From the NCBI GenBank assembly GCA_013265495.1, contig MU057796.1:372001-436000 (forward strand): a stretch of 64,000 nucleotides of DNA, given 5' to 3'. This document shows, one piece after another, positions 1-64,000 of the stretch. The notes beneath the pieces are model-generated. The model made no database searches. It had not been told where the DNA came from and saw only the letters and a list, made by a program, of their open reading frames with translations. Made by a program: the position numbers and the translations under genes. The stretch is from Vicugna vicugna (taxonomy: Eukaryota). Each line of letters begins with the position of its first letter. The stretch's first letter is position 1.

Positions 1-648
1 ATGTTTTTGTATTTTTATGTATTTGAGGTCCTGCAGAATGTTTTCCAAAGAGGCTACACCATTTTACATCCCCAGCGCACTGTATGAGGGTTCTGACTTC
101 TCCACACCCTTATCTACATGTGGTATTGTCTGGGGTTTTAATTCTACCTATCCTAGTGGATATAAAGTGGTACCTCATTTTGGTTTTGATTTGCATTTCC
201 TTGATGAGTAAGTTGAGCACCTTTTATGTGCTTGTTGGTCATTTGTAAAAACTTCTTTGAAGAAATGTATATTCAGATTGCCCACATTTTAATTGAGGTA
301 TTTCTGTTTTTATTATTGAGCTGTAGGAATTATTTATTATTGTAGATATAAGTTTCTTATCATATATGTGACTTGCAAAAACATTTCCCCCATTCTCTGG
401 GTTGTCTTTTTCACTTTCTGTACGGTGTGCTTTGAAGCAGAAAAGCTTTTAATTTTGATGACGTCCAATTTATCTATTTGTTGTCACTGTTGCTTATGCT
501 TTTGATGTCACATGTAGAAACTATCACCTGATTCAAGGTTAAAGATTTACTCCTATGTTTTCTTCTGAGAGGTTTATAGTTTTAGCTTTTACATTTAGAT
601 CTTTGGTCTATTTTAAGTTAATTTTTGTATGTGATGTGAGTCAAGGGA
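1..648 (-). mobile_element. LINE-1 fragment (ORF2 3' region), old, runs off the window start
   Basis: Antisense L1 motifs such as gtggtacctcatttt-ggttttgatttgcatttcc, ttgagcaccttttatgtgcttgttggtcatttgta and tttatagttttagcttttacatttag. Confidence 0.9.
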
Positions 649-669
649 CTCTATTATTCATGAAAAATA

Positions 670-1611
670 TCTTACCTTGGCTTCCATGAGACTATATCCT
701 CCTCATTTTCTCCTGACAATCCACATGGTCCCTTTCTTGGGGGACCATCTATTTATTTAGCTCTTAAGATTTTCTTGTATTTTTAAATATTTTTATTTCT
801 CAAAGTTATGTCTTAGTTTATCTCCTTTTCTTCTCAAGTACTCTCTCCTGACGTATCTCAATAAGAACAGAGCATTTGCTGATGATTCCCAAATTTATAT
901 CTTCATCCCAGACTTCTAGGATCCCCTGACCCTTTTATGCAACCATAAATTCTATATTTACTATTAGTTCTCTCAAAAGCACAGACATTCAAAATCTTCA
1001 AACTAAAAACACATTTTGGACATTCTCATTTCCCTAACCTGGGGCCACTGTTTGATGTGAAAGCTGAACACTGAAGTGCTACCTTTGGCACTCCCTTCTC
1101 TCTTACTCTCAAATCCAATTCATTACCAAATTCTCAATTTTACCTCCTACATGTTTCTAAATTACTCCAGTCTTTTTTTTTTCTCTATCTCAACTTCAAC
1201 CATCCTAATTGTCTGACTTTTCTCACTATCCTAGATTCCGGACAGATTCCTAACAGATCCCAACTCATCTATTCTAGACCACCTTAATTTTCTTCTCTCC
1301 ACTGCAGCAGGTGTTTCCAAAATATAAACCTGACCTTGCCAACAAAAAACCTGCCACCGTGGATAAAAATACCTGAACCCCAATCTCCAACTACTAAAAA
1401 AACCTTCTCCAGTGCCTCTGTGGTTTGGCCTTTCAGACTTGGTCATCTTACTCTCCATGTGCAGACATAGTGACTTTTTTTGTTCTTATCTTCAAAAATG
1501 TTATAGCTCTTCCCTTAACACCATAGACTTATATGTAAGCCATTCTATCAGTCTGGGACCCCTCCCCTCTGCTCTCCTATTTAACTTCTTCCCACGCTAC
1601 AGATTTCTGTT
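670..1611 (+). mobile_element. LINE-2 fragment, interrupted by an L1 and resuming at ~2543-2800
   Basis: L2-like motifs cttggcttccatga and gctgatgattcccaaatttatatcttca; L2 3' end gtaggtgctctaataaatgttt at ~2770-2790. Confidence 0.75.
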
Positions 1612-1621
1612 CAAGTGCTAC

Positions 1622-2528
1622 TTTTTCTTTTTCAATTGAGATATAATTTGTATATAACATTATGCAAGTTCAAGGTGTACAACGTGTTGATCTGATACAT
1701 TTATACATTGCAATGTGCTTGCCATCATAACTTCAGCTAACAGCTCTATCGCATCACCTAATTACCATTTCTTTTTTATTATGAGAATGTTTAAGATATA
1801 GTCTCCTAGAAATTTTGAATAGACATTTTTCCCAAAAAGACATCCAGGTTGCCACTGGGTACATAAAAGTGGTCAACATTACTAATTTAGGCAAATGCAC
1901 ATGAAAACCATGAAATGTTACCTCACCTCTGATAGCATGGCTGTCATCAAGAAGACAAGCAGCAAGTGTTGGCGAGGATGCGGATAAAAGAGAACCCTCA
2001 TGCGCCACTGGTGGGAAGGCAAATTGGTGAAGCCACTATGGAAAACAGTATGACGACTCCTCAAAAAAATAAAATATAACTACCATATGACCCAGCAATC
2101 CCATTACTGGGTATATATAGAAAGGAAACAAAAACAGGATATCAAAAAGATATATATACTCCCATGTTTATTGCAGCATTATTCACAATAGCCAAGATAT
2201 GGAAACAACCTAAATGTCTGTAAATGGATGATGGATATTTATATTTATGAATATTATTATTCAACCACGAGAGAGGAGAAAATTCTGTCATTTGCAACAA
2301 AATAGATGGACCTTGAGGGTTTTAATGTTTAATGAGATATGCCAGATAGAGAGAAATCAAATATAGTATATCACTTATATGTAGAATCTGAAAAAAAATA
2401 ATAGAAAGATGTTTACCAGGAGCTGAGGGCTGAGGGAGGAATTGGGGATATGTTGCTACAGGGTACAAACTTGCAACCAGAAGACAAGTAAGTTCTGGAG
2501 ATCTAACACACTGTATAGTGATTATAAC
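1622..2528 (-). mobile_element. 5'-inverted (twin-primed) LINE-1 3' fragment
   Basis: L1 3' terminus and T-rich tail on the minus strand (1622-~1818) abut the adjacent upstream L1 segment in plus orientation (~1819-2528); degenerate TSD at 1612-1625 and 2529-2542. Confidence 0.8.
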
Positions 2529-4129
2529 CAAATGTTATTCTTTAGTGACACTTTCTCTGATTCCTACTGTTCCCATTTTAGGTCTCACCTCTTTGTTCCA
2601 TGATTTCTAAGAGCAAGCTCTGTCTCTGCCTTTTGAACACCTCTCTCAGTTTGTGGTTTTAGACTTGAAAGTGTGACTAGAGGATTAGTCCCCACATGGA
2701 AACAGGAAGACTAAATGGTTTTGATCACCACCCTATTACCAGATTTTAGCACTGCCATTGAATGCAGTAGGTGCTCTAATAAATGTTTTCTGCTAGTTGA
2801 CTACAAAGAATGGATGCTATTAACTAGGTTATATTCACTACTGGATTTTTACTAAATGTTTGGAGACAAGCATGAAAAAGAAAGAAAAAAGAACATAAAT
2901 CCATGTAGCACATTTGACTCATCAAATTGTTTAAGTCTGAGATTTAAAATATTATGCTGAGCAACTCTGTGCCATCCCTGCTGAAGTTACTAATGTTCGC
3001 TTTTCTGAAATAAGGTCACATGTTTCAAATGTGGGACCAGCTGATGGCTGTCAGTGCCTAGCTCTGAAAATTAGTCCGGAACTTCATTTTGGAGTTCCTT
3101 TTTTCACATTTTGATTTTTAGAAAGTAAAGGAGAAAAACAAACAAATAAAAAACAGAGCTAACAACACTTGATAAAATCTTCTCCACCTGATACTGTTCA
3201 GGTAAAGGAAAAGGACGAGAGCCTGGCAAAGGGGTGACAGTGAGACCCAGGGCCAAAAAGAGACCATCCTCAGAGAAAATGAGCTTAGAACTATAGGTGT
3301 AGGTGAAGGGCTGGAGAGAAAAATCACACACATGAAACGTAACATGAATATGTGTACATGTGAGAATTTTGCTGAAATAGAAAACACTTAATAGAGCTCT
3401 CCTGAGGGAAAGAATGAATTTCTTATCTTATGTCTGCCTCTGACAATCTTTTCAAAGAAAGTCCTAAAAGAATAAAAGAATGGCATATGTGAATAGCATT
3501 CTGAGGTTTTTCTGAAGAATACTGCCAGATAAATCCAAGATGCTACTAAAGATTACACTGACACTGTTTACAAAATAGAGAAGATGCCATAGGACATAGC
3601 CACGTGCACAAAGCAGCGTATTTGTAACGTAAGGATAACCACAGAATTCAGCCGCGTCTCCAAACTGTCACCATCTGGTTTGCAAAGGCGGTTACAAATC
3701 ACTTTGCAAGTAGAATTCGTGGCTTAAAGGTTAGATTAGCAGGATCATTCTGTCACAGGGCAAGTAGAAGCTAAGTCAGTGGAAATGTCCTCTTTGCTCA
3801 CTCTTATATTTTACAGACTTTGTGCCAGATTTTTTTTTTTTTTTTTTTACACTAAGGGAAGTTCTGTACTCGTTGCAGAGTTTTCTGGGTTTAGGTTAAG
3901 CAGCAACTGTTAGACTAGGAGCAGCAGTGGGAGTGAAGCCCTACACTTTTGGAGTTAAAAATCAAATAATGGGAAAAGAGGCTTGAGTTGCCCCTCTGAT
4001 GGAGGGGGGTGAAAGGCCTGTGAGAGGACTGCCTTCTGACTGGGAAGAAGGCAGGAATAACCACAGGGCTCCAAGGCCCTGGGGCCAGGTCTCAGGTGAC
4101 AGGGATTGTTGACCTGGGCCTGGCTGCCC

Positions 4130-4450
4130 CCCCAGGGCCCTCACGGCGACCACTGTGCTGAGCAGTCAGGACTTGGGGATCAAGGGCGCGCAGGCGTCTC
4201 ACGGCCGCTGTGATTCCCACAGCTCCCCCCTGTGATCTCTTTACACGCCTCCCACGCTCCCAGCTGCCACTGTAACAACACGGCACAGCTCTCCCTCTCT
4301 GTGTGTGCTCTTTCTCAAAGCCCAGAACCTTCCTCCACCACCCTCCCTGCCACCCCACCCACATCGCACCCTGTGTGCCCTCCCTCCTCGCCCGCCCCCC
4401 TCCCCATCCCAACAATATCGTCCCTCATAGAAGACAGAAGAAGGCTGGTG
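4130..4450 (-). promoter_or_regulatory. Small CpG-enriched promoter-like region with a candidate minus-strand first exon
   Basis: Local CpG cluster (gggcgcgcaggcg, cacggccgc), GC box cccgccc at ~4391, CACCC boxes at 4335-4360, two minus-strand donors GCC|GTGAG at 4198-4202 and 4140-4144. Confidence 0.5.
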
Positions 4451-5339
4451 GGTCAATTGTTAGTCGCTCCAGGGTATTTTAAAGTTCACATCTCTCTGTT
4501 TGTAGCCACTGCTTCAGAGAATGCGGCCCTTAGAAGCAGGAGTTAGGAAGACTGGATTCTCCCCTAAGTCGGTTACTACCTGGATTTGGGAGCACCCAGA
4601 AGTCTTTAGGCTTGTGTCCTAGCCCTTTCAACTAGAAAATTCTCCGATTTCCAGTTGTTCCTCAGGCCCAGGTTCTCTCCCTTCCGCACACCTATCATGA
4701 CCTTGTTCCTGGGGAGGACTTGCCACAGAACAGAGGTCTGTGCTGTGCTGGCCAGTCTACCAGCTGGCTTATTCACCGCCCTGCTAGTCACTAGCTGGAC
4801 TCATTTTTCATTCCCTTTCCTCTTTCCCAGATCCTTCGGCCAGTCACTTCAGTAACATTTTGTTTTTTGAGTGCCAACTATGTGCTAGACCTAATTTCAG
4901 GGCATAAATTAATAAACAAAATAGTTATAGAACTTACAGACTGACGTGAGTGAGGCGAACAATAAACAAGAAAAACATTAAAAATTATCAAATGCTAGCG
5001 TGCTGCCGATGAAGCCAATGCAAGAAGTCTGTCCTTATTTCCATATCATTCCCTGAAGCTCAAGCCACAGATCTTGTAGCTTAATGTAAATTGGCCTTGA
5101 GTTTGAGACCCAGATAATCCCAGCACTTTCAAATTGCGGAGCCTGCATTTCCACAGCTATGACCTTTGAAAGATCAGAAATTCATGAGAAGTCTGAGCGG
5201 GACAGTGGATATCTCTTTGTTTTCCTGAATGTTCAAAGCATATTATGTGTAGGATACAGTTTGGAAATATGTACAGCGTCATTTTTCTGAATGTCTCTCT
5301 TTCTCTCTCTCTCTCTAACATACTTCATAAAACACGTTT

Positions 5340-5762
5340 TGAATACTGTACCCCATTTATTTTGTCTTCATGGTGTGTACGTTCAAGGTCCCCAGTTTCT
5401 GGAACCTCTGAGAAGTAAGTGATACATTGGCACTTTAAGAAGCTCTCATGAACTAGTTAAGGAGAAGATGGGAAAATGCAGGGAGAAAAACAGGAGAACA
5501 TTTGGAAGCAATCAGTGACAGTCATATAGCACCCAAGGCCAGTTTGGGTTTGCAAGCTCTTTGAGTAGCTGGTTCTTATGATACTTTTCAGTTTTCCTCT
5601 ACTTATTGCAAATTCTTGGGAAAACTCTAGCTCGGTCTTGGTTCTGTGCCTGGGTCCTTTGCGGCCAGCAGCTGTGCAGTGTGGGGCAGATAATCTTGCA
5701 AGCCGACAGCAGCCTTGATGAGCCTTGAAGGGCTCATTCCTGGGCACACGAGAGGAAGACCC
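5340..5762 (-). other. Candidate terminal exon of a minus-strand transcript
   Basis: Acceptor ctctctgcatcttttcccag|GGG at 5762; minus-strand AATAAA at 5356-5361. Confidence 0.3.
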
Positions 5763-6833
5763 CTGGGAAAAGATGCAGAGAGCTTCGGAGCCTTTTAAAG
5801 GGGGCAGATTTCTGGAAATTAGGAGGTATCACCTTGTTTTGTTGTCACAGGCTGTTGAGGATGGAGATTTTTAGTACAGATATTATGTCCTGCTTCCCCA
5901 GATTCCTCTACAGTACGTTTGGGAAAGGCATGGTTATCCACTCCCCCCTCACCTTTCAGTGAACATGATTTCATAATTTCCCCAAGGTCACAGTGCAGAC
6001 AAGTGCAAGGCGAGATTTCTTGCTTGAGGTGCTATGTGCTGCCTGTCACTCCTACAACGTTGGTAAATTCTTCCTAATAATTAAAAGGGTGTTGTGAAGG
6101 TGGAAAGGCCCCATGGAATTCAAGCTCCAATATGCTTTTCCAAATTCTCCCACTGTGCTTTGCAATCAAATCAAACTGCTGTTCATTTTGGGACTAAGGA
6201 TGCAGTGTTCTGGGATACGGTGTTCTCAGCCCTGTTCCCCATGGATGAGTCTCCACGGATCCCAAATAGCACAGCTGACGTTAATCGCTGCTTCTCACCC
6301 CACAGCTTCTCAAATGGCATGCAAGGTTGGCAGGAGAACTCTTGGGCGTGGGAACACAGGTTCTCTGTTCAACTGTATTAAAACACTAAGGGCATTTACT
6401 TCAGTGGTTTCAAACTCGTTCAAAAGTCTGAGCTCCTGAAAGTTACGGGGTGTGGGACTCTACAAAATATTGACATGCGAAATTCTGCCATGCAGACTAG
6501 GAACAAGAATAGAACAATAGAACATGTGTGTTCTATAAAATCACAGCCTGAGTGTCCGTGAAATAACAAATTGAGCCTGGCCTTTTTCCAGTTTTTCCGT
6601 TAACTTTCTCTCACCAAGTGCTTATTGATTTAATTCCGTTACCACTTGTTATCAGAAGACTGTCTAAAATGCTTGGAAAATCGAGTCTCTTAAACAGGTT
6701 AAGAATTTCCCTTTCACTCTTGTTATTAACACCATTAATTAGCAAGCCATTTAGAGCCTAAGCAAAAGAGTAAAAAAGTTCAAACTGACTCTTCTCTATA
6801 TTATTACAAATTCCTGATGTCAAATTTACTTAC

Positions 6834-7051
6834 ACTTGATCCAACAGCAATGGCCCCAAAATGCATCTTCTGCGACTGTGGTGTTCCAAGTGGTTGATGT
6901 CATTTGTGAGCTGTTGACGCAGACATTTTATTTGTTGATTGCTGATCTTTGAAAAGACGTGGATCTTGAAAAGATACACCAAGCTCCACTGTCTCCTTCC
7001 CATATCCTCTTTTTCTGCCGTCTTTCCCCCTCCCCTTAGAAGAATCACTAT
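6834..7051 (-). other. Candidate 218-nt exon
   Basis: Acceptor ctctgggttttag|ATAG and donor AGT|GTAAGT; one frame open throughout and a second open for 50 codons. Confidence 0.4.
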
Positions 7052-7329
7052 CTAAAACCCAGAGCTTCTCAGAAGCTGTCTGAAAACCACTGTAATTTTC
7101 AGTTTTCTTAGCATACATTGCAGTTTACAATTAAAATACAATTCATATTAATGTTACCACCTGTTGATGTGTTAACAGGAAAACATTAAAGGCTGTTTAG
7201 TTAATCTATTCCAGCTGTTAAACTGCAAGCTCTTGGAGGGTAGGACTCGTGGTCATCCAGCTCTGCACCGTATCCCCTGTGCCTCACACACACTCGTGTG
7301 TGTAGGGCCGTTGTAATAATGCGATTATG

Positions 7330-7560
7330 TGATCATGACAGCTAAGACTTAACATAGTGATAGCTGCATCCCAGGAACTCTTCTGAGCACTTGACACACA
7401 TGAACACTTAATTCTCAACAACCAGTGAAACCAGCATTATTATTATTTTCATTTGCAAGTAAGAAAACCCAAGCCCTGTGTGCTTCAATGACCTTGTGAA
7501 GGTCAGTAAAGGGCAGAGCAGGAGTCCCAGAGTCTGGCTTCCGGACCTGTGCCCTTGACT
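7330..7560 (-). mobile_element. MIR SINE
   Basis: Core attattattttcatttgcaagtaagaaaacccaagccc...gaccttgtgaaggtca. Confidence 0.75.
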
Positions 7561-9623
7561 GTCACAACAGACTGCCTCTTGGTGCATCAAAATAAAGTGG
7601 CACATCTTATGAGAAAATTTTATTTGACCTCAGCTCTTCCCCGACTCTCCCCTATTTGCATGACATTTTTATACCTTTCCTAGAGCTTCTGCATATTTTA
7701 CCTGATAATCAAGTTTTCCAATGACCAGGCTCTAAATCACTACAGACCTTGCCATTTCCCCAAGAGCCATGCTTTGCATTACTCATAAGTCAGACCCAGT
7801 TTTTACTTATGTGATTTGGATGGGGCTGATGCTAGTAGCTGACAGGTGAAGCCTTTATTTACCAGTCTATCCAGGCTGTGGAGAACATCACTTGCAGATC
7901 TTCAGCTGGGTTATTCTCTAGTCTACAAAGCTTAACTGATATTAAAAAAAAAATTAATCTGCTTTAATGAGCAATTTCTACAGCTGTTCATAGTGCTTTT
8001 TATTTAATTTTATAATTTTGTGCTGTCAAGCTATTATGGCTGATATTTTATATATAAAAAACATAATACTAGAGTTTGAAATCCTAAAAAAATCAAAACT
8101 CAAGATTGCTCTTCTGTCGCCGTGAGGTTTCTCTAACTGCTTCTGCCCCCAGTAACAGTGGAAAGTGTCTGAACAGCTCAGAAAAATATGTGATGGAGTC
8201 GCAAATTTACTCACACTGATCTTTCTTGTCAAGTGCCTACCTAGGTGGGCAGAGGAGAAAACAAAATAAACAGACCAGCTTAGCCTAGTCTGATATAAAA
8301 CAAAGTAAGACACAATCATTTTATGTTTCTTTAGGTTTAACTTGATTCTTTAGATAGTCGTTCAAGGTTTCAAATTCCCTCATGTTCTCCTTATGCTTTG
8401 CCAAGATGGTAGCCAGGAGTATGAAGTACGGACCACAAGACCCTGTGGAATTGAGTAGGTTGAGTGGCTGTGAGAATTGAAGTGAGCTTAGCTTCCCTGC
8501 AGTTCAGCTCAGTTCTGATCCCAGGTAATCTGTTAGATAAACAGATTGAGGCTATTGAAGTCTCTCATGGATAAACTCACGATACAGTTATACATTTTTT
8601 CAGGGTCTTAGGACTTTAGAAAACCCACTCTGATGACTCAGCCTCCCCTTGTCCTTCATAGGTTTGGAAGACTCCTTTGCGTCACTGCCACATCAGTCAT
8701 CTGGCCCCTGGCTCTTGCTGACCGCCCCCAAGCCTCTGCCCTGGGTTATGGTGCCCTGAGTGTGGTGGGCTTCATAACAAGTTTCCCAACTCTCACCTTA
8801 ATGCCGGTCCCACACAGGAAACAAAGAGCTGTTAACTAACTTGATCTTCAGGGGTTTTTTTGGCATGCCTTCTGGAATATTTAGGACCATCTGAAGTGAG
8901 CTCAGTGCCCTCTGTACCAAGGGTTCCCCTAAACCGACAACTGGAAAAGAACCTCTCTGCTCCCCATGTCCCCACCAACCAGTGTAAGTGATGTCCTCCT
9001 CAGGCCTGGATTTCCAGCTCTGTACTTCAGACACCCAAGCACATGTCGGACTGCCTCCCGCTAGTAACTATGTCACTCTTTTTTCTCCCCACAAGCAACT
9101 AGAGGAGAGGGGCAGATTTTTGCCTTCCTTCTTGGCCTGCCTGGGTGGGATAACCCCCTAAATAGCATTTACCTTCTTCCAAGATTACAATTTCTCCCTC
9201 TCCATTCCCGAAACAAAAGTGGTGGGCTGACTTGGGGGAGAGAGAAACCAACTGAAAAGGAAACGTGAAGAGGGAGATAATTGAAAGTGATGATTCAGGT
9301 ACACATGTGTCTTAGCTAATGGGTGCATTTAAATACCATTTTTCATGAGCAGTTAGAATGAAAGTTGTATTGATTCTGAAAATATACGGTAACCAGTGAA
9401 AATGGTCATAATTTTCAAACTATTAGGAAGCAATATGACTTTGCAGTTTTAATGACAAAATGATAAAGTTGGCATGATTAATTTCAGTACCCTCAAATCA
9501 TAGAATGTTAGAACTGTAGTAGGAAAGAACTAATAATTATTGAACATCTAGTATGCTCTGGGTACATTCAGACAGTTTATATATATTATTTCATTTAATA
9601 TTCATAAGAAACTTACAAACTTT

Positions 9624-9967
9624 CAAAAAATATACTTAACTCATTTAGAGCAGTTTCAGGTTCACAGCAGAATTGAGCAGAAAATACACAGAGTTTGCAC
9701 AGAGCCCTCCCCACCCACACATATATACTCCCCTACCCTCAAAATCCCTCATCTGTGTGGCATATTTGGTACAATTGATGAACCAATATGGGCACATTAT
9801 TATCAACCAAAGGCCATAGTTTAGGGTTCACTGTCAATGTTGTACATTCTATGGGTTTTGACAGATGCATAATGACATGCAGCCACCACTATAGTATCAT
9901 ACAGAATAATTTCATTGCCCTAAAAATCCCTTGTGCTCCATCTGTTCATTCCTCCCGCCCTTTCCCC
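9624..9967 (-). mobile_element. L1 3' UTR fragment (L1MB/MC-like) inserted into a MIR
   Basis: tttagagcagtttcaggttcacagcagaattgagcaga motif; perfect 15-bp TSD aaacttacaaacttt at 9609-9623 and 9968-9982. Confidence 0.85.
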
Positions 9968-10458
9968 AAACTTACAAACTTTTAAGACAAATCTGTTAGT
10001 ATCTGTAATATTTTAAAATAATTCCTTTATGAGGCAACCAGTAAGAAGATGAAAGAGTGGGCTCAAAGAATGTTTTAGGAACAGGGATTAGAAAAGACAG
10101 AAAAGGAATGTCTAAGCACAATTTGTAAATTAGATATATAACTAGTTAACTTTCTACACCTTATCAATTTCAGAGGTTAACCTTTAATCTTACTGGGTTG
10201 GAATTACCTGTGTTTTCATTAGTTGTGGGTTGTTAATGCAATATATGGTAACAACAAAATTACATTTTCAGCAGGACTAACAGAAAATGCTCCAACATCA
10301 TACAAGAAACTAAGTATTTACTATTTTGGCTCTTTTTGAGTTTGGAATATTTCATTTCAGACTATCCTATGAGTTGGGCAATGATCTCCCCACTTTATCC
10401 TTAAGGATACAAATGCAATAAAGACAGATAACCTGACCAAGAACACATGGTTAGCCAC

Positions 10459-10912
10459 TATTGGGAGACAATTCTGCATGGACAATTCTTTCTAGCATTT
10501 CTGCATGTCTTGTAGGTAGAGTCTTTTGTCCTGGGTCATATTTTCCAGATATGCAAGATGTCTGTAGAGTGAACTGTACTGGGAGATGGAGATAATGTCT
10601 GCTTTAAGAGCAAAGGCTGGACACTTTGCTGCCTATTTTAAAAGATGACTTTCCTAGGTTTCGGTTCCTCTCCCACACCTCAACCCACTGCATGTGCAGG
10701 TATCACCTCGCTCTTTAGCATTACCCTAGAGCAATGAGGGGCCAAGGAACTGGGCAAGACAATGAGGACACTTTAGCTATTGCTGTTAGTAAAGCATTGT
10801 TTTTTGTCTCTGACCCAGCAGCCTTGTGTCTTCTGCCAGCATCCTTGAAACTGTGACTTGCATGGAAACTTTTGGCTTGCATGTAAAGTCTGAGTTTTCA
10901 CACTTCCTGACA
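10459..10912 (+). mobile_element. ERVL-class solo LTR (LTR40-like)
   Basis: Starts tattgggagacaattctgcatgg, carries gtaaagc...tttgtctctgacccag...cttgtgtcttctgccagcatcc, ends cctgaca. Confidence 0.65.
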
Positions 10913-11274
10913 CCAATTATATTCATAACTAGAACTTTGAGTTCTAAACTCTCATGCCTGTATTCTTTCCACTTTACCATGACAAGCCTCAATTTCCTAC
11001 CTTCCTGAATTTCCTGCTTTTGTATCTTCTTTCCCAGTCCAGTACCTCCAGAAATTCTGGAACATTTGTTCTCTCCTGATTCTAAAAGATGGATCATTCA
11101 CCTAGAAGAGGCTACCCATCACCAAGCCTCTGAAAACTGTCCCCATTGTCTACTTCACTGGCTTTTCTTTATTGCAGGAGAAAAATAGTGTAGTGAACAA
11201 AAATATTGATGACTGGTAACTCTTACCAACACATTTTGGTAAATTAAGTGATTTTTAAGCAAGAATGGTATTTT

Positions 11275-11625
11275 TCATGATATCACTTACATGTGCGATC
11301 TTAAAAAAAAGGCAAATGAACTTATTTACAAAACAGAAACAGACTCACAGACTTAGAAAACAAACTTATAGTTACCAGCGGTGAAGAGGGTGGGAAGGGA
11401 TAAATTGGGAGTTTGAGATTTACAGGTACTAACTAATAGATATAAAATAGATAAACAACAAGTTCATACTGTCTAGCACAAGGAACTATATTCAGTATCT
11501 TGTAGTAACATGGTGAAAAAGAGTGTGAAAACAAATATATGTATTTTCATGTATGATTAAAGCATTATGCTCTACACCAGAAATTGACATATTGTAAACT
11601 GACTATACTTCTAAATATATATACA
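11275..11625 (+). mobile_element. Cetartiodactyl-type L1 3' UTR
   Basis: aaatgaacttatttacaaaacagaaacagactcacagac...ggataaattgggagtttgagatt...tgtaaactgactatacttc. Confidence 0.9.
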
Positions 11626-11877
11626 TATGAATGCATCAAGACAGCGCTTTCATCCGAGTGGAATATCCAAGAGGGTAGGAAAAAAAGGAAGAACACATTA
11701 CTTTCACAAAGTTTTTCTAGATTTCATTAAACTTCGGAATTCATATTACATAGGTGTCAGAATAAAACAAGATACTATTGGTATCTGGTCTTTGTCCTCC
11801 CCTCCGCATCAATGACTTTCAAACATACCAGGCAAAATACTTTATCTCCATTATAAAACCCTTTGATGGCTCCCAGC

Positions 11878-12498
11878 TGTGGGAGCCCATGATTGGGTTA
11901 ACAATTGTAACAGATCCCAGCCGCTCATCTCTTTAAAGAAAATGTGCTTAGTAACAGCCTTGAGGTTTTAGCAATGACCCCAGGCTCCTGGCTATAAATG
12001 CTGGGTGTGCCTGCTGTAAGTCTTCTATCCCCAAAACAGCCTTGGGCCAGAATGGTAAACAACTTATAAAAAGCTGCAGACTCAGAGGTGAGAAGGCTGG
12101 GTAGCCAATGACGGGTAAGATCCCCTGAGGGGGGCAACCTAAGACCAGCACAGCCGCCTGAGTCCAAGTTGTTAAGGAGCTGATTCTCATACGTTCTGCC
12201 CTGATAAGCTGAAGGGCTCAACACAAACATGATTCACCAAAAAGTGTCTTCTGACCTTGAGCCAAACACCAACAATAAACAAAGCCTTTGTATTCATTGT
12301 GATCCTACCCTGTCCTTCCCTAAATTCCTGCATTCCTCCTTTGCCTGTACTCAGTAAATATGGAAGATATGAGAGGCTCGAAGAGTTGGCTCCCAACTCC
12401 CTCTCACTCTCTTGACGTTTCCAGAAAGTCTTGCGTAATTCATTCCATCTCGGTGGAACTTCTGCCGGCCAGAACCCACACCTGGTGACGAACCCTCA
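11878..12498 (+). mobile_element. Solo LTR (621 bp) with 6-bp TSD, ERV2/ERVK-like, inserted in L2
   Basis: TG...CA termini, TSD cccagc at 11872-11877 and 12499-12504, TATA-like tataaaa at ~12065, AATAAA at ~12274; L2 is continuous across the insertion. Confidence 0.8.
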
Positions 12499-13779
12499 CC
12501 CAGCCACCCAAGGGTAAAGTCGAAACTTACTTGCATGGCATACATGACCCTTAATGATCTGCCGTCTTCTGTCAGCTTCTGCTGCCTCCTGTGATGCACA
12601 TCTGGACTCGTCATGTTGAACCCCTGGCTATTCCCTAAGCCTACTGAGCCCCTGTATGTCTCTGCACCTTTGTGTGGGACCCCTTCCTCTTCGTATACTG
12701 TCTATTTCCTACTTATCATTTAGATGAACTCTTCTTGGAAGGTTTGGTCCTTCCAAGGAAGTATGGGTCCTTCTTCTCTGTCTCCATTGGGCTCAGTACT
12801 CCCTTCCAACCATAGCTCTTGTTGGATCACAAAGATTAAGTTGCTGGGTATTTCTCAGCTTGAGTTTTCCCGAAGCTCTACACAGTGTTCAAGAGAGCAA
12901 TGATGTCCATTCAGCAATAAAATAATTATTTAAGTTGTCAAGCAGCAAAATAATTCTCGAAGTTTTTCCTTCCCTTTAAAGTTGACTCATTGGAGAGTTT
13001 CCAAGTATGGACTGACGATCATGTGATGCAATACTGCAGAACAGTAACCACCACCCAGAGTCAGTTATTCAAATGGTTTATTTTTCAGCCAAACCCTACT
13101 ACCCATCTTTGTGGCAGTGGCCATTAAATAGCTCTAAATCATGTGTTTTTGTTATTATAGGCTATATTTTATTTAATTTAACTCTATAACAGGCTTCATA
13201 AATTCCGTGCAATATAAGGAAATGTGGTTTTGAATTCCAGTAAATTAATAGGGAGACACAAATGATGCTATGTCTATAAATTCACCTCAACATGAACTTT
13301 ATAAGAGCCATTAATCACACTCAGGTGATCAAATGTCTTAGGCTGAGCTTCAAGATAAAACTTCAAAATCAAATGTTAAAAAGGAGAAACCATACTGATG
13401 ATTATTTCCAATTGGATTTTTTATTTTTTGAGAATTAAGACTATCCCCACTCACAATATGTTATTTACAAAAATGTACTTGCAAATAGCAGTCCAAAACC
13501 TGCTGATTCTTTTTTTTAAATCACAAAAATACCAAATTACTGAGTATCAGATGCTGGAAACAGTTTTTGCCCTTTTAAATAGTATTTAACATGTAGTTAA
13601 GTTTTACTTTACATTTCAATATATATTCAATTCTCAAACGAAACATGTCATAATTAATTTTATGTATTGACAGAGTGTGTTTTTTCTTATGAAATTTAAA
13701 ATAAAATGAAACATTTGTAGCACGTGTTACATGGAAAACAAGTCAAAATTTGTCTGTAGTTGGTTTGAATGCTATTAAT

Positions 13780-14118
13780 GCTCTTTCTCCAGATAGTTGT
13801 ATGATTCATGGCATCATTTACTCAAAAGTCACATTTGCAGGAAAGCTTTTCCTGGCTGCTCAAGTTTAAATTGAGAGACATTCTCTATCACCCCTTCCTT
13901 AATCTTCCTTTTGTGGTTTGATTTCTCTTTAGCAGTTTTCTCTCTCTCACATATTATCAATTTTACTTTTCAAAAAAAATGCATTTCGTACCCATCTCCC
14001 TCGCTAGAATGTAAGCTCCAGGAAGGCACAGATCTTGTCTGCCGTAGACACAGCTGTATCTGTGGTGCCTAGGAAAGTGCTTGGCCTTTAGCAGGTACTC
14101 AGTAAACATTTTTGAAAA
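13780..14118 (+). mobile_element. LINE-2 3' end
   Basis: ctagaatgtaagctccaggaaggca...gtgcctag...caggtactcagtaaacatttttgaa. Confidence 0.85.
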
Positions 14119-14390
14119 AGAGAATTATAGGACAACTTTAGAATAACATTTTTAAAAATGTACCAATCTAGAAGATAATATTTCCTACTCAAACACATTT
14201 GTGTATATATATATAATATGTATAATTTCCATTTTAATATCTTTACATATGTGTCATATTTTATTTTTACAGGGGTTTGAAATGTTACATATTATTCTCA
14301 AAGTGTATCAAATGGGAAATATGCTAGAAAAAGCTCTATGTTGTAATGTTCTGTTTTCTTTAACTAGACTGAGTTTTCATGGTCAATGAT

Positions 14391-14571
14391 TTTTTTTTTA
14401 ATTGAAGTATAGTGTCCAATGTTGTGTCATTTCTGGTGTACAGCACAATATTTCAGTCATGCATGTACATACTTATATTCATTTTCATGTTCTTTTTCGT
14501 TATAGGTTCCTATAAGATATAGAATATAGTTCCCTGTGCTGTACAGAAGAAACCTGTCTTTTTTTTGAATC
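14391..14571 (-). mobile_element. Short cetartiodactyl-type L1 3' end with TSD
   Basis: Poly-T followed by aattgaagtatagt...; TSD core atggtcaatgat at 14379-14390 and 14579-14590. Confidence 0.85.
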
Positions 14572-15219
14572 AGTGTTTATGGTCAATGATATTTTTTCAC
14601 TGAACTTTTTTTTCTTTGTTTCCTTGGACCTAACTCATGGCTGGTGCTCAAAAATGGTTGTTAAATGAATCAATGGTGAAGTTTCAGAGGGAGACCAACT
14701 CAGGTTAGCATGAGAATGAATTCCCAGGACACACAGACATGGGGCCATGTTATAATACCTTTGCTATAAGCTTAATGTCCTAGCACATCTGTCACTGTGT
14801 CTGCAGACCAGTCATTAGTCACTCCTTGATCTCCTGTTTCCTCTTCCCTGTTCATTTCAACACTATAACCCAACGTCACTTATAGATGTACTCTTGAGAA
14901 GGCTTACCCGTTGCTGACTGTAGAAGTTACTGGACCAGGGGGAGATAGGAGTCGTGGTTACTCAAGGTACAAAGACAGTTGGGGTAAACATGAACAGAGA
15001 TGAAATGGAAAATGTACAGAAGTTGAATACAAAGTGAAAAGAAATGGAGTGGTTCGGTTCTTTTTGGTTAGGGAAAGAGCATCACTGGTACTGAACTCAG
15101 AGTGAAGGGAAGAAGGTGATTATCATTGTCTTGAGTCATCATAGCCACACACATGAGGGTCAAGTCATGAGTCACTACGTCTTTCACCTCTGTTTTTACC
15201 CACCCAGGACACAACTTAC

Positions 15220-15273
15220 ATTATTCTCAAAGAAGGAAAGAACCTTGGTGCTCTCATATCTTTCTGAGAACAC
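15220..15273 (-). other. Candidate 54-nt exon
   Basis: Acceptor tccccctaacacag|GTG and donor AAT|GTAAGT; phase-0 frame VFSERYESTKVLSFFENN. Confidence 0.3.
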
Positions 15274-15798
15274 CTGTGTTAGGGGGATTTTCAAACACAG
15301 TTACAGCATGAGTCACTGGTCTAGGCTTGAAAGAAGACAGGTAATTGTCGGTGCCGATAACCAGTAGATGTTGGTGAAGTCAAGCCTCTGTGTCTTGGAG
15401 CTGTTTATGTACCTCCGACCTCTTCCTATGCTCCCACTGTAGAGCTGTAGTTAGGTTATATTCTAACTTAAAGAATATAATCTTGAAATTTCACCATATA
15501 AATAGTGGACCATAGACAATAACCATTCTAGTTATTTTCTGTTTTTTTTTTTTTTTTTTACGAGATTTCCCCCTCAACCTTTATGATACATCGGTTTCTG
15601 CTCTCAACTGGACATGCAGGAAATAAGAGGGCAGTTACCCTGATTCAAAAAAAAAAATCATCCTTGCTTACCTTCTTTGTATAAATAACTTGGATGCACA
15701 ATGCTCTTCTTCCAAATTCTCAAGGAGCATTGTGAGGGGGTAATTAAAGCAGTCTGTTTCTCCAGCACGTTCTGTCTGTTTTTTCTTTTCGTTATTAG

Positions 15799-15861
15799 AT
15801 GTGATGACACATTTGCCTGTGTGGCTTCTCACAGATGGCACAGAAATTTTGTGATCAAATG
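15799..15861 (+). other. Candidate 63-nt plus-strand exon
   Basis: Long pyrimidine tract tctgtctgttttttcttttcgttattag| and donor ATG|GTAAGA. Confidence 0.3.
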
Positions 15862-17249
15862 GTAAGAGTAAACCAACTGTCGTCTCAGATCACAGCTTTC
15901 CGTGTTGCTTGCCATGTGTAGGAATCTCACTTTAATAAAATGCTTTTCTCTTTTAAAGTGGTATTACCTGGCATGCAGAAGATTTTAGGATAAAGTGAAG
16001 AAGTTTGAAAAGGCAACTGAAAATGTAAATTTCTACTTAGTTTTATGCCCTGTAAGTTTTGACTGTGATACAAAAGTGAATTAAAATTTCTGCACAGAAA
16101 AGTTGATTATTACAAAATAATCTATTAACTATTTGTTTGCAAATGGGGCAGAAATAATGAAGAGTTTGGATTTTTCTTGAATATTTGTGAATTGATAAAG
16201 AGAGATTGTGAAGTGTGTTTTATAGCTTTTATGATTGGTTCTAAATTAATTTGTATCATTAATAGGCACCAAAACCTAGACTCTTAAGCAAGACATTTTC
16301 TTTTTTGCCTACCAGAAACTGAATAGAAAATCTCCAGAAGACAAAAACTTTGTTATAGTAGGAATTTTAGCATTTATTAAATAAAGCTTAAAAAATTAGC
16401 TCTGACCTTCAGAACTTAAGGCATGTATGTAAAGACTACATATATATCATTTTGATTGTAAGAAGTATGAGAGTGAATCACCTTTAATGGTTTCTTTTGT
16501 GTTTTGGCCAAAGGGAGTAAGTAAGTGAAAGAGAAGAGACCAAAGGCATATTTAGCATGCAAGTCACGGCTAATACATAGGGTTGGAATGATAATTTGGA
16601 AAAAGAGTAGAAGACAGAAGCTGCCTCTCTGAGTAGTGAGGGGAATGGCTTTGGAGCTGAGAGGGTTGGGAAAGGTCGTCCAAAGCAGGGGTGTGGTCAG
16701 CAGGTGTTCGCATTAATGTCTATGGTAACTGCTCTGAAGCAAAAGAAGTTCAAGAGAAAGCATAGCTTGGAAAGTTTTAGATTCTAAAGCATGTGACTCA
16801 GAATTACATCAAGCAGCAATGGATAACAGATGCTAAGTACAGTGGAAGCAGTGGTTGGAAAAAAATGTGACATTTGAAATCTGTGTTGTGATTCACCACG
16901 AAGCAGCATACTGAGCTTTTGAACAAAGTCATTTAATCCCTGAGTCTCCGTTCCTACATGTGTGAAACAAGGGCTGGATTAGGTGGGCTATCAGATAGCT
17001 ACCAATCCAGAAGCTCTTAAATCACTGTAGAACCTGGATTTTATATTTTTAAAATCTTAGCTAATTTGATACAAGCAATGATTATGATGATTAAGAACAA
17101 TCTGATAGATGATTATGTTAAAATAACAATAGGAATTCATTTTTAAATATTATGGGAGGTTTCAACCCTTCGGTTGAAAAATATTGGAAGCCTTGGACAG
17201 CTCGACTTGAGAAACAGGAGCACTGGGTTATCAATTCTCTTGGTTTCCA

Positions 17250-17445
17250 CTAATCCAGGCTCAAACCCAACTTGTCCACGAACTACCTCTGTGAAGCTGA
17301 GAAATTATTTAACTTCTCCTATCTTTCCTTTTACCGCCTTTAAATTGGGTAATTTCTTTTACCTGAGTCATGAGGTTTTTATGAGGATTTAATGTAGCAA
17401 TGCAAGTAAAGTGGCTGGGTCATAATAAATGCTAGTTATTTTGAC
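17250..17445 (+). mobile_element. MIR SINE
   Basis: aggctcaaaccca...ctgtgaagctgagaaattatttaacttctc...gaggatttaatgtagcaatgcaagtaaagtg. Confidence 0.75.
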
Positions 17446-17854
17446 TGATTCTTGGAGTAGAGTATGCTCTTGCATTTTTGCTATTCCCCATGTAGTTGAA
17501 TTTAGATTTTGTATTTGTTTTAATGTTTTTATATGATTTACTCTAAGCACTGATTTTAATGACTGAGAGCAACTTGCTAGGATAAGTAGGTAAAAATCTC
17601 TCACATGTAGGCAATAGTTCATTATCTTTAGATCATGGATGTGGCATTTACAGAGTCTGTTTCTTGTCACTGTTTTCAATATACAAGCAGGGACTTAATG
17701 CTTCCAAGCCACTTTTTTTTCACTCAGTAAAGTAGGGAATGTGACAAACATTCTGGCTGGTTTTGTTTTGTTTTATTTTGGTGTTGTTTTTAGTTTAAAA
17801 TACTTACTGTTTCTGTGAAATATAATGTCTATGAAAGAGATACTTTCAGAATAA

Positions 17855-19390
17855 ACACTAGTTATGGCGTAGGGATAGACATATAGATTGATGGAATAGA
17901 GTTGGGTCAAGAGATAAACTCTCATGTTTACAAGGAAATGAACATATAATGTAATGTTTTTGAGAAGAGTGTCAAGACAAATTCAGTGGAAGAATAGTCT
18001 TTTCAACAAATGGTGCTGGGGTGAATGGATATTCACTGTAAAAGAATGAAGCTGGGCTTCCACTCGTATCTTATACAAAAATTAATTACAAGTGGATCAC
18101 ATACCAAAATATAATAGCTAAAACTATAAAAAAATTTAAAAACCTGGACATACGTCTCCGTGACCTTGGATTAGGCAATGGCTTCTTCAGTGTAACAGCA
18201 AAGCATAAGAAGAAGAAAAAAAAATAGATGAATTTGACTTCATCAAAATTAGAAACTTTTGTGCCTTAAAGGACACTGTTATAAAAGTGGAAGAACAGTC
18301 CACAGAATAGAAGAAAATAAAAGTTATAAATCTAATAAGGGACTGGTATCTAAAATATATGTAAAAAGTTCATGACAATAACAAGACAAGTAACATCATT
18401 TTAAAAGGAGGCAAAGGATCTGAATAGGGCAATGGTCAGTAAGCACAGGGGGAAAATGCACCTCATTAGCGACGAGGGAAATGTAAATGAGAACCACAAT
18501 GAGATATTGGATGGCTGTAATCACAAAGGCAGATAATAATGAGCGTTCATGAGAAGGTGGGACCTCTATACATCACTGATGGGAATATAAAATGATGCAG
18601 ACACTTTGGAAAACAGTCTAACAGGTCATTGAAAGTTAAACATAAGGTTACTATATAACCCAGCAACTTTACTCCTAGTTTTACATCCAATAGAAATGAA
18701 AACATATGTCCACATTAAACACGTGTAGGTGAATATTCATATAAGCATCATTCGTAATAGCTGAAAAGCAGAAATAAAACCAAATGTCCATTTGTTGATG
18801 GATACATAAATGTGGCATATCTGTAGAATGGAATACAGTTGACTTTTGAAAGACCTGGGTTTGAACTGCATCAGTCCACTTGTATGTGAATATTTTTCAG
18901 TAGTAAATACTACTGTATTACACAATCTGTGGTTGGTTAAATCTGCTGATGCAGAACTGTAGATATGAGGGGCCGACTATTAATTATATTTGGATTAATC
19001 CTGTATCATTCAAGGGTCAACTGTATTATTTAGCAAGAAAAAGAGATGGAGTACTAAAATACACTACAGCACTGAAGACTCTTGGAAACATTATGCTAAG
19101 TGAAGTAAATCAGTCATAAAACACTACATATTGTATGATTACATTTATGTAAAGTGTCCATAACAGTCAAATCTATAGACAAAATGGGTTATTGGTTGCC
19201 TAGGGTTTGAGGGATTGGGGAGAAATGGGGAGCGACTGTTAATGGTATGGAATTTCTTTTTGGGGTGGCGAAACCCTCTAAAATTAATTGTGGTGATTAC
19301 TGCACAATTTTGTGAGTATACTTGAACCACTGACTTGTACTCAAATGACTGAATTTTGTAGTATGTGGATTGCATCTCAATAAAATTGTT
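17855..19390 (+). mobile_element. Old L1 (L1MB-like), ORF2 3' region plus 3' UTR
   Basis: gaatagtcttttcaacaaatggtgctggg, gacttcatcaaaatta, ends tctcaataaaattgtt. Confidence 0.9.
18836..19023. mobile_element. Tc1/mariner Tigger2/MER8-like MITE nested in L1
   Basis: Terminal inverted repeats cagttgacttttgaa and ttcaagggtcaactg flanked by TA on both sides. Confidence 0.85.
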
Positions 19391-20761
19391 ACACAACAAA
19401 CACAGCCATGTAGAAACTAGGAGGAAAATAGGAAATGGGCCTGAAATATTTTTAAAATTCAAAATTAAAATATTTAAGAAAATAACTCTGGAAACATATT
19501 TTCTCTAACAAAATGTATACTATGAAATTAAAACTGAAGAAAATCTAGATCAATGAAGACATTTATTTTGAGTTTTTATTAACTGTCTCATGGTCAATTT
19601 TACTTTGTGCGTGTGTCAATGGCACTCATTTTGCCCTAAAAATATGATAGAAAACTTTTCATAGCATAGAATCATCAGAAATACCCACCCCTCCCTTTTT
19701 TAAGTTCGTCACATGATTTTTAAAGTCCTATTTGCCAAGACTATTTTCATCTCACGGAGCCTCAACTTTTCACCTGAATAGATGGACTGTATTAACGATG
19801 GGATTCTTTAAGAACTGTAATGTCGTTTCGGGCTAGTTGAAAGCTAACAATCCTCAACCATGATGCAGAGGGGTGGCGACTTTTGCAGGAAGCTCAAAGT
19901 CATAGTTCAGACTTTACAAGCTTTTATCGCATGGATATTAAATTTATTTCTATCTCTAGTAAGTAAGTATGTAAGATGGAAGAAAGGCGGCCTCGATGTG
20001 GGGAATTATTACAAATTCATCCCTCTGACGAAAAAAAAAATCAGTGAAAAAAAAAGCTCAGTGAAATAATTTCAGAAGAAGAATGACTGTGTATTATCAT
20101 TTCTATTTTGTGCAGTTTATAATGAAAAGAGATGCAGAGAAATAGACAGTGGCTCAAAGGAGAATATAAAAAATGTATAACTGAATTGGAATATAAGATG
20201 TAGGGAGAAATATTAAAGAAAATGTAATGACTAGCCTATAGAAGAATTGTACATAACCCCCAAAGTAGCAAGCACTTTGGTTCACGGCCTTTCAAGAACA
20301 CTGTGAAGCATCAACACTGAGATATTTTGAGCAACAAAGAGTCATTGGTCATATTCTAAGACTGGGTGAGTTATGGTCCAACCCAAGTACTAAAGATTCA
20401 GTACGTACTAAGTTACCTTACTCTCAAGGTAAGGTCTTATGTCCACAGAGGATTTTTGTTTTTCAAAAAGAAGCTACCCTTTCACTTCAGCAAAGTATGG
20501 ATGGATGGACCCACTGTGGACACAACCTAGTCTTCTCAGGGCAGGGCAAAACTCAGGCCTTTTTCAGCTTGTATCCTGAAGAAGTTTATCTTGATCCCAA
20601 TCCCCAACTCAACCTGAAGTGAACTGGCCTTGGATTTAAAGTTATTCCATTCTTTTCTTTACAGAATGGCTTTAGGGCCATGATTGTTCTCACTTGTTAG
20701 GAGTCGCCAGAAAGAAGATTTCTGACTTGCAGAGTTGGTGATTTTGTGCATTTCAACATAA

Positions 20762-21663
20762 CAGTAGGCAGAATCATGACCCCTTAACGATGACCTTCTC
20801 CTAACCTTCTACACCTGTAAATATTCCTGTGAATACCTCCCATGGAAAAAGAGATATTGCAGATGTAATGAAGTTAAGGGTCTTGAAATGGATAGATTAT
20901 CCTGGATTATTTGGGTGGGCCCAGTGGAATCAGGAGCTTTCTTCATTGGAGCATTGTCAGAGTCTGGGAGAGAGATTTGAAGATCTTGTGTTGTTGGCTT
21001 TGAAAATGCTGGAAGGGGCTATGAGACATGGAAGGCAGGCGGTCTCTAATGAACTGGAAATGTGAGGAAATCGATTCTCTGCTTGTGTTCATCTCCTCAG
21101 GCTGCCATAACACAATACCACAGGCTGGTGGCTTACACACAAAAGAAAATTTCTCATGGTTCTGGAGGCTACAAGTCCAAGATCAAGGCAATGGCAAGGT
21201 TTGTTTCTGATGAGGCTCCTCTGCTTGGCTTGTGGACAGCAACTTTTTCACTTTGTCCTTGTATGGCCTTTCCTCTGTGTGCATGTGGAGAGAGAAGGAC
21301 CTTTGGTGCCTCTTCCTTTTCTTATAAGGTCATCAGATCTATCAGATTAGGACCCCACCCCTGTGACCTCATTTAAACTTGGTTGCCTCCTCAGAGGCAG
21401 TATCTCCAAATACAGGTATGTGGTGGGGGCAGGTGGGTGGAGAGTGTCAGGGCTTCAACATAAGCATTTGAGTGGGGACAGAATTCAGTCAATAACATCC
21501 CTACAGTCTTCAAAAAAAAAAAAAATCCAGCCCTGCTGACACCTTGATTTCAACCCAATGAGACTTTTGGCTGTACAATTGTAAGATATTAAATTTGTGT
21601 TGTTTTAAGCCACTAAATTTGAGCCACTTAATTTGTTGGCAGCTAAAGTAGGAAATGAATACA
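20762..21663 (+). mobile_element. MaLR LTR (MLT1D-like) split by a second MaLR LTR
   Basis: gtaggcagaatcatgacccc...gattatcctggattatttgggtgggccc; 3' part gccctgctgacaccttgattt...tgttttaagccactaaattt...aatgaataca. Confidence 0.85.
21084..21497 (-). mobile_element. MaLR LTR (MLT1A/B-like) nested in opposite orientation
   Basis: ggctgccataacacaataccacaggctggtggctta...ttctggaggctacaagtccaagatcaagg...gggacagaattcagtcaataaca. Confidence 0.85.
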
Positions 21664-22481
21664 ACATTCTCATTAGTTTTAAAACTGACTCTCTTTCTGT
21701 GTGGCAGATTCACCATCATTAATGTGGTAACATAATACATGCCCACATTAACTGAAGAATCAATGTTCCACCCAGCCACCCCGCCTGCTCTATTGTGTAC
21801 TTCCACACACAAGTACACACACTGGCCTCTACAGATTTCCATTCTAAGATGTCTCAGGAACACTTGCAGGCCGAAACTAACTTCAGATTTTGGTAAACTG
21901 TCCAGAATTGGGAGGAGTCTATAAGCAACTCCTTCATGTGTGAGGAACTGAACATTTAGGCTGTTTTCCTAATAAATAGGGGATGACTTCATCAAGTAAT
22001 TCAGACAGAGACCTTCACAACTGTCCCTTTTTGATTTTTTTCCCTTGAATCTAGGCTTAGAAGATCTTGTCTAGGAAAACCACGCAGGTTCCAACTTGGC
22101 ATGACTGTGTGGACGGGCGACCGGAGAAGCAGGGATGCAGTGTCTTAGGGTCAATGTTGGTGATCACCTAGAAATCTTCAAGTGGGCTCCTTAGCCACAG
22201 AGGCAAAATGCTTTCTGTCACTCTCGAGTTCCCAGGAGTTACAGTAGAAAATAAAGTGTCCAGAGGGGAGGAATGGAAGTGGATTGAATAAGAGCTCTCT
22301 TGGGACAAAAAGGTAGAGACATCTCTTTAAAGGACTTATTCATGGTTTCTAGGGATACATGATTGATGGAACCCTGAGAAGAACAGTGGGTCTCTTTGAT
22401 ACGAATTCTTCAGCTACTTTGGTGGAAATTAAGGGAAAATACGGAGGTGCTGGGTTGCTTTGCTTTAAACCAACAGTATAC

Positions 22482-22534
22482 CTTGTGGAATCCTCTTATT
22501 AAGAGAACAACACTCAGATTTTTCTGGATCTGTC
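22482..22534 (-). other. Candidate 53-nt exon
   Basis: Acceptor ccctattctgtag|GAC and donor AAG|GTATAC. Confidence 0.3.
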
Positions 22535-23879
22535 CTACAGAATAGGGTATTCTGTCATCAATAGGTACCCAAAATACCGAGCACGACTAGATGGTGCTTG
22601 GCAATATTTTCCCTAATAGGGAATTTTAGGTTTGATGGGACTCACAGCACATTTTTCCAAATAGAGTCCAATTCAACTCTTTTGCCAGAATTTTAGCCCC
22701 AGATATCATAAATAACCATAACATTTATAATTTAAGTTTTATGTGTGGAATTTTTATCTGGGGACTAGGAAAATCTCTGTGAATTTGTAACTTTATTTGT
22801 TCAGGGTGTGATTTGTCTTTTCTATTGCTTTGTAGTTTGACTGTTCCTATGAGCTCCCAGGAGAATGTATGCTTCCTCATTAATTCAAGTCAGCAGAAGC
22901 TTCCTTCAAAGTTACAGATCACTTAGAATCTAATCTTGTGTCATTGTTTACATGATGTTGTTGGCTCATTTTACTATACTGTGAAGCCCAACAAAAAGAA
23001 TTACTTGCAAAATCATAGAAAATATTTTCTTAAAAAAAGTGTAGAATGGTATTTACCAAAGTGCCGCAATTTTTAGAAATAATTCATCTTTTAAAATGAG
23101 GAAACACCATATTCTTTTTTAAACTCCCACAGATTTGAACTCTGGACACAATTTTAGTCCATTTTAACTGTGGCATGCCACAATTTAGGCTGAGATGGGT
23201 ATTTAACAGAGAGGCTGTCACTGTGTGATACCCTAATATCCTCTCTTTATGTTTCTCTTTTATTGCAACTTTCGTCCACAGTTACTTGCACCTCCTATTT
23301 TTTGAGTATTTGGAAAATAACAAAGGATTTGTACTTGATATTCCAGTTGTAAGCACTTTGTTGTTTCTTTCTTTTAACTGGAATGGTCTAGCGGGGAAGT
23401 AACTTTTGGCTTTCATGTAGGTTGACCATGGCAAGAGATTGTGTGTCATGTTCATGTAAATGGTCCTGCCTGATAAAGGCAAGCTGAGTGAGGGTTATGT
23501 CACGTGAACTCAGATGGAAAAATTGTTGAATGAAACAGTTGTCTTAAAAGTTTCTTTTGTATTTAATTATTCACTTTACCTCACAATGGCGAACACAAAC
23601 ACCCAGCTAAAAAAATTTTCCCTTGAATTAGTCATTTTTCATATGGTGTATTTCAAAGGTGTTGAAGGCCATGAGAGGGGGAGGTAACGTTTAGTCTAGG
23701 CCCCCTAATTTCCTGGAAGTGAAGTTCTTAAAGTAGTCTGTGAATATAGTGCTACCTACTCCTTGGCCTCCTTTCTTCCTTTATCCCTTTTCTATCACTC
23801 TTCTTTAAATTCTGACTCTGCACTGGAGAATGTGCAGGTTATTTCCTCAGGATAACCTCTCATAGCTGTTTAAGATACA

Positions 23880-25200
23880 TTTTTTTCCCAGTTTCATTGA
23901 GATGTAATTGGCAAACAGCACTGCATAAATGAAAGGTGTACAAGTGTAGTGGTTTAACTTACATATGTTATAAAATGATTACCACAGTGAGTTTAGTTAC
24001 ATCCATCATCTAGCATAGATGCAAAATAAGAAAAAGAAGAAGAAAAAGTGTTTTTGTCCTTGTGATGAGAACCCTTAGGATCGGATCTCTTAACAAATTT
24101 CAGATAAACCACAGAGCCACGTTAACCACAGTCATCATGTTGTACATCATATCCCCAGCACCTACTTATAACTGGAGGTTTGTACCTTTCGACCACCTTT
24201 ATCTAATTTCTTTTTTGACCCTTACCCTCTACCTCTGGTAACCACCAATATGATCCCTCTTTTTCTATGAGTTTTGTTTGTTTGTTTACGATTCCACATG
24301 AAAGGGAGATCATACAGTATTTGTCTCTCTCCGTCTTATTTCACTTATCACTATGCCCTCAAAATCCATCCATGTCGTCCCAACGGCAAGATTTCCTTCT
24401 TTTTTATGGCTAAACAGTATTCTGTTGCCTACATATATTCTATATCTCTTTATCCTTTCACTTGTTGATGACCAGTAAGAGTGTTTCCCTGTCTTGGCTA
24501 TTGTGAACAGTGCTGCTATGAACATGGGGGTGCAGATATCCCTTTGACATAGTGTTTCCATTTCGTTCAGGTATATTCCGAAAAGTGGAATCACTGGATC
24601 ATATGACAGATCTATTTTTAATTTTTTCAGGAACCTCCATGCTGTTTTCCATAGTGGCTACCAATTTACAACCCCACCAACAGTGCACAAGGGTTCACTT
24701 TTCTTCAGCATCCTTGCTAGCATTTGTTATCATTTGCCTTTTAAATACAGCCATTCTGACAGTCATGAAGTGGTATCTCACTGTGGTTTTGCTTTGCAGT
24801 TCCCTTATGATTAGCGCTGTTGAGCACCTTTCCTTGTACCTCTTGACCATTCATATGTCTTCTTTGGAAAAATGTCTATTTGCTTCCTTTGCCCAATTTT
24901 AATTGGAGTATTATTATTATTTTGCTATTGAATTATATTAGATCTTTATATATTTTGCCTATTAGCCCCTTATCAGATAATATGACCTGCAAATATTTTC
25001 TCCCATTCAGTAGGTAGCACTTTCATTCATTTGATGGTTTCCTTTGCTGTGCCTTTTAGTTTGATGTAGTCACTCTTGTTTATTTTTTATATTGTTGCTT
25101 GTGCTTTGGGTATAATATCCCCCCCCCAATCATTGTCAAGACCTATGTCAAGGAACATTTTTCCTATGTTTTCTTTTATGAGTTTTACGATTTCTAGTCC
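23880..25200 (-). mobile_element. L1 (L1MA-like) 3' 1.3 kb
   Basis: Minus ORF 24310-24594 resembles the L1 ORF2 C-terminus ([16 protein letters not shown]); L1 3' UTR and T tail at 23880. Confidence 0.92.
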
Positions 25201-25289
25201 AAAATATATTTTTAATAAAATGTCCCACCAATAAGATTGGGATTTATTGTTAAGGTTATTTCCTTTAGTTTTGAAAACTCTGGAATTAT

Positions 25290-25530
25290 AATGCTGATGA
25301 AAATGATCATGATTTTCATTTATTGAACGTTTATGAGGAACTAGGCATCCTGCCAAGGATTCTTTGCAGATCACCTCACACTATCCCCTCAACAAGCTTG
25401 TGATATACATGCTATTACTATTTCTATTTTGCTATTTGGGAAACTGAGGATTGGAGAGATTAAGTAATTTGCTTAAGATTGTGTAGCTACATTGGGTTAT
25501 AATTGGGATTTAAACCCGAAGTGAGTGGTT
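25290..25530 (-). mobile_element. MIR SINE
   Basis: catttattgaacgttta...gggaaactgaggattggagagattaagtaatttgcttaag...gggatttaaacccga. Confidence 0.85.
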
Positions 25531-26578
25531 TTAACTTCCTGTAGATAGGGCTTCTAGTTTATAGTTTTACCATGGAGATATAACACTCACTTGGATTATT
25601 GGAGACTTACTGTCATCAACTGCAAAGTGTTAGGATTGGATATATCGGTGAGTAAACGGCAGTTCTTAAACTGGGGATGTGCTTGGTTCACAGATTTTTG
25701 TTATTGCTGTTTAACATTGCATAATATTAAATTTTTTAAAGTAGGTACAAACATTTTTTAATCAGGAGAGTGTTTAAAAAGTCTAGACTCTGGGCTTTTC
25801 ATGAACACTTAGACTCTCTCATTCCTGGCCTGCGTTCCATCATGACAATGATTGGCTGGAGCTAAGTGAGTCAGTCCCTTTAAAGGAGACGGGTACTCTC
25901 CAGTTCATCATTGATCCTACTTAAATAAGCTACTTTCCTGATTTCTTGTAAGCATTTGAGTTTTGTCTCCAAGATTAGCTGATTCTTAATGTTTATTTGA
26001 TTTTCAATTCAGTGATTCTACCTCCATAGTACAAGCTTATCTTTTTAGTAAGCTAACTTTCCCATTACCTAAACATGGCCTCAGTATATAGTGATTGGGA
26101 ATCTGGAGGTTCATATTATAAATTTATGAAGCTAGACATAAAATCCATCTTAAATTCCTTCGTGAGAAAATACAAGAGCTGCAATGTGCCAGTTTCTGCC
26201 AGGCATTCTTAGGAACAGATCACACAAAAGTTATGTAGTATCTTAACAGCCACATTAAATTAAAGTGAAAAGACTGTAGAAGACAGTGCAATGCCATGCA
26301 TATTTTGTAAGAATATTTTTTATTTCCACATGGGCTGTGAGTGAGAGACATTTAGAATCTGAATAATGGAATTAGTTATTTGTTTCCTACTTGATGATTT
26401 AATTAAGATGAGTTTCCATTGGCTGTAAAAAAGGCTCTTGATGAAGATGCTTGTGGAAAACATAATAGGATTTATTTGTTTATAAAATATTTAATAATTC
26501 TAGGAAATTTCTCTTCTCTCATCATTTTGAATGATATCCATTTTTGGCAACGTAACTTCTATAGTGTTGCATTCAGCG

Positions 26579-26613
26579 TATGTGTGTGTGTGTGTGCGTG
26601 TGTGTGTGTGTGT
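26579..26613. repeat. (TG)n microsatellite
   Basis: Read directly. Confidence 0.95.
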
Positions 26614-28339
26614 TTCCCTAAAAAGAGAAGAGCAAAATTAAGTCCAAAAAAAAAAAATTGCACCAGGCCGAAGCATGTGACCCAGTGGTCTTGTTTCCAT
26701 CACACACAGGAACAAACAGCTTGTTTTAATAATCAAATATTTTTCCTAAGGGTCTTGTTAAATTGCTGAATGTAAATTGCAATTGGAATTGACTATTAAA
26801 GATCTTGGTAGAGTAGGTTAAACATCTGTTCAATTTATTACAATTTTATTTGTACTTCAGCTGTAACTGGGGCAATTAAGCCAATCAGAGCAAGCAAATC
26901 AGATCTAATTTACACTCTAATGGACTAAAAATGAATGAATAGACACTGCACTACTAGATCCAAATGATTAAATATGTCTCTAAGGATTTTTTTTCTATTT
27001 CAGTATATAAAATCATGGTGTTTATACCATAATTAACCACTTAAGAATGATGTAAATAAATGTGAACATCTATTTTTTATGTTTTTATAAAATTTCTAAA
27101 TAAAATTCAAGACGATAATACATGACTCCTTCTTAACTTAGACAAATTTGCTTACAAAATTATTCATTAAATCCAAGTTTATGGTTTATCTGAATGCTAA
27201 AATCTTAATGGAACACACAGACACTAATTTTTTTGAATAAAAGTTTCTATGTTCTCTCTTTCTCTCTCTCTCTCTCTCTTTTTTTTTTTTGCCTTAGCCA
27301 TGGACTGCAATAAGAAAGATTAGTAATGGATTTAGTATTGTAAGTGGAGACTTTATTGATTTTTTTGTAGGGTTCATACAGTTTAGAAATGACAACTTGA
27401 CAATGCAGAAATGTAAAATTCAGAGCAGTATCTAGGCAGAGCAAGGTCACATTTATCTTCTTAGGAGCCCAGAGCCACCATACCACCAAGGAACTACATA
27501 CTGGATCATGCATGCCACAATGCAGACTGAGTGATGCAAAGCAGACACTGTGTTGTAGATGGACGTCGAGGCTCAACTTTCATCAGTGTTCTGGGAGCTG
27601 CTATCATTTCAGTTCAGCAAATACCAAACAAAACACCACCGCATAACATGCACTAGATTGAGCATTGGTTAAATTAATTACCATATAGCAATATACCAGG
27701 CAAAATGGTAGACTCTTTAATACACCCATTACCTTACTTGGTGCACTAAATTGTCCTCTATTTGGGAAAATAACAGTAGACCCAATATCGTATTTTGTCT
27801 ACTTTCTGGAAGGTATTTTTTTAACACTCTCCAACTAGCCCTCCACTAGGTTCACAAGTAGCATCTGCATAATTTATTTGGGGATTTAAGGGTTTGTTGG
27901 AGGTCATGCAATCCATCCTTTTACTTCCAATGTCTGATGTAAACAAGTCCAGCAAGATCTACTTGCTCAAAGGAAAGTCCTTACAATTGCCTTCGGCCAT
28001 GTGTCTTAGAACACACTGAATCTGACTTATCTCACTAAAATCCGCCAAATCAAGGAAATCTGCATGCACTCAGACCTCCATGAATACATTTCACAGGTGT
28101 CCTCTACTCCTCTTGGATGTGCCCTTTGCTGTACCCATTTTCCTATGATACTCATCACTTTCCTCTGACAATTAATCTTTGCTAACTGCTTTAGATAAAG
28201 CAACAATTATTTATGGGGAACATATTACAGAGTCATGTTCTGGGTCCCACGTATTTCAGGGAATGTATTGTATTATGTCTAGGCAAATCCTCCCTCCCAC
28301 TCTCCCTTCCTTATCTTTCTTACTTCTTCAGATATTTCC

Positions 28340-28790
28340 GAGGTACTGCTGAGCACCAGGTGCCAGGTAGGCCCCTAATAATATAATTATAAGCATGAAA
28401 CTGGATGGAGTATGATGCCGAAGAGAGACTGAGAGGCCAGGGCTGAGAAAGCCCGTGACGGTGGTGTGAGCTAAATCTTCTCAGAGAGGTGGGGAGGGGC
28501 TGGAATTTATGGAGCCTGTGAACTGTGTTGAGGAATATTTTTATCTTCAAAGCAGTATAGAATAGTGAAGATATTTAAGCAGAAGTTAAGACATCATTTT
28601 GCCTGCAGAGAGGAGAATGAATTAATTGACACAGAATAAGAGCAGTTGGACCAGTCAACCAGTTGAGAAGAGAACTCTAGAATCCGGTTGTGAGAGGATG
28701 CTAGCTTAGGTTAGGATAGTGGCAGTCATTAAGAAAAATGGATGGATTTGAGAGGCACAAAGGTGTATGTGTTAGTTTTGAGATTTTCTT
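28340..28790 (-). mobile_element. LINE-2 fragment
   Basis: ctgagcaccaggtgccagg; gaagatatttaagcag; gatggatttgagag. Confidence 0.65.
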
Positions 28791-30309
28791 TGTTTTAGGT
28801 ACTTTATAGTCACTATTTAGTTTAAACTGCATTTTCAATAAAATGATCAATTTCCCAAACACAAGCCCTTCCTCATCTTTCTCGTCTATTTTCTCCAGCT
28901 TTACCTTCCTTTGCCGTTGTCTTTTCCATACAGTGGAACTCAATTTAACTTGGAGGGGAATAAAAGCCTAAACCAAACCTATCAATTCTGATGCTTCTTT
29001 TGAACTGAACAGTCCAGTTTTTTTTTTTTCTGGTGTTAGTTCAACAGCTATGGGGCAGTGAGAGGTGGAGGGATGTGTCCTTGAAGAACGTGTTTGGAAT
29101 ATGGCCAAGACATCTTTACCTTTAAGGAGTCCTGAGAAATCTGGCTATTATAAATCCTAATCGAGTCTCATAATGTTTTCCAAGCAAATGAGACCACTTT
29201 GTAAAAAGCAAAGACATCTTCTCCCAGGAAAGGGGCCATGTGCAAGAGGAGGAGGTGTAAATGGAGAGGAGCCACCAGCCCTTTCAGAATGCTACATGAT
29301 GTAACAGCCCCACTACACTGCCTCATTTGTGCTGGAAAATTTTAAATAGTCAGAGAAATATAATCCTGTCCCATTAGCATAGCAACAAGTATGTCTCAGC
29401 ATAATAAATGTGGTTCCAGGGTGGCATTCAGTTCCATTTTGCACGCCCTTCTGTCTCACCTTTCATTGCCAATGCCATTGAAGTTCTAATGGGAACAGTC
29501 TTTGAAAGAACCCTGCTGGCTTTTTGGCTGCCTATTGGCAACAGAGAAGACAAGGAGGATGGGCATATACATTTGTAAAGTTCCACTTGCTTATCTTCCT
29601 TAGGAACAACATTTTATCCTTTCAAGCTCATCTCCTAGCCACTGTAATTAGGCTTTCCAGAAGCCTACAGTCTTGCAGCCGTCTTAACATCACAATAGCA
29701 TTTTGATCAGCTTGGACAGTTACCAGTTCATCAGTCTGGAAAGACTTTGCACCATATCCAAAGATTTCACTGTATCTTGGTGAATACCATTAGTTCCCAG
29801 AAGGAAAATAGAAATATTTTTATAACACTATGCAAAGAAGTTATTCAAGATCAGGCTTATGGTGTTAAAACTTTTATCTTCAAGCTTAGCAACAAGTCTT
29901 CTCATGTTGAATCATTTACTTATGGGGGCATCAAAGAGCATGGAAGCCTTTCATTGATTGAGCAGGCAAGGGAAAAGTTTATTGGAGAAAGAGGGACAGT
30001 GATAAATAGAGGTACATGGACAAAGGGACTGAAGAAAAAGGTAAGAGGAGGAAAAATGTGCTGAGTTGTAAGCTTCCTGAGGTCAAGATTCAAGTTTTCA
30101 GCATTCTTCTTCTTTGAAACATAATGATGCATTTGATCATGTTGATACTGTGGCAAGTAAGAACCCAACTGAGTATCAGTGACTCTGCAGTCAGACTCTG
30201 CAAAGGCCTCTGTCATGTATCAAGGTTTTCAATAATGAGAGGATCTTGAATTCAAGAACACCAGAACTGTCTGCTGTAGGTTTTCAGGAACCTTTTCTCT
30301 TAGGTGGAA

Positions 30310-30476
30310 TAGGGTTGTCTAATAGGAGTTCCAGTGATGATGGAAATGTTCTGTTCTCTGCTGTCAAAGCATTTGAAATGTGGATAGTACAAGTAAGGAA
30401 CTGGACTTTTTAATTTTTAAATTTTAATTAATTAAGCCACAGAAGACTGCTGGCTTACCATAGTGGATAGTGCAGT
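30310..30476. mobile_element. MER3-like hAT-Charlie element
   Basis: tgtctaatagga...gatgatggaaatgttct...catttgaaatgtggatagt...gtggatagtgcag. Confidence 0.75.
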
Positions 30477-30685
30477 GGAGGGCTGAGGTTACCTACTGGA
30501 GGCATTCATGTTCCATCACATCCTAAGAGAGAAAAGTGCAGGCACCTCCTCCCACCCCAAGGTTAGAGAAGACCTATTCTGCAGTCATTAACTCGACCGT
30601 CTGAAATGAACGTCAAATGAGAGAGAAGAGCATCTGAGGGTCAGACTTATACCTTAAGTCTTTATGTTAAAGCCATGCCCCTTAC

Positions 30686-30747
30686 TCTTTAAGCTTTGAC
30701 TCCATTTCTTTTTCAAGCTGGAGTCATTGCAAATATTTTTAGCATTG
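30686..30747 (-). other. Candidate 62-nt exon containing a Kozak-context ATG (30705)
   Basis: Acceptor ttctttcttcttctgcag|CAA, donor AGA|GTAAGG, gaaATGG. Confidence 0.35.
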
Positions 30748-32309
30748 CTGCAGAAGAAGAAAGAATTACGTCTGTTTTTGATTAACACCTGCAAGACCAG
30801 CGCAGTGCTGATTCTCTTGTTCAAGGAGGCTTGCTAAATAGATTCAACGTTATGTTCTAAAAGGGAGTCTTCAGATTTGCTTGTAATATGACTATTTTTG
30901 TTATGAGATGTGATTTCCCAATGCTGGGAGTAGAGAAAGAATATTTTCCTCATCTAATTGCAAATGTGTGATTGTTTAAAAAAAAATCCTTTTGCTTGTA
31001 GGTAAGACCTTCCATTCAAGCCATAAGCAGGGTTATCTAAGTTCTTCAGATTCCTACGGTTGTCAGTGACCCACTGAGGCATTAATGAATAGGGCAGTAG
31101 ATATTTGGGGGCAGATCTGGTGCCTGGTACTTGTGCTCTGTCTGTGTACATGAGTGAAAGTGGCACGTAGGCAAAAGAGGGAGGCAGCATTTGGCCCAGT
31201 GATTCCACTGCAGCTGCTAAAACAGAAATGCCAATGCAAAGCTGAGCTACTAATTGGAAATGGAATAAACTAAAGAAATCTTGGTTCAAATGGCAGCTAT
31301 ATTTTTTAAAGAGAAGATTTCAGTTGAAATGCCAAAAGAGACAGTTAGCCAAAACATTTGTCTATGGAAATTTCTCTTCTCAATTTTATTCAGATTTGCA
31401 GCTGAGTGCTAAGTGAAGCACTTCTTGAGAACACATGTCATGGATAAACCAAGATGTTTATTTTCCTAAGTAACAGATCAGATTGAACCCACAACAAATA
31501 GTTCAATTAGCATGATTATTAATAGGCTGATCCATGCAGGCTAGAATAAATGAAATCAAACATGTTGGAACTGAGCTCCTAGGAAAGCCATCTCAATGGT
31601 AAGGGTGTTAGCTGAGCAAGGCAGCTGGAGCAGGTTTTCAGTTGTTGATGGGACACTGGGGTGAGAAAGGGTCAGATTAAGAAGGTGTGTGTGTGTTCTG
31701 TAAAATTATTTACTTAACACATTGTGTGTGATGTTCTTCCATAGCTTCTATACAAGGACTGTTGGGTTAAATTCTACTTTCTTTTTCAAATTTAGTGTCA
31801 GAAAAATGCTTTCTTCTTCTGGTGAGTTGGTATAATCCCTTATATCTATCATTAAGCAACACATGTCACTTTCATGACCCTTTTGCCCTGGATTCCTGAA
31901 AACTCAGAGTGGAAGTCATTATTCAATCACATTATTGTCATTGGCTTCTATTTCCCCCACCCCAACCTGGTTAAGAGCAAGATCCACAGATACGGGCGGT
32001 CAACAGCAATTTTAGCTCTCTCCTTGCTGAGTAATCTTGAACAAATCACATTTCTTACTGAGCCTGAATTTACTCATTTTAAAAGTGGAGTCATAGTCCA
32101 TATTTTATAGGTGTTTTACTATATTTATGATTTACAGTAAATAATAACAAATTTCAATTATTGAATTTTAAATTATTCTTTTGCTCTACAACTTATTGTA
32201 AATCATCAATCATATTTAGAAGCAAGTATGACATTAATGAGGCAATCAAAATGTTTGAGGGTAATTATTTAAAGGACTGAACAAAAATGGGTATATTGAC
32301 ATTTTTTTC

Positions 32310-32920
32310 TTTGTTTACATTTCCTTCTCAAGGTATAATTTACATACAGTGAAGTGTACAGGTCAGTGAACTTTGACAAATGTGTATACTCATGTAACCC
32401 ATACTCCTATTAAGATAGAGAGCATTTCCATCACCTAAGAACTTTCTCTCCAGCCTTTTTCAGCCAAACTTTTCTCACACAGAGACAAAACTTTTCTGCA
32501 TTATGTCACTGTAGACTTCTTTTTGCCAGTTTTAGAATTCCACGTAAATGGCATCTTGCAGTGTATCTATCCTTTTTTGTGTTTGGCTTCATTTGCTCAA
32601 TGCACGTCTTGAGATTCACCCATGAAGTTGAGAATATAAATAGTTAAATATAAATAGTTCCCTCCTGCTGTATGAAGATACCACAACTTGGTATTTGTGC
32701 TCCTGTTGATGGGCATTTGACTGTTTTCAACTTTCGGCTATCATGAATGGAGCTGCTATGAATTTTCTTCTACAAGCCTTTTCACAGTCATGTGTTGTTT
32801 TAAATCACTCCTGGAAAAAGATGCAAACGTGGAATCATTGTGTCAAGTGATTGTATCATTTTACATTTCCACCAGCAAAGTATGAGTGTTCCTCACCAAG
32901 ACTGGGTGCTACCTGTCTTT
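32310..32920 (-). mobile_element. Old L1 (L1ME-like) 3' region
   Basis: aggtataatttacatacagtgaagtg...gagcatttccatcacc...ttttacatttccaccagcaa. Confidence 0.85.
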
Positions 32921-33000
32921 TAAAAAAACATCACAAAAAACACACTTGTATTATTGAAAGAAAAGATATTTATTTTTGTATTTTTTAAAATAAACATTCC

Positions 33001-33120
33001 GGGGGGGTGGGGATGGTATAGCTCAGTGGTAGAGTGCATGCTTAAAATGCACGAGGTCCTGGGTTCAATTCCCAGTACTTTTGTTAAAAAAAAATCTCAG
33101 AGTTTCCCTCCAAAAAACCC
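33001..33120 (+). mobile_element. tRNA-derived SINE (camelid Vic-like)
   Basis: G-rich head, Pol III box A tagctcagtgg and box B ggttcaattcc, A-rich tail. Confidence 0.85.
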
Positions 33121-36100
33121 ATTTAATTTTGGGATGATTTTAGGTTTACAGAATTATTTCAGATAATGCAGAGACTTCCCGTATATTCCCATATCCCAAT
33201 ATGTTGCATGTATTCCACACCAAGTTTTCTCTGTTACTAACTAGCATCTTACATGTGGTACATTTGCTGCATGAATGAATCCATATTGACCCACTATTGT
33301 TAAGTAAACTAAAGCCCGTACTTCATTCACATTTCCCCTTTCTTTTGCTAATGCCCATTTTCTGTTCCCGGATTCTACATTGTATTTATTAGTTCTATTT
33401 CCTTAGGCTTCTCTTGGCTGTGACAGTTTCTCTGAGTTTGCTTGTTTTTGATGACCTTGACAGTTTTCAGAAGTACTGGCGTTTTGTAGAGCATCCTTCC
33501 TTCAGTTGTGATTTGTCTGATGTTTTTCTCATAATTATGCGTTATGGGGGAGGCGTTACGCGTTTGCGGGAGGAAGACCACAGAAGTAAAATGCTGTTCT
33601 CATCACATCATATAAAGGATATGTACTGTCAATCTGACTTATCACTGTTGAGTGATCTCACTGTTAACCTTGATCACCTGGCTTGAGGTAGGGCATATCT
33701 GCTTTTTCCACTGCACAGGTAACTCTTTTCTTTGCTCCTTTCCATACTATACTTAAGAAGGAAGTCACTATGCAGAGGTCACATTTTAGAAATGCGAAAC
33801 TCTGTTGTACCTCCTAAATGTGAAGTAGCTACGTAATTGTTATTTTGAATTCTTCTGCCCTGGTGATTTGTCTATTATCTCTTATTTACTTATGTATTAA
33901 TCATTTATATCAGTATGGATGCATAGATATTTATTTTATACTTTGGTTTATAATCCAATACAAATTTATTTATTTGTTGCTAAGTTGTTCCAACTTTGGC
34001 CACTGGGAGTACTTTCCTTTGGCTATGTCACCTTCATCATATCATAGGTACAATTTTTTTTTAGCATTTCCTTACGTTTTCATATTACAAAATGTTCCAG
34101 GTACATCTCCTTCCTCAGCCCTAGAATCAGCCATTTCCCCAAGGAGCCCTGGTTCCTTTCACCGGAGGATGGCGCTTAAAAATCAAGAAATGCCTGGTAG
34201 CTGTGGTCACTGTTACTGGGGTAGTCTTACTTCTAAGGCTCTCTTAGTTGACAGAGCAAGAAAGTGTGTGTGTGTCTGTGTGTGTGTGTGTGTGTGTGTA
34301 TGTGCTGAACTATGTTTATACACATATTGATAAATAGTTCTGCATGTGTGTTTTTGTCAACTTAAACCTGCATTCATACTGATGTCTCTAACTTAATGCA
34401 TCATCACATGGATCATTCTAGCCAAGTCCCCTTGCTCATCTGTAACCTCCTACTGCAACAGTGAGGAGCCTGGATTCAAATATCTGCTATCCATTAAATA
34501 CTTGTTTTATAAATGCTATTAGTGTTATATTAAAATTTTTATCACCAAATCTAAGGTCATGTAGATTTTCTGCCATGCTTTCTTCCAAAGATTTTATAGT
34601 CTGACATTTTACATTTAGGTTTATGATCCATTTTGAGCTAATTATGTGTAAGTCATAGCACTGCATCTAGATTCTTTTCTGTCTCTCTCTCTGTCTTTTT
34701 TTTTTCTCACTCTTTCTCCCTCTTTCTCTTTATTTTGCATATGGACATCCAGTTATTCTAGTATCTTTGTTGAAAAAACTATTATTTCTGCATCAAGTTG
34801 CCTTTGCTCTTTTTTCAAAAATCAGTTGGCTGTGTTTGTGTGAGCCTATTTATTGCCTCTTTATTCTGTTGCTTATTTATCTACTCCTTATGTCTTTTCT
34901 TTCACCGATACACCAATGTCTTGATTAATGTACATCTATAATAATTTTGAAATCAAGTCTTGTGGGTCTTCTGACTTCATTTTTTCCTAAAAATTGTGTT
35001 GGCTATTCTAAGTTCTTGATATTACAAGTATACTTTAGAATCACTTTTTTAATATCTATGAATTAGCCTGCTAGGACATTGTTGGGGATAAAGTTGAATT
35101 TATAGATCAAGTTGGGAAAAACAGACATCCTTACAATACTATGTCTTTCAATCGAGAACAAAAAATATGTATTTCTTTAGAGTTTTTTCTTCATCAGAGT
35201 TTTATAGCCTTCTGCTTCTGATCTTATACATATTTTGTTAGATTCATATCTAAATATTTTAGGGGGCTATTATAAATGGTATTGTGTTTTTAACTTCAAA
35301 TTCCAATTTTTTGTTGAAGGTATATAGGAACGTCACTGAATTTTGTATATTAATCATGTATCCTGAAACTTTGTTGTAATCACTTATTAATTCCAGGAGA
35401 TTTTTTGTTGTTGTTGATTCTTTAGGGTTGCTACATAAGTAATTATGTCATCTGTGAATAAAAAGATAATTTTATTTCTTCCTTCCAAATCTGTATCTCT
35501 TTCATATTTTATTGCACTATGTATATATGTCTACTACCAGTGTTGAATAGGAGTGGTGAGGTGAAACATCCTGATCTTAGGGGGAAAACACCCATCCATC
35601 ATCTTACCATTTTCTTGACTCTTTTTTCATAAATTAATTGACCATATATATGTGGGAGGTTATTTCTGGACTCTCGTTCTGTTGCATTAATCTGTGTCTG
35701 TTTTTCTGCCAGTATCATATCATTTTAATTACTGTAGCTTTGTAATGCAGTTTGAAACCAGGGAGAATGATGACTCCAGCTTAGTTATTATTTCTCAAGA
35801 TTGCTGTGGCTATTCAGGATCTTTTGTGATTTCGTACAAATTTTAGGATTATTTTTTCCTTCACCTTTGAAGATAATTTCACTAGAATTTTTTCTTTTAA
35901 CACTTTCAGTATTTCATTCTACTTTATTGTAGCTTGCATGATTTCTGATAAGAAATATTCTGTAAATCTTATCTGCTCCTCTCTAGGAAAAGTGTATTTT
36001 CTCTCTGACTTTTTCCCCCAAGATTTTATTTTTTTCCTTTGGTCTCCTGCAGCTAGAATATAGTATGTCTAGGCATAATTAAAACTTTTTTTTTTGGTAT

Positions 36101-36140
36101 TTTTGATTTGATGTCTATAATTAATTTTGGAAAGTTCTTA
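33121..36140 (-). mobile_element. Mosaic of old antisense L1 fragments (3' UTR and ORF2)
   Basis: ttttacatttaggtttatgatccattttgagctaatt; ttgaatttatagatcaagttggg; tatatgtgggaggttatttctggactctc; (TG)n at ~34264-34299. Confidence 0.85.
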
Positions 36141-36144
36141 GGTG

Positions 36145-36412
36145 TGTTAGGGATTGGTTTCTTGTGCGGCCTCTCTCCTTGACTTGTAGATAGCTATCTT
36201 CTCCCTGTGTCTTTCCTCTGTCTATATTGTAATCTCCTTTTCTTATAAAAATAGCAGTCTTGTAGAATTTGGACCCATCCTAATGAGCTCATTTTAACTT
36301 ACCTTTTAAAAAAAAAAACCTCTATCTCCAAGTCCAGCCACATGCTGACATACTGGGAGTTAGGACTTCAAGTTGTGAACTTTGGGGAGGGGTGCAAAAT
36401 TCAGCCCATAAT
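36145..36412 (-). mobile_element. MaLR LTR fragment (MLT1-like)
   Basis: ggcctctctccttgacttgtagatagc...ggacccatcctaatga...gcaaaattcagcccataata. Confidence 0.75.
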
Positions 36413-38314
36413 AGAGATTCCGTCTGCCTCCTCTTAAGTGAGACAAGAGGGACAGAGGGAGCTGGGGTGAGAGAAATGTCCTTTCCCTGACTCTTGAATA
36501 TGGCTCTGGTAAAATCTTCCACCCTAGAGACCCAATCTTTCTTTTGGAGAAAACTCTGGGCATATTTCATAAAGTTTACTCTTCCCTTCCCCCTTGCCAG
36601 AGCCATGATAGGATCTATCTCAGATCCTCACCCTCTGGTGGGGCTCCTGAAGGAAAAGCCCAGGAAGCATGGGGGTTTCTCTAAGACTGCAACTCCAAAG
36701 AGTTTCTCACAATCAATCTAATCCACACTCAACCTTCAGTAATTTATTCAAATGACAATTTAATTATTCCTACCAGTTTGTAACTCCATTGGATTCTGCT
36801 CCTATGAAGCAAATTTGAGCTATGACTCTGGATCCATCTGTCTTTCTAGATTTTAAGGTATCAATTTGCCCTACCAACTTAGGTCTCTGCTATGTCCAGG
36901 AAAATTTTATTAAATTTCACTTTGTTGACCTTTTTCTTGTAAGGATGGAGGTAATAACTTCCAAAATCTTTACATATTGGAATTGAAACCAGAAGTACTG
37001 GTTACATTTTAAGTCATTCTATTTACTGAGCATTAAAAATCTAAAAAGTAAAAAAATTGACCCCATATAGATGTTTCTCTTTTCTTCCTGCTATGTGAGA
37101 AAATCCAAACATTTCCTTCTCTTTCTCCTTCCATTTTTATACTTTTTGTTGATTTAAACTGTAATTTTAGATAATAATGCAATTGAATTTTTGAAATGTA
37201 AATGTGTTTATTAAATTTTAAAATTGACATTGTACTAAGTCTTATCCATGATTATTTGGGTTTAACTCTACATTTTACTGGTTACACTGTTTATCTTCAC
37301 TTCGTTTATACCATGACTTGCAGGTTTTTTATTTGGATTGATCCCTTGGTCAGCTGAAACGTATTACACTAGATATTTCAAGAAGAGTTCATGGTTGGTA
37401 TAATTTCTGAGTCCTTCAGTGACCAAGAATATCCTTCTTCCCGTCACATGTAATCACTAACTGATTTGAGCATGAAATTCTTGTACTCAGTTTGCTTCAA
37501 AAGTCTGTAGACTTTGCCTTGTGACTTTTTGCCATTTAGTAGTACAGAGATGTTTGTGGTCCCTTAAGATAGTTTTCCTTGGCAAATAGCTTTTTTCCTG
37601 CCTGGATGGTTTTAATAATTTTTATCCTTGAAATTCAGAAATTTTATCAAAGTATGTCTAGATGTTTGTCTCCTCTCATCAACTTTGTCAGTAATTCTTG
37701 ACCTCTTTCAATTTTAATGGTCAGGTGTTCCTTCCAGCCAGGAAGTTCTTTTTATTATGGAATTCTTAAAACACATGGAAGAGTGAATAAAATCTTTATA
37801 ATGCATGTCCTTAAATCTACCATTCAGTTTTAGTAAATCATATTGATTTGCCACATGTGCCATGAATGATTTATAATAAAGTAAATTTTTCAGCTATATT
37901 TGAAACTTCTTGCACACCTCCCACTATTCCATTCTCCTATTTCTCTATACTGTTACATATATGAGTTTTAAAAATATATTGTTTTGCATCTTTTAATTTT
38001 AAATGCTTTGGGATCATATTGCATCTATATTTCTGAATCTTCCTTTTTTCAGCCTACGTCATATTTTTGAGACTTTGATATAGTGGTAGCTGCTTTTTCT
38101 TCATTTTAATCTGCTGCCTCATTCTGCTGCGTAAATGTATCACAATTAATTTATCCATCTCTATGTTGATGGACATTTAGGTAGTTTCCAAATGATCACA
38201 AATATAAATAAGGCTGCAATGAATATTCATTCACATGTCTTCTGTAAAAAGTTCTCTAGGTTTTGTACTGAGAAGTGGATTTCCTTCAATAGTAATATCA
38301 TTCAGGAGGTAGTC

Positions 38315-38555
38315 CTTGCAGAGATCTTACTATGTACCAGGCACTGTTCTAAATATTTAACTGACATAGACACATTTACCCTTTCAGAATAACTCTGTGA
38401 GGTAGGTACTAGTTACTATCCACATTTTAGAATTAAAATATGAGGCACAGAAATTTTAAGTGACCTGTCCAAAGTCTTACAGATTCAAGTACAAGAGCCA
38501 GCCAGGATTAAACTCATGTAATCTTATGCGGAGTCTGCCCATTGAACCACTATGA
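38315..38555 (-). mobile_element. MIR SINE
   Basis: cttactatgtaccaggcactgttctaa...ctctgtgaggtaggtact...tgaggcacagaaattttaagtgacctgtccaaagtc. Confidence 0.85.
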
Positions 38556-39539
38556 TATACTGGACAAAAAATATTCTGTGTCTTCTTGATTCAGTTTTAG
38601 GGTCGTATTTTATTTAGAAATTTGTTTTGTCTAAGTTTTCAAATTTTTTTTCACATAATATTTTTCATTATAAATTTTTATTATCTTTATCATCTCTGTT
38701 ATATATGAGTTTATGTCTTTTTTTGTACTTCTCATGTTATTTATTATGCCTTTTCTCTTCTTTGAACATATAAAATATAATTATATTTTAACGTTCTTGT
38801 ATGAAAATTCTAACATCTATATCAATTCTGGTTTGGTTTCTATTTATTCATTTTTCTCCTCATTGCAGGTCATAATTTCTTGGCTCTTTCATACTTGATA
38901 ATCTTTAATTGGATGCAAATATTGATGTTTTGGCTTTGTTAGAAGCTGACATTTTTGCATTCCTAGAAACAGTTTTGTACATCGATCTGGGATGCAGTTA
39001 AGTTACTTGGAAACAGCTTCATCCTTTCCGGTCTTGTTCTGAAGATGTGTTAGATGGGACCATAGCAGCTAATTTAGTCCAGGGCTAATTCTCCACTACA
39101 GAGACAACACCCATCTGAGTACTATACCCAGTGCCCTGTGAATTACTAGGTTTTCCAGTCTGGCTGGTGGAAACAGGCGCTGTTCCTACCAGGTCTTCTG
39201 TGAGTTCTGGCTGCTGTTCCCTCTGATCCTTGAAGATAATTTTTTTCCCCTAGCCTCCAGGAGTGCCCTTTACATATGCAGTAATCAGTGCTCTGAAGAG
39301 TACTCAAGGGAGACGCTATGCAGATCTCTGAGTTCCTGCTCTGGGCAGTTCTTCCCTTTATGGAGGAATTTCTGTCCAGCGAACTCTAACTGCTTCAGGA
39401 TCTTTGGGTTTTCTCTTCTGTTGCTTCAAATTCAGAGTCAGATGGCTCCACCTGGGTTCTTCCTCCCTATATTACTGCCAGGAAACTCAAAAGTTTCTGG
39501 CAATTGTAGGGCTCACTTTGTTTTTGTTGTTCAGGAACC

Positions 39540-39660
39540 ATACATATATACACATACACACACACACACACATGCACACATACACATATATATACACATA
39601 TACATACACATATACATAATATATATATACACACACACACACCCCTACATACATACACCA
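39540..39660. repeat. Compound (CA)n/(TA)n/(CATA)n microsatellite
   Basis: Read directly; explains the HT/YT-rich ORFs. Confidence 0.95.
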
Positions 39661-39689
39661 TCTTGGCTTAAAACAGAGGTTGCCTTTTT

Positions 39690-40856
39690 TTTTTTTTTAA
39701 GAATTAGAATTAGATTGGTTTCTTATTGCTGAGTTTTAACAGTTCTTTATGTATTCTGGCTACAAGTCCTTTGTCAGAAATATGATTTGCAAATATGTTC
39801 TCCCCATCTGTAGCTTGGTTTTTCAGTCTCTTAACACTGAGAAAAAGTTCTACATTTTAGTAACATCCAAATGATCACATTTTTCTTGTATAGATGGTTA
39901 TTCAGGTGTCATATTTAAAAATCCTTTGCCAAACCCAAGGTCACAAAGATAGTTTTCTGAATTTTTCTGCTGAAATAATTACAGTTTTATGTTTTACATT
40001 TGGTCAGTTTTGTTAAATGAATAATGTTGAAGGTTGATTTTTTTTTTTTTGCATATGAACATCCAGCTTTTCCAGGATCACTTGTTGTAAAGACTATCCT
40101 CTCTTCACTCTAATTATTTTTGGATTTTTGTCAGAAATCAGTTTATATTTGTGTGAGTCTACTTCTGGCCTCTCTTGTCCTGCTGATCCTTGTTTGTGTC
40201 TGTTCTTTTGCTAATATCATGATGTCTTGACTACTGTAGATTTATAGTAAATCTTGAAACCAGGTAGCCCAAGATTTCCAACTTTGTCCTAATATTCTAA
40301 AATTGTTTTGAATATTCTAGTTCCTTTTCCTCTTTACAGACATTTTGAAATTGTGTTGTTATTTATTTTTAAAAAAGTCTGCTGCCATTTTTTGAGATTG
40401 CATTGAATCTATAGATCAATTTGGGGAGACTTAATTTCTTAACAATATTAAATTATCCATTCTGTGTACATGCTAGATCTTTTTATTTAGATAATTTATT
40501 TCTCTAATGCTGTTTTATAGTTTTGAGTGTAAATGTTTCACACGTTTTGTTGTATTTTTAGTTGAGCATTTTCTTTTTTCACAGCATTTAAATGGTACTT
40601 AAAACTTTTTAAATCCAAATTTTTTATTACCAGGGTATAGAATTACAAAAGCTTTTTAAATATTTGTTTTTTGTCCTGAGAACATCATGAATCATCTATT
40701 AGTTTTAGAAGGTTTTGTAGCTTATTTGGTATTTTCTACACAGAAAGTCATATCATGTGTGAATAAAGACAGTTTTTATTTTTCCTTTTGAATATAATTG
40801 CCTTTTTAAAATCATGTTCTATTTTACTGCCTAGGATTTCCAGTACAATATTGAAT
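39690..40856 (-). mobile_element. Old antisense L1 ORF2 region; host of the younger L1 and resuming at 42343-~42600
   Basis: gagattgcattgaatctatagatcaatttggggaga; ccagtacaatattgaataaga continues as aacatccttgacttgt after the insert. Confidence 0.9.
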
Positions 40857-40873
40857 AAGAGTTATGAAAAAGA

Positions 40874-42325
40874 CTAGAACAAATCATAATAAAAATTATA
40901 TGGAACCATCAAAGACCTAGAATTGCCAAAGCATTACTAAAGAGAAAGAAAGAGGCTGGAGGAATAACTGTCCAAGACTTCAGACAATACTATAGAGCTA
41001 CAGTTACCAGGACAGCATGGTATTGGTACAAAAACAGACATATAGACCAATGGAACAGAATAGAGAGCCCAGAAATGAACCCACAAACTTTTGGTCAACT
41101 AATCTTCAACAAAGGAGGCAAGAATATACAATAACATAGGCAAAACATTATCTGACATACATTTCAAAAATTTTCTCCTAGAAGAAATAAAAGCAAGAAT
41201 AAACAAATGGGACCTAATGAAACTTACAGGCTTCTGCAGAGCAAAGGAAACCAGAAGTAAAACAAGAAGACAACCTATGGAATGGGAGAAAATTTTTGCA
41301 AGTGAAACCGACAAAGGCTTGATCTCCAGAATATATAAGCAGCTCATACGACTCAATGAGAAAAAAATAAACAACCCAATCCAAAAATGGGCAAAAGACC
41401 TAAACAAGCAATTCTCCAAGGAAGACATACAAATGATCAATAAGCACATGAAAAAAATGCTCAATATCACTAATTATCAGAGAAATGCAAATCAAAACTA
41501 AAATGAGGTATCACCTCACACTAGCCAGAATGGCCATCATTCAAAAATCCACAAATGACAAATGCTGCAGAGGCTATGGAGAAAGGGGAACCCTCCTACA
41601 CTGCTGGTGGGAATGCAGTTTGGTGCAGCCACTATGGAAAACAGTATGGAGATACCTCAAAAGACTAGGAATAGACTTACCATATGACCCAGGAATCCCA
41701 CTCCTGTGCTTATATTCAGAAGGAACCCTACTTCAGGATGACACCTGCACCCCAGTGTTCATAGCAGCACTATTTACAATAGCCAAGACATGGAAACAGC
41801 CTAAATGTCCATCAACAGATGACTGGATAAAGAAGCAGTGGTATATTTATACAATGGAATACTACTCAGCCATAAAAACTGACAACATAAAGCCATTTGC
41901 AGCAACATGGATGTCCCTGCAGAATGTCATTCTAAGTGAAGTAAGCCAGAAAGAGAAAGAAAAATGCCATATGAGATCAATATATGTGGAATCTAAAACA
42001 AAAACAAAAACAAAAACAAAAGAACAAAGTATAGATACAAAACAGAAATAGATTCACAGACATAGAATACAAACTTGTGGTTGCCAAGGGGGCGGAAAGT
42101 GGGAAGGGATAGGTGGGATTTGAAAACTGTAGAATAGATAAACAAAATTATACTGTATAGCACAGGGAAATATACACAAGATCTTATGGTAGCTCACAGA
42201 GAAAAAAATGTGACAATCAAAATATGTATGTTCATGTATAACTGAAAAATTGTGCTGTACACTGGAATTGGACACAACATTGTAAAATGATTATAAATCA
42301 ATAAAAAATGTTAAAGACAAAAAAA
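40874..42325 (+). mobile_element. Younger 5'-truncated L1 (ORF2 C-terminus, 3' UTR, A tail) with 17-bp TSD
   Basis: ORF 41485-42051 is the ORF2 cysteine-rich domain ([14 protein letters not shown]); TSD aaga(g/c)ttatgaaaaaga at 40857-40873 and 42326-42342. Confidence 0.95.
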
Positions 42326-43434
42326 AAGACTTATGAAAAAGAACATCCTTGACTTGTTATCATATTATGGGAAGATTTTCAATCTTTCACCATTAAGGGT
42401 GATGTTAGCTGTCTTTTTTTTTTTTGTGGGGTAATATTTCTTAATATCTTAAGTAATTTCTCTATTATTTGAAGGTACTGAAGATATTTTCTTGATAGGA
42501 TGAAAATTTTGTCAAATGCTTTTCGTGCATTTATTGAGATAATCATATGCATTTTGTCTGTTAAGATGGTAAATTACATTGATTTTCAAATGTTGAGGAC
42601 CACTTTAATTTTATTCCTCTTTCTGAGGTTTCTTAGATTTATATGAAGTATAAATGTGAAACCAGACCCATGTGAGAGCAGCCATTGGTTGCAGCTTCTC
42701 AAAAGAACCTTCCCTCTTCCCTTTGGAGCCATGTCAGAGACAGATTTTCTTGTTTTCCTATTTTTTTTCTCTGCCAAATTTCTTTGCAGGAGGTGAAAAC
42801 TCTTTCATTTAAAGTTCCAGCTTTATGCAGAGGTCTGAACGTCAGATATTTTCACTGCATGTGTCCAATGCCACATTTCCTGTTTCATTGCACATTAATA
42901 TCTGAATTTATTAAATTGCATTTTGGCATTTTCTCAGAGTGTTATTGGATTCCTTTATCCATCTGGTTTAATGATCTAGGCTTTTATTGTTTTTAACCCT
43001 TGGGATATTTTTTCTTACATTGTTGCGAATGCCACACTGCAAATTTAAATATCACTGTCAGAGTTTATTTGGCATTTTGGTGTTTTTCAGTTGGATAAAT
43101 TTTCAGAAGATTTAAACCCCTGAACTATCAGGAGTGATTGCCCCACCTTACCGATATTTATTTATATAAACTTTTGGCTGTAGTTTTCCTTTAGGTGTAT
43201 TTCTTTAGGACAGCAGGTAACTTTTTGCTTTTAAATCTCTCCTGAGAATATGTCTTTCAGCAGATTAATTGAATCTGTTTACGCTGTTCTTGTAACTAAT
43301 ATATTTAGATCCTTTCCTTTGTTTTATTTTCTCAAGGATCTTCTGATGATACCAGTCAGCTACAGCTGCCGAGATTTTGAGTTTTCTTCTTGCCAGATGA
43401 TGTCTTGGCATGAGAAACCCAAAGTGCGTAGGTA

Positions 43435-43730
43435 GCTGCTGTAGTTTAAAGAATCAGTCAGATTCTTGCTGTCATGCCTATGAGAAGCAGAGCCTCCCTC
43501 TGGGAACCAGGTTCTCGATATGTACGGAGCCCAGAATTGAATGGACAGAAAGCCCAAATTCTCAAGTGGCTCACTGGAAGTGATGTTATGCCTGAATTCT
43601 TCTTTCATCCCTTTGTTTCCTGACCCATATTTTCTACCTACTGGGGACATGGAATCATAGAGCAATCATTGATTTAGAGTATTTACTGCATCCTGGAGGA
43701 TGGCGCCCCTCTTAGCAGGGTATTGTCTAT
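43435..43730 (-). mobile_element. ERVL-like internal (pol 3' / dUTPase-adjacent) fragment
   Basis: Reverse complement gccatcctccaggatgcagtaaatactctaaatca...gggtcaggaaacaaaggg...ttcccagagggagg resembles recalled ERVL internal sequence. Confidence 0.55.
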
Positions 43731-44519
43731 GAAAGGACACCTCTCTGTGCTCCCAGCCGAACACTCCATCCCTCTGTTAAGACAGCATCGTCAGTGGAGC
43801 AGGTACTGCCCATTAGTGGCTTGCATCACATACTGGGCCAACCCATTAGTTTTTTCTTCCTCCTCCCTCCTCTCTCTCCTATCAGTCAGTCACAAAAGTC
43901 CCCCACATGCACTGGGCAACTGGTAAATTGCCCTCAGCCTGTGACTTCCTGTAATGAGCCTGTCTTCTCGCTGAACTGTCAGCTTCCACTGCCTGCTTCT
44001 AACCTGGAGCTTACTTACCACTTAAACTTTCTGCTCCATTTGGTGTTCATTTTACATTTCTCTAGGTTTTCAGCTCTACCTATATCTTTTTTGCTTTCTC
44101 TTGTTATACTTCATTTGTCATTGGTGTTTGGAGGCAGAGGGCTGATAGCAGAAAATTACTGCACAATCTTCATCAGAAGTTAACTTTTTTATTTTACAAT
44201 TTCTTTGATAAGTGTTTTGTGTTCATTTGCTATTTCTTTTCATCAGAGTGGTTATTATATGTCATATTTAGATCACCTTTTTTCATAATTATTTCAATAT
44301 GTTCATCATTTGCTGTTTTTATCACTTTCCTCTAACTTCTGGAAGGAATTCCTACCACTTGTTACCTAATTTACAATCTTTTTCAGTAGTATTCAGTCTG
44401 CTATTTCCTGTTTATTTCCCTATTTTTTAAAATATAGCAATTGTGTTTTTATCTCCTGCTGTCTTAACTGGTTTTAGATTGTTCCTTATTTATGCTTGTC
44501 TATTCTCCTTCCCTAGTAA

Positions 44520-44760
44520 TTAATTTGGTTGCATAATTAACGTGCACCACATATTTTTGTGGTACATAGATGAATTATTACATTTAAAGTGCACAACAAC
44601 CCTATTTGGTAAATACTGCTGTTGTACCATTTTACAAATGAAACTATGGAAACAAGGTAGGTTTAGTATTGACTGATGATCATGAGCAGCTCATAAGTAG
44701 CAGAGTTGTGGTTTGCACTTGCTGAAGAAGCCCAGAGTCTTAACCACTCCTCTGCATTGC
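44520..44760 (-). mobile_element. MIR SINE (degenerate)
   Basis: cacaacaaccctat...ccattttacaaatgaaact...agtagcagag...cttaaccact. Confidence 0.65.
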
Positions 44761-45484
44761 CTGGCAATAGATGAAAAGCTCTCTTAGATTTTCTCGAGAA
44801 AATGAGTTGTCTTCCAGATTCACAAGAGAAAGACAATGTCTAAATTCTCCTCTGCATTCACCATTTCATCAAAGACATCTTTGTTGATTCCTCAGCCTAT
44901 CTCTTGCCTTGGAATTTAATATTTTTTCACATAACCTATGATCTCTCTGTTTAATCCTCACGGGGGACAATCTATCCATGGTTAGCATTGCCAACCAACA
45001 TGTTTTTTCTCAGAATTTAAGAGCCCTGTTTGAGTACTCCAGACCTAGTGGACCAAGGGAAAGGGGACCTGTGGGTTTATTGTAGTGTTTTGTTACAGTT
45101 CAGATAGCCAAACAACTTGTGAGGAAACCTGAGGAGTAAGAACAGAAGAGATTTGCAACCCATAGTTCCCCTTCTCTGCTCACATTTTTATTTCCCATAT
45201 TTGACGTGGCAGCAATTGTCTTCACCAAACCACTTGCCTCATACGAGTCTCTTATAATTTTTCAGAAGGAGCCTATACTACAAATGAAAATCGACTAAGC
45301 ATCACTTTAGGTTTCCTGTTAGGTATACCCTCTTGTGCCTGGCGCATTTCCCAGGCCTGGCGAGACCAAGAGGAAGGTCCTAATTGATCCATAGCCCACA
45401 TGTGTTTACAGTCTTTGCCTGCCTCATGCCAGGGGTGTTAGTGGAGTTCTGCTCCATGGCCTCTCAGGCAAGCTGGTATTTCTC

Positions 45485-48400
45485 ATGCAGGCTTGGGAGA
45501 TGATACCGGCTTGGGGAGATAATGTGCGCTATGGGAGATGTGGGCTTTAGGTGATGATGCAGGCTAGGGGAGATGATGTGGGCTTGGGGAGATGAGGGCT
45601 TGGCTAGATGATGTGGGCTGTGGGAGATGACTCAGGCTTGGGGTGATGATGTGGTCTTGCGGACATGACGCTGGCTCAGGGAGATGATACGGCCTGGGGA
45701 GATGATGTGGGCCGGGGAGATGATGCTGTCTTGGGGAGATGATGTGGCCATTGGAAGATGTGGGCTTGGGGACATGATGCGGGGTCGGGGAGATCACGTG
45801 TGTTAGGTGAGATATGATTTCAGGGAGATGACGTGGGCTCGAGGAAATGACGTGGGTTTGGGGAGATGATGTGGGCTCACGGATATGACGTGGGCTTGTG
45901 GAAATGACGCAGGCTCGGGGACATGATTCTGCCTTTGGAAGATGATACGGGCTCAGAAACATGATGTGGGCTTTTGGAAATGATGTGGGCTTAGGGAGAT
46001 ACTGCAGGCTTGGGGAGACATGGGCTTGGAGAGATGATTCGGGTTGTGGCAGATGACTCGGGCTTGGGGTGGTGACGCGGTCTCGCGGACAAGTCACGGG
46101 CTCGGGTAGATAATGTGGACTTCGGGAGTTTACGGGGCTCTTGGGGAGACAATGCAAGCTTGGGAGATGATGTGGGCTTGGGGAAATGATATGGGCTTGG
46201 AGAGATGTGGGTTTGGAGACCTGATGCGGGCTGTGGCAGATGACTCGGGCTTGGGGTGATGATGCAGTCTTGCAGACTTGCCACGGGCTCGGTGAGATTA
46301 CGGGGCTTTGGAAGTTGACGGGGTCCTGGGGAGATCTGGGCTCAGGGAGATGATGTGGGCTTGAGGAGACATAGGCTTGGAGAAATGATGCCATTTTGGA
46401 GAGATGATGCAAGCTGGGGGAGATCACATGGCCTTGGGGAGATGACGTGTGCTTGAGATGATGTTGGCTTTTGGAAATAATGTGGCCTTGGGGAGATGTG
46501 GGCTTGGGGAGATGACGTGGGCTTGAGGAGATGTGGGCGTGGAGTGATGTGGGCTTGGAGAGATGATGCGGGCCACGTCATCTTCAAAAGCCCACATCTC
46601 CCCAAGACCACATCATCTCCACAAGCCCACATCTCCACAGGCCCACATCATGTCCCCAAGCCCACATCATCTCTCCAAGCCTGCATCATTTCCTTGATCC
46701 CACATCATCTCCCTGAGATCATATCTCCCTTAACCCACATGATCTCCCCAAACCTGCATCATGTCCCCAGTCCACATTTTCCAAAGCCCACATCATCTCG
46801 CCAAGCCATGTCATCTCCCTGAGCCAGTGTCATGTCCCCGAGCCCGTGTCATCTCTGTGAGCCAGCCTCATGTCCGCGATCCCAAATCATCTCCCTGAGC
46901 ACGCATCATCTTCCCAAGCCCACATCATCTCCCTGAGCCTACAGCGTGTCCACGAGACCGCTTCATCACCCCAAGCCCGAGTCACCTCCCACAGCCCGCA
47001 TCATCTAGCCAAGCCCACATCTCCCCAAGGCCACATTATTTCCAAAAGCCCATATCATCTCCAAAGCCCACGTCATCTTCCCAAGGCAACGTGATCTCCC
47101 CCAACTGGCATCATCTCTCCAAAACAGCATAATCTCTATAAGCCCACATCTCCCAAGCCTGCAGTATCTCCCCAAGCCCACATGATTTCCAAAAGCCACA
47201 ACCACATCATCTCCCCCAGCCCGCATCATGTCTGAAGCCTGCATCATATCCACAAGCCCACATCTCTCCAAGCCCACATCATGTCCTCAAGGTGACATCA
47301 TGTCCCGGAGCACACATAATCTCCCCAGGCAGTGTCAGCTCCCTGAGGCAGTGTCTGTCCCCGAGCCCGTGTGATCTACGTGAGCAAGCATCATGTCCGT
47401 GATCCCAAATCATCTCCCTGAGCCTGCAGCATCTTCTGAAGCCCACATCTCCCCAAGCCTGCATCATCTCCCCAAGCCCGCATCATCTCCTGAAGTTACC
47501 TCATCTCCCAAAGCCTGTGTCATCTCCCTGAGCATATGCATCTCCCTGAGCATGTGTCAGATCCCCAAGCCAGCGTCATGTCCCCAAGCCAGCATAATAC
47601 CCAGAGGCCATGTCATCTAAGCAGGCCCGTGTCATCTCCCAGAGCCCACATAGCTCCCTGATCCGGCATAATTTCCCCGAGCCACAATCTCCCTGAGCCC
47701 ACATCTCCCCAAGCCCACATCATCTCCTCAAGCCCAAATCATCTCCAAAGCCCATGTCATCTCCCCAAGAGCCCCATAATCTCCCAAAGTCCGTGTTATC
47801 TCCCCGAGCCCACGGAATGTCCACGAGATCGTGTCATCACCCCAAGCCCAAGTCATCTGCCACAACCCACATCATCTCTCCAAGCCCACATCTCCACAAG
47901 CCCACAGTATCTCCCTAAGCCCACATCATTTCCAACAGCCCACATCATCTCCACAAGCCCACATCTCCCCAGGCCCACATCATGTCCCCAAGCCCACATC
48001 ATGTCTCCCAGCCTGCATCGTCTTCCTAAGGCAGCGTCACGTCCCTGAGCCTGTGTCATCTCTCCAAGCCTGCGTCACTTCCTTGAGCCCACGTCATCTC
48101 CTTGAGCCCACGACATCTCACTGAGATCATATCTCCCCTAACCCACATGATCTCCCCGAACCCGCATCATGTCCCCAGCCCACATCTTCCAAAGCCCACA
48201 TCATCTCCCCAAGACAGCATCATCTCCCCAGCCCACATCATCTCCCCAGGCCATGTCATCTCCCTGAGGCAGCATCATGTCCCCGAGTTCGTGTCATCTC
48301 CGCAAGCCAGGATCATGTCCGTGATCCCAAATCAACTTCCTGAGCCCGCATCATCTTCCCAAGCCCACATCATCTCCCAAGCCTGCATCATCTCTCCAAG

Positions 48401-49819
48401 CCCCCATCGCTCCAAGCCCCCATCTCCTCAAGCCCACGTCATCTCCCCAAGCCCACATCTCCCCAAGGCCACATTATTTCCAAAAGCCCATATCATCTCC
48501 AAAGCCCATGTCATCTCCCCAAGAGTCCCATAATCTCCCAAAGTCCACGTTATCTCCTCGAGCCCATGGAATGTCCACAAGATCGTGTCATCACCCCAAT
48601 CCCGAGTCATCTGCCACAACCCACATCATCTCTCCAAGCCCACATCATGTCCCCAAGCCCACATCATTTCTCTGAGCCCCCATCCTCTTCCTAAGGCTCT
48701 GGGAGATGATGTGGGCCTGAGAAGATGTGGGCTTGTAGCGATGTGGGCTTGGAGAGATGATGCGGGCTTGGGAGATGATGTGTGCTTGAGGAGATGATGT
48801 GGGCTCGGGGAGATGTGGGCTCGGGGAGATTGTGGCTCAGGGAAATTACGCAGGATTCGGGAGATATGTAAGCTCCGGGAGATGAAACCGGCCTGCGTAG
48901 ATGATGTGGCCTCTGGGTATTACACTGGCTTGGGGACAAGAGGCAGGCTCGGGGAGATGACACGTGCTGAGGGAGATGACATGGGCTTTGGGAGATGAAG
49001 CAACTTTAGGAGATGATTCGAGCTTGGGAGATGATTCGGGCTTGTGGAAATGATGCGGGCTTGGGGAGATGGTGTGGGCTCAGGGAAATTTGGGCTTTGA
49101 GAGATGATGCGGGCTGTGGCAGATGACTCGGGCTTGGGGTGATGACGTGGTCTCGTGGACATGACTTTGGTTCAGGGAGATGATACGGCCTGGGGAGATG
49201 ATGTGGGCCAGGGAGATGATGCTGTCTTGGGGAGATGATGTGGCCATTGGAAGATATGGGCTTGGGGACATGATGCGGGTTCAGGGAGATCATGTGTGTT
49301 AGGTGAGATGTGATCTCAGGGAGATGAGATCCGTGGGCTCAAGGAAATGACGTGGGTTTGGGGAGCTGAGGTGGGCTCGCGGATATGACATGGGCTTGTG
49401 GAAATGACACAGGCTCGGGGACATGATGCTGCCTTTGGAAGATGATACGGGCTCGGAAACGTGATGTAGGCTTTTGGAAATGATGTGGGCTTAGGGAGAT
49501 ACTGCGGGCTTGGGGAGACGTGGGGTTTGAGAGATGATGCGGGTTGTGGCAGATGACTCGGGCTTGGGGTAGTGACATGGTCTCGTGGACATGTCGTGGG
49601 CTCGGGGAGATAATGTGGACTTTGGGAGTTTACAGGGCTCTTGGGGAGACAACGCAAGCTTGGGAGATGATGTGGGCTTGGGGAAATGATATGAGCTTGG
49701 GTAGATGATGTGGGCTTGGGGAGATGTGGGCTTGGAGACCTGATGCGGGCTGTGGCAGATGACTCGGGCTTGGGGTGATGACGTGACTTCAGGAGATGAT
49801 GCAGGCTTAGGAGATGATA
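45485..49819. repeat. Minisatellite array of a degenerate 19-bp unit (GGGGAGATGATGTGGGCTT, with 16-bp variants), with higher-order repeats and an internal inversion
   Basis: G-rich strand is on + at 45485-46571 and 48697-49819; C-rich complement is on + at 46572-48696. Confidence 0.97.
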
Positions 49820-50721
49820 GTCCTAGTCTTTCTTATAGTTCCACTTGTCAAAATTCCTCAAAATTCTTGGCATGGTTCTGGAATATCTAGTATCCAGCAA
49901 ATAATATATTTGGCCTTCTTTTTTAAAAAAAAATTGCATTTTACTAGGAATCTGAAAAAGGGACTAGGAGAGTTAGACATGTTCAAATTTGCTCTTTTGT
50001 TCAGAATCCTAAGTAGGAAATTACAAGTTACCATTAGGTAACAGTGAAAAGTAGACTATAACTTTTGTAATTTTCCAGACACAATGTTCTAATGTTACCA
50101 TGTAATAGTTACATCGATGCATCAGGGCAGATTTGTGTTTTGGTAAGGTTCTTGCAAAAACTGTTCACAGAGACTCTGTAAATTCAACAGTAGATGTTAG
50201 TTGGAGAGTTTATTCCCATCAGAGACTGGAGTCTGAGTATTAGATGTGCAGGAGGGAGAAACTAGCATAAATGCCTTTAAACTGGCTTCCTTGGAAAGGC
50301 TTTGCTGAGATGAGCAATTCTATTTAGAATGACTGCTGCTCATCTTTCTACTAAGATAATCATCCAATGGCAACACGAAAAAGCAGATGTAGCATTTGAA
50401 GGGACATTCTGCTTTTTGAACTCTGAATGCTCTTGAACTCCAGTATGACTCCCAGGGAACCTGTAAGTTAAAAAACAATCACCTTGAAATTCTGGTATAA
50501 TGTGAAGAGCTACAGGAAGCTGAGTGCCTGACTTTTACCAAAGAGAAGATCTGAAATCTAAGCATCATATAAATGGGAATTTTTGCTTCCTCAGTTGTCT
50601 TCCATATAGTCTCTTGCCTCTTTGCTAAATATCAAAGATATTTATGCTTAAACAAATGTTGTCTCCCTCTCAGTGCATCCTCTCCTTCTGGCAGGGAAGT
50701 CATCATGCTGAATTGGTGGCA

Positions 50722-50824
50722 CTTTCCATGGCAACAGACTGTGATGTCAGAAACGCAGTGCCAAGCAATTACATTTCAGAGGTGCCGCAGTTGGGAATCT
50801 GAAGCTCCAAGGATGATGGTGAGA
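50722..50824 (+). promoter_or_regulatory. Candidate RFX X-box plus CRE-like promoter with a short first exon
   Basis: ctttccatggcaac at 50722-50735, tgatgtca at 50742-50749, aggATGATG|gtgaga donor at 50819. Confidence 0.4.
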
Positions 50825-52119
50825 CAGAGCAGTTGTTGTAAAAGAAAAAGAATGTCAGTAAAAACTGAGCATCTAACGTGTGCTCTCAGAGGTCTGCTGC
50901 TGAAGTAGGGTGACAGCAAATGAAGCCAGGTGAGGCAAATAGGGATACAGTGCTCAAGACAAGATTTCAGAGGAGAAGTGTCTTGATGAAGACAATTTGC
51001 AGAAGGTCACATCCAGATGGCTGGCACTCTGCCACGTTCTGTGGCTTTGATGCTTCGCAGGTGCTCTCTAAGGCGTAGAAGGGAGAAGCTCCAGAGACTC
51101 CCTGTCTCTTACTGAGAGAGACAAAGGAGTCTGGACAGAGAGAAAGAGCAGACTTTGCTTTCCTCTCTTTGTGAAGCAGGAGTGTGGCAACGTCCACAGT
51201 CTTGCTGCTTTCAAGGAAAGAGCACCTTGACATCAAGACCTTTTGACACTTGAAAACTGAGGATGCTGTGGGGAGGACACCCAAAGAGGCATTAAGTTTT
51301 CAGCAAAACCTTCCAAGGGGAGGCAATGGCTAGTGGTCCCTAATGTTACTGGGAGAATTTGGAGATGGACCCTTTAAAAATCTTTGCAGGTCCTATGTTG
51401 AATATGCACAGGATAAAACCAACACCTGTGAAAGATCATGGATGAAGTTTTAAAATACACATTTCAGTGATACAGTATGGATAAATTTGGACTGCATATG
51501 GCTTCTTATGTAAAGGAAAATTTCTTCTCCTTTTAGTAACACATTGTCTGCTGCCTGTGCTTAGCACCTTCTGCCATATGCTCCTTAAAACAAGCTGCTG
51601 CAATTCAAGAACCAGCCCTAGTAATTAAGATCAAATGAGCCAGATGAAGAAAATGAGAGGAAGAAAACCACATGCCCATGGACAGCCCAGCCTTTTTATA
51701 TTAAAAAAAAAAAAGAAAAGAAAAACAACTATTTGCCAATGGACTACTCAGAGGATTTACATGAAATCTACACCCAGCATTATTGCTAAAATATATGCAT
51801 ACATTTTGAATTGTTTTGGGCTCAATTGATTAGCTCCATGGAAGTACTTGCTGTTTGATGCTGGGGAATCCCTACGGAATACAAATAATAGTGCTCGAGA
51901 CTCAAGTACAATTTATTTCATGCAAAAAATACAGAATAACGTGAAAGATATTATAAAGCAGTTTGAAATTAAGTCTTAAAAGATCCTTGGAGATATGTGA
52001 CCGCTCATCCTTATATTGTAAATGGGAAGCTGAGGTCCAGAGGCTAAGATTCCCTTGGTCACTGAAATACCTAGAGACAAATCTCAGATTAGAACATGGG
52101 ATTTATGACTCGCACACTA

Positions 52120-52325
52120 GTTCAGCAGTTTTCAAACTTAAGTGCGCATCAGAAATGCCTCCAGGGCTTGTGAAAAAACAGATTGTTGGGTGTCACCTTT
52201 AGTGTTTCTCAATCAGTAGGTTTGGGTTGGGGCCCCAAATTTTGCTTTCCTATCAAGTTTGCCGGTGAAGCTGATCTGTAGACTTTGCTTACTGATCTAC
52301 AGGCCACCCTTGGAAAACCACTGGT
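52120..52325. mobile_element. MER5A-like hAT element; a second MER5-like copy lies at ~52345-52520
   Basis: cagcagttttcaaactt...gcatcagaa...cagtaggtttgggttggggccc...ggaaaaccactg. Confidence 0.8.
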
Positions 52326-53409
52326 TTTGTTATCTGTTCCTTACATTGGGGTTTCTCCAGCTGTGGTGGGACCTATGTCAGAATCACTTATTAGAAATAT
52401 AGATTTTTAGCACATCCCAGATTTACTGAATTAGAATCTCTGGAAGTAAGACACTGGCATCTCCATTGTCTACAGTTACCCCTGCTAATTCCTTTTATCA
52501 GCAAGGTTTGAAAATCACAATATCTGAACACATCGATTCACTTAAAAGGGTCATATTATCAACCACCACCAAAAAAAGAAAAAGTCAAAGGCTGAACTTC
52601 TTAGTGAGATGATAAAGTTAATAACAGTTGACTGACTTTTGCTCCATCCTCTCACATCTCCAAGCAAATGACCAGAGATGAAGAAGAATTAAAACCTGTA
52701 TTTAATTGAGGAAGATGAGAAAGGTGCCAGTCCTATGTCAAAACGTCTAGGAATTTTTTTGTGAGATGTTGTGTCAATGAGACTCAATTGAGCAAGATGT
52801 CAAAAAGACCTCCCAGCCTCTAGAGAAAGTGGCTCAGTAGAGAAAGCTGTAGTGCAAGTGAGGAGGAAAAGCCATAGCAGAGCCCTGCGAATGCCCACTG
52901 ACATGGGGGAGGCAAGCTGACATCACAGAGTGTAAGATGTGAAGTCCCACTTACTGCTATGGATAAATTGCATTCTACCACATCGGTGTGGAGAATCCTG
53001 GGTTTCCATAGTGAAGGCCCACAAATTCAATTGTGTATGATGGCATCATGACATAGGCAGACAAAGCACCATGTGGGTAAAGATGGGCAAAGTGCCACCA
53101 TGACGACCGAGGCAAAAATTTGAGTACCAACCCAATAGTGGGGCTTGGTAATAATCAGGGAGAAAAAACTACTCAGAGGTGATTCTTCTGCTTGGGGGCT
53201 CCCTTATGTAGAGTTTTATTCATAGTTATCCAGCCTGAGTGGTGACTGGATTGAAGATTACATTAACCAGCCTGGCAATTTAAGACTCCTTGGAACTATA
53301 ACCGCAAATGAGTGTGCTGCGAGAGAATTCAGGCAGTACACGTTTGCCTGACAAGAGCGAAAGGGCAACTGTAGGTCACCTTTTCCTGCTTCACTGTGGG
53401 AACTAAGAA

Positions 53410-56400
53410 TTCTATACCAAGCAAACTGTCAATGATATATGACAAAAATAGACATTTTAAGGTATGCAAGTGATCATAATGAAACACCTATGTACCCTTC
53501 CAGAAGATATGGCATATTATAAACAACCAGATGATCGGTCTGACAAGGAAAAAAATATGCCGATAGAAAAATGGGCAAAAGGATACACAGGCAATTCACA
53601 GAAGAAATAAAAAGTAAACACATGAAAAGATCCCTAGTTTCACTAAAGAAATGTAAAATAAAACAATGAAATGCCAACGTTTTGCCCACTGTTTTTGCAA
53701 AAATTTTAAAATGTGAAAACATTGAAAAGGATATGAGGAAGTAGGCATTTATACTCTTTTGGAGGGATTTTAGACAACTTGGAATACAATTTTAGAAGGC
53801 AGTTTCACAATATGTATCAAATCATAAAACACTTAGAACTTTGAACTGATTATTCCACTTACAGTAATTAATTCTAAGTCAGCAATAATAAGAGAGACAA
53901 AATATTTACATGTAAGGATGTGCATTATGACATTATTTGTGTTAGTGATTAGAACAACTTAAATATCCAAATATGATATGGTAAAACAAAATTCTACATG
54001 TACCTATCTATATGCACTACTATATAATCACAGTAGTTACTGAAGAATATTTACAGATGTAAAATGCGTTCACTATTTTAAAATAATAGTTTAGGTTACC
54101 AAATCATATAATAAGTTTGCATTGAAAGACAATATATATGAGAGAAAAAGAACTAGAAACATAAGCACCAACATGTTCTATCTCTTCCACATTTTGTGCA
54201 GTAAGAACATTCTCTTTTAATCTAAAACATTCCTGAAACTAGCCATTGTCTGGGTCCATGAATTATTCTGGATAAATAGAATAGGATACTATGCAGCCAT
54301 CAAAAAGACAAAATCAACTTATGGTTATAAATAGAGAATAATCACAAGATTAATTGTTAAGTGAAAAAAGTAATGCAAAATATATTGTATAACTGTGTTA
54401 ACAAATAAGAAGTTAAAATAAGGCACACTTAGCTAACACTGATTTCACTCTCACTCCAAACACATAGAAGTGGTGAAATAGTAACCATTATTACCTACCA
54501 ATCTCAATAAAGAAAACCCCCCATGCATTAGAAACTAAGAAGAAATGGAAATCAAGTTACTAGGTTTGCAGACTGAGAAAGCTGACATGATCCATGGGAG
54601 CACTGGACACAGAAATACACTTTAAACTTCTGGGTGCGAGGTCTTAATGACCATGTGGGGTTAGATAACATTTACTGAAGCCCACCCAAGGCACTGAGCT
54701 GGACATGATACCCCTTCAATAACCTTATAACTGGTACCCCATTGTGAATAGGAGACTATAAAATCTTTAAAATAGAAAATAAAGTTTTTTTTGCCTTACC
54801 TAAGGATACCTTTACTTATGGATAAATGTATAAAATGCCTTATGAGTTGATATCCCAAATATATGGCATATACAGTTGTGGAATCTGAATTTACGCGACC
54901 TAATAGTTCAGAAATCTTAAGCTGAGAAATTAACATATAAGAGGTCCCGGACCAATGAAATTCTTGGGGGCAGCAAACAGAGGCATATGTAAAACCACTC
55001 TTTTGGGATGTTTCCATACCCTAGAGAACCAGGGATTCCCTCAGATACAGCCACGTTGAAAACAAGCCAGGACTTAAGAAAAGAGAACTATCTGAAAGAG
55101 AATATAGGACTTTGAAAAGAGTTAGGATGTTAAGAAAGTAACTAAAGTCACAGTGACAGACAAAGATACTTTGACAAACAAGATTTGCAAATAAGAACGT
55201 GTAGAATGCTAACTGTTAATAGAGCCACTGAATAAAAGAAACATTTAAAATGTGGATGAGATACCATTGTAGAGAAAATTGGTAAACTGAATATATTTCA
55301 GAGGATATTATATAGAATATAAATGTTATATAGAATGAAAAATGACTGGGACATGGAGGATAGAGAAACTGCAATGTGAGTCCAACAGTAGGTCCCCAGA
55401 GACAGAAGCCCTAGTGGGGGAGAGGCAGAATGGTTGAGAGTTTTATGGAATTGAAGAGTGACATGAAACTTCATACTGAAGAGTATGATAAGTAAAAATA
55501 AATATCATACTGAAGTTGCAGCTAACCAAAGGCAGATGGAAAACTTAGTCATTATGGCAAATAAGGGAAAAAAGAGACATGATAGAAAACTCAAAATGAA
55601 TTGAACTGTATCAGTAATCACAATAAATATGAACAAATTAAATTCACCTACTCAAAGAAATTTAGATGTACCCCCAGCATATACCTATTCTTTTTTATTT
55701 TTAAAAGTACAAAGGTGAAGGAGCTAAGAGAAGGAAGAGGGTGCTGGTACACAAAGAATATGACACTGTTGTTTAGGGATATTAAAATGAGGCAAAGCAG
55801 GAGGTAAAGCAAAACAAAACGAGGAGCAAAAAACATTCTAAGGATAAAGGAGTCATTATAAATCATCTGCGTCTTCTATGTCTCTAATAACACTGGCTTA
55901 AACTACATGAAATTGTCCTAATTAAATAGAGAAACAAACTTAAATCAAAATGTAAAATTTCAGCACACCTCTCTCAATAATTTTGAGGTCAAGAACATCA
56001 AAAATTATTAATGAACCAGTATCTGATAACATGATCAACAAACATATATAGAACCTACACTATAAAATACACATTCTCCTCAAGCAAAAGGGATATTTAG
56101 GGTAAATGATTGTCTACTACACTGTCAATAAAGTTTCAACAATAGAAAAGAATTAATATAGAACACATTCTTGACCATAATTGAGAAAAAAATTTATAAA
56201 CTGATAATAAAATTGTCTCTAACACATCATATATTTAAAAATTTTAAACATTTAACCCAAGGAAAGAAAAAATAAATTCAAAACCACTGGAATGAAATAA
56301 TACAGACTGTATTATATGTCAAAACGTATATGATGATACTCGAGAGTGAATTTAGAAAATTTTTATTAGAAAATAAAAATATGGAAAATGAATGCCCTAG

Positions 56401-57515
56401 TATTTAATGCAAGACAGTAATAAAACTGCGTGGTAAACCCAAAGAAAGTAAAAAAGAAATGAAGTAATAAATGTAACAATAAATATTGAAAAAGAGAAAA
56501 TATAACAGGGAAGACCAATACAACCTAAAATTTTTGGAAAAACTCAATGAGACAGGCAAATAAATTAAAAGATAAAAAAAATTTAAAGAGATAAAAATTA
56601 AGTTGGGAATTGGGGCAGAAAATTGGAAACTATGAAAAGTGGATATTCTAGAACTGAAAGAAATAATAAATGAATCAACAACTAAATGGATATAACTAAA
56701 TGGTTGTAATAAATTAGAATTGGTAAACTGGATGATAGGTTGAAAAAATATATGAAGAATGAGGCACAGAAAGAAAAACATGATGGAAAAATAATAGAAT
56801 AATGGATTCAAGATATAGAGAATACACAGAGAAAGTTTAGAATGTGTGTAATCTCCAAGAAAAAAAAAATGGGCAGAAGCAACATCTAAAGACATGATGG
56901 CTGAGAGCTTTTCCAAATTGATTGAAGATATCAAGCCACAGTTCAAGGATCCCTAAGAACCCAAGCAGGATACACGTAAAAAACAGGATAATAGCTTAAA
57001 GAAAAAAATGAGGTCAATTGCAAGCAGAAAAATATGGTATATTTCAACCCAATCATGATAAAAATTACTAGTAAACACAGTTTAAAAGTTAGAATGAAAA
57101 AGAACCTCTTAATTGTTAACAGGTATCTATTGAATGCATACAGATACATATTTCATGGTAAAACAGAAGTATTCTCATCAAAATAATCCTTGAGAGGTGA
57201 GGCAGAATATTTTCTATTACCATGGGGTATTTGCCAAAGTCTTAGTAGTCTTATGTAGTATCCTAAGGAAGAAAGTGAACAGTAAGAAGAATCTAAAGAA
57301 AAAAGTAAAATCTTACCATTTGCACCCTAGGGATTCTTTAGGAAATCTAGAAAAGTATATAAACTACTTGAAAAAAATGGTTTTTAAAGTACACTGGCTA
57401 TAATACTGATATGCTTGAATCAATGAGTGCAAAGAGTAATAAATAGAAAATGTAATAATAATGCTGAAAAGATCAAATTCACAATAGCAACAAATACCTA
57501 GGAATAACTAGATTA
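53410..57515 (+). mobile_element. Mosaic of highly diverged sense L1/HAL1-like fragments, including an ORF1-like piece at ~56620-57000
   Basis: aaaatgggcaaaaggatacacaggcaattcacagaagaa; gatggctgagagcttttccaaattgattgaaga...caagccacag. Confidence 0.7.
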
Positions 57516-57519
57516 GAGT

Positions 57520-59700
57520 ATGATGTCTTTTGGGGGCCCATTTTTTAGTCTCCCATAGCTGCAGTCTGAATCACAAAGATTCATGTCCATTGCATATGCA
57601 AAATACATCCATTTATCCCAACATGCACAAAAATCTTAACCTATTACAGCATTAACTTAGTCCAAAATCTTTTTATCATCAGTCCCAGATCTCATCAACA
57701 GAATTAGGTATGGGTAAGACTCTAGATATGATCCATTTGTCCAAAATTCATCTCCATCTGTGGATCTGTGAAAATATAATGATGAAATAGACTATAATAA
57801 TTAAAGACATTCACATTACAAAAAAAAAGCAAAAAAGAAAGAAAATGGAAGGAATAAAGCGGCCACTGTTGCCAAAAATTGTGAAGTCCAGTGAGGAAAA
57901 TTCCATGAGGTTTCAAATCTCTGGGGCTTAAGAATCTGCCCTCTGGGCTGTAGGCTCTGGCCTCTACCCTAGTGCCCACAGTTCCAGCCTCTGTGTCAAG
58001 TCTGTCTTCTCAGAATCATTCTTCCTTTTCCTTGACAGGTAGCATCTGTTTGCAGCCGAGTAGTTTTACCAGCCTGTAATACTGAGCATGGTGCCCAGAT
58101 AGTTGGTCAGACATTACTCTGTGTGTTTCTGTGAGGGTGTTTTTGCCTGAGATTAACATTTAAATCTGTGAATTATGTTCTTCATAACTTTGGTGGGCCT
58201 CGTCTAATCAGTGGAAGGCTTGACTAGAACAAAAGGCTGACCTTAACTCCAAGAAAGAGGAATTCTCCAGAAGGTGGCTTTGGGACATGAACTGTAAAAT
58301 AGGTTTTTTCTGGCTCTCCAATTTTTTCTTTTAAATATATACATACACACACACACACACACATATACATATTTCTTTATACACATATGCATATACACAT
58401 CTTATAGTTTATGTTTCTCTGGGAAACACTGTCTAATACAAACATTCTCAATATTGTGTATGTCACAGGCATTCACATCACCAGACAGGAAGGACCTCCA
58501 CAGATCTTTCCTGATAATCTCATCTCCATTTCTGGCTCCTGTTGAGATGGTTAAGGCATATGCCTAATGCCTCCAGCACTGACAAAGTTTACACAACCAT
58601 GCTTTTGGACTACTTTCCAAAGCACATTTTCCTTAGTGAAGCTTCCAATTTAGCTTTTTTTTTTTTTTTTTTTTTTTCTGGATATGATGAAAATTTCCAA
58701 AATTATCATTTCCTCATTCCATTTTGCTTAAAATTTTTTATTAAAAGTTCTTTCAATTTATCTCTTTCCTTTCACATTTTACTATAAGCATCAAGAATAA
58801 ATCAGGCTGCACTCTCAACACTTTGCTTGAAAACCTTCTCAGATAAATAACTAAGTTCATTACTTATAAGTTTTACTTTCTACCCAGTGGTTGAACACAG
58901 TTTGGCCAAGTTTTTTTCCCACTTTATATAAAGGCTTGTCTTTCTTCTATTTTCCACTAATACTCTTATTTACTTCTGAACCCTCATGAGCAATGTCTTT
59001 AACATTCACATTTCTACAGACATTCTATTTAAGGTGTTTTCTCTAGAATGATATAGATATTATCTGCTGTGTTTCTCATTTCCTTCTGAGCCTTCACCAA
59101 CGGACCCTTTAACACACATCTTTCTGCCTACAGTCTATTTAAGGAAATGGAGGCTTTTTCCATTATTCCATCAGCCTTCATCCATAATTGAATCCTAAAG
59201 CCATTTCCACATTTTTGAGTATTTTTTTAGAGCAGGACCATTTCTAGGTGTAGTTTCCTGTGGCAACTGTAAAAAAAAAAAATGATTGAAATATTGGCAC
59301 CTTAAAATTGCAGAAATTTATTTGTGAAGTCTGGATGTCCAAAATAAGTGTTAATGGGCTGACATCAAAGTGTTGGCAAGGCTATGTTTCCTTTGGAGGC
59401 TCTGGGAGAGACTGTTTGTCACCTGACATCATTCCTTGGCTTATGGGTGCCTCACTCTGATTTTTGTCTCTGTCTTTATACCACATTGTGTGTGTATATG
59501 TGTGTGTGTTTTCAAACTTCCTTCTACCTCTTTTCAGGATACATGATTACAATTAGGGTTCATCCAAATAATTTAGAAAAATCTTAGAGATTCTTAATCA
59601 CATCTGCAAAGATTCTTTTCCCAAACAAGGGAACACCCACACTGTCCAAGGATTAGGACATGGTTATCTTTGGGGGAGGGACATTATTTGGCTTATCATA
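57520..59700 (-). mobile_element. MaLR (MLT1) provirus remnant: LTR stub, internal region, and LTR at ~59250-59700
   Basis: aaagattcatgtccattgcatatgcaaaatac (internal 3' end), ccatttctaggt at the internal/LTR junction, LTR gtagtttcctgtggcaactgtaa...cacatctgcaaaga. Confidence 0.75.
58075..58440 (+). mobile_element. MLT2-like ERVL LTR nested in the MaLR internal region
   Basis: gtgcccagatagttggtcagacattactctg...gagattaacatttaaatc...ggtgggcctcgtctaatcagtggaaggc...ctaataca. Confidence 0.8.
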
Positions 59701-59709
59701 ATCTCTCAA

Positions 59710-60430
59710 CAATATTTCTTTGAATTTGATAAACTGATCCTAAGATATATGTGGAAGAATGAAGTGTCAAAAGCAGCCAAAATAATTTTGAAGAAAAACT
59801 ATACAAAGGAGGGAGTAACCTTGCAGATGGCAAAACTTACAAATATGCTTTAAGAAATGAAATATGTTATTCACAGAATAAACAAATAGACCAGTGGCTT
59901 GGTATGGATAGCTCAGGATGTGAGCCACGAAGATAAGGGGATTTGGCATATGACAGACTTGGCATTACATATCAAAGTGTGAAAGATGAATTAATCCATA
60001 CATGATATTTGGACAATTAACTATCCATGTGGTAGAAAATGAAATTAAAACATGATACAGAACGTTTTAGGTAGATTGAAGATCTCAATGTTAAAAGCAA
60101 TACTTTAACTTTTATAGGAAAATATCTTTATTATCTTGATATAAAATAGAATTGTTTAATTAAGAACACACACTTAAGAGACAACACATCTTAGTGGAAA
60201 AAAATGAGATATGTGGTTATATTAAAATTATCATTTTCTTTTGTTCAAAACCAAATATCAATAACAAAGTTTAAATATAAGCCACAGGTGGAGAGAAGAT
60301 ATTTGCAAATCATATAACCAACAAAGAATTAGTATCCAGAATATAGAAAGGACTCTTGAAAATATTTAAGGAAAAAACTACAACATCTAATCGAATAATA
60401 TTCATAGAGTAAATACTATGGAAATTTATT
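59710..60430 (+). mobile_element. Old sense L1 ORF2 fragment, continuing at ~61312-61910
   Basis: ttgataaactgatcctaagatatatgtggaa; gagaagatatttgcaaatcatataaccaacaaagaattagtatccagaatata. Confidence 0.85.
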
Positions 60431-60447
60431 AAAAATTTAAAAATAGA

Positions 60448-61294
60448 CTCAGCATCACTAATTGTCAGAGAAATGCAGATCAAAACTACAATGAGATATC
60501 ACTTCACACCAGCCAGAATGGCCATCACTGAAAAGGCTACAAATGATAAATGCTGGAGAGGGTGTGAAGAAAAGGAAACCCTCCTGCACTGTTGGTGGGA
60601 GGGTAAATTGGTGCAGCCACTGTGGAGGACAGCATGGAGTTTCCTTAAAAAACTGAAAATAGACCTACCATGTGATCCAGCAATCCCACTCCTGGGCATA
60701 TATCCAGAGAAAAATAAAATTCAAAAAGGCACCTGCACCCCAATGTTCATAGCAGCACTATTTACAATAGCCAAGACATGGAAACAACCCAAATGTCCAT
60801 CAACAGATGACTGGAAAAAATAGAAGTGGTACATATATACAATGGAACATTACTCAGTCATAAAAAAGAATAAAACAATGCCATTTGCAGCAACATGGAT
60901 GAATCTGAAGATTGTCATTCTGAGTGAAGTGGGCCAGAAAGAGAAAGAAAAATGCCATATGACATCTTTTATATGAGGAATTGAAAAAAATTATAACAAT
61001 AATGACACAAATGAACTAATGAACTAATTATTTTGATTTCTTAAATATGTGTAAGCACATTTGACTGTCCTTTATGATTGGATTACCATATTCTGTTGAT
61101 TCTTATTTTGTAGTTGGCTTTATTCCCTTGATAACTATGTAAGTTTAAAAAGCTAAAGATCTAATCTGTTCTTAGAAACAATAATTAGTACATATATGTA
61201 AACTAAAAAATGTGCAGCATACTGTATATATGTATTTACATGCAATATAATGTGTCTCTGTAATAATTCTACCTAATAAAACTGAAAAAGGAGA
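60448..61294 (+). mobile_element. Chimeric retroinsertion: L1 ORF2 end (60448-~61030) plus ~250 bp non-L1 sequence with AATAAA and A-rich tail
   Basis: ORF 60473-60823 is the ORF2 cysteine-rich domain; 17-bp TSD with one mismatch at 60431-60447 and 61295-61311. Confidence 0.75.
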
Positions 61295-61534
61295 AAAAAA
61301 TTAAAAATAGAAGAAGGTTGCTTGGTTGCACCAGGCACACCCATTAGAATGGCAAAAATAAAAGTCGGAGAATATCAATTGTAGGTGAAGATGTTAGCAA
61401 ATAAAAGTTCTTATCAACGAGTATAAATTTTGCTAATTACGTGGGTGAGTTACTAAAGTACTAAAGCAGCAGAACTAAAGATATGTGTCTTCTATAACCT
61501 GGAAGTTTCACTGGTAGATTTATGTCCTTGAAGC

Positions 61535-61737
61535 GCACTGTTCAAAATAATTTTTTATGATAATAAAAATGTTCTATATTTCTACTGTCCAATATGATAG
61601 TCACAGCTCAGAAAGTGACCAGTGTGGCTGAGTACTTGACATGTGGTTAGTGTGACTGAGAAAATAAATGGTTAATTTTAAAATAATTTACATGTAAAAC
61701 ACATGTGGCTAGTGGCTGCTGTATTGGACAGCACAGC
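61535..61737. mobile_element. MER3-like hAT element
   Basis: ctgtccaatatgatagtcac...cacatgtggctagtggctgctgtattggacagcacag. Confidence 0.85.
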
Positions 61738-61924
61738 CTTAGAAAAACTCTCACTGATGTATAAGGACAAATGCAGAGAGATGTTCAATTCTGTATTTGT
61801 TGCAAGAACTAAGAACTGAAAGCACTGTAACTGGTCATAAATAAGGAGACAGATGAATTCATTCGGGTATACTCTAGGACAGTTAAAATGAATGCGCTTG
61901 AAACACATGTATAAATACCAAGCT

Positions 61925-62930
61925 GCTGTAAAAATGAGAACATAAAATTCTTTGGCTTAAATAACATAAAAGTTCATTGCTTTGCCACATAGAAGCCCAT
62001 ATACGTGGTCCAGCTTGGAGGGGCAAATGTATCATCAAGGAAATCAGGCTCTTTCTGTCATTTGTTCACCTATTCATGGCCCTCGTCTCCATGATCAAAG
62101 CTTGGTGACGAGCAAGACCTCATACCAGAAAAAGAGATGGAAAAGAGACGAAAGAGGGTAATCATTTGCTTTTAAGAAAGTGAACAGGGAGTTTCACACA
62201 GGATTTCGGCTATTGTTCTAAAACAGTAGTTACAGGGGACCTGGGAAATGCAGTCTCTCACTGGGCAGCTGTGACCTGGGGTGAAAAACAACTATTTGCG
62301 GTAACAACCAGCACCGTGCCTCAGTCTTTTCCACTGGCCACCCAAATATCTGTAGACATATTTATTGCTACCAGTAGAACCCTCTCTTCACAAGACAGGC
62401 AATTCAAAGCCCCAGAGAGTTGGGGCAAGCAGTTCCAGATTCACAGTTTCTGGGTGACATTTGGTTGTCTCCACTGGGTCTGGCTGTGTTGCCTCATCGC
62501 CTATCAATCTATGGTGACAAACTGTTGTGTGCCACCATTCTGTACTGTGATACAGACGTACCTAGAACGCAATGGAGAGGAAGAACAGCAATGAAACATC
62601 CCTCTCAAGGCCCGGAGAAGTTATCCAACCCTAGTGGTCAGTAACTGCAAAGCCTCCTTGTCCCAGCACTAAGTCCCTTGTTCTGCCCACCTGCCTACAC
62701 CTGGTTTTACTCTCTCGCAGAGTCACTCCCTTGTCCGTTTTATTCTATGGTCCCTGTCATGCCCTCTGAGTGTCTTCCTCGTCCACCTAGAGCCACGTCT
62801 GAAGGTGTTCAAGAGTAAACCATTCTTGGAGACGCCACAGGTGAAACAGTCATGGAATTTTGCAAGTTAGGTTTTTAGATTTTTTTGATAGCACAATTGT
62901 CTCAAAATTTTTCATAAGCTTCTAAATCTA
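61925..62930 (-). mobile_element. Old MaLR LTR (MLT1J/K-like) plus adjoining internal fragment
   Basis: tggcttaaataacataaaagttcatt...ggacctgggaaatgcagtct, then gtctttccactggccacccaaatatc. Confidence 0.6.
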
Positions 62931-63004
62931 CTCGCTTCCTGTCCCAGTAACCACAACCTGAACTGTTTGTGGGCATTGTTCTTTTTGTTGTTGTTTTTGT
63001 TGTC

Positions 63005-63250
63005 ATTTAATTGAAAAATAATGCCACTGTAAAATGCACAACTTTTAAGTGTACAGTGTGATAAATATTTAGATATGTACACACTGTGTAACTATCACCT
63101 AGATAAGATATAGAACATTTTCAACATTTCAGAAATACCTCTCATGTCCCCTTTGAGTCAATATCCCTTCCCCCAAAAGGAACATAAAGGAACCTCTATT
63201 TTGACTTTTATTACCATAGACTATTTTTATCTGTCCTTGAGCACAAATGC
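63005..63250 (-). mobile_element. Old L1 3' end
   Basis: aaatgcacaacttttaagtgtacagtgtgat...agataagatatagaacatttt. Confidence 0.8.
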
Positions 63251-63429
63251 TAACACTCCAGCCATCCAGTTCTGTACCTTGGTTGTTTTGTTTTGTTTTA
63301 GCCCATTAAGAGCTTCTTCATCAGAAAAACTGTGGTAATAAGAATGCCTACCTTACAGAGTTGTTGCACAAATTAAATACATTTGACATACACAAAGCAC
63401 CAAGAAAATGCCAGGCATTTTGTAGCCTC

Positions 63430-63750
63430 TATATTAGTTTTTTATTGCTGCATAACAATTACTACACACTTAGTGGCTTAAAGCGATACCCATGTATCAT
63501 CTCACAGGTATGTAGGTCAGAGCATCATCATGGCTTAGCTGGCTTCTGGGCCTGGGTCTCATAAGGCTGAAATCATGGTGTCAGCTGGGCTGCATCCTCA
63601 CCTGGAAGCTCACCAGGAAAGAATTTGCTTCTAACCTCTCTCAAGTTGTTGGCAGTTGTAGAATTTATGGTAGCTTATTTCTTCAAAGCCAGCGATGGGA
63701 AAGAGTCTCTCTGCTTCTTGGAATCTTTGTCCTCAGAGAATTCCTAGGTC
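63430..63750 (-). mobile_element. MaLR LTR (MLT1D/E-like)
   Basis: tattagttttttattgctgcataacaattactacacacttagtggcttaaa...aaggctgaaatcatggtgtcagctgggctgc. Confidence 0.85.
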
Positions 63751-63754
63751 CACT

Positions 63755-64000
63755 ATTTTTTTAAATTCAGATATAATTCACATATCATAAAATCCATCCT
63801 TTTAAAGTGTAAAATCCAGTGGCTTTTAGTACATTCACAAAGTCGTACCACTATCACCATACATACTCCAGAATATTCTCATCACCCCCAAATAATCCTT
63901 TACTCATTAGCAATCCTGCCATCATTCCCCTTCTCCTGCTGCAGATCGATCTCTCTGTTTCTATGGATTTGCCTACACTAAACTTTCATGTGAATGGATT
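63755..64000 (-). mobile_element. L1 (L1MB-like) 3' end, runs off the window end
   Basis: agatataattcacatatcataaaatccatccttttaaagtgta...ctatggatttgccta. Confidence 0.9.

Follow-up and report, generated by a model that had tools for sequence, protein, structure and literature searches.

The window analyzed here is a stretch of 64,000 nucleotides of Vicugna vicugna DNA (G000:C841:372001-436000 of a 2.03-Gb assembly). Within it lies a minisatellite array built from a 19-bp unit, for which TRF gives the consensus GGGAGATGATGTGGGCTTG. The units are degenerate; when the array is parsed into rows, 157 of the 238 are 19 bp in length, with 36 of 18 bp and 29 of 16 bp. The polarity of the unit changes twice along the forward strand, which is G-rich over 45485-46573, C-rich over 46574-48694 and G-rich again over 48695-49818. 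The two outer arms contain 65 and 69 runs of G3 and none of C3, and the middle segment has 126 C3 runs and no G3 run. The features are as follows.

45485..49818, no strand assigned: whole 19-bp minisatellite array, ~236 degenerate units, 4.3 kb
45485..46573, + strand: arm A, G-rich, collinear with the 3′ part of segment Y of the array on scaffold C84 (see below)
46574..48694, - strand: segment B, 2121 bp, polarity opposite to the arms
48695..49818, + strand: arm C, G-rich, its start corresponding to the 5′ part of segment Y of C84
46560..46587, + strand: junction 1 (J1), best break after 46573 or 46572, with 1-bp ambiguity
48678..48709, + strand: junction 2 (J2), best break before 48695 or 48696
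45493..46262, + strand: terminal direct repeat, copy 1, ~790 bp, 88% identical to copy 2
48988..49781, + strand: terminal direct repeat, copy 2, offset from copy 1 by 3495

The flanks of the array within the window are single-copy in the assembly, and L1 fragments are present in the window. Rfam gave a single tRNA-like match in the window, lying outside the array; a tRNA-like SINE at 33012-33083 resembles the camelid SINE. Long stop-free frames run along the C-rich strand of the array, and these arise from the composition of the unit.

The polarity junctions

We have compared the window over 45000-50300 with contigs from four public sequencing runs, carrying four organism labels and coming from four studies. 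These are four of at least 24 matching runs, and the best match, X1, may be the assembly's own source; the run search finds relatives only up to a few per cent divergence. Each run shows between 14 and 54 differences from the window. J1 is bridged in all four by a contig with the 46584 variant, 81-84 letters from the contig end. J2 is bridged explicitly in one of the four, run X6, where contigs 46491-46667 and 48638-48819 cross the two junctions, one each. The contig of X1 extends only ~22 bases beyond J2, and X2 has read depth at J2, with no contig there among the pieces listed. Run X13 has no contig cover at 48677, and all four runs lack contig cover over 49779-50300; neither region is counted as evidence. 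Both copies of the terminal repeat are covered by X1 contigs with 0 differences (records 3 and 8). A contig crossing both junctions at once was not found among the best 32 of 1094 pieces, nor was one spanning the whole array found in the four runs. A reverted joint is likewise absent from the best 15 of 17 joints.

On present evidence the strand flip is not an assembly artefact. An earlier note on this DNA, made from the letters alone, had described the flip, and both the computed + / - / + polarity and the bridging contigs confirm it as genuine. The junction letters quoted there are found in the sequence, and the reverse complement of 46572-48696 does yield the two 19-bp units that were given.

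This restored register does not locate the breaks, because any symmetric shift of the cuts (46572+k, 48696-k) leaves both units at 19 bp. The position of the breaks was examined by scoring 169 cut pairs under a model fitted to parts of the array distant from the junctions. The top pair is 46573/46574-48695/48694, with a score of -98.4, followed by a pair at -114.5, and the cut pair of the earlier note scores -118.1. The best cut generates consensus GGGC cores, present in 35 of the 66 units scored, and the earlier one generates two rare GGCC cores (2 of 66). Breakage at GGC(C) sites had been proposed in that note. As break sites, GGCC cores score ~20 bits worse than GGGC under the array-trained model, both in the window and in the related array on scaffold C84, and they arise only from the choice of cut position. 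At C84 the optimal cut, found independently, falls in the same phase as in the window.

The inverted homology at the breakpoints is 1 bp on the in-register diagonal. The 3-bp inverted match gcc/ggc to which the earlier note had drawn attention is present, but it lies one diagonal off the in-register one and is incompatible with the claim of restored register made alongside it. If a reading based on paralogous units is right, the microhomology at J2 is 3 bp (GCC/GGC). Recombination between inverted repeats or through long microhomology was considered as the origin of the inversion and rejected, the available homology being only these 1 bp, or 3 bp at J2 in the paralogue reading. With so little homology, and with both junctions in the register of the unit, the inversion is best explained by end-joining or template switching, as the note had suggested, rather than by inverted-repeat recombination.

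Both joins are in register on reversion, and this favours a balanced event. The restored register does not prove such an event, though, for the higher-order context breaks off across reverted join 1. In a test of continuity join 1 gave a ratio of 0.71-0.76, a value as low being found at 4-8 of 105-110 interior controls. For reference, the interior median is 0.91-0.94 and random in-phase joins give 0.68-0.69. Join 2 is mixed (0.71, 0.78 and 0.90), the joins of the C84 array are likewise low, and an earlier run with 27 controls agreed. The paralogues point in the same direction. Of the paralogues that specifically match the start of B, the three nearest all follow a GCTGCC-type unit and not the end of A; the four nearest to the terminal part of arm A each continue differently. 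The un-inverted form of join 1 was not found in the assembly, where three matches with 3 mismatches were obtained, none of them the join. A 182-bp alignment across reverted join 1 (46433-46612 with 46745-46925) might be taken as proof of a clean inversion, and was discarded when position-matched controls gave no support. The description of the inversion as clean is thus not confirmed, since the reverted joins regain the unit register but show poor continuity with the paralogous higher-order blocks. If the paralogue reading is right, whole units were gained or lost at the breaks. We rate the two possibilities, end-joining in a balanced event and double template switching in an unbalanced one, as roughly equally likely.

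The permuted copy on scaffold C84

Searched against the 2.03-Gb assembly, the pattern of each junction matches at exactly two places, one in the window and one on scaffold C84; the reversed-pattern control matches nowhere. The second copy of J1 lies at G000:C84:395005-395028 and that of J2 at G000:C84:396462-396493; there is no third copy of either in the assembly. The event is therefore not single in the sense of being unique to the locus, as had been supposed.

The C84 array (locus L016) is ~86-91% identical to that of the window and has the pattern X(+) Y(-) Z(+), with segment Y still inverted in one piece. Around J2 the two copies are identical at 170 of 197 positions, taking 100 bp on each side. 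At J1 they match at 219 of 249 positions on the A side and 26 of 29 on the B side, diverging beyond, and the sequence common to both J1 copies on the B side is only ~14-30 bp. An alignment can be carried through J1 (45562-46855 with L016 4485-3233) at 81% over 1310 bp. The end of arm A (46302-46573) matches C84 Y at 238 of 271 positions and the start of arm C (48695-49100) at 333 of 370. When 72 tiles of the window were compared with C84 and with 19 other fetched loci, C84 was better in 48, tied in 7 and worse in 17. No third copy of Y was found among the candidate regions scored, the next best match being at most 74%.

The order of the parts differs between the two loci. The window reads Y(3′ part)-J1-B-J2-Y(5′ part, then overlap), and C84 on the opposite strand reads Z-J2-Y-J1-X, so that the two are circularly permuted with the direction of the markers kept. 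On its G-rich strand Y runs from the start of arm C through the block shared by A and C to the end of arm A. Arms A and C are thus overlapping pieces of Y, and ~790 bp of Y is present twice in the window. Approximately 75 bp at the start of A and ~40 bp at the end of C diverge from Y, and Y has a ~165-bp duplication that is missing from arm C.

The remaining segments are less simply related. B and Z have blocks of 85-90% identity in common, in an order that is not collinear. Part of B is collinear with a third array (L027, on C12293). At one adjacency this third array favours B as the ancestral form, and at another it favours Z. B keeps blocks absent from Z that are ancestral by comparison with L027, and a block W is kept in C84 and L027 and absent from B. 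C84 has extra non-collinear sequence at both ends, part of it a tail in which the units are highly degenerate. In arm X of C84 a paralogous block is continued all the way to J1, and in B of the window one is continued to within 5-14 bp of J1.

The two arrays lie on different scaffolds, C841 and C84, with unrelated flanks; those of C84 (3.1 + 2.7 kb) match the window only in interspersed-repeat pieces outside the array. This argues that the arrays were not copied by segmental duplication. Duplication of the flanks was sought and rejected, the window flanks being single-copy and those of C84 matching interspersed repeats only.

The recurrence of the same two junctions at C84 in permuted order indicates that the inversion predates the copying between loci, and the window array probably contained the flip from the time it was formed at this site. 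An inversion in place after growth of the window array, as the earlier note had it, is probably not what happened.

The window and C84 copies are 8-9% diverged. In a core alignment the private sites number 19 for A, 20 for C and 26 for Y, with pairwise identities among A, C and Y of 480/522, 460/505 and 460/507. Non-CpG differences are 19/448, 19/433 and 27/435, i.e. 4-6% between copies. The A and C copies of the terminal repeat are as diverged from C84 Y as from each other, and this star-like pattern suggests that the repeat is of similar age to the split from C84; a single over-replication event would explain both. There is no signal in the core alignment that Y is a chimaera of C and A (18 runs against 20.5 expected, P=0.26). 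A C-then-A chimaera was rejected as the origin of Y, as the A-like and C-like sites do not cluster.

Substitutions accumulate at 2e-9 per site per year, and at this rate the divergence would correspond to a split of the copies roughly 10-15 My ago. Such an age is near that of the split of two camelid lineages, given as 11-25 My in the accessible part of PMC13751797. Judged from the sequence divergence, the flip and its copying would both long predate the split of the four sampled organism labels.

Routes to a permuted array

On balance we lean towards a route through a circle, in which an inversion was followed by looping out and then by insertion of ~1.2 turns at the window. The first step would be a single flip of ~1.5 kb (segment Y) in an ancestral 19-bp array, through either end-joining or a pair of template switches, taking place at the GGC of the unit and using 1-3 bp of microhomology. 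In-register recombination between the un-inverted arms would then free a circle of ~3.5-4 kb carrying both junctions. Finally the circle would be opened within Y, copied for ~1.2 turns and inserted into unique DNA. Y would thereby become the outer arms A and C with their ~790-bp overlap, and the former outer arms would become the middle segment B. Later deletions, duplications and conversions at the level of the unit would have reshuffled B and the C84 arm separately. Over-replication at insertion predicts that the terminal repeat should match the C84 split in age. On the other side, the lack of collinearity between B and Z requires at least two further rearrangements, and the A-B-C arrangement, with one block flanking another, also fits tandem duplication and deletion. 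C84 looks the more donor-like of the two loci, having extra arms on both sides, a degenerate tail and an X arm intact up to J1. The direction is only weakly fixed, because just 14-30 bp are shared on the B side and B is itself continuous to near J1.

The main alternative does without a free circle. The un-inverted arms would have undergone unequal exchange, generating a head-to-tail dimer of which the window holds an internal piece. That piece could have reached a break through strand invasion or gene conversion, or it could be the remnant after deletion of the outer parts. The permuted order would be no different, nor would the star-like ages of A, C and Y. It is a recognised mimic of circle-mediated duplication in the accessible portion of PMC7188851 (Fig. 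4A), and interlocus conversion is discussed beside eccDNA for the spread of satellites in that of PMC7403614. Against it, the assembly contains no such dimer of the block that carries the inversion, and neither junction has a third copy in it; nor is there a third Y among the scored regions. In its in-place form two extra deletions must have erased all outer remnants. We regard a dimer as possible though rather unlikely.

In another scheme the window is the donor. The inversion and the A/C repeat would have formed here, and a 3.5-kb circle from recombination of A with C would have integrated into an existing array at C84. The A/C direct repeat, with its offset of 3495, would free exactly a circle with both junctions, and B retains L027-supported ancestral blocks that the C84 arm is missing. 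Set against this, Y is not a C-then-A chimaera, so the repeat must have formed just before the circle; moreover W is kept by C84 and L027 and absent from B, and the ~165-bp duplication is kept by Y and missing from C. Together these make the scheme improbable.

A balanced inversion in place at GGC(C) after growth of the array, with an independent flip at C84 reflecting a hot spot, would account for the finding that both reverted joins are in register, for which random placement of the four ends would give a chance of roughly (2/19)^2. At each junction, however, two independent events would have had to strike an identical nucleotide of one and the same higher-order block, and the sequence across the junctions is 86-90% identical. 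The GGCC cores are disfavoured by ~20 bits, and the assembly has no un-inverted join 1. We consider it very unlikely.

An assembly artefact, with the strand flipped at a repeat, is barely credible: the assembly does have N gaps inside arrays of the family on other scaffolds and none of the 32 of 1094 pieces listed holds both junctions on a single contig, but J1 is bridged in 4/4 runs and J2 explicitly in 1/4, the best 15 of 17 joints include no reverted one, and a diverged second copy of both junctions stands elsewhere in the assembly.

Taken alone, the inversion is old and unremarkable, an accident that shows no sign of being functional. The array with its flip is most likely neutral, and we propose no function for it.

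A dispersed family and comparable systems

The 19-bp unit is dispersed, with at least 78 matches in at least 22 candidate regions of the assembly. The genome search scores 22-24 candidate regions at most, so these counts are lower bounds. Among 20 fetched loci most have mutually unrelated flanks, and four groups lie inside segmental duplications. Units in both orientations are found in two of the 20, L016 on C84 and L018 on C5059. L018 also contains a 190-bp foreign spacer, matching C10307 at 80%. The L018 array adjoins a 93.5% duplication, the other copy of which has no array. Also on C5059, a single L1 occurs as two consecutive pieces ~950 kb apart, one flanking L018 on its left and the other flanking L019 on its right; on four intact L1 copies these pieces map head to tail with ~10 bp gaps. 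This layout suggests that arrays may be inserted at breaks, though an assembly misjoin is possible there; the array at a duplication edge together with the split L1 suggests that the family does become inserted in this way.

A 21-bp near-identical repeat at the ends of the window array was considered as a target-site duplication and set aside, as it occurs inside the array too (1 mismatch) and exactly in L028. As given in the accessible text of PMC7403614, a proposed signature of circles is that the first and last truncated monomers sum to a whole monomer. In the window the overlap of the end phases is 2 bp; 3 of 14 family loci have end phases within 2 bp, against ~3.7 expected. Complementary end phases were therefore rejected as a family-wide circle signature, the number being what chance predicts.

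Tentatively, the family may be a camelid minisatellite new to the literature, which spreads independently of transposons as germ-line circles looped out of arrays, amplified by rolling-circle replication and captured at chromosome breaks. It is equally tentative, within that reading, that such breaks include the ends of large duplications and those of the ~950-kb segment that splits the C5059 L1. Were this so, C84 and C841 would provide a rare mammalian sequence record of an array circularly permuted and over-replicated in transit.

Strand flips within head-to-tail arrays are known, for example in the higher-order arrays of human alpha-satellite. Those inversions are in place, centromeric and far larger, whereas here the flip is common to two dispersed arrays. 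Both intra-array flips and the spread of satellites by circles are thus known kinds of event, and what is added here is the permuted second copy.

Duplication mediated by eccDNA was defined by Takahashi and Innan (2020), who cite cases in cattle and yeast (PMC7188851). In the part of that paper available to us, the likeness to the present case lies in copying to an unrelated site with direction kept and marker order rotated, and, in part, in short reads that support the junctions, here those of the window array, with J1 bridged in 4/4 runs and J2 explicitly in 1/4. The differences are that we have a ~4-kb minisatellite whose markers are two strand-flip junctions, that the event is old (8-9% diverged), and that more than one turn was copied, giving a terminally redundant product of a pattern excluded there as ambiguous. 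Two copies of one block around another were discarded by those authors as a possible false positive from tandem duplication and deletion. Their filter, which allows no flanking second copy, would remove the window array, since ~790 bp is common to A and C, which enclose B. The window and C84 therefore behave like an eccDNA-mediated duplication but do not pass this one of its filters.

Circle reintegration and interlocus conversion have both been proposed for satellites of Drosophila and Tribolium (PMC7403614, PMC11610590). For the euchromatic Rsp-like and 1.688 satellites of Drosophila, the accessible portions describe spread through reintegrated eccDNA or through repair at microhomology (Sproul et al. 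2020, PMC7403614); for the Cast satellites of Tribolium they propose spread by circle reintegration (PMC11610590). As far as those portions go, the family resembles these satellites in its dispersed short arrays at unrelated sites, in higher-order blocks moved between loci and in foreign fragments captured at some junctions. It differs in being a mammalian 19-bp minisatellite for which circles are inferred and end phases are not enriched. The main texts of both papers contain no word in 'inver', and internal inversion is not their marker of order.

The alpaca satellites VpaSat01-20, in the accessible portion of PMC13751797, are also tandem repeats and presumably from the same animal group, with monomers of 1.8-8.5 kb as against the 19-bp unit here. 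Two 10-mers of the unit had 0 matches in the supplement of that paper, which covers the first 400 letters of each monomer, and one of them had 0 in the main text also. In the open-access literature, some of it available in part, we found no description of the 19-bp family or of an inversion-tagged permuted minisatellite.

How tandem repeats come to occupy new sites has long been asked, and circles are the usual proposal. A rotated tandem array is normally indistinguishable from an unrotated one, so that the route is unreadable from its sequence. Two unique strand-flip junctions tag the present array, with the result that rotation and terminal redundancy become visible, and these tags make the choice between a circle and a dimer with deletion directly testable.

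Relatives of the window array

The dispersed family of degenerate 19-bp minisatellites to which the window array belongs includes a close relative of that array on another scaffold and a more distant one on the same scaffold.

L027 2955-3798, scaffold C12293: family array of 840 bp
L032, G000:C841:837557-838470, uniform minus orientation: second family array on the window's scaffold

L027 is collinear with ~46900-47400 of window B, the segment of opposite polarity between the two junctions, scoring up to 94 per 100 bp, and it is also collinear with a block that is present in an arm of C84, the second array with copies of both junctions, and absent from window B. L027 is a third member of the subfamily of the window and C84 arrays, one without the junctions. 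L032 lies ~416 kb downstream of the window array, to which its similarity is only 66-69%.

Further family arrays are contained in segmental duplications (L020 and L033; L021 and L025; L017, L029, L030 and L031; L022, L023 and L024). Array lengths within these are very unequal, ~2200 versus 290 bp for L020 and L033, and large expansion or contraction has therefore followed duplication.

Arrays beside a split L1

The locus L018 contains array in both orientations around a spacer.

L018 3254-4586, listed with L045 3409-5520: array (+), 190-bp GC-rich fragment, array (-)

The fragment between the L018 halves has an 80% match to C10307:354075-354259. The L018 block borders on a 93.5% duplication, the other copy of which, from C5059:1027908 onward, is without the array.

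On scaffold C5059 one L1 is found in two halves, L018 2954-3244 (~714.5-714.7 kb) and L019 4642-4939 (~1665.1-1665.4 kb), each adjoined by a family array. In four intact L1 copies the two halves follow one another to within ~10 bp; on C5059 they lie in the same orientation with ~950 kb between them. This suggests a large insertion or rearrangement with arrays patching both ends, or else a misjoin.

Other features of the window

At window 46584, 45061 and 47151 all four short-read runs disagree with the assembly (two substitutions and one inserted C), and these differences may therefore be assembly errors or private variants. Other elements are:

33012-33083: tRNA-like match with A-rich tail (Rfam RF00005, 54.4 bits)
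41100-42050 and 60400-61020: 3' pieces of L1 in which the ORF2-like frames are broken

The first is presumably a tRNA-derived SINE of camelid type; the two L1 fragments are 82% identical to each other.
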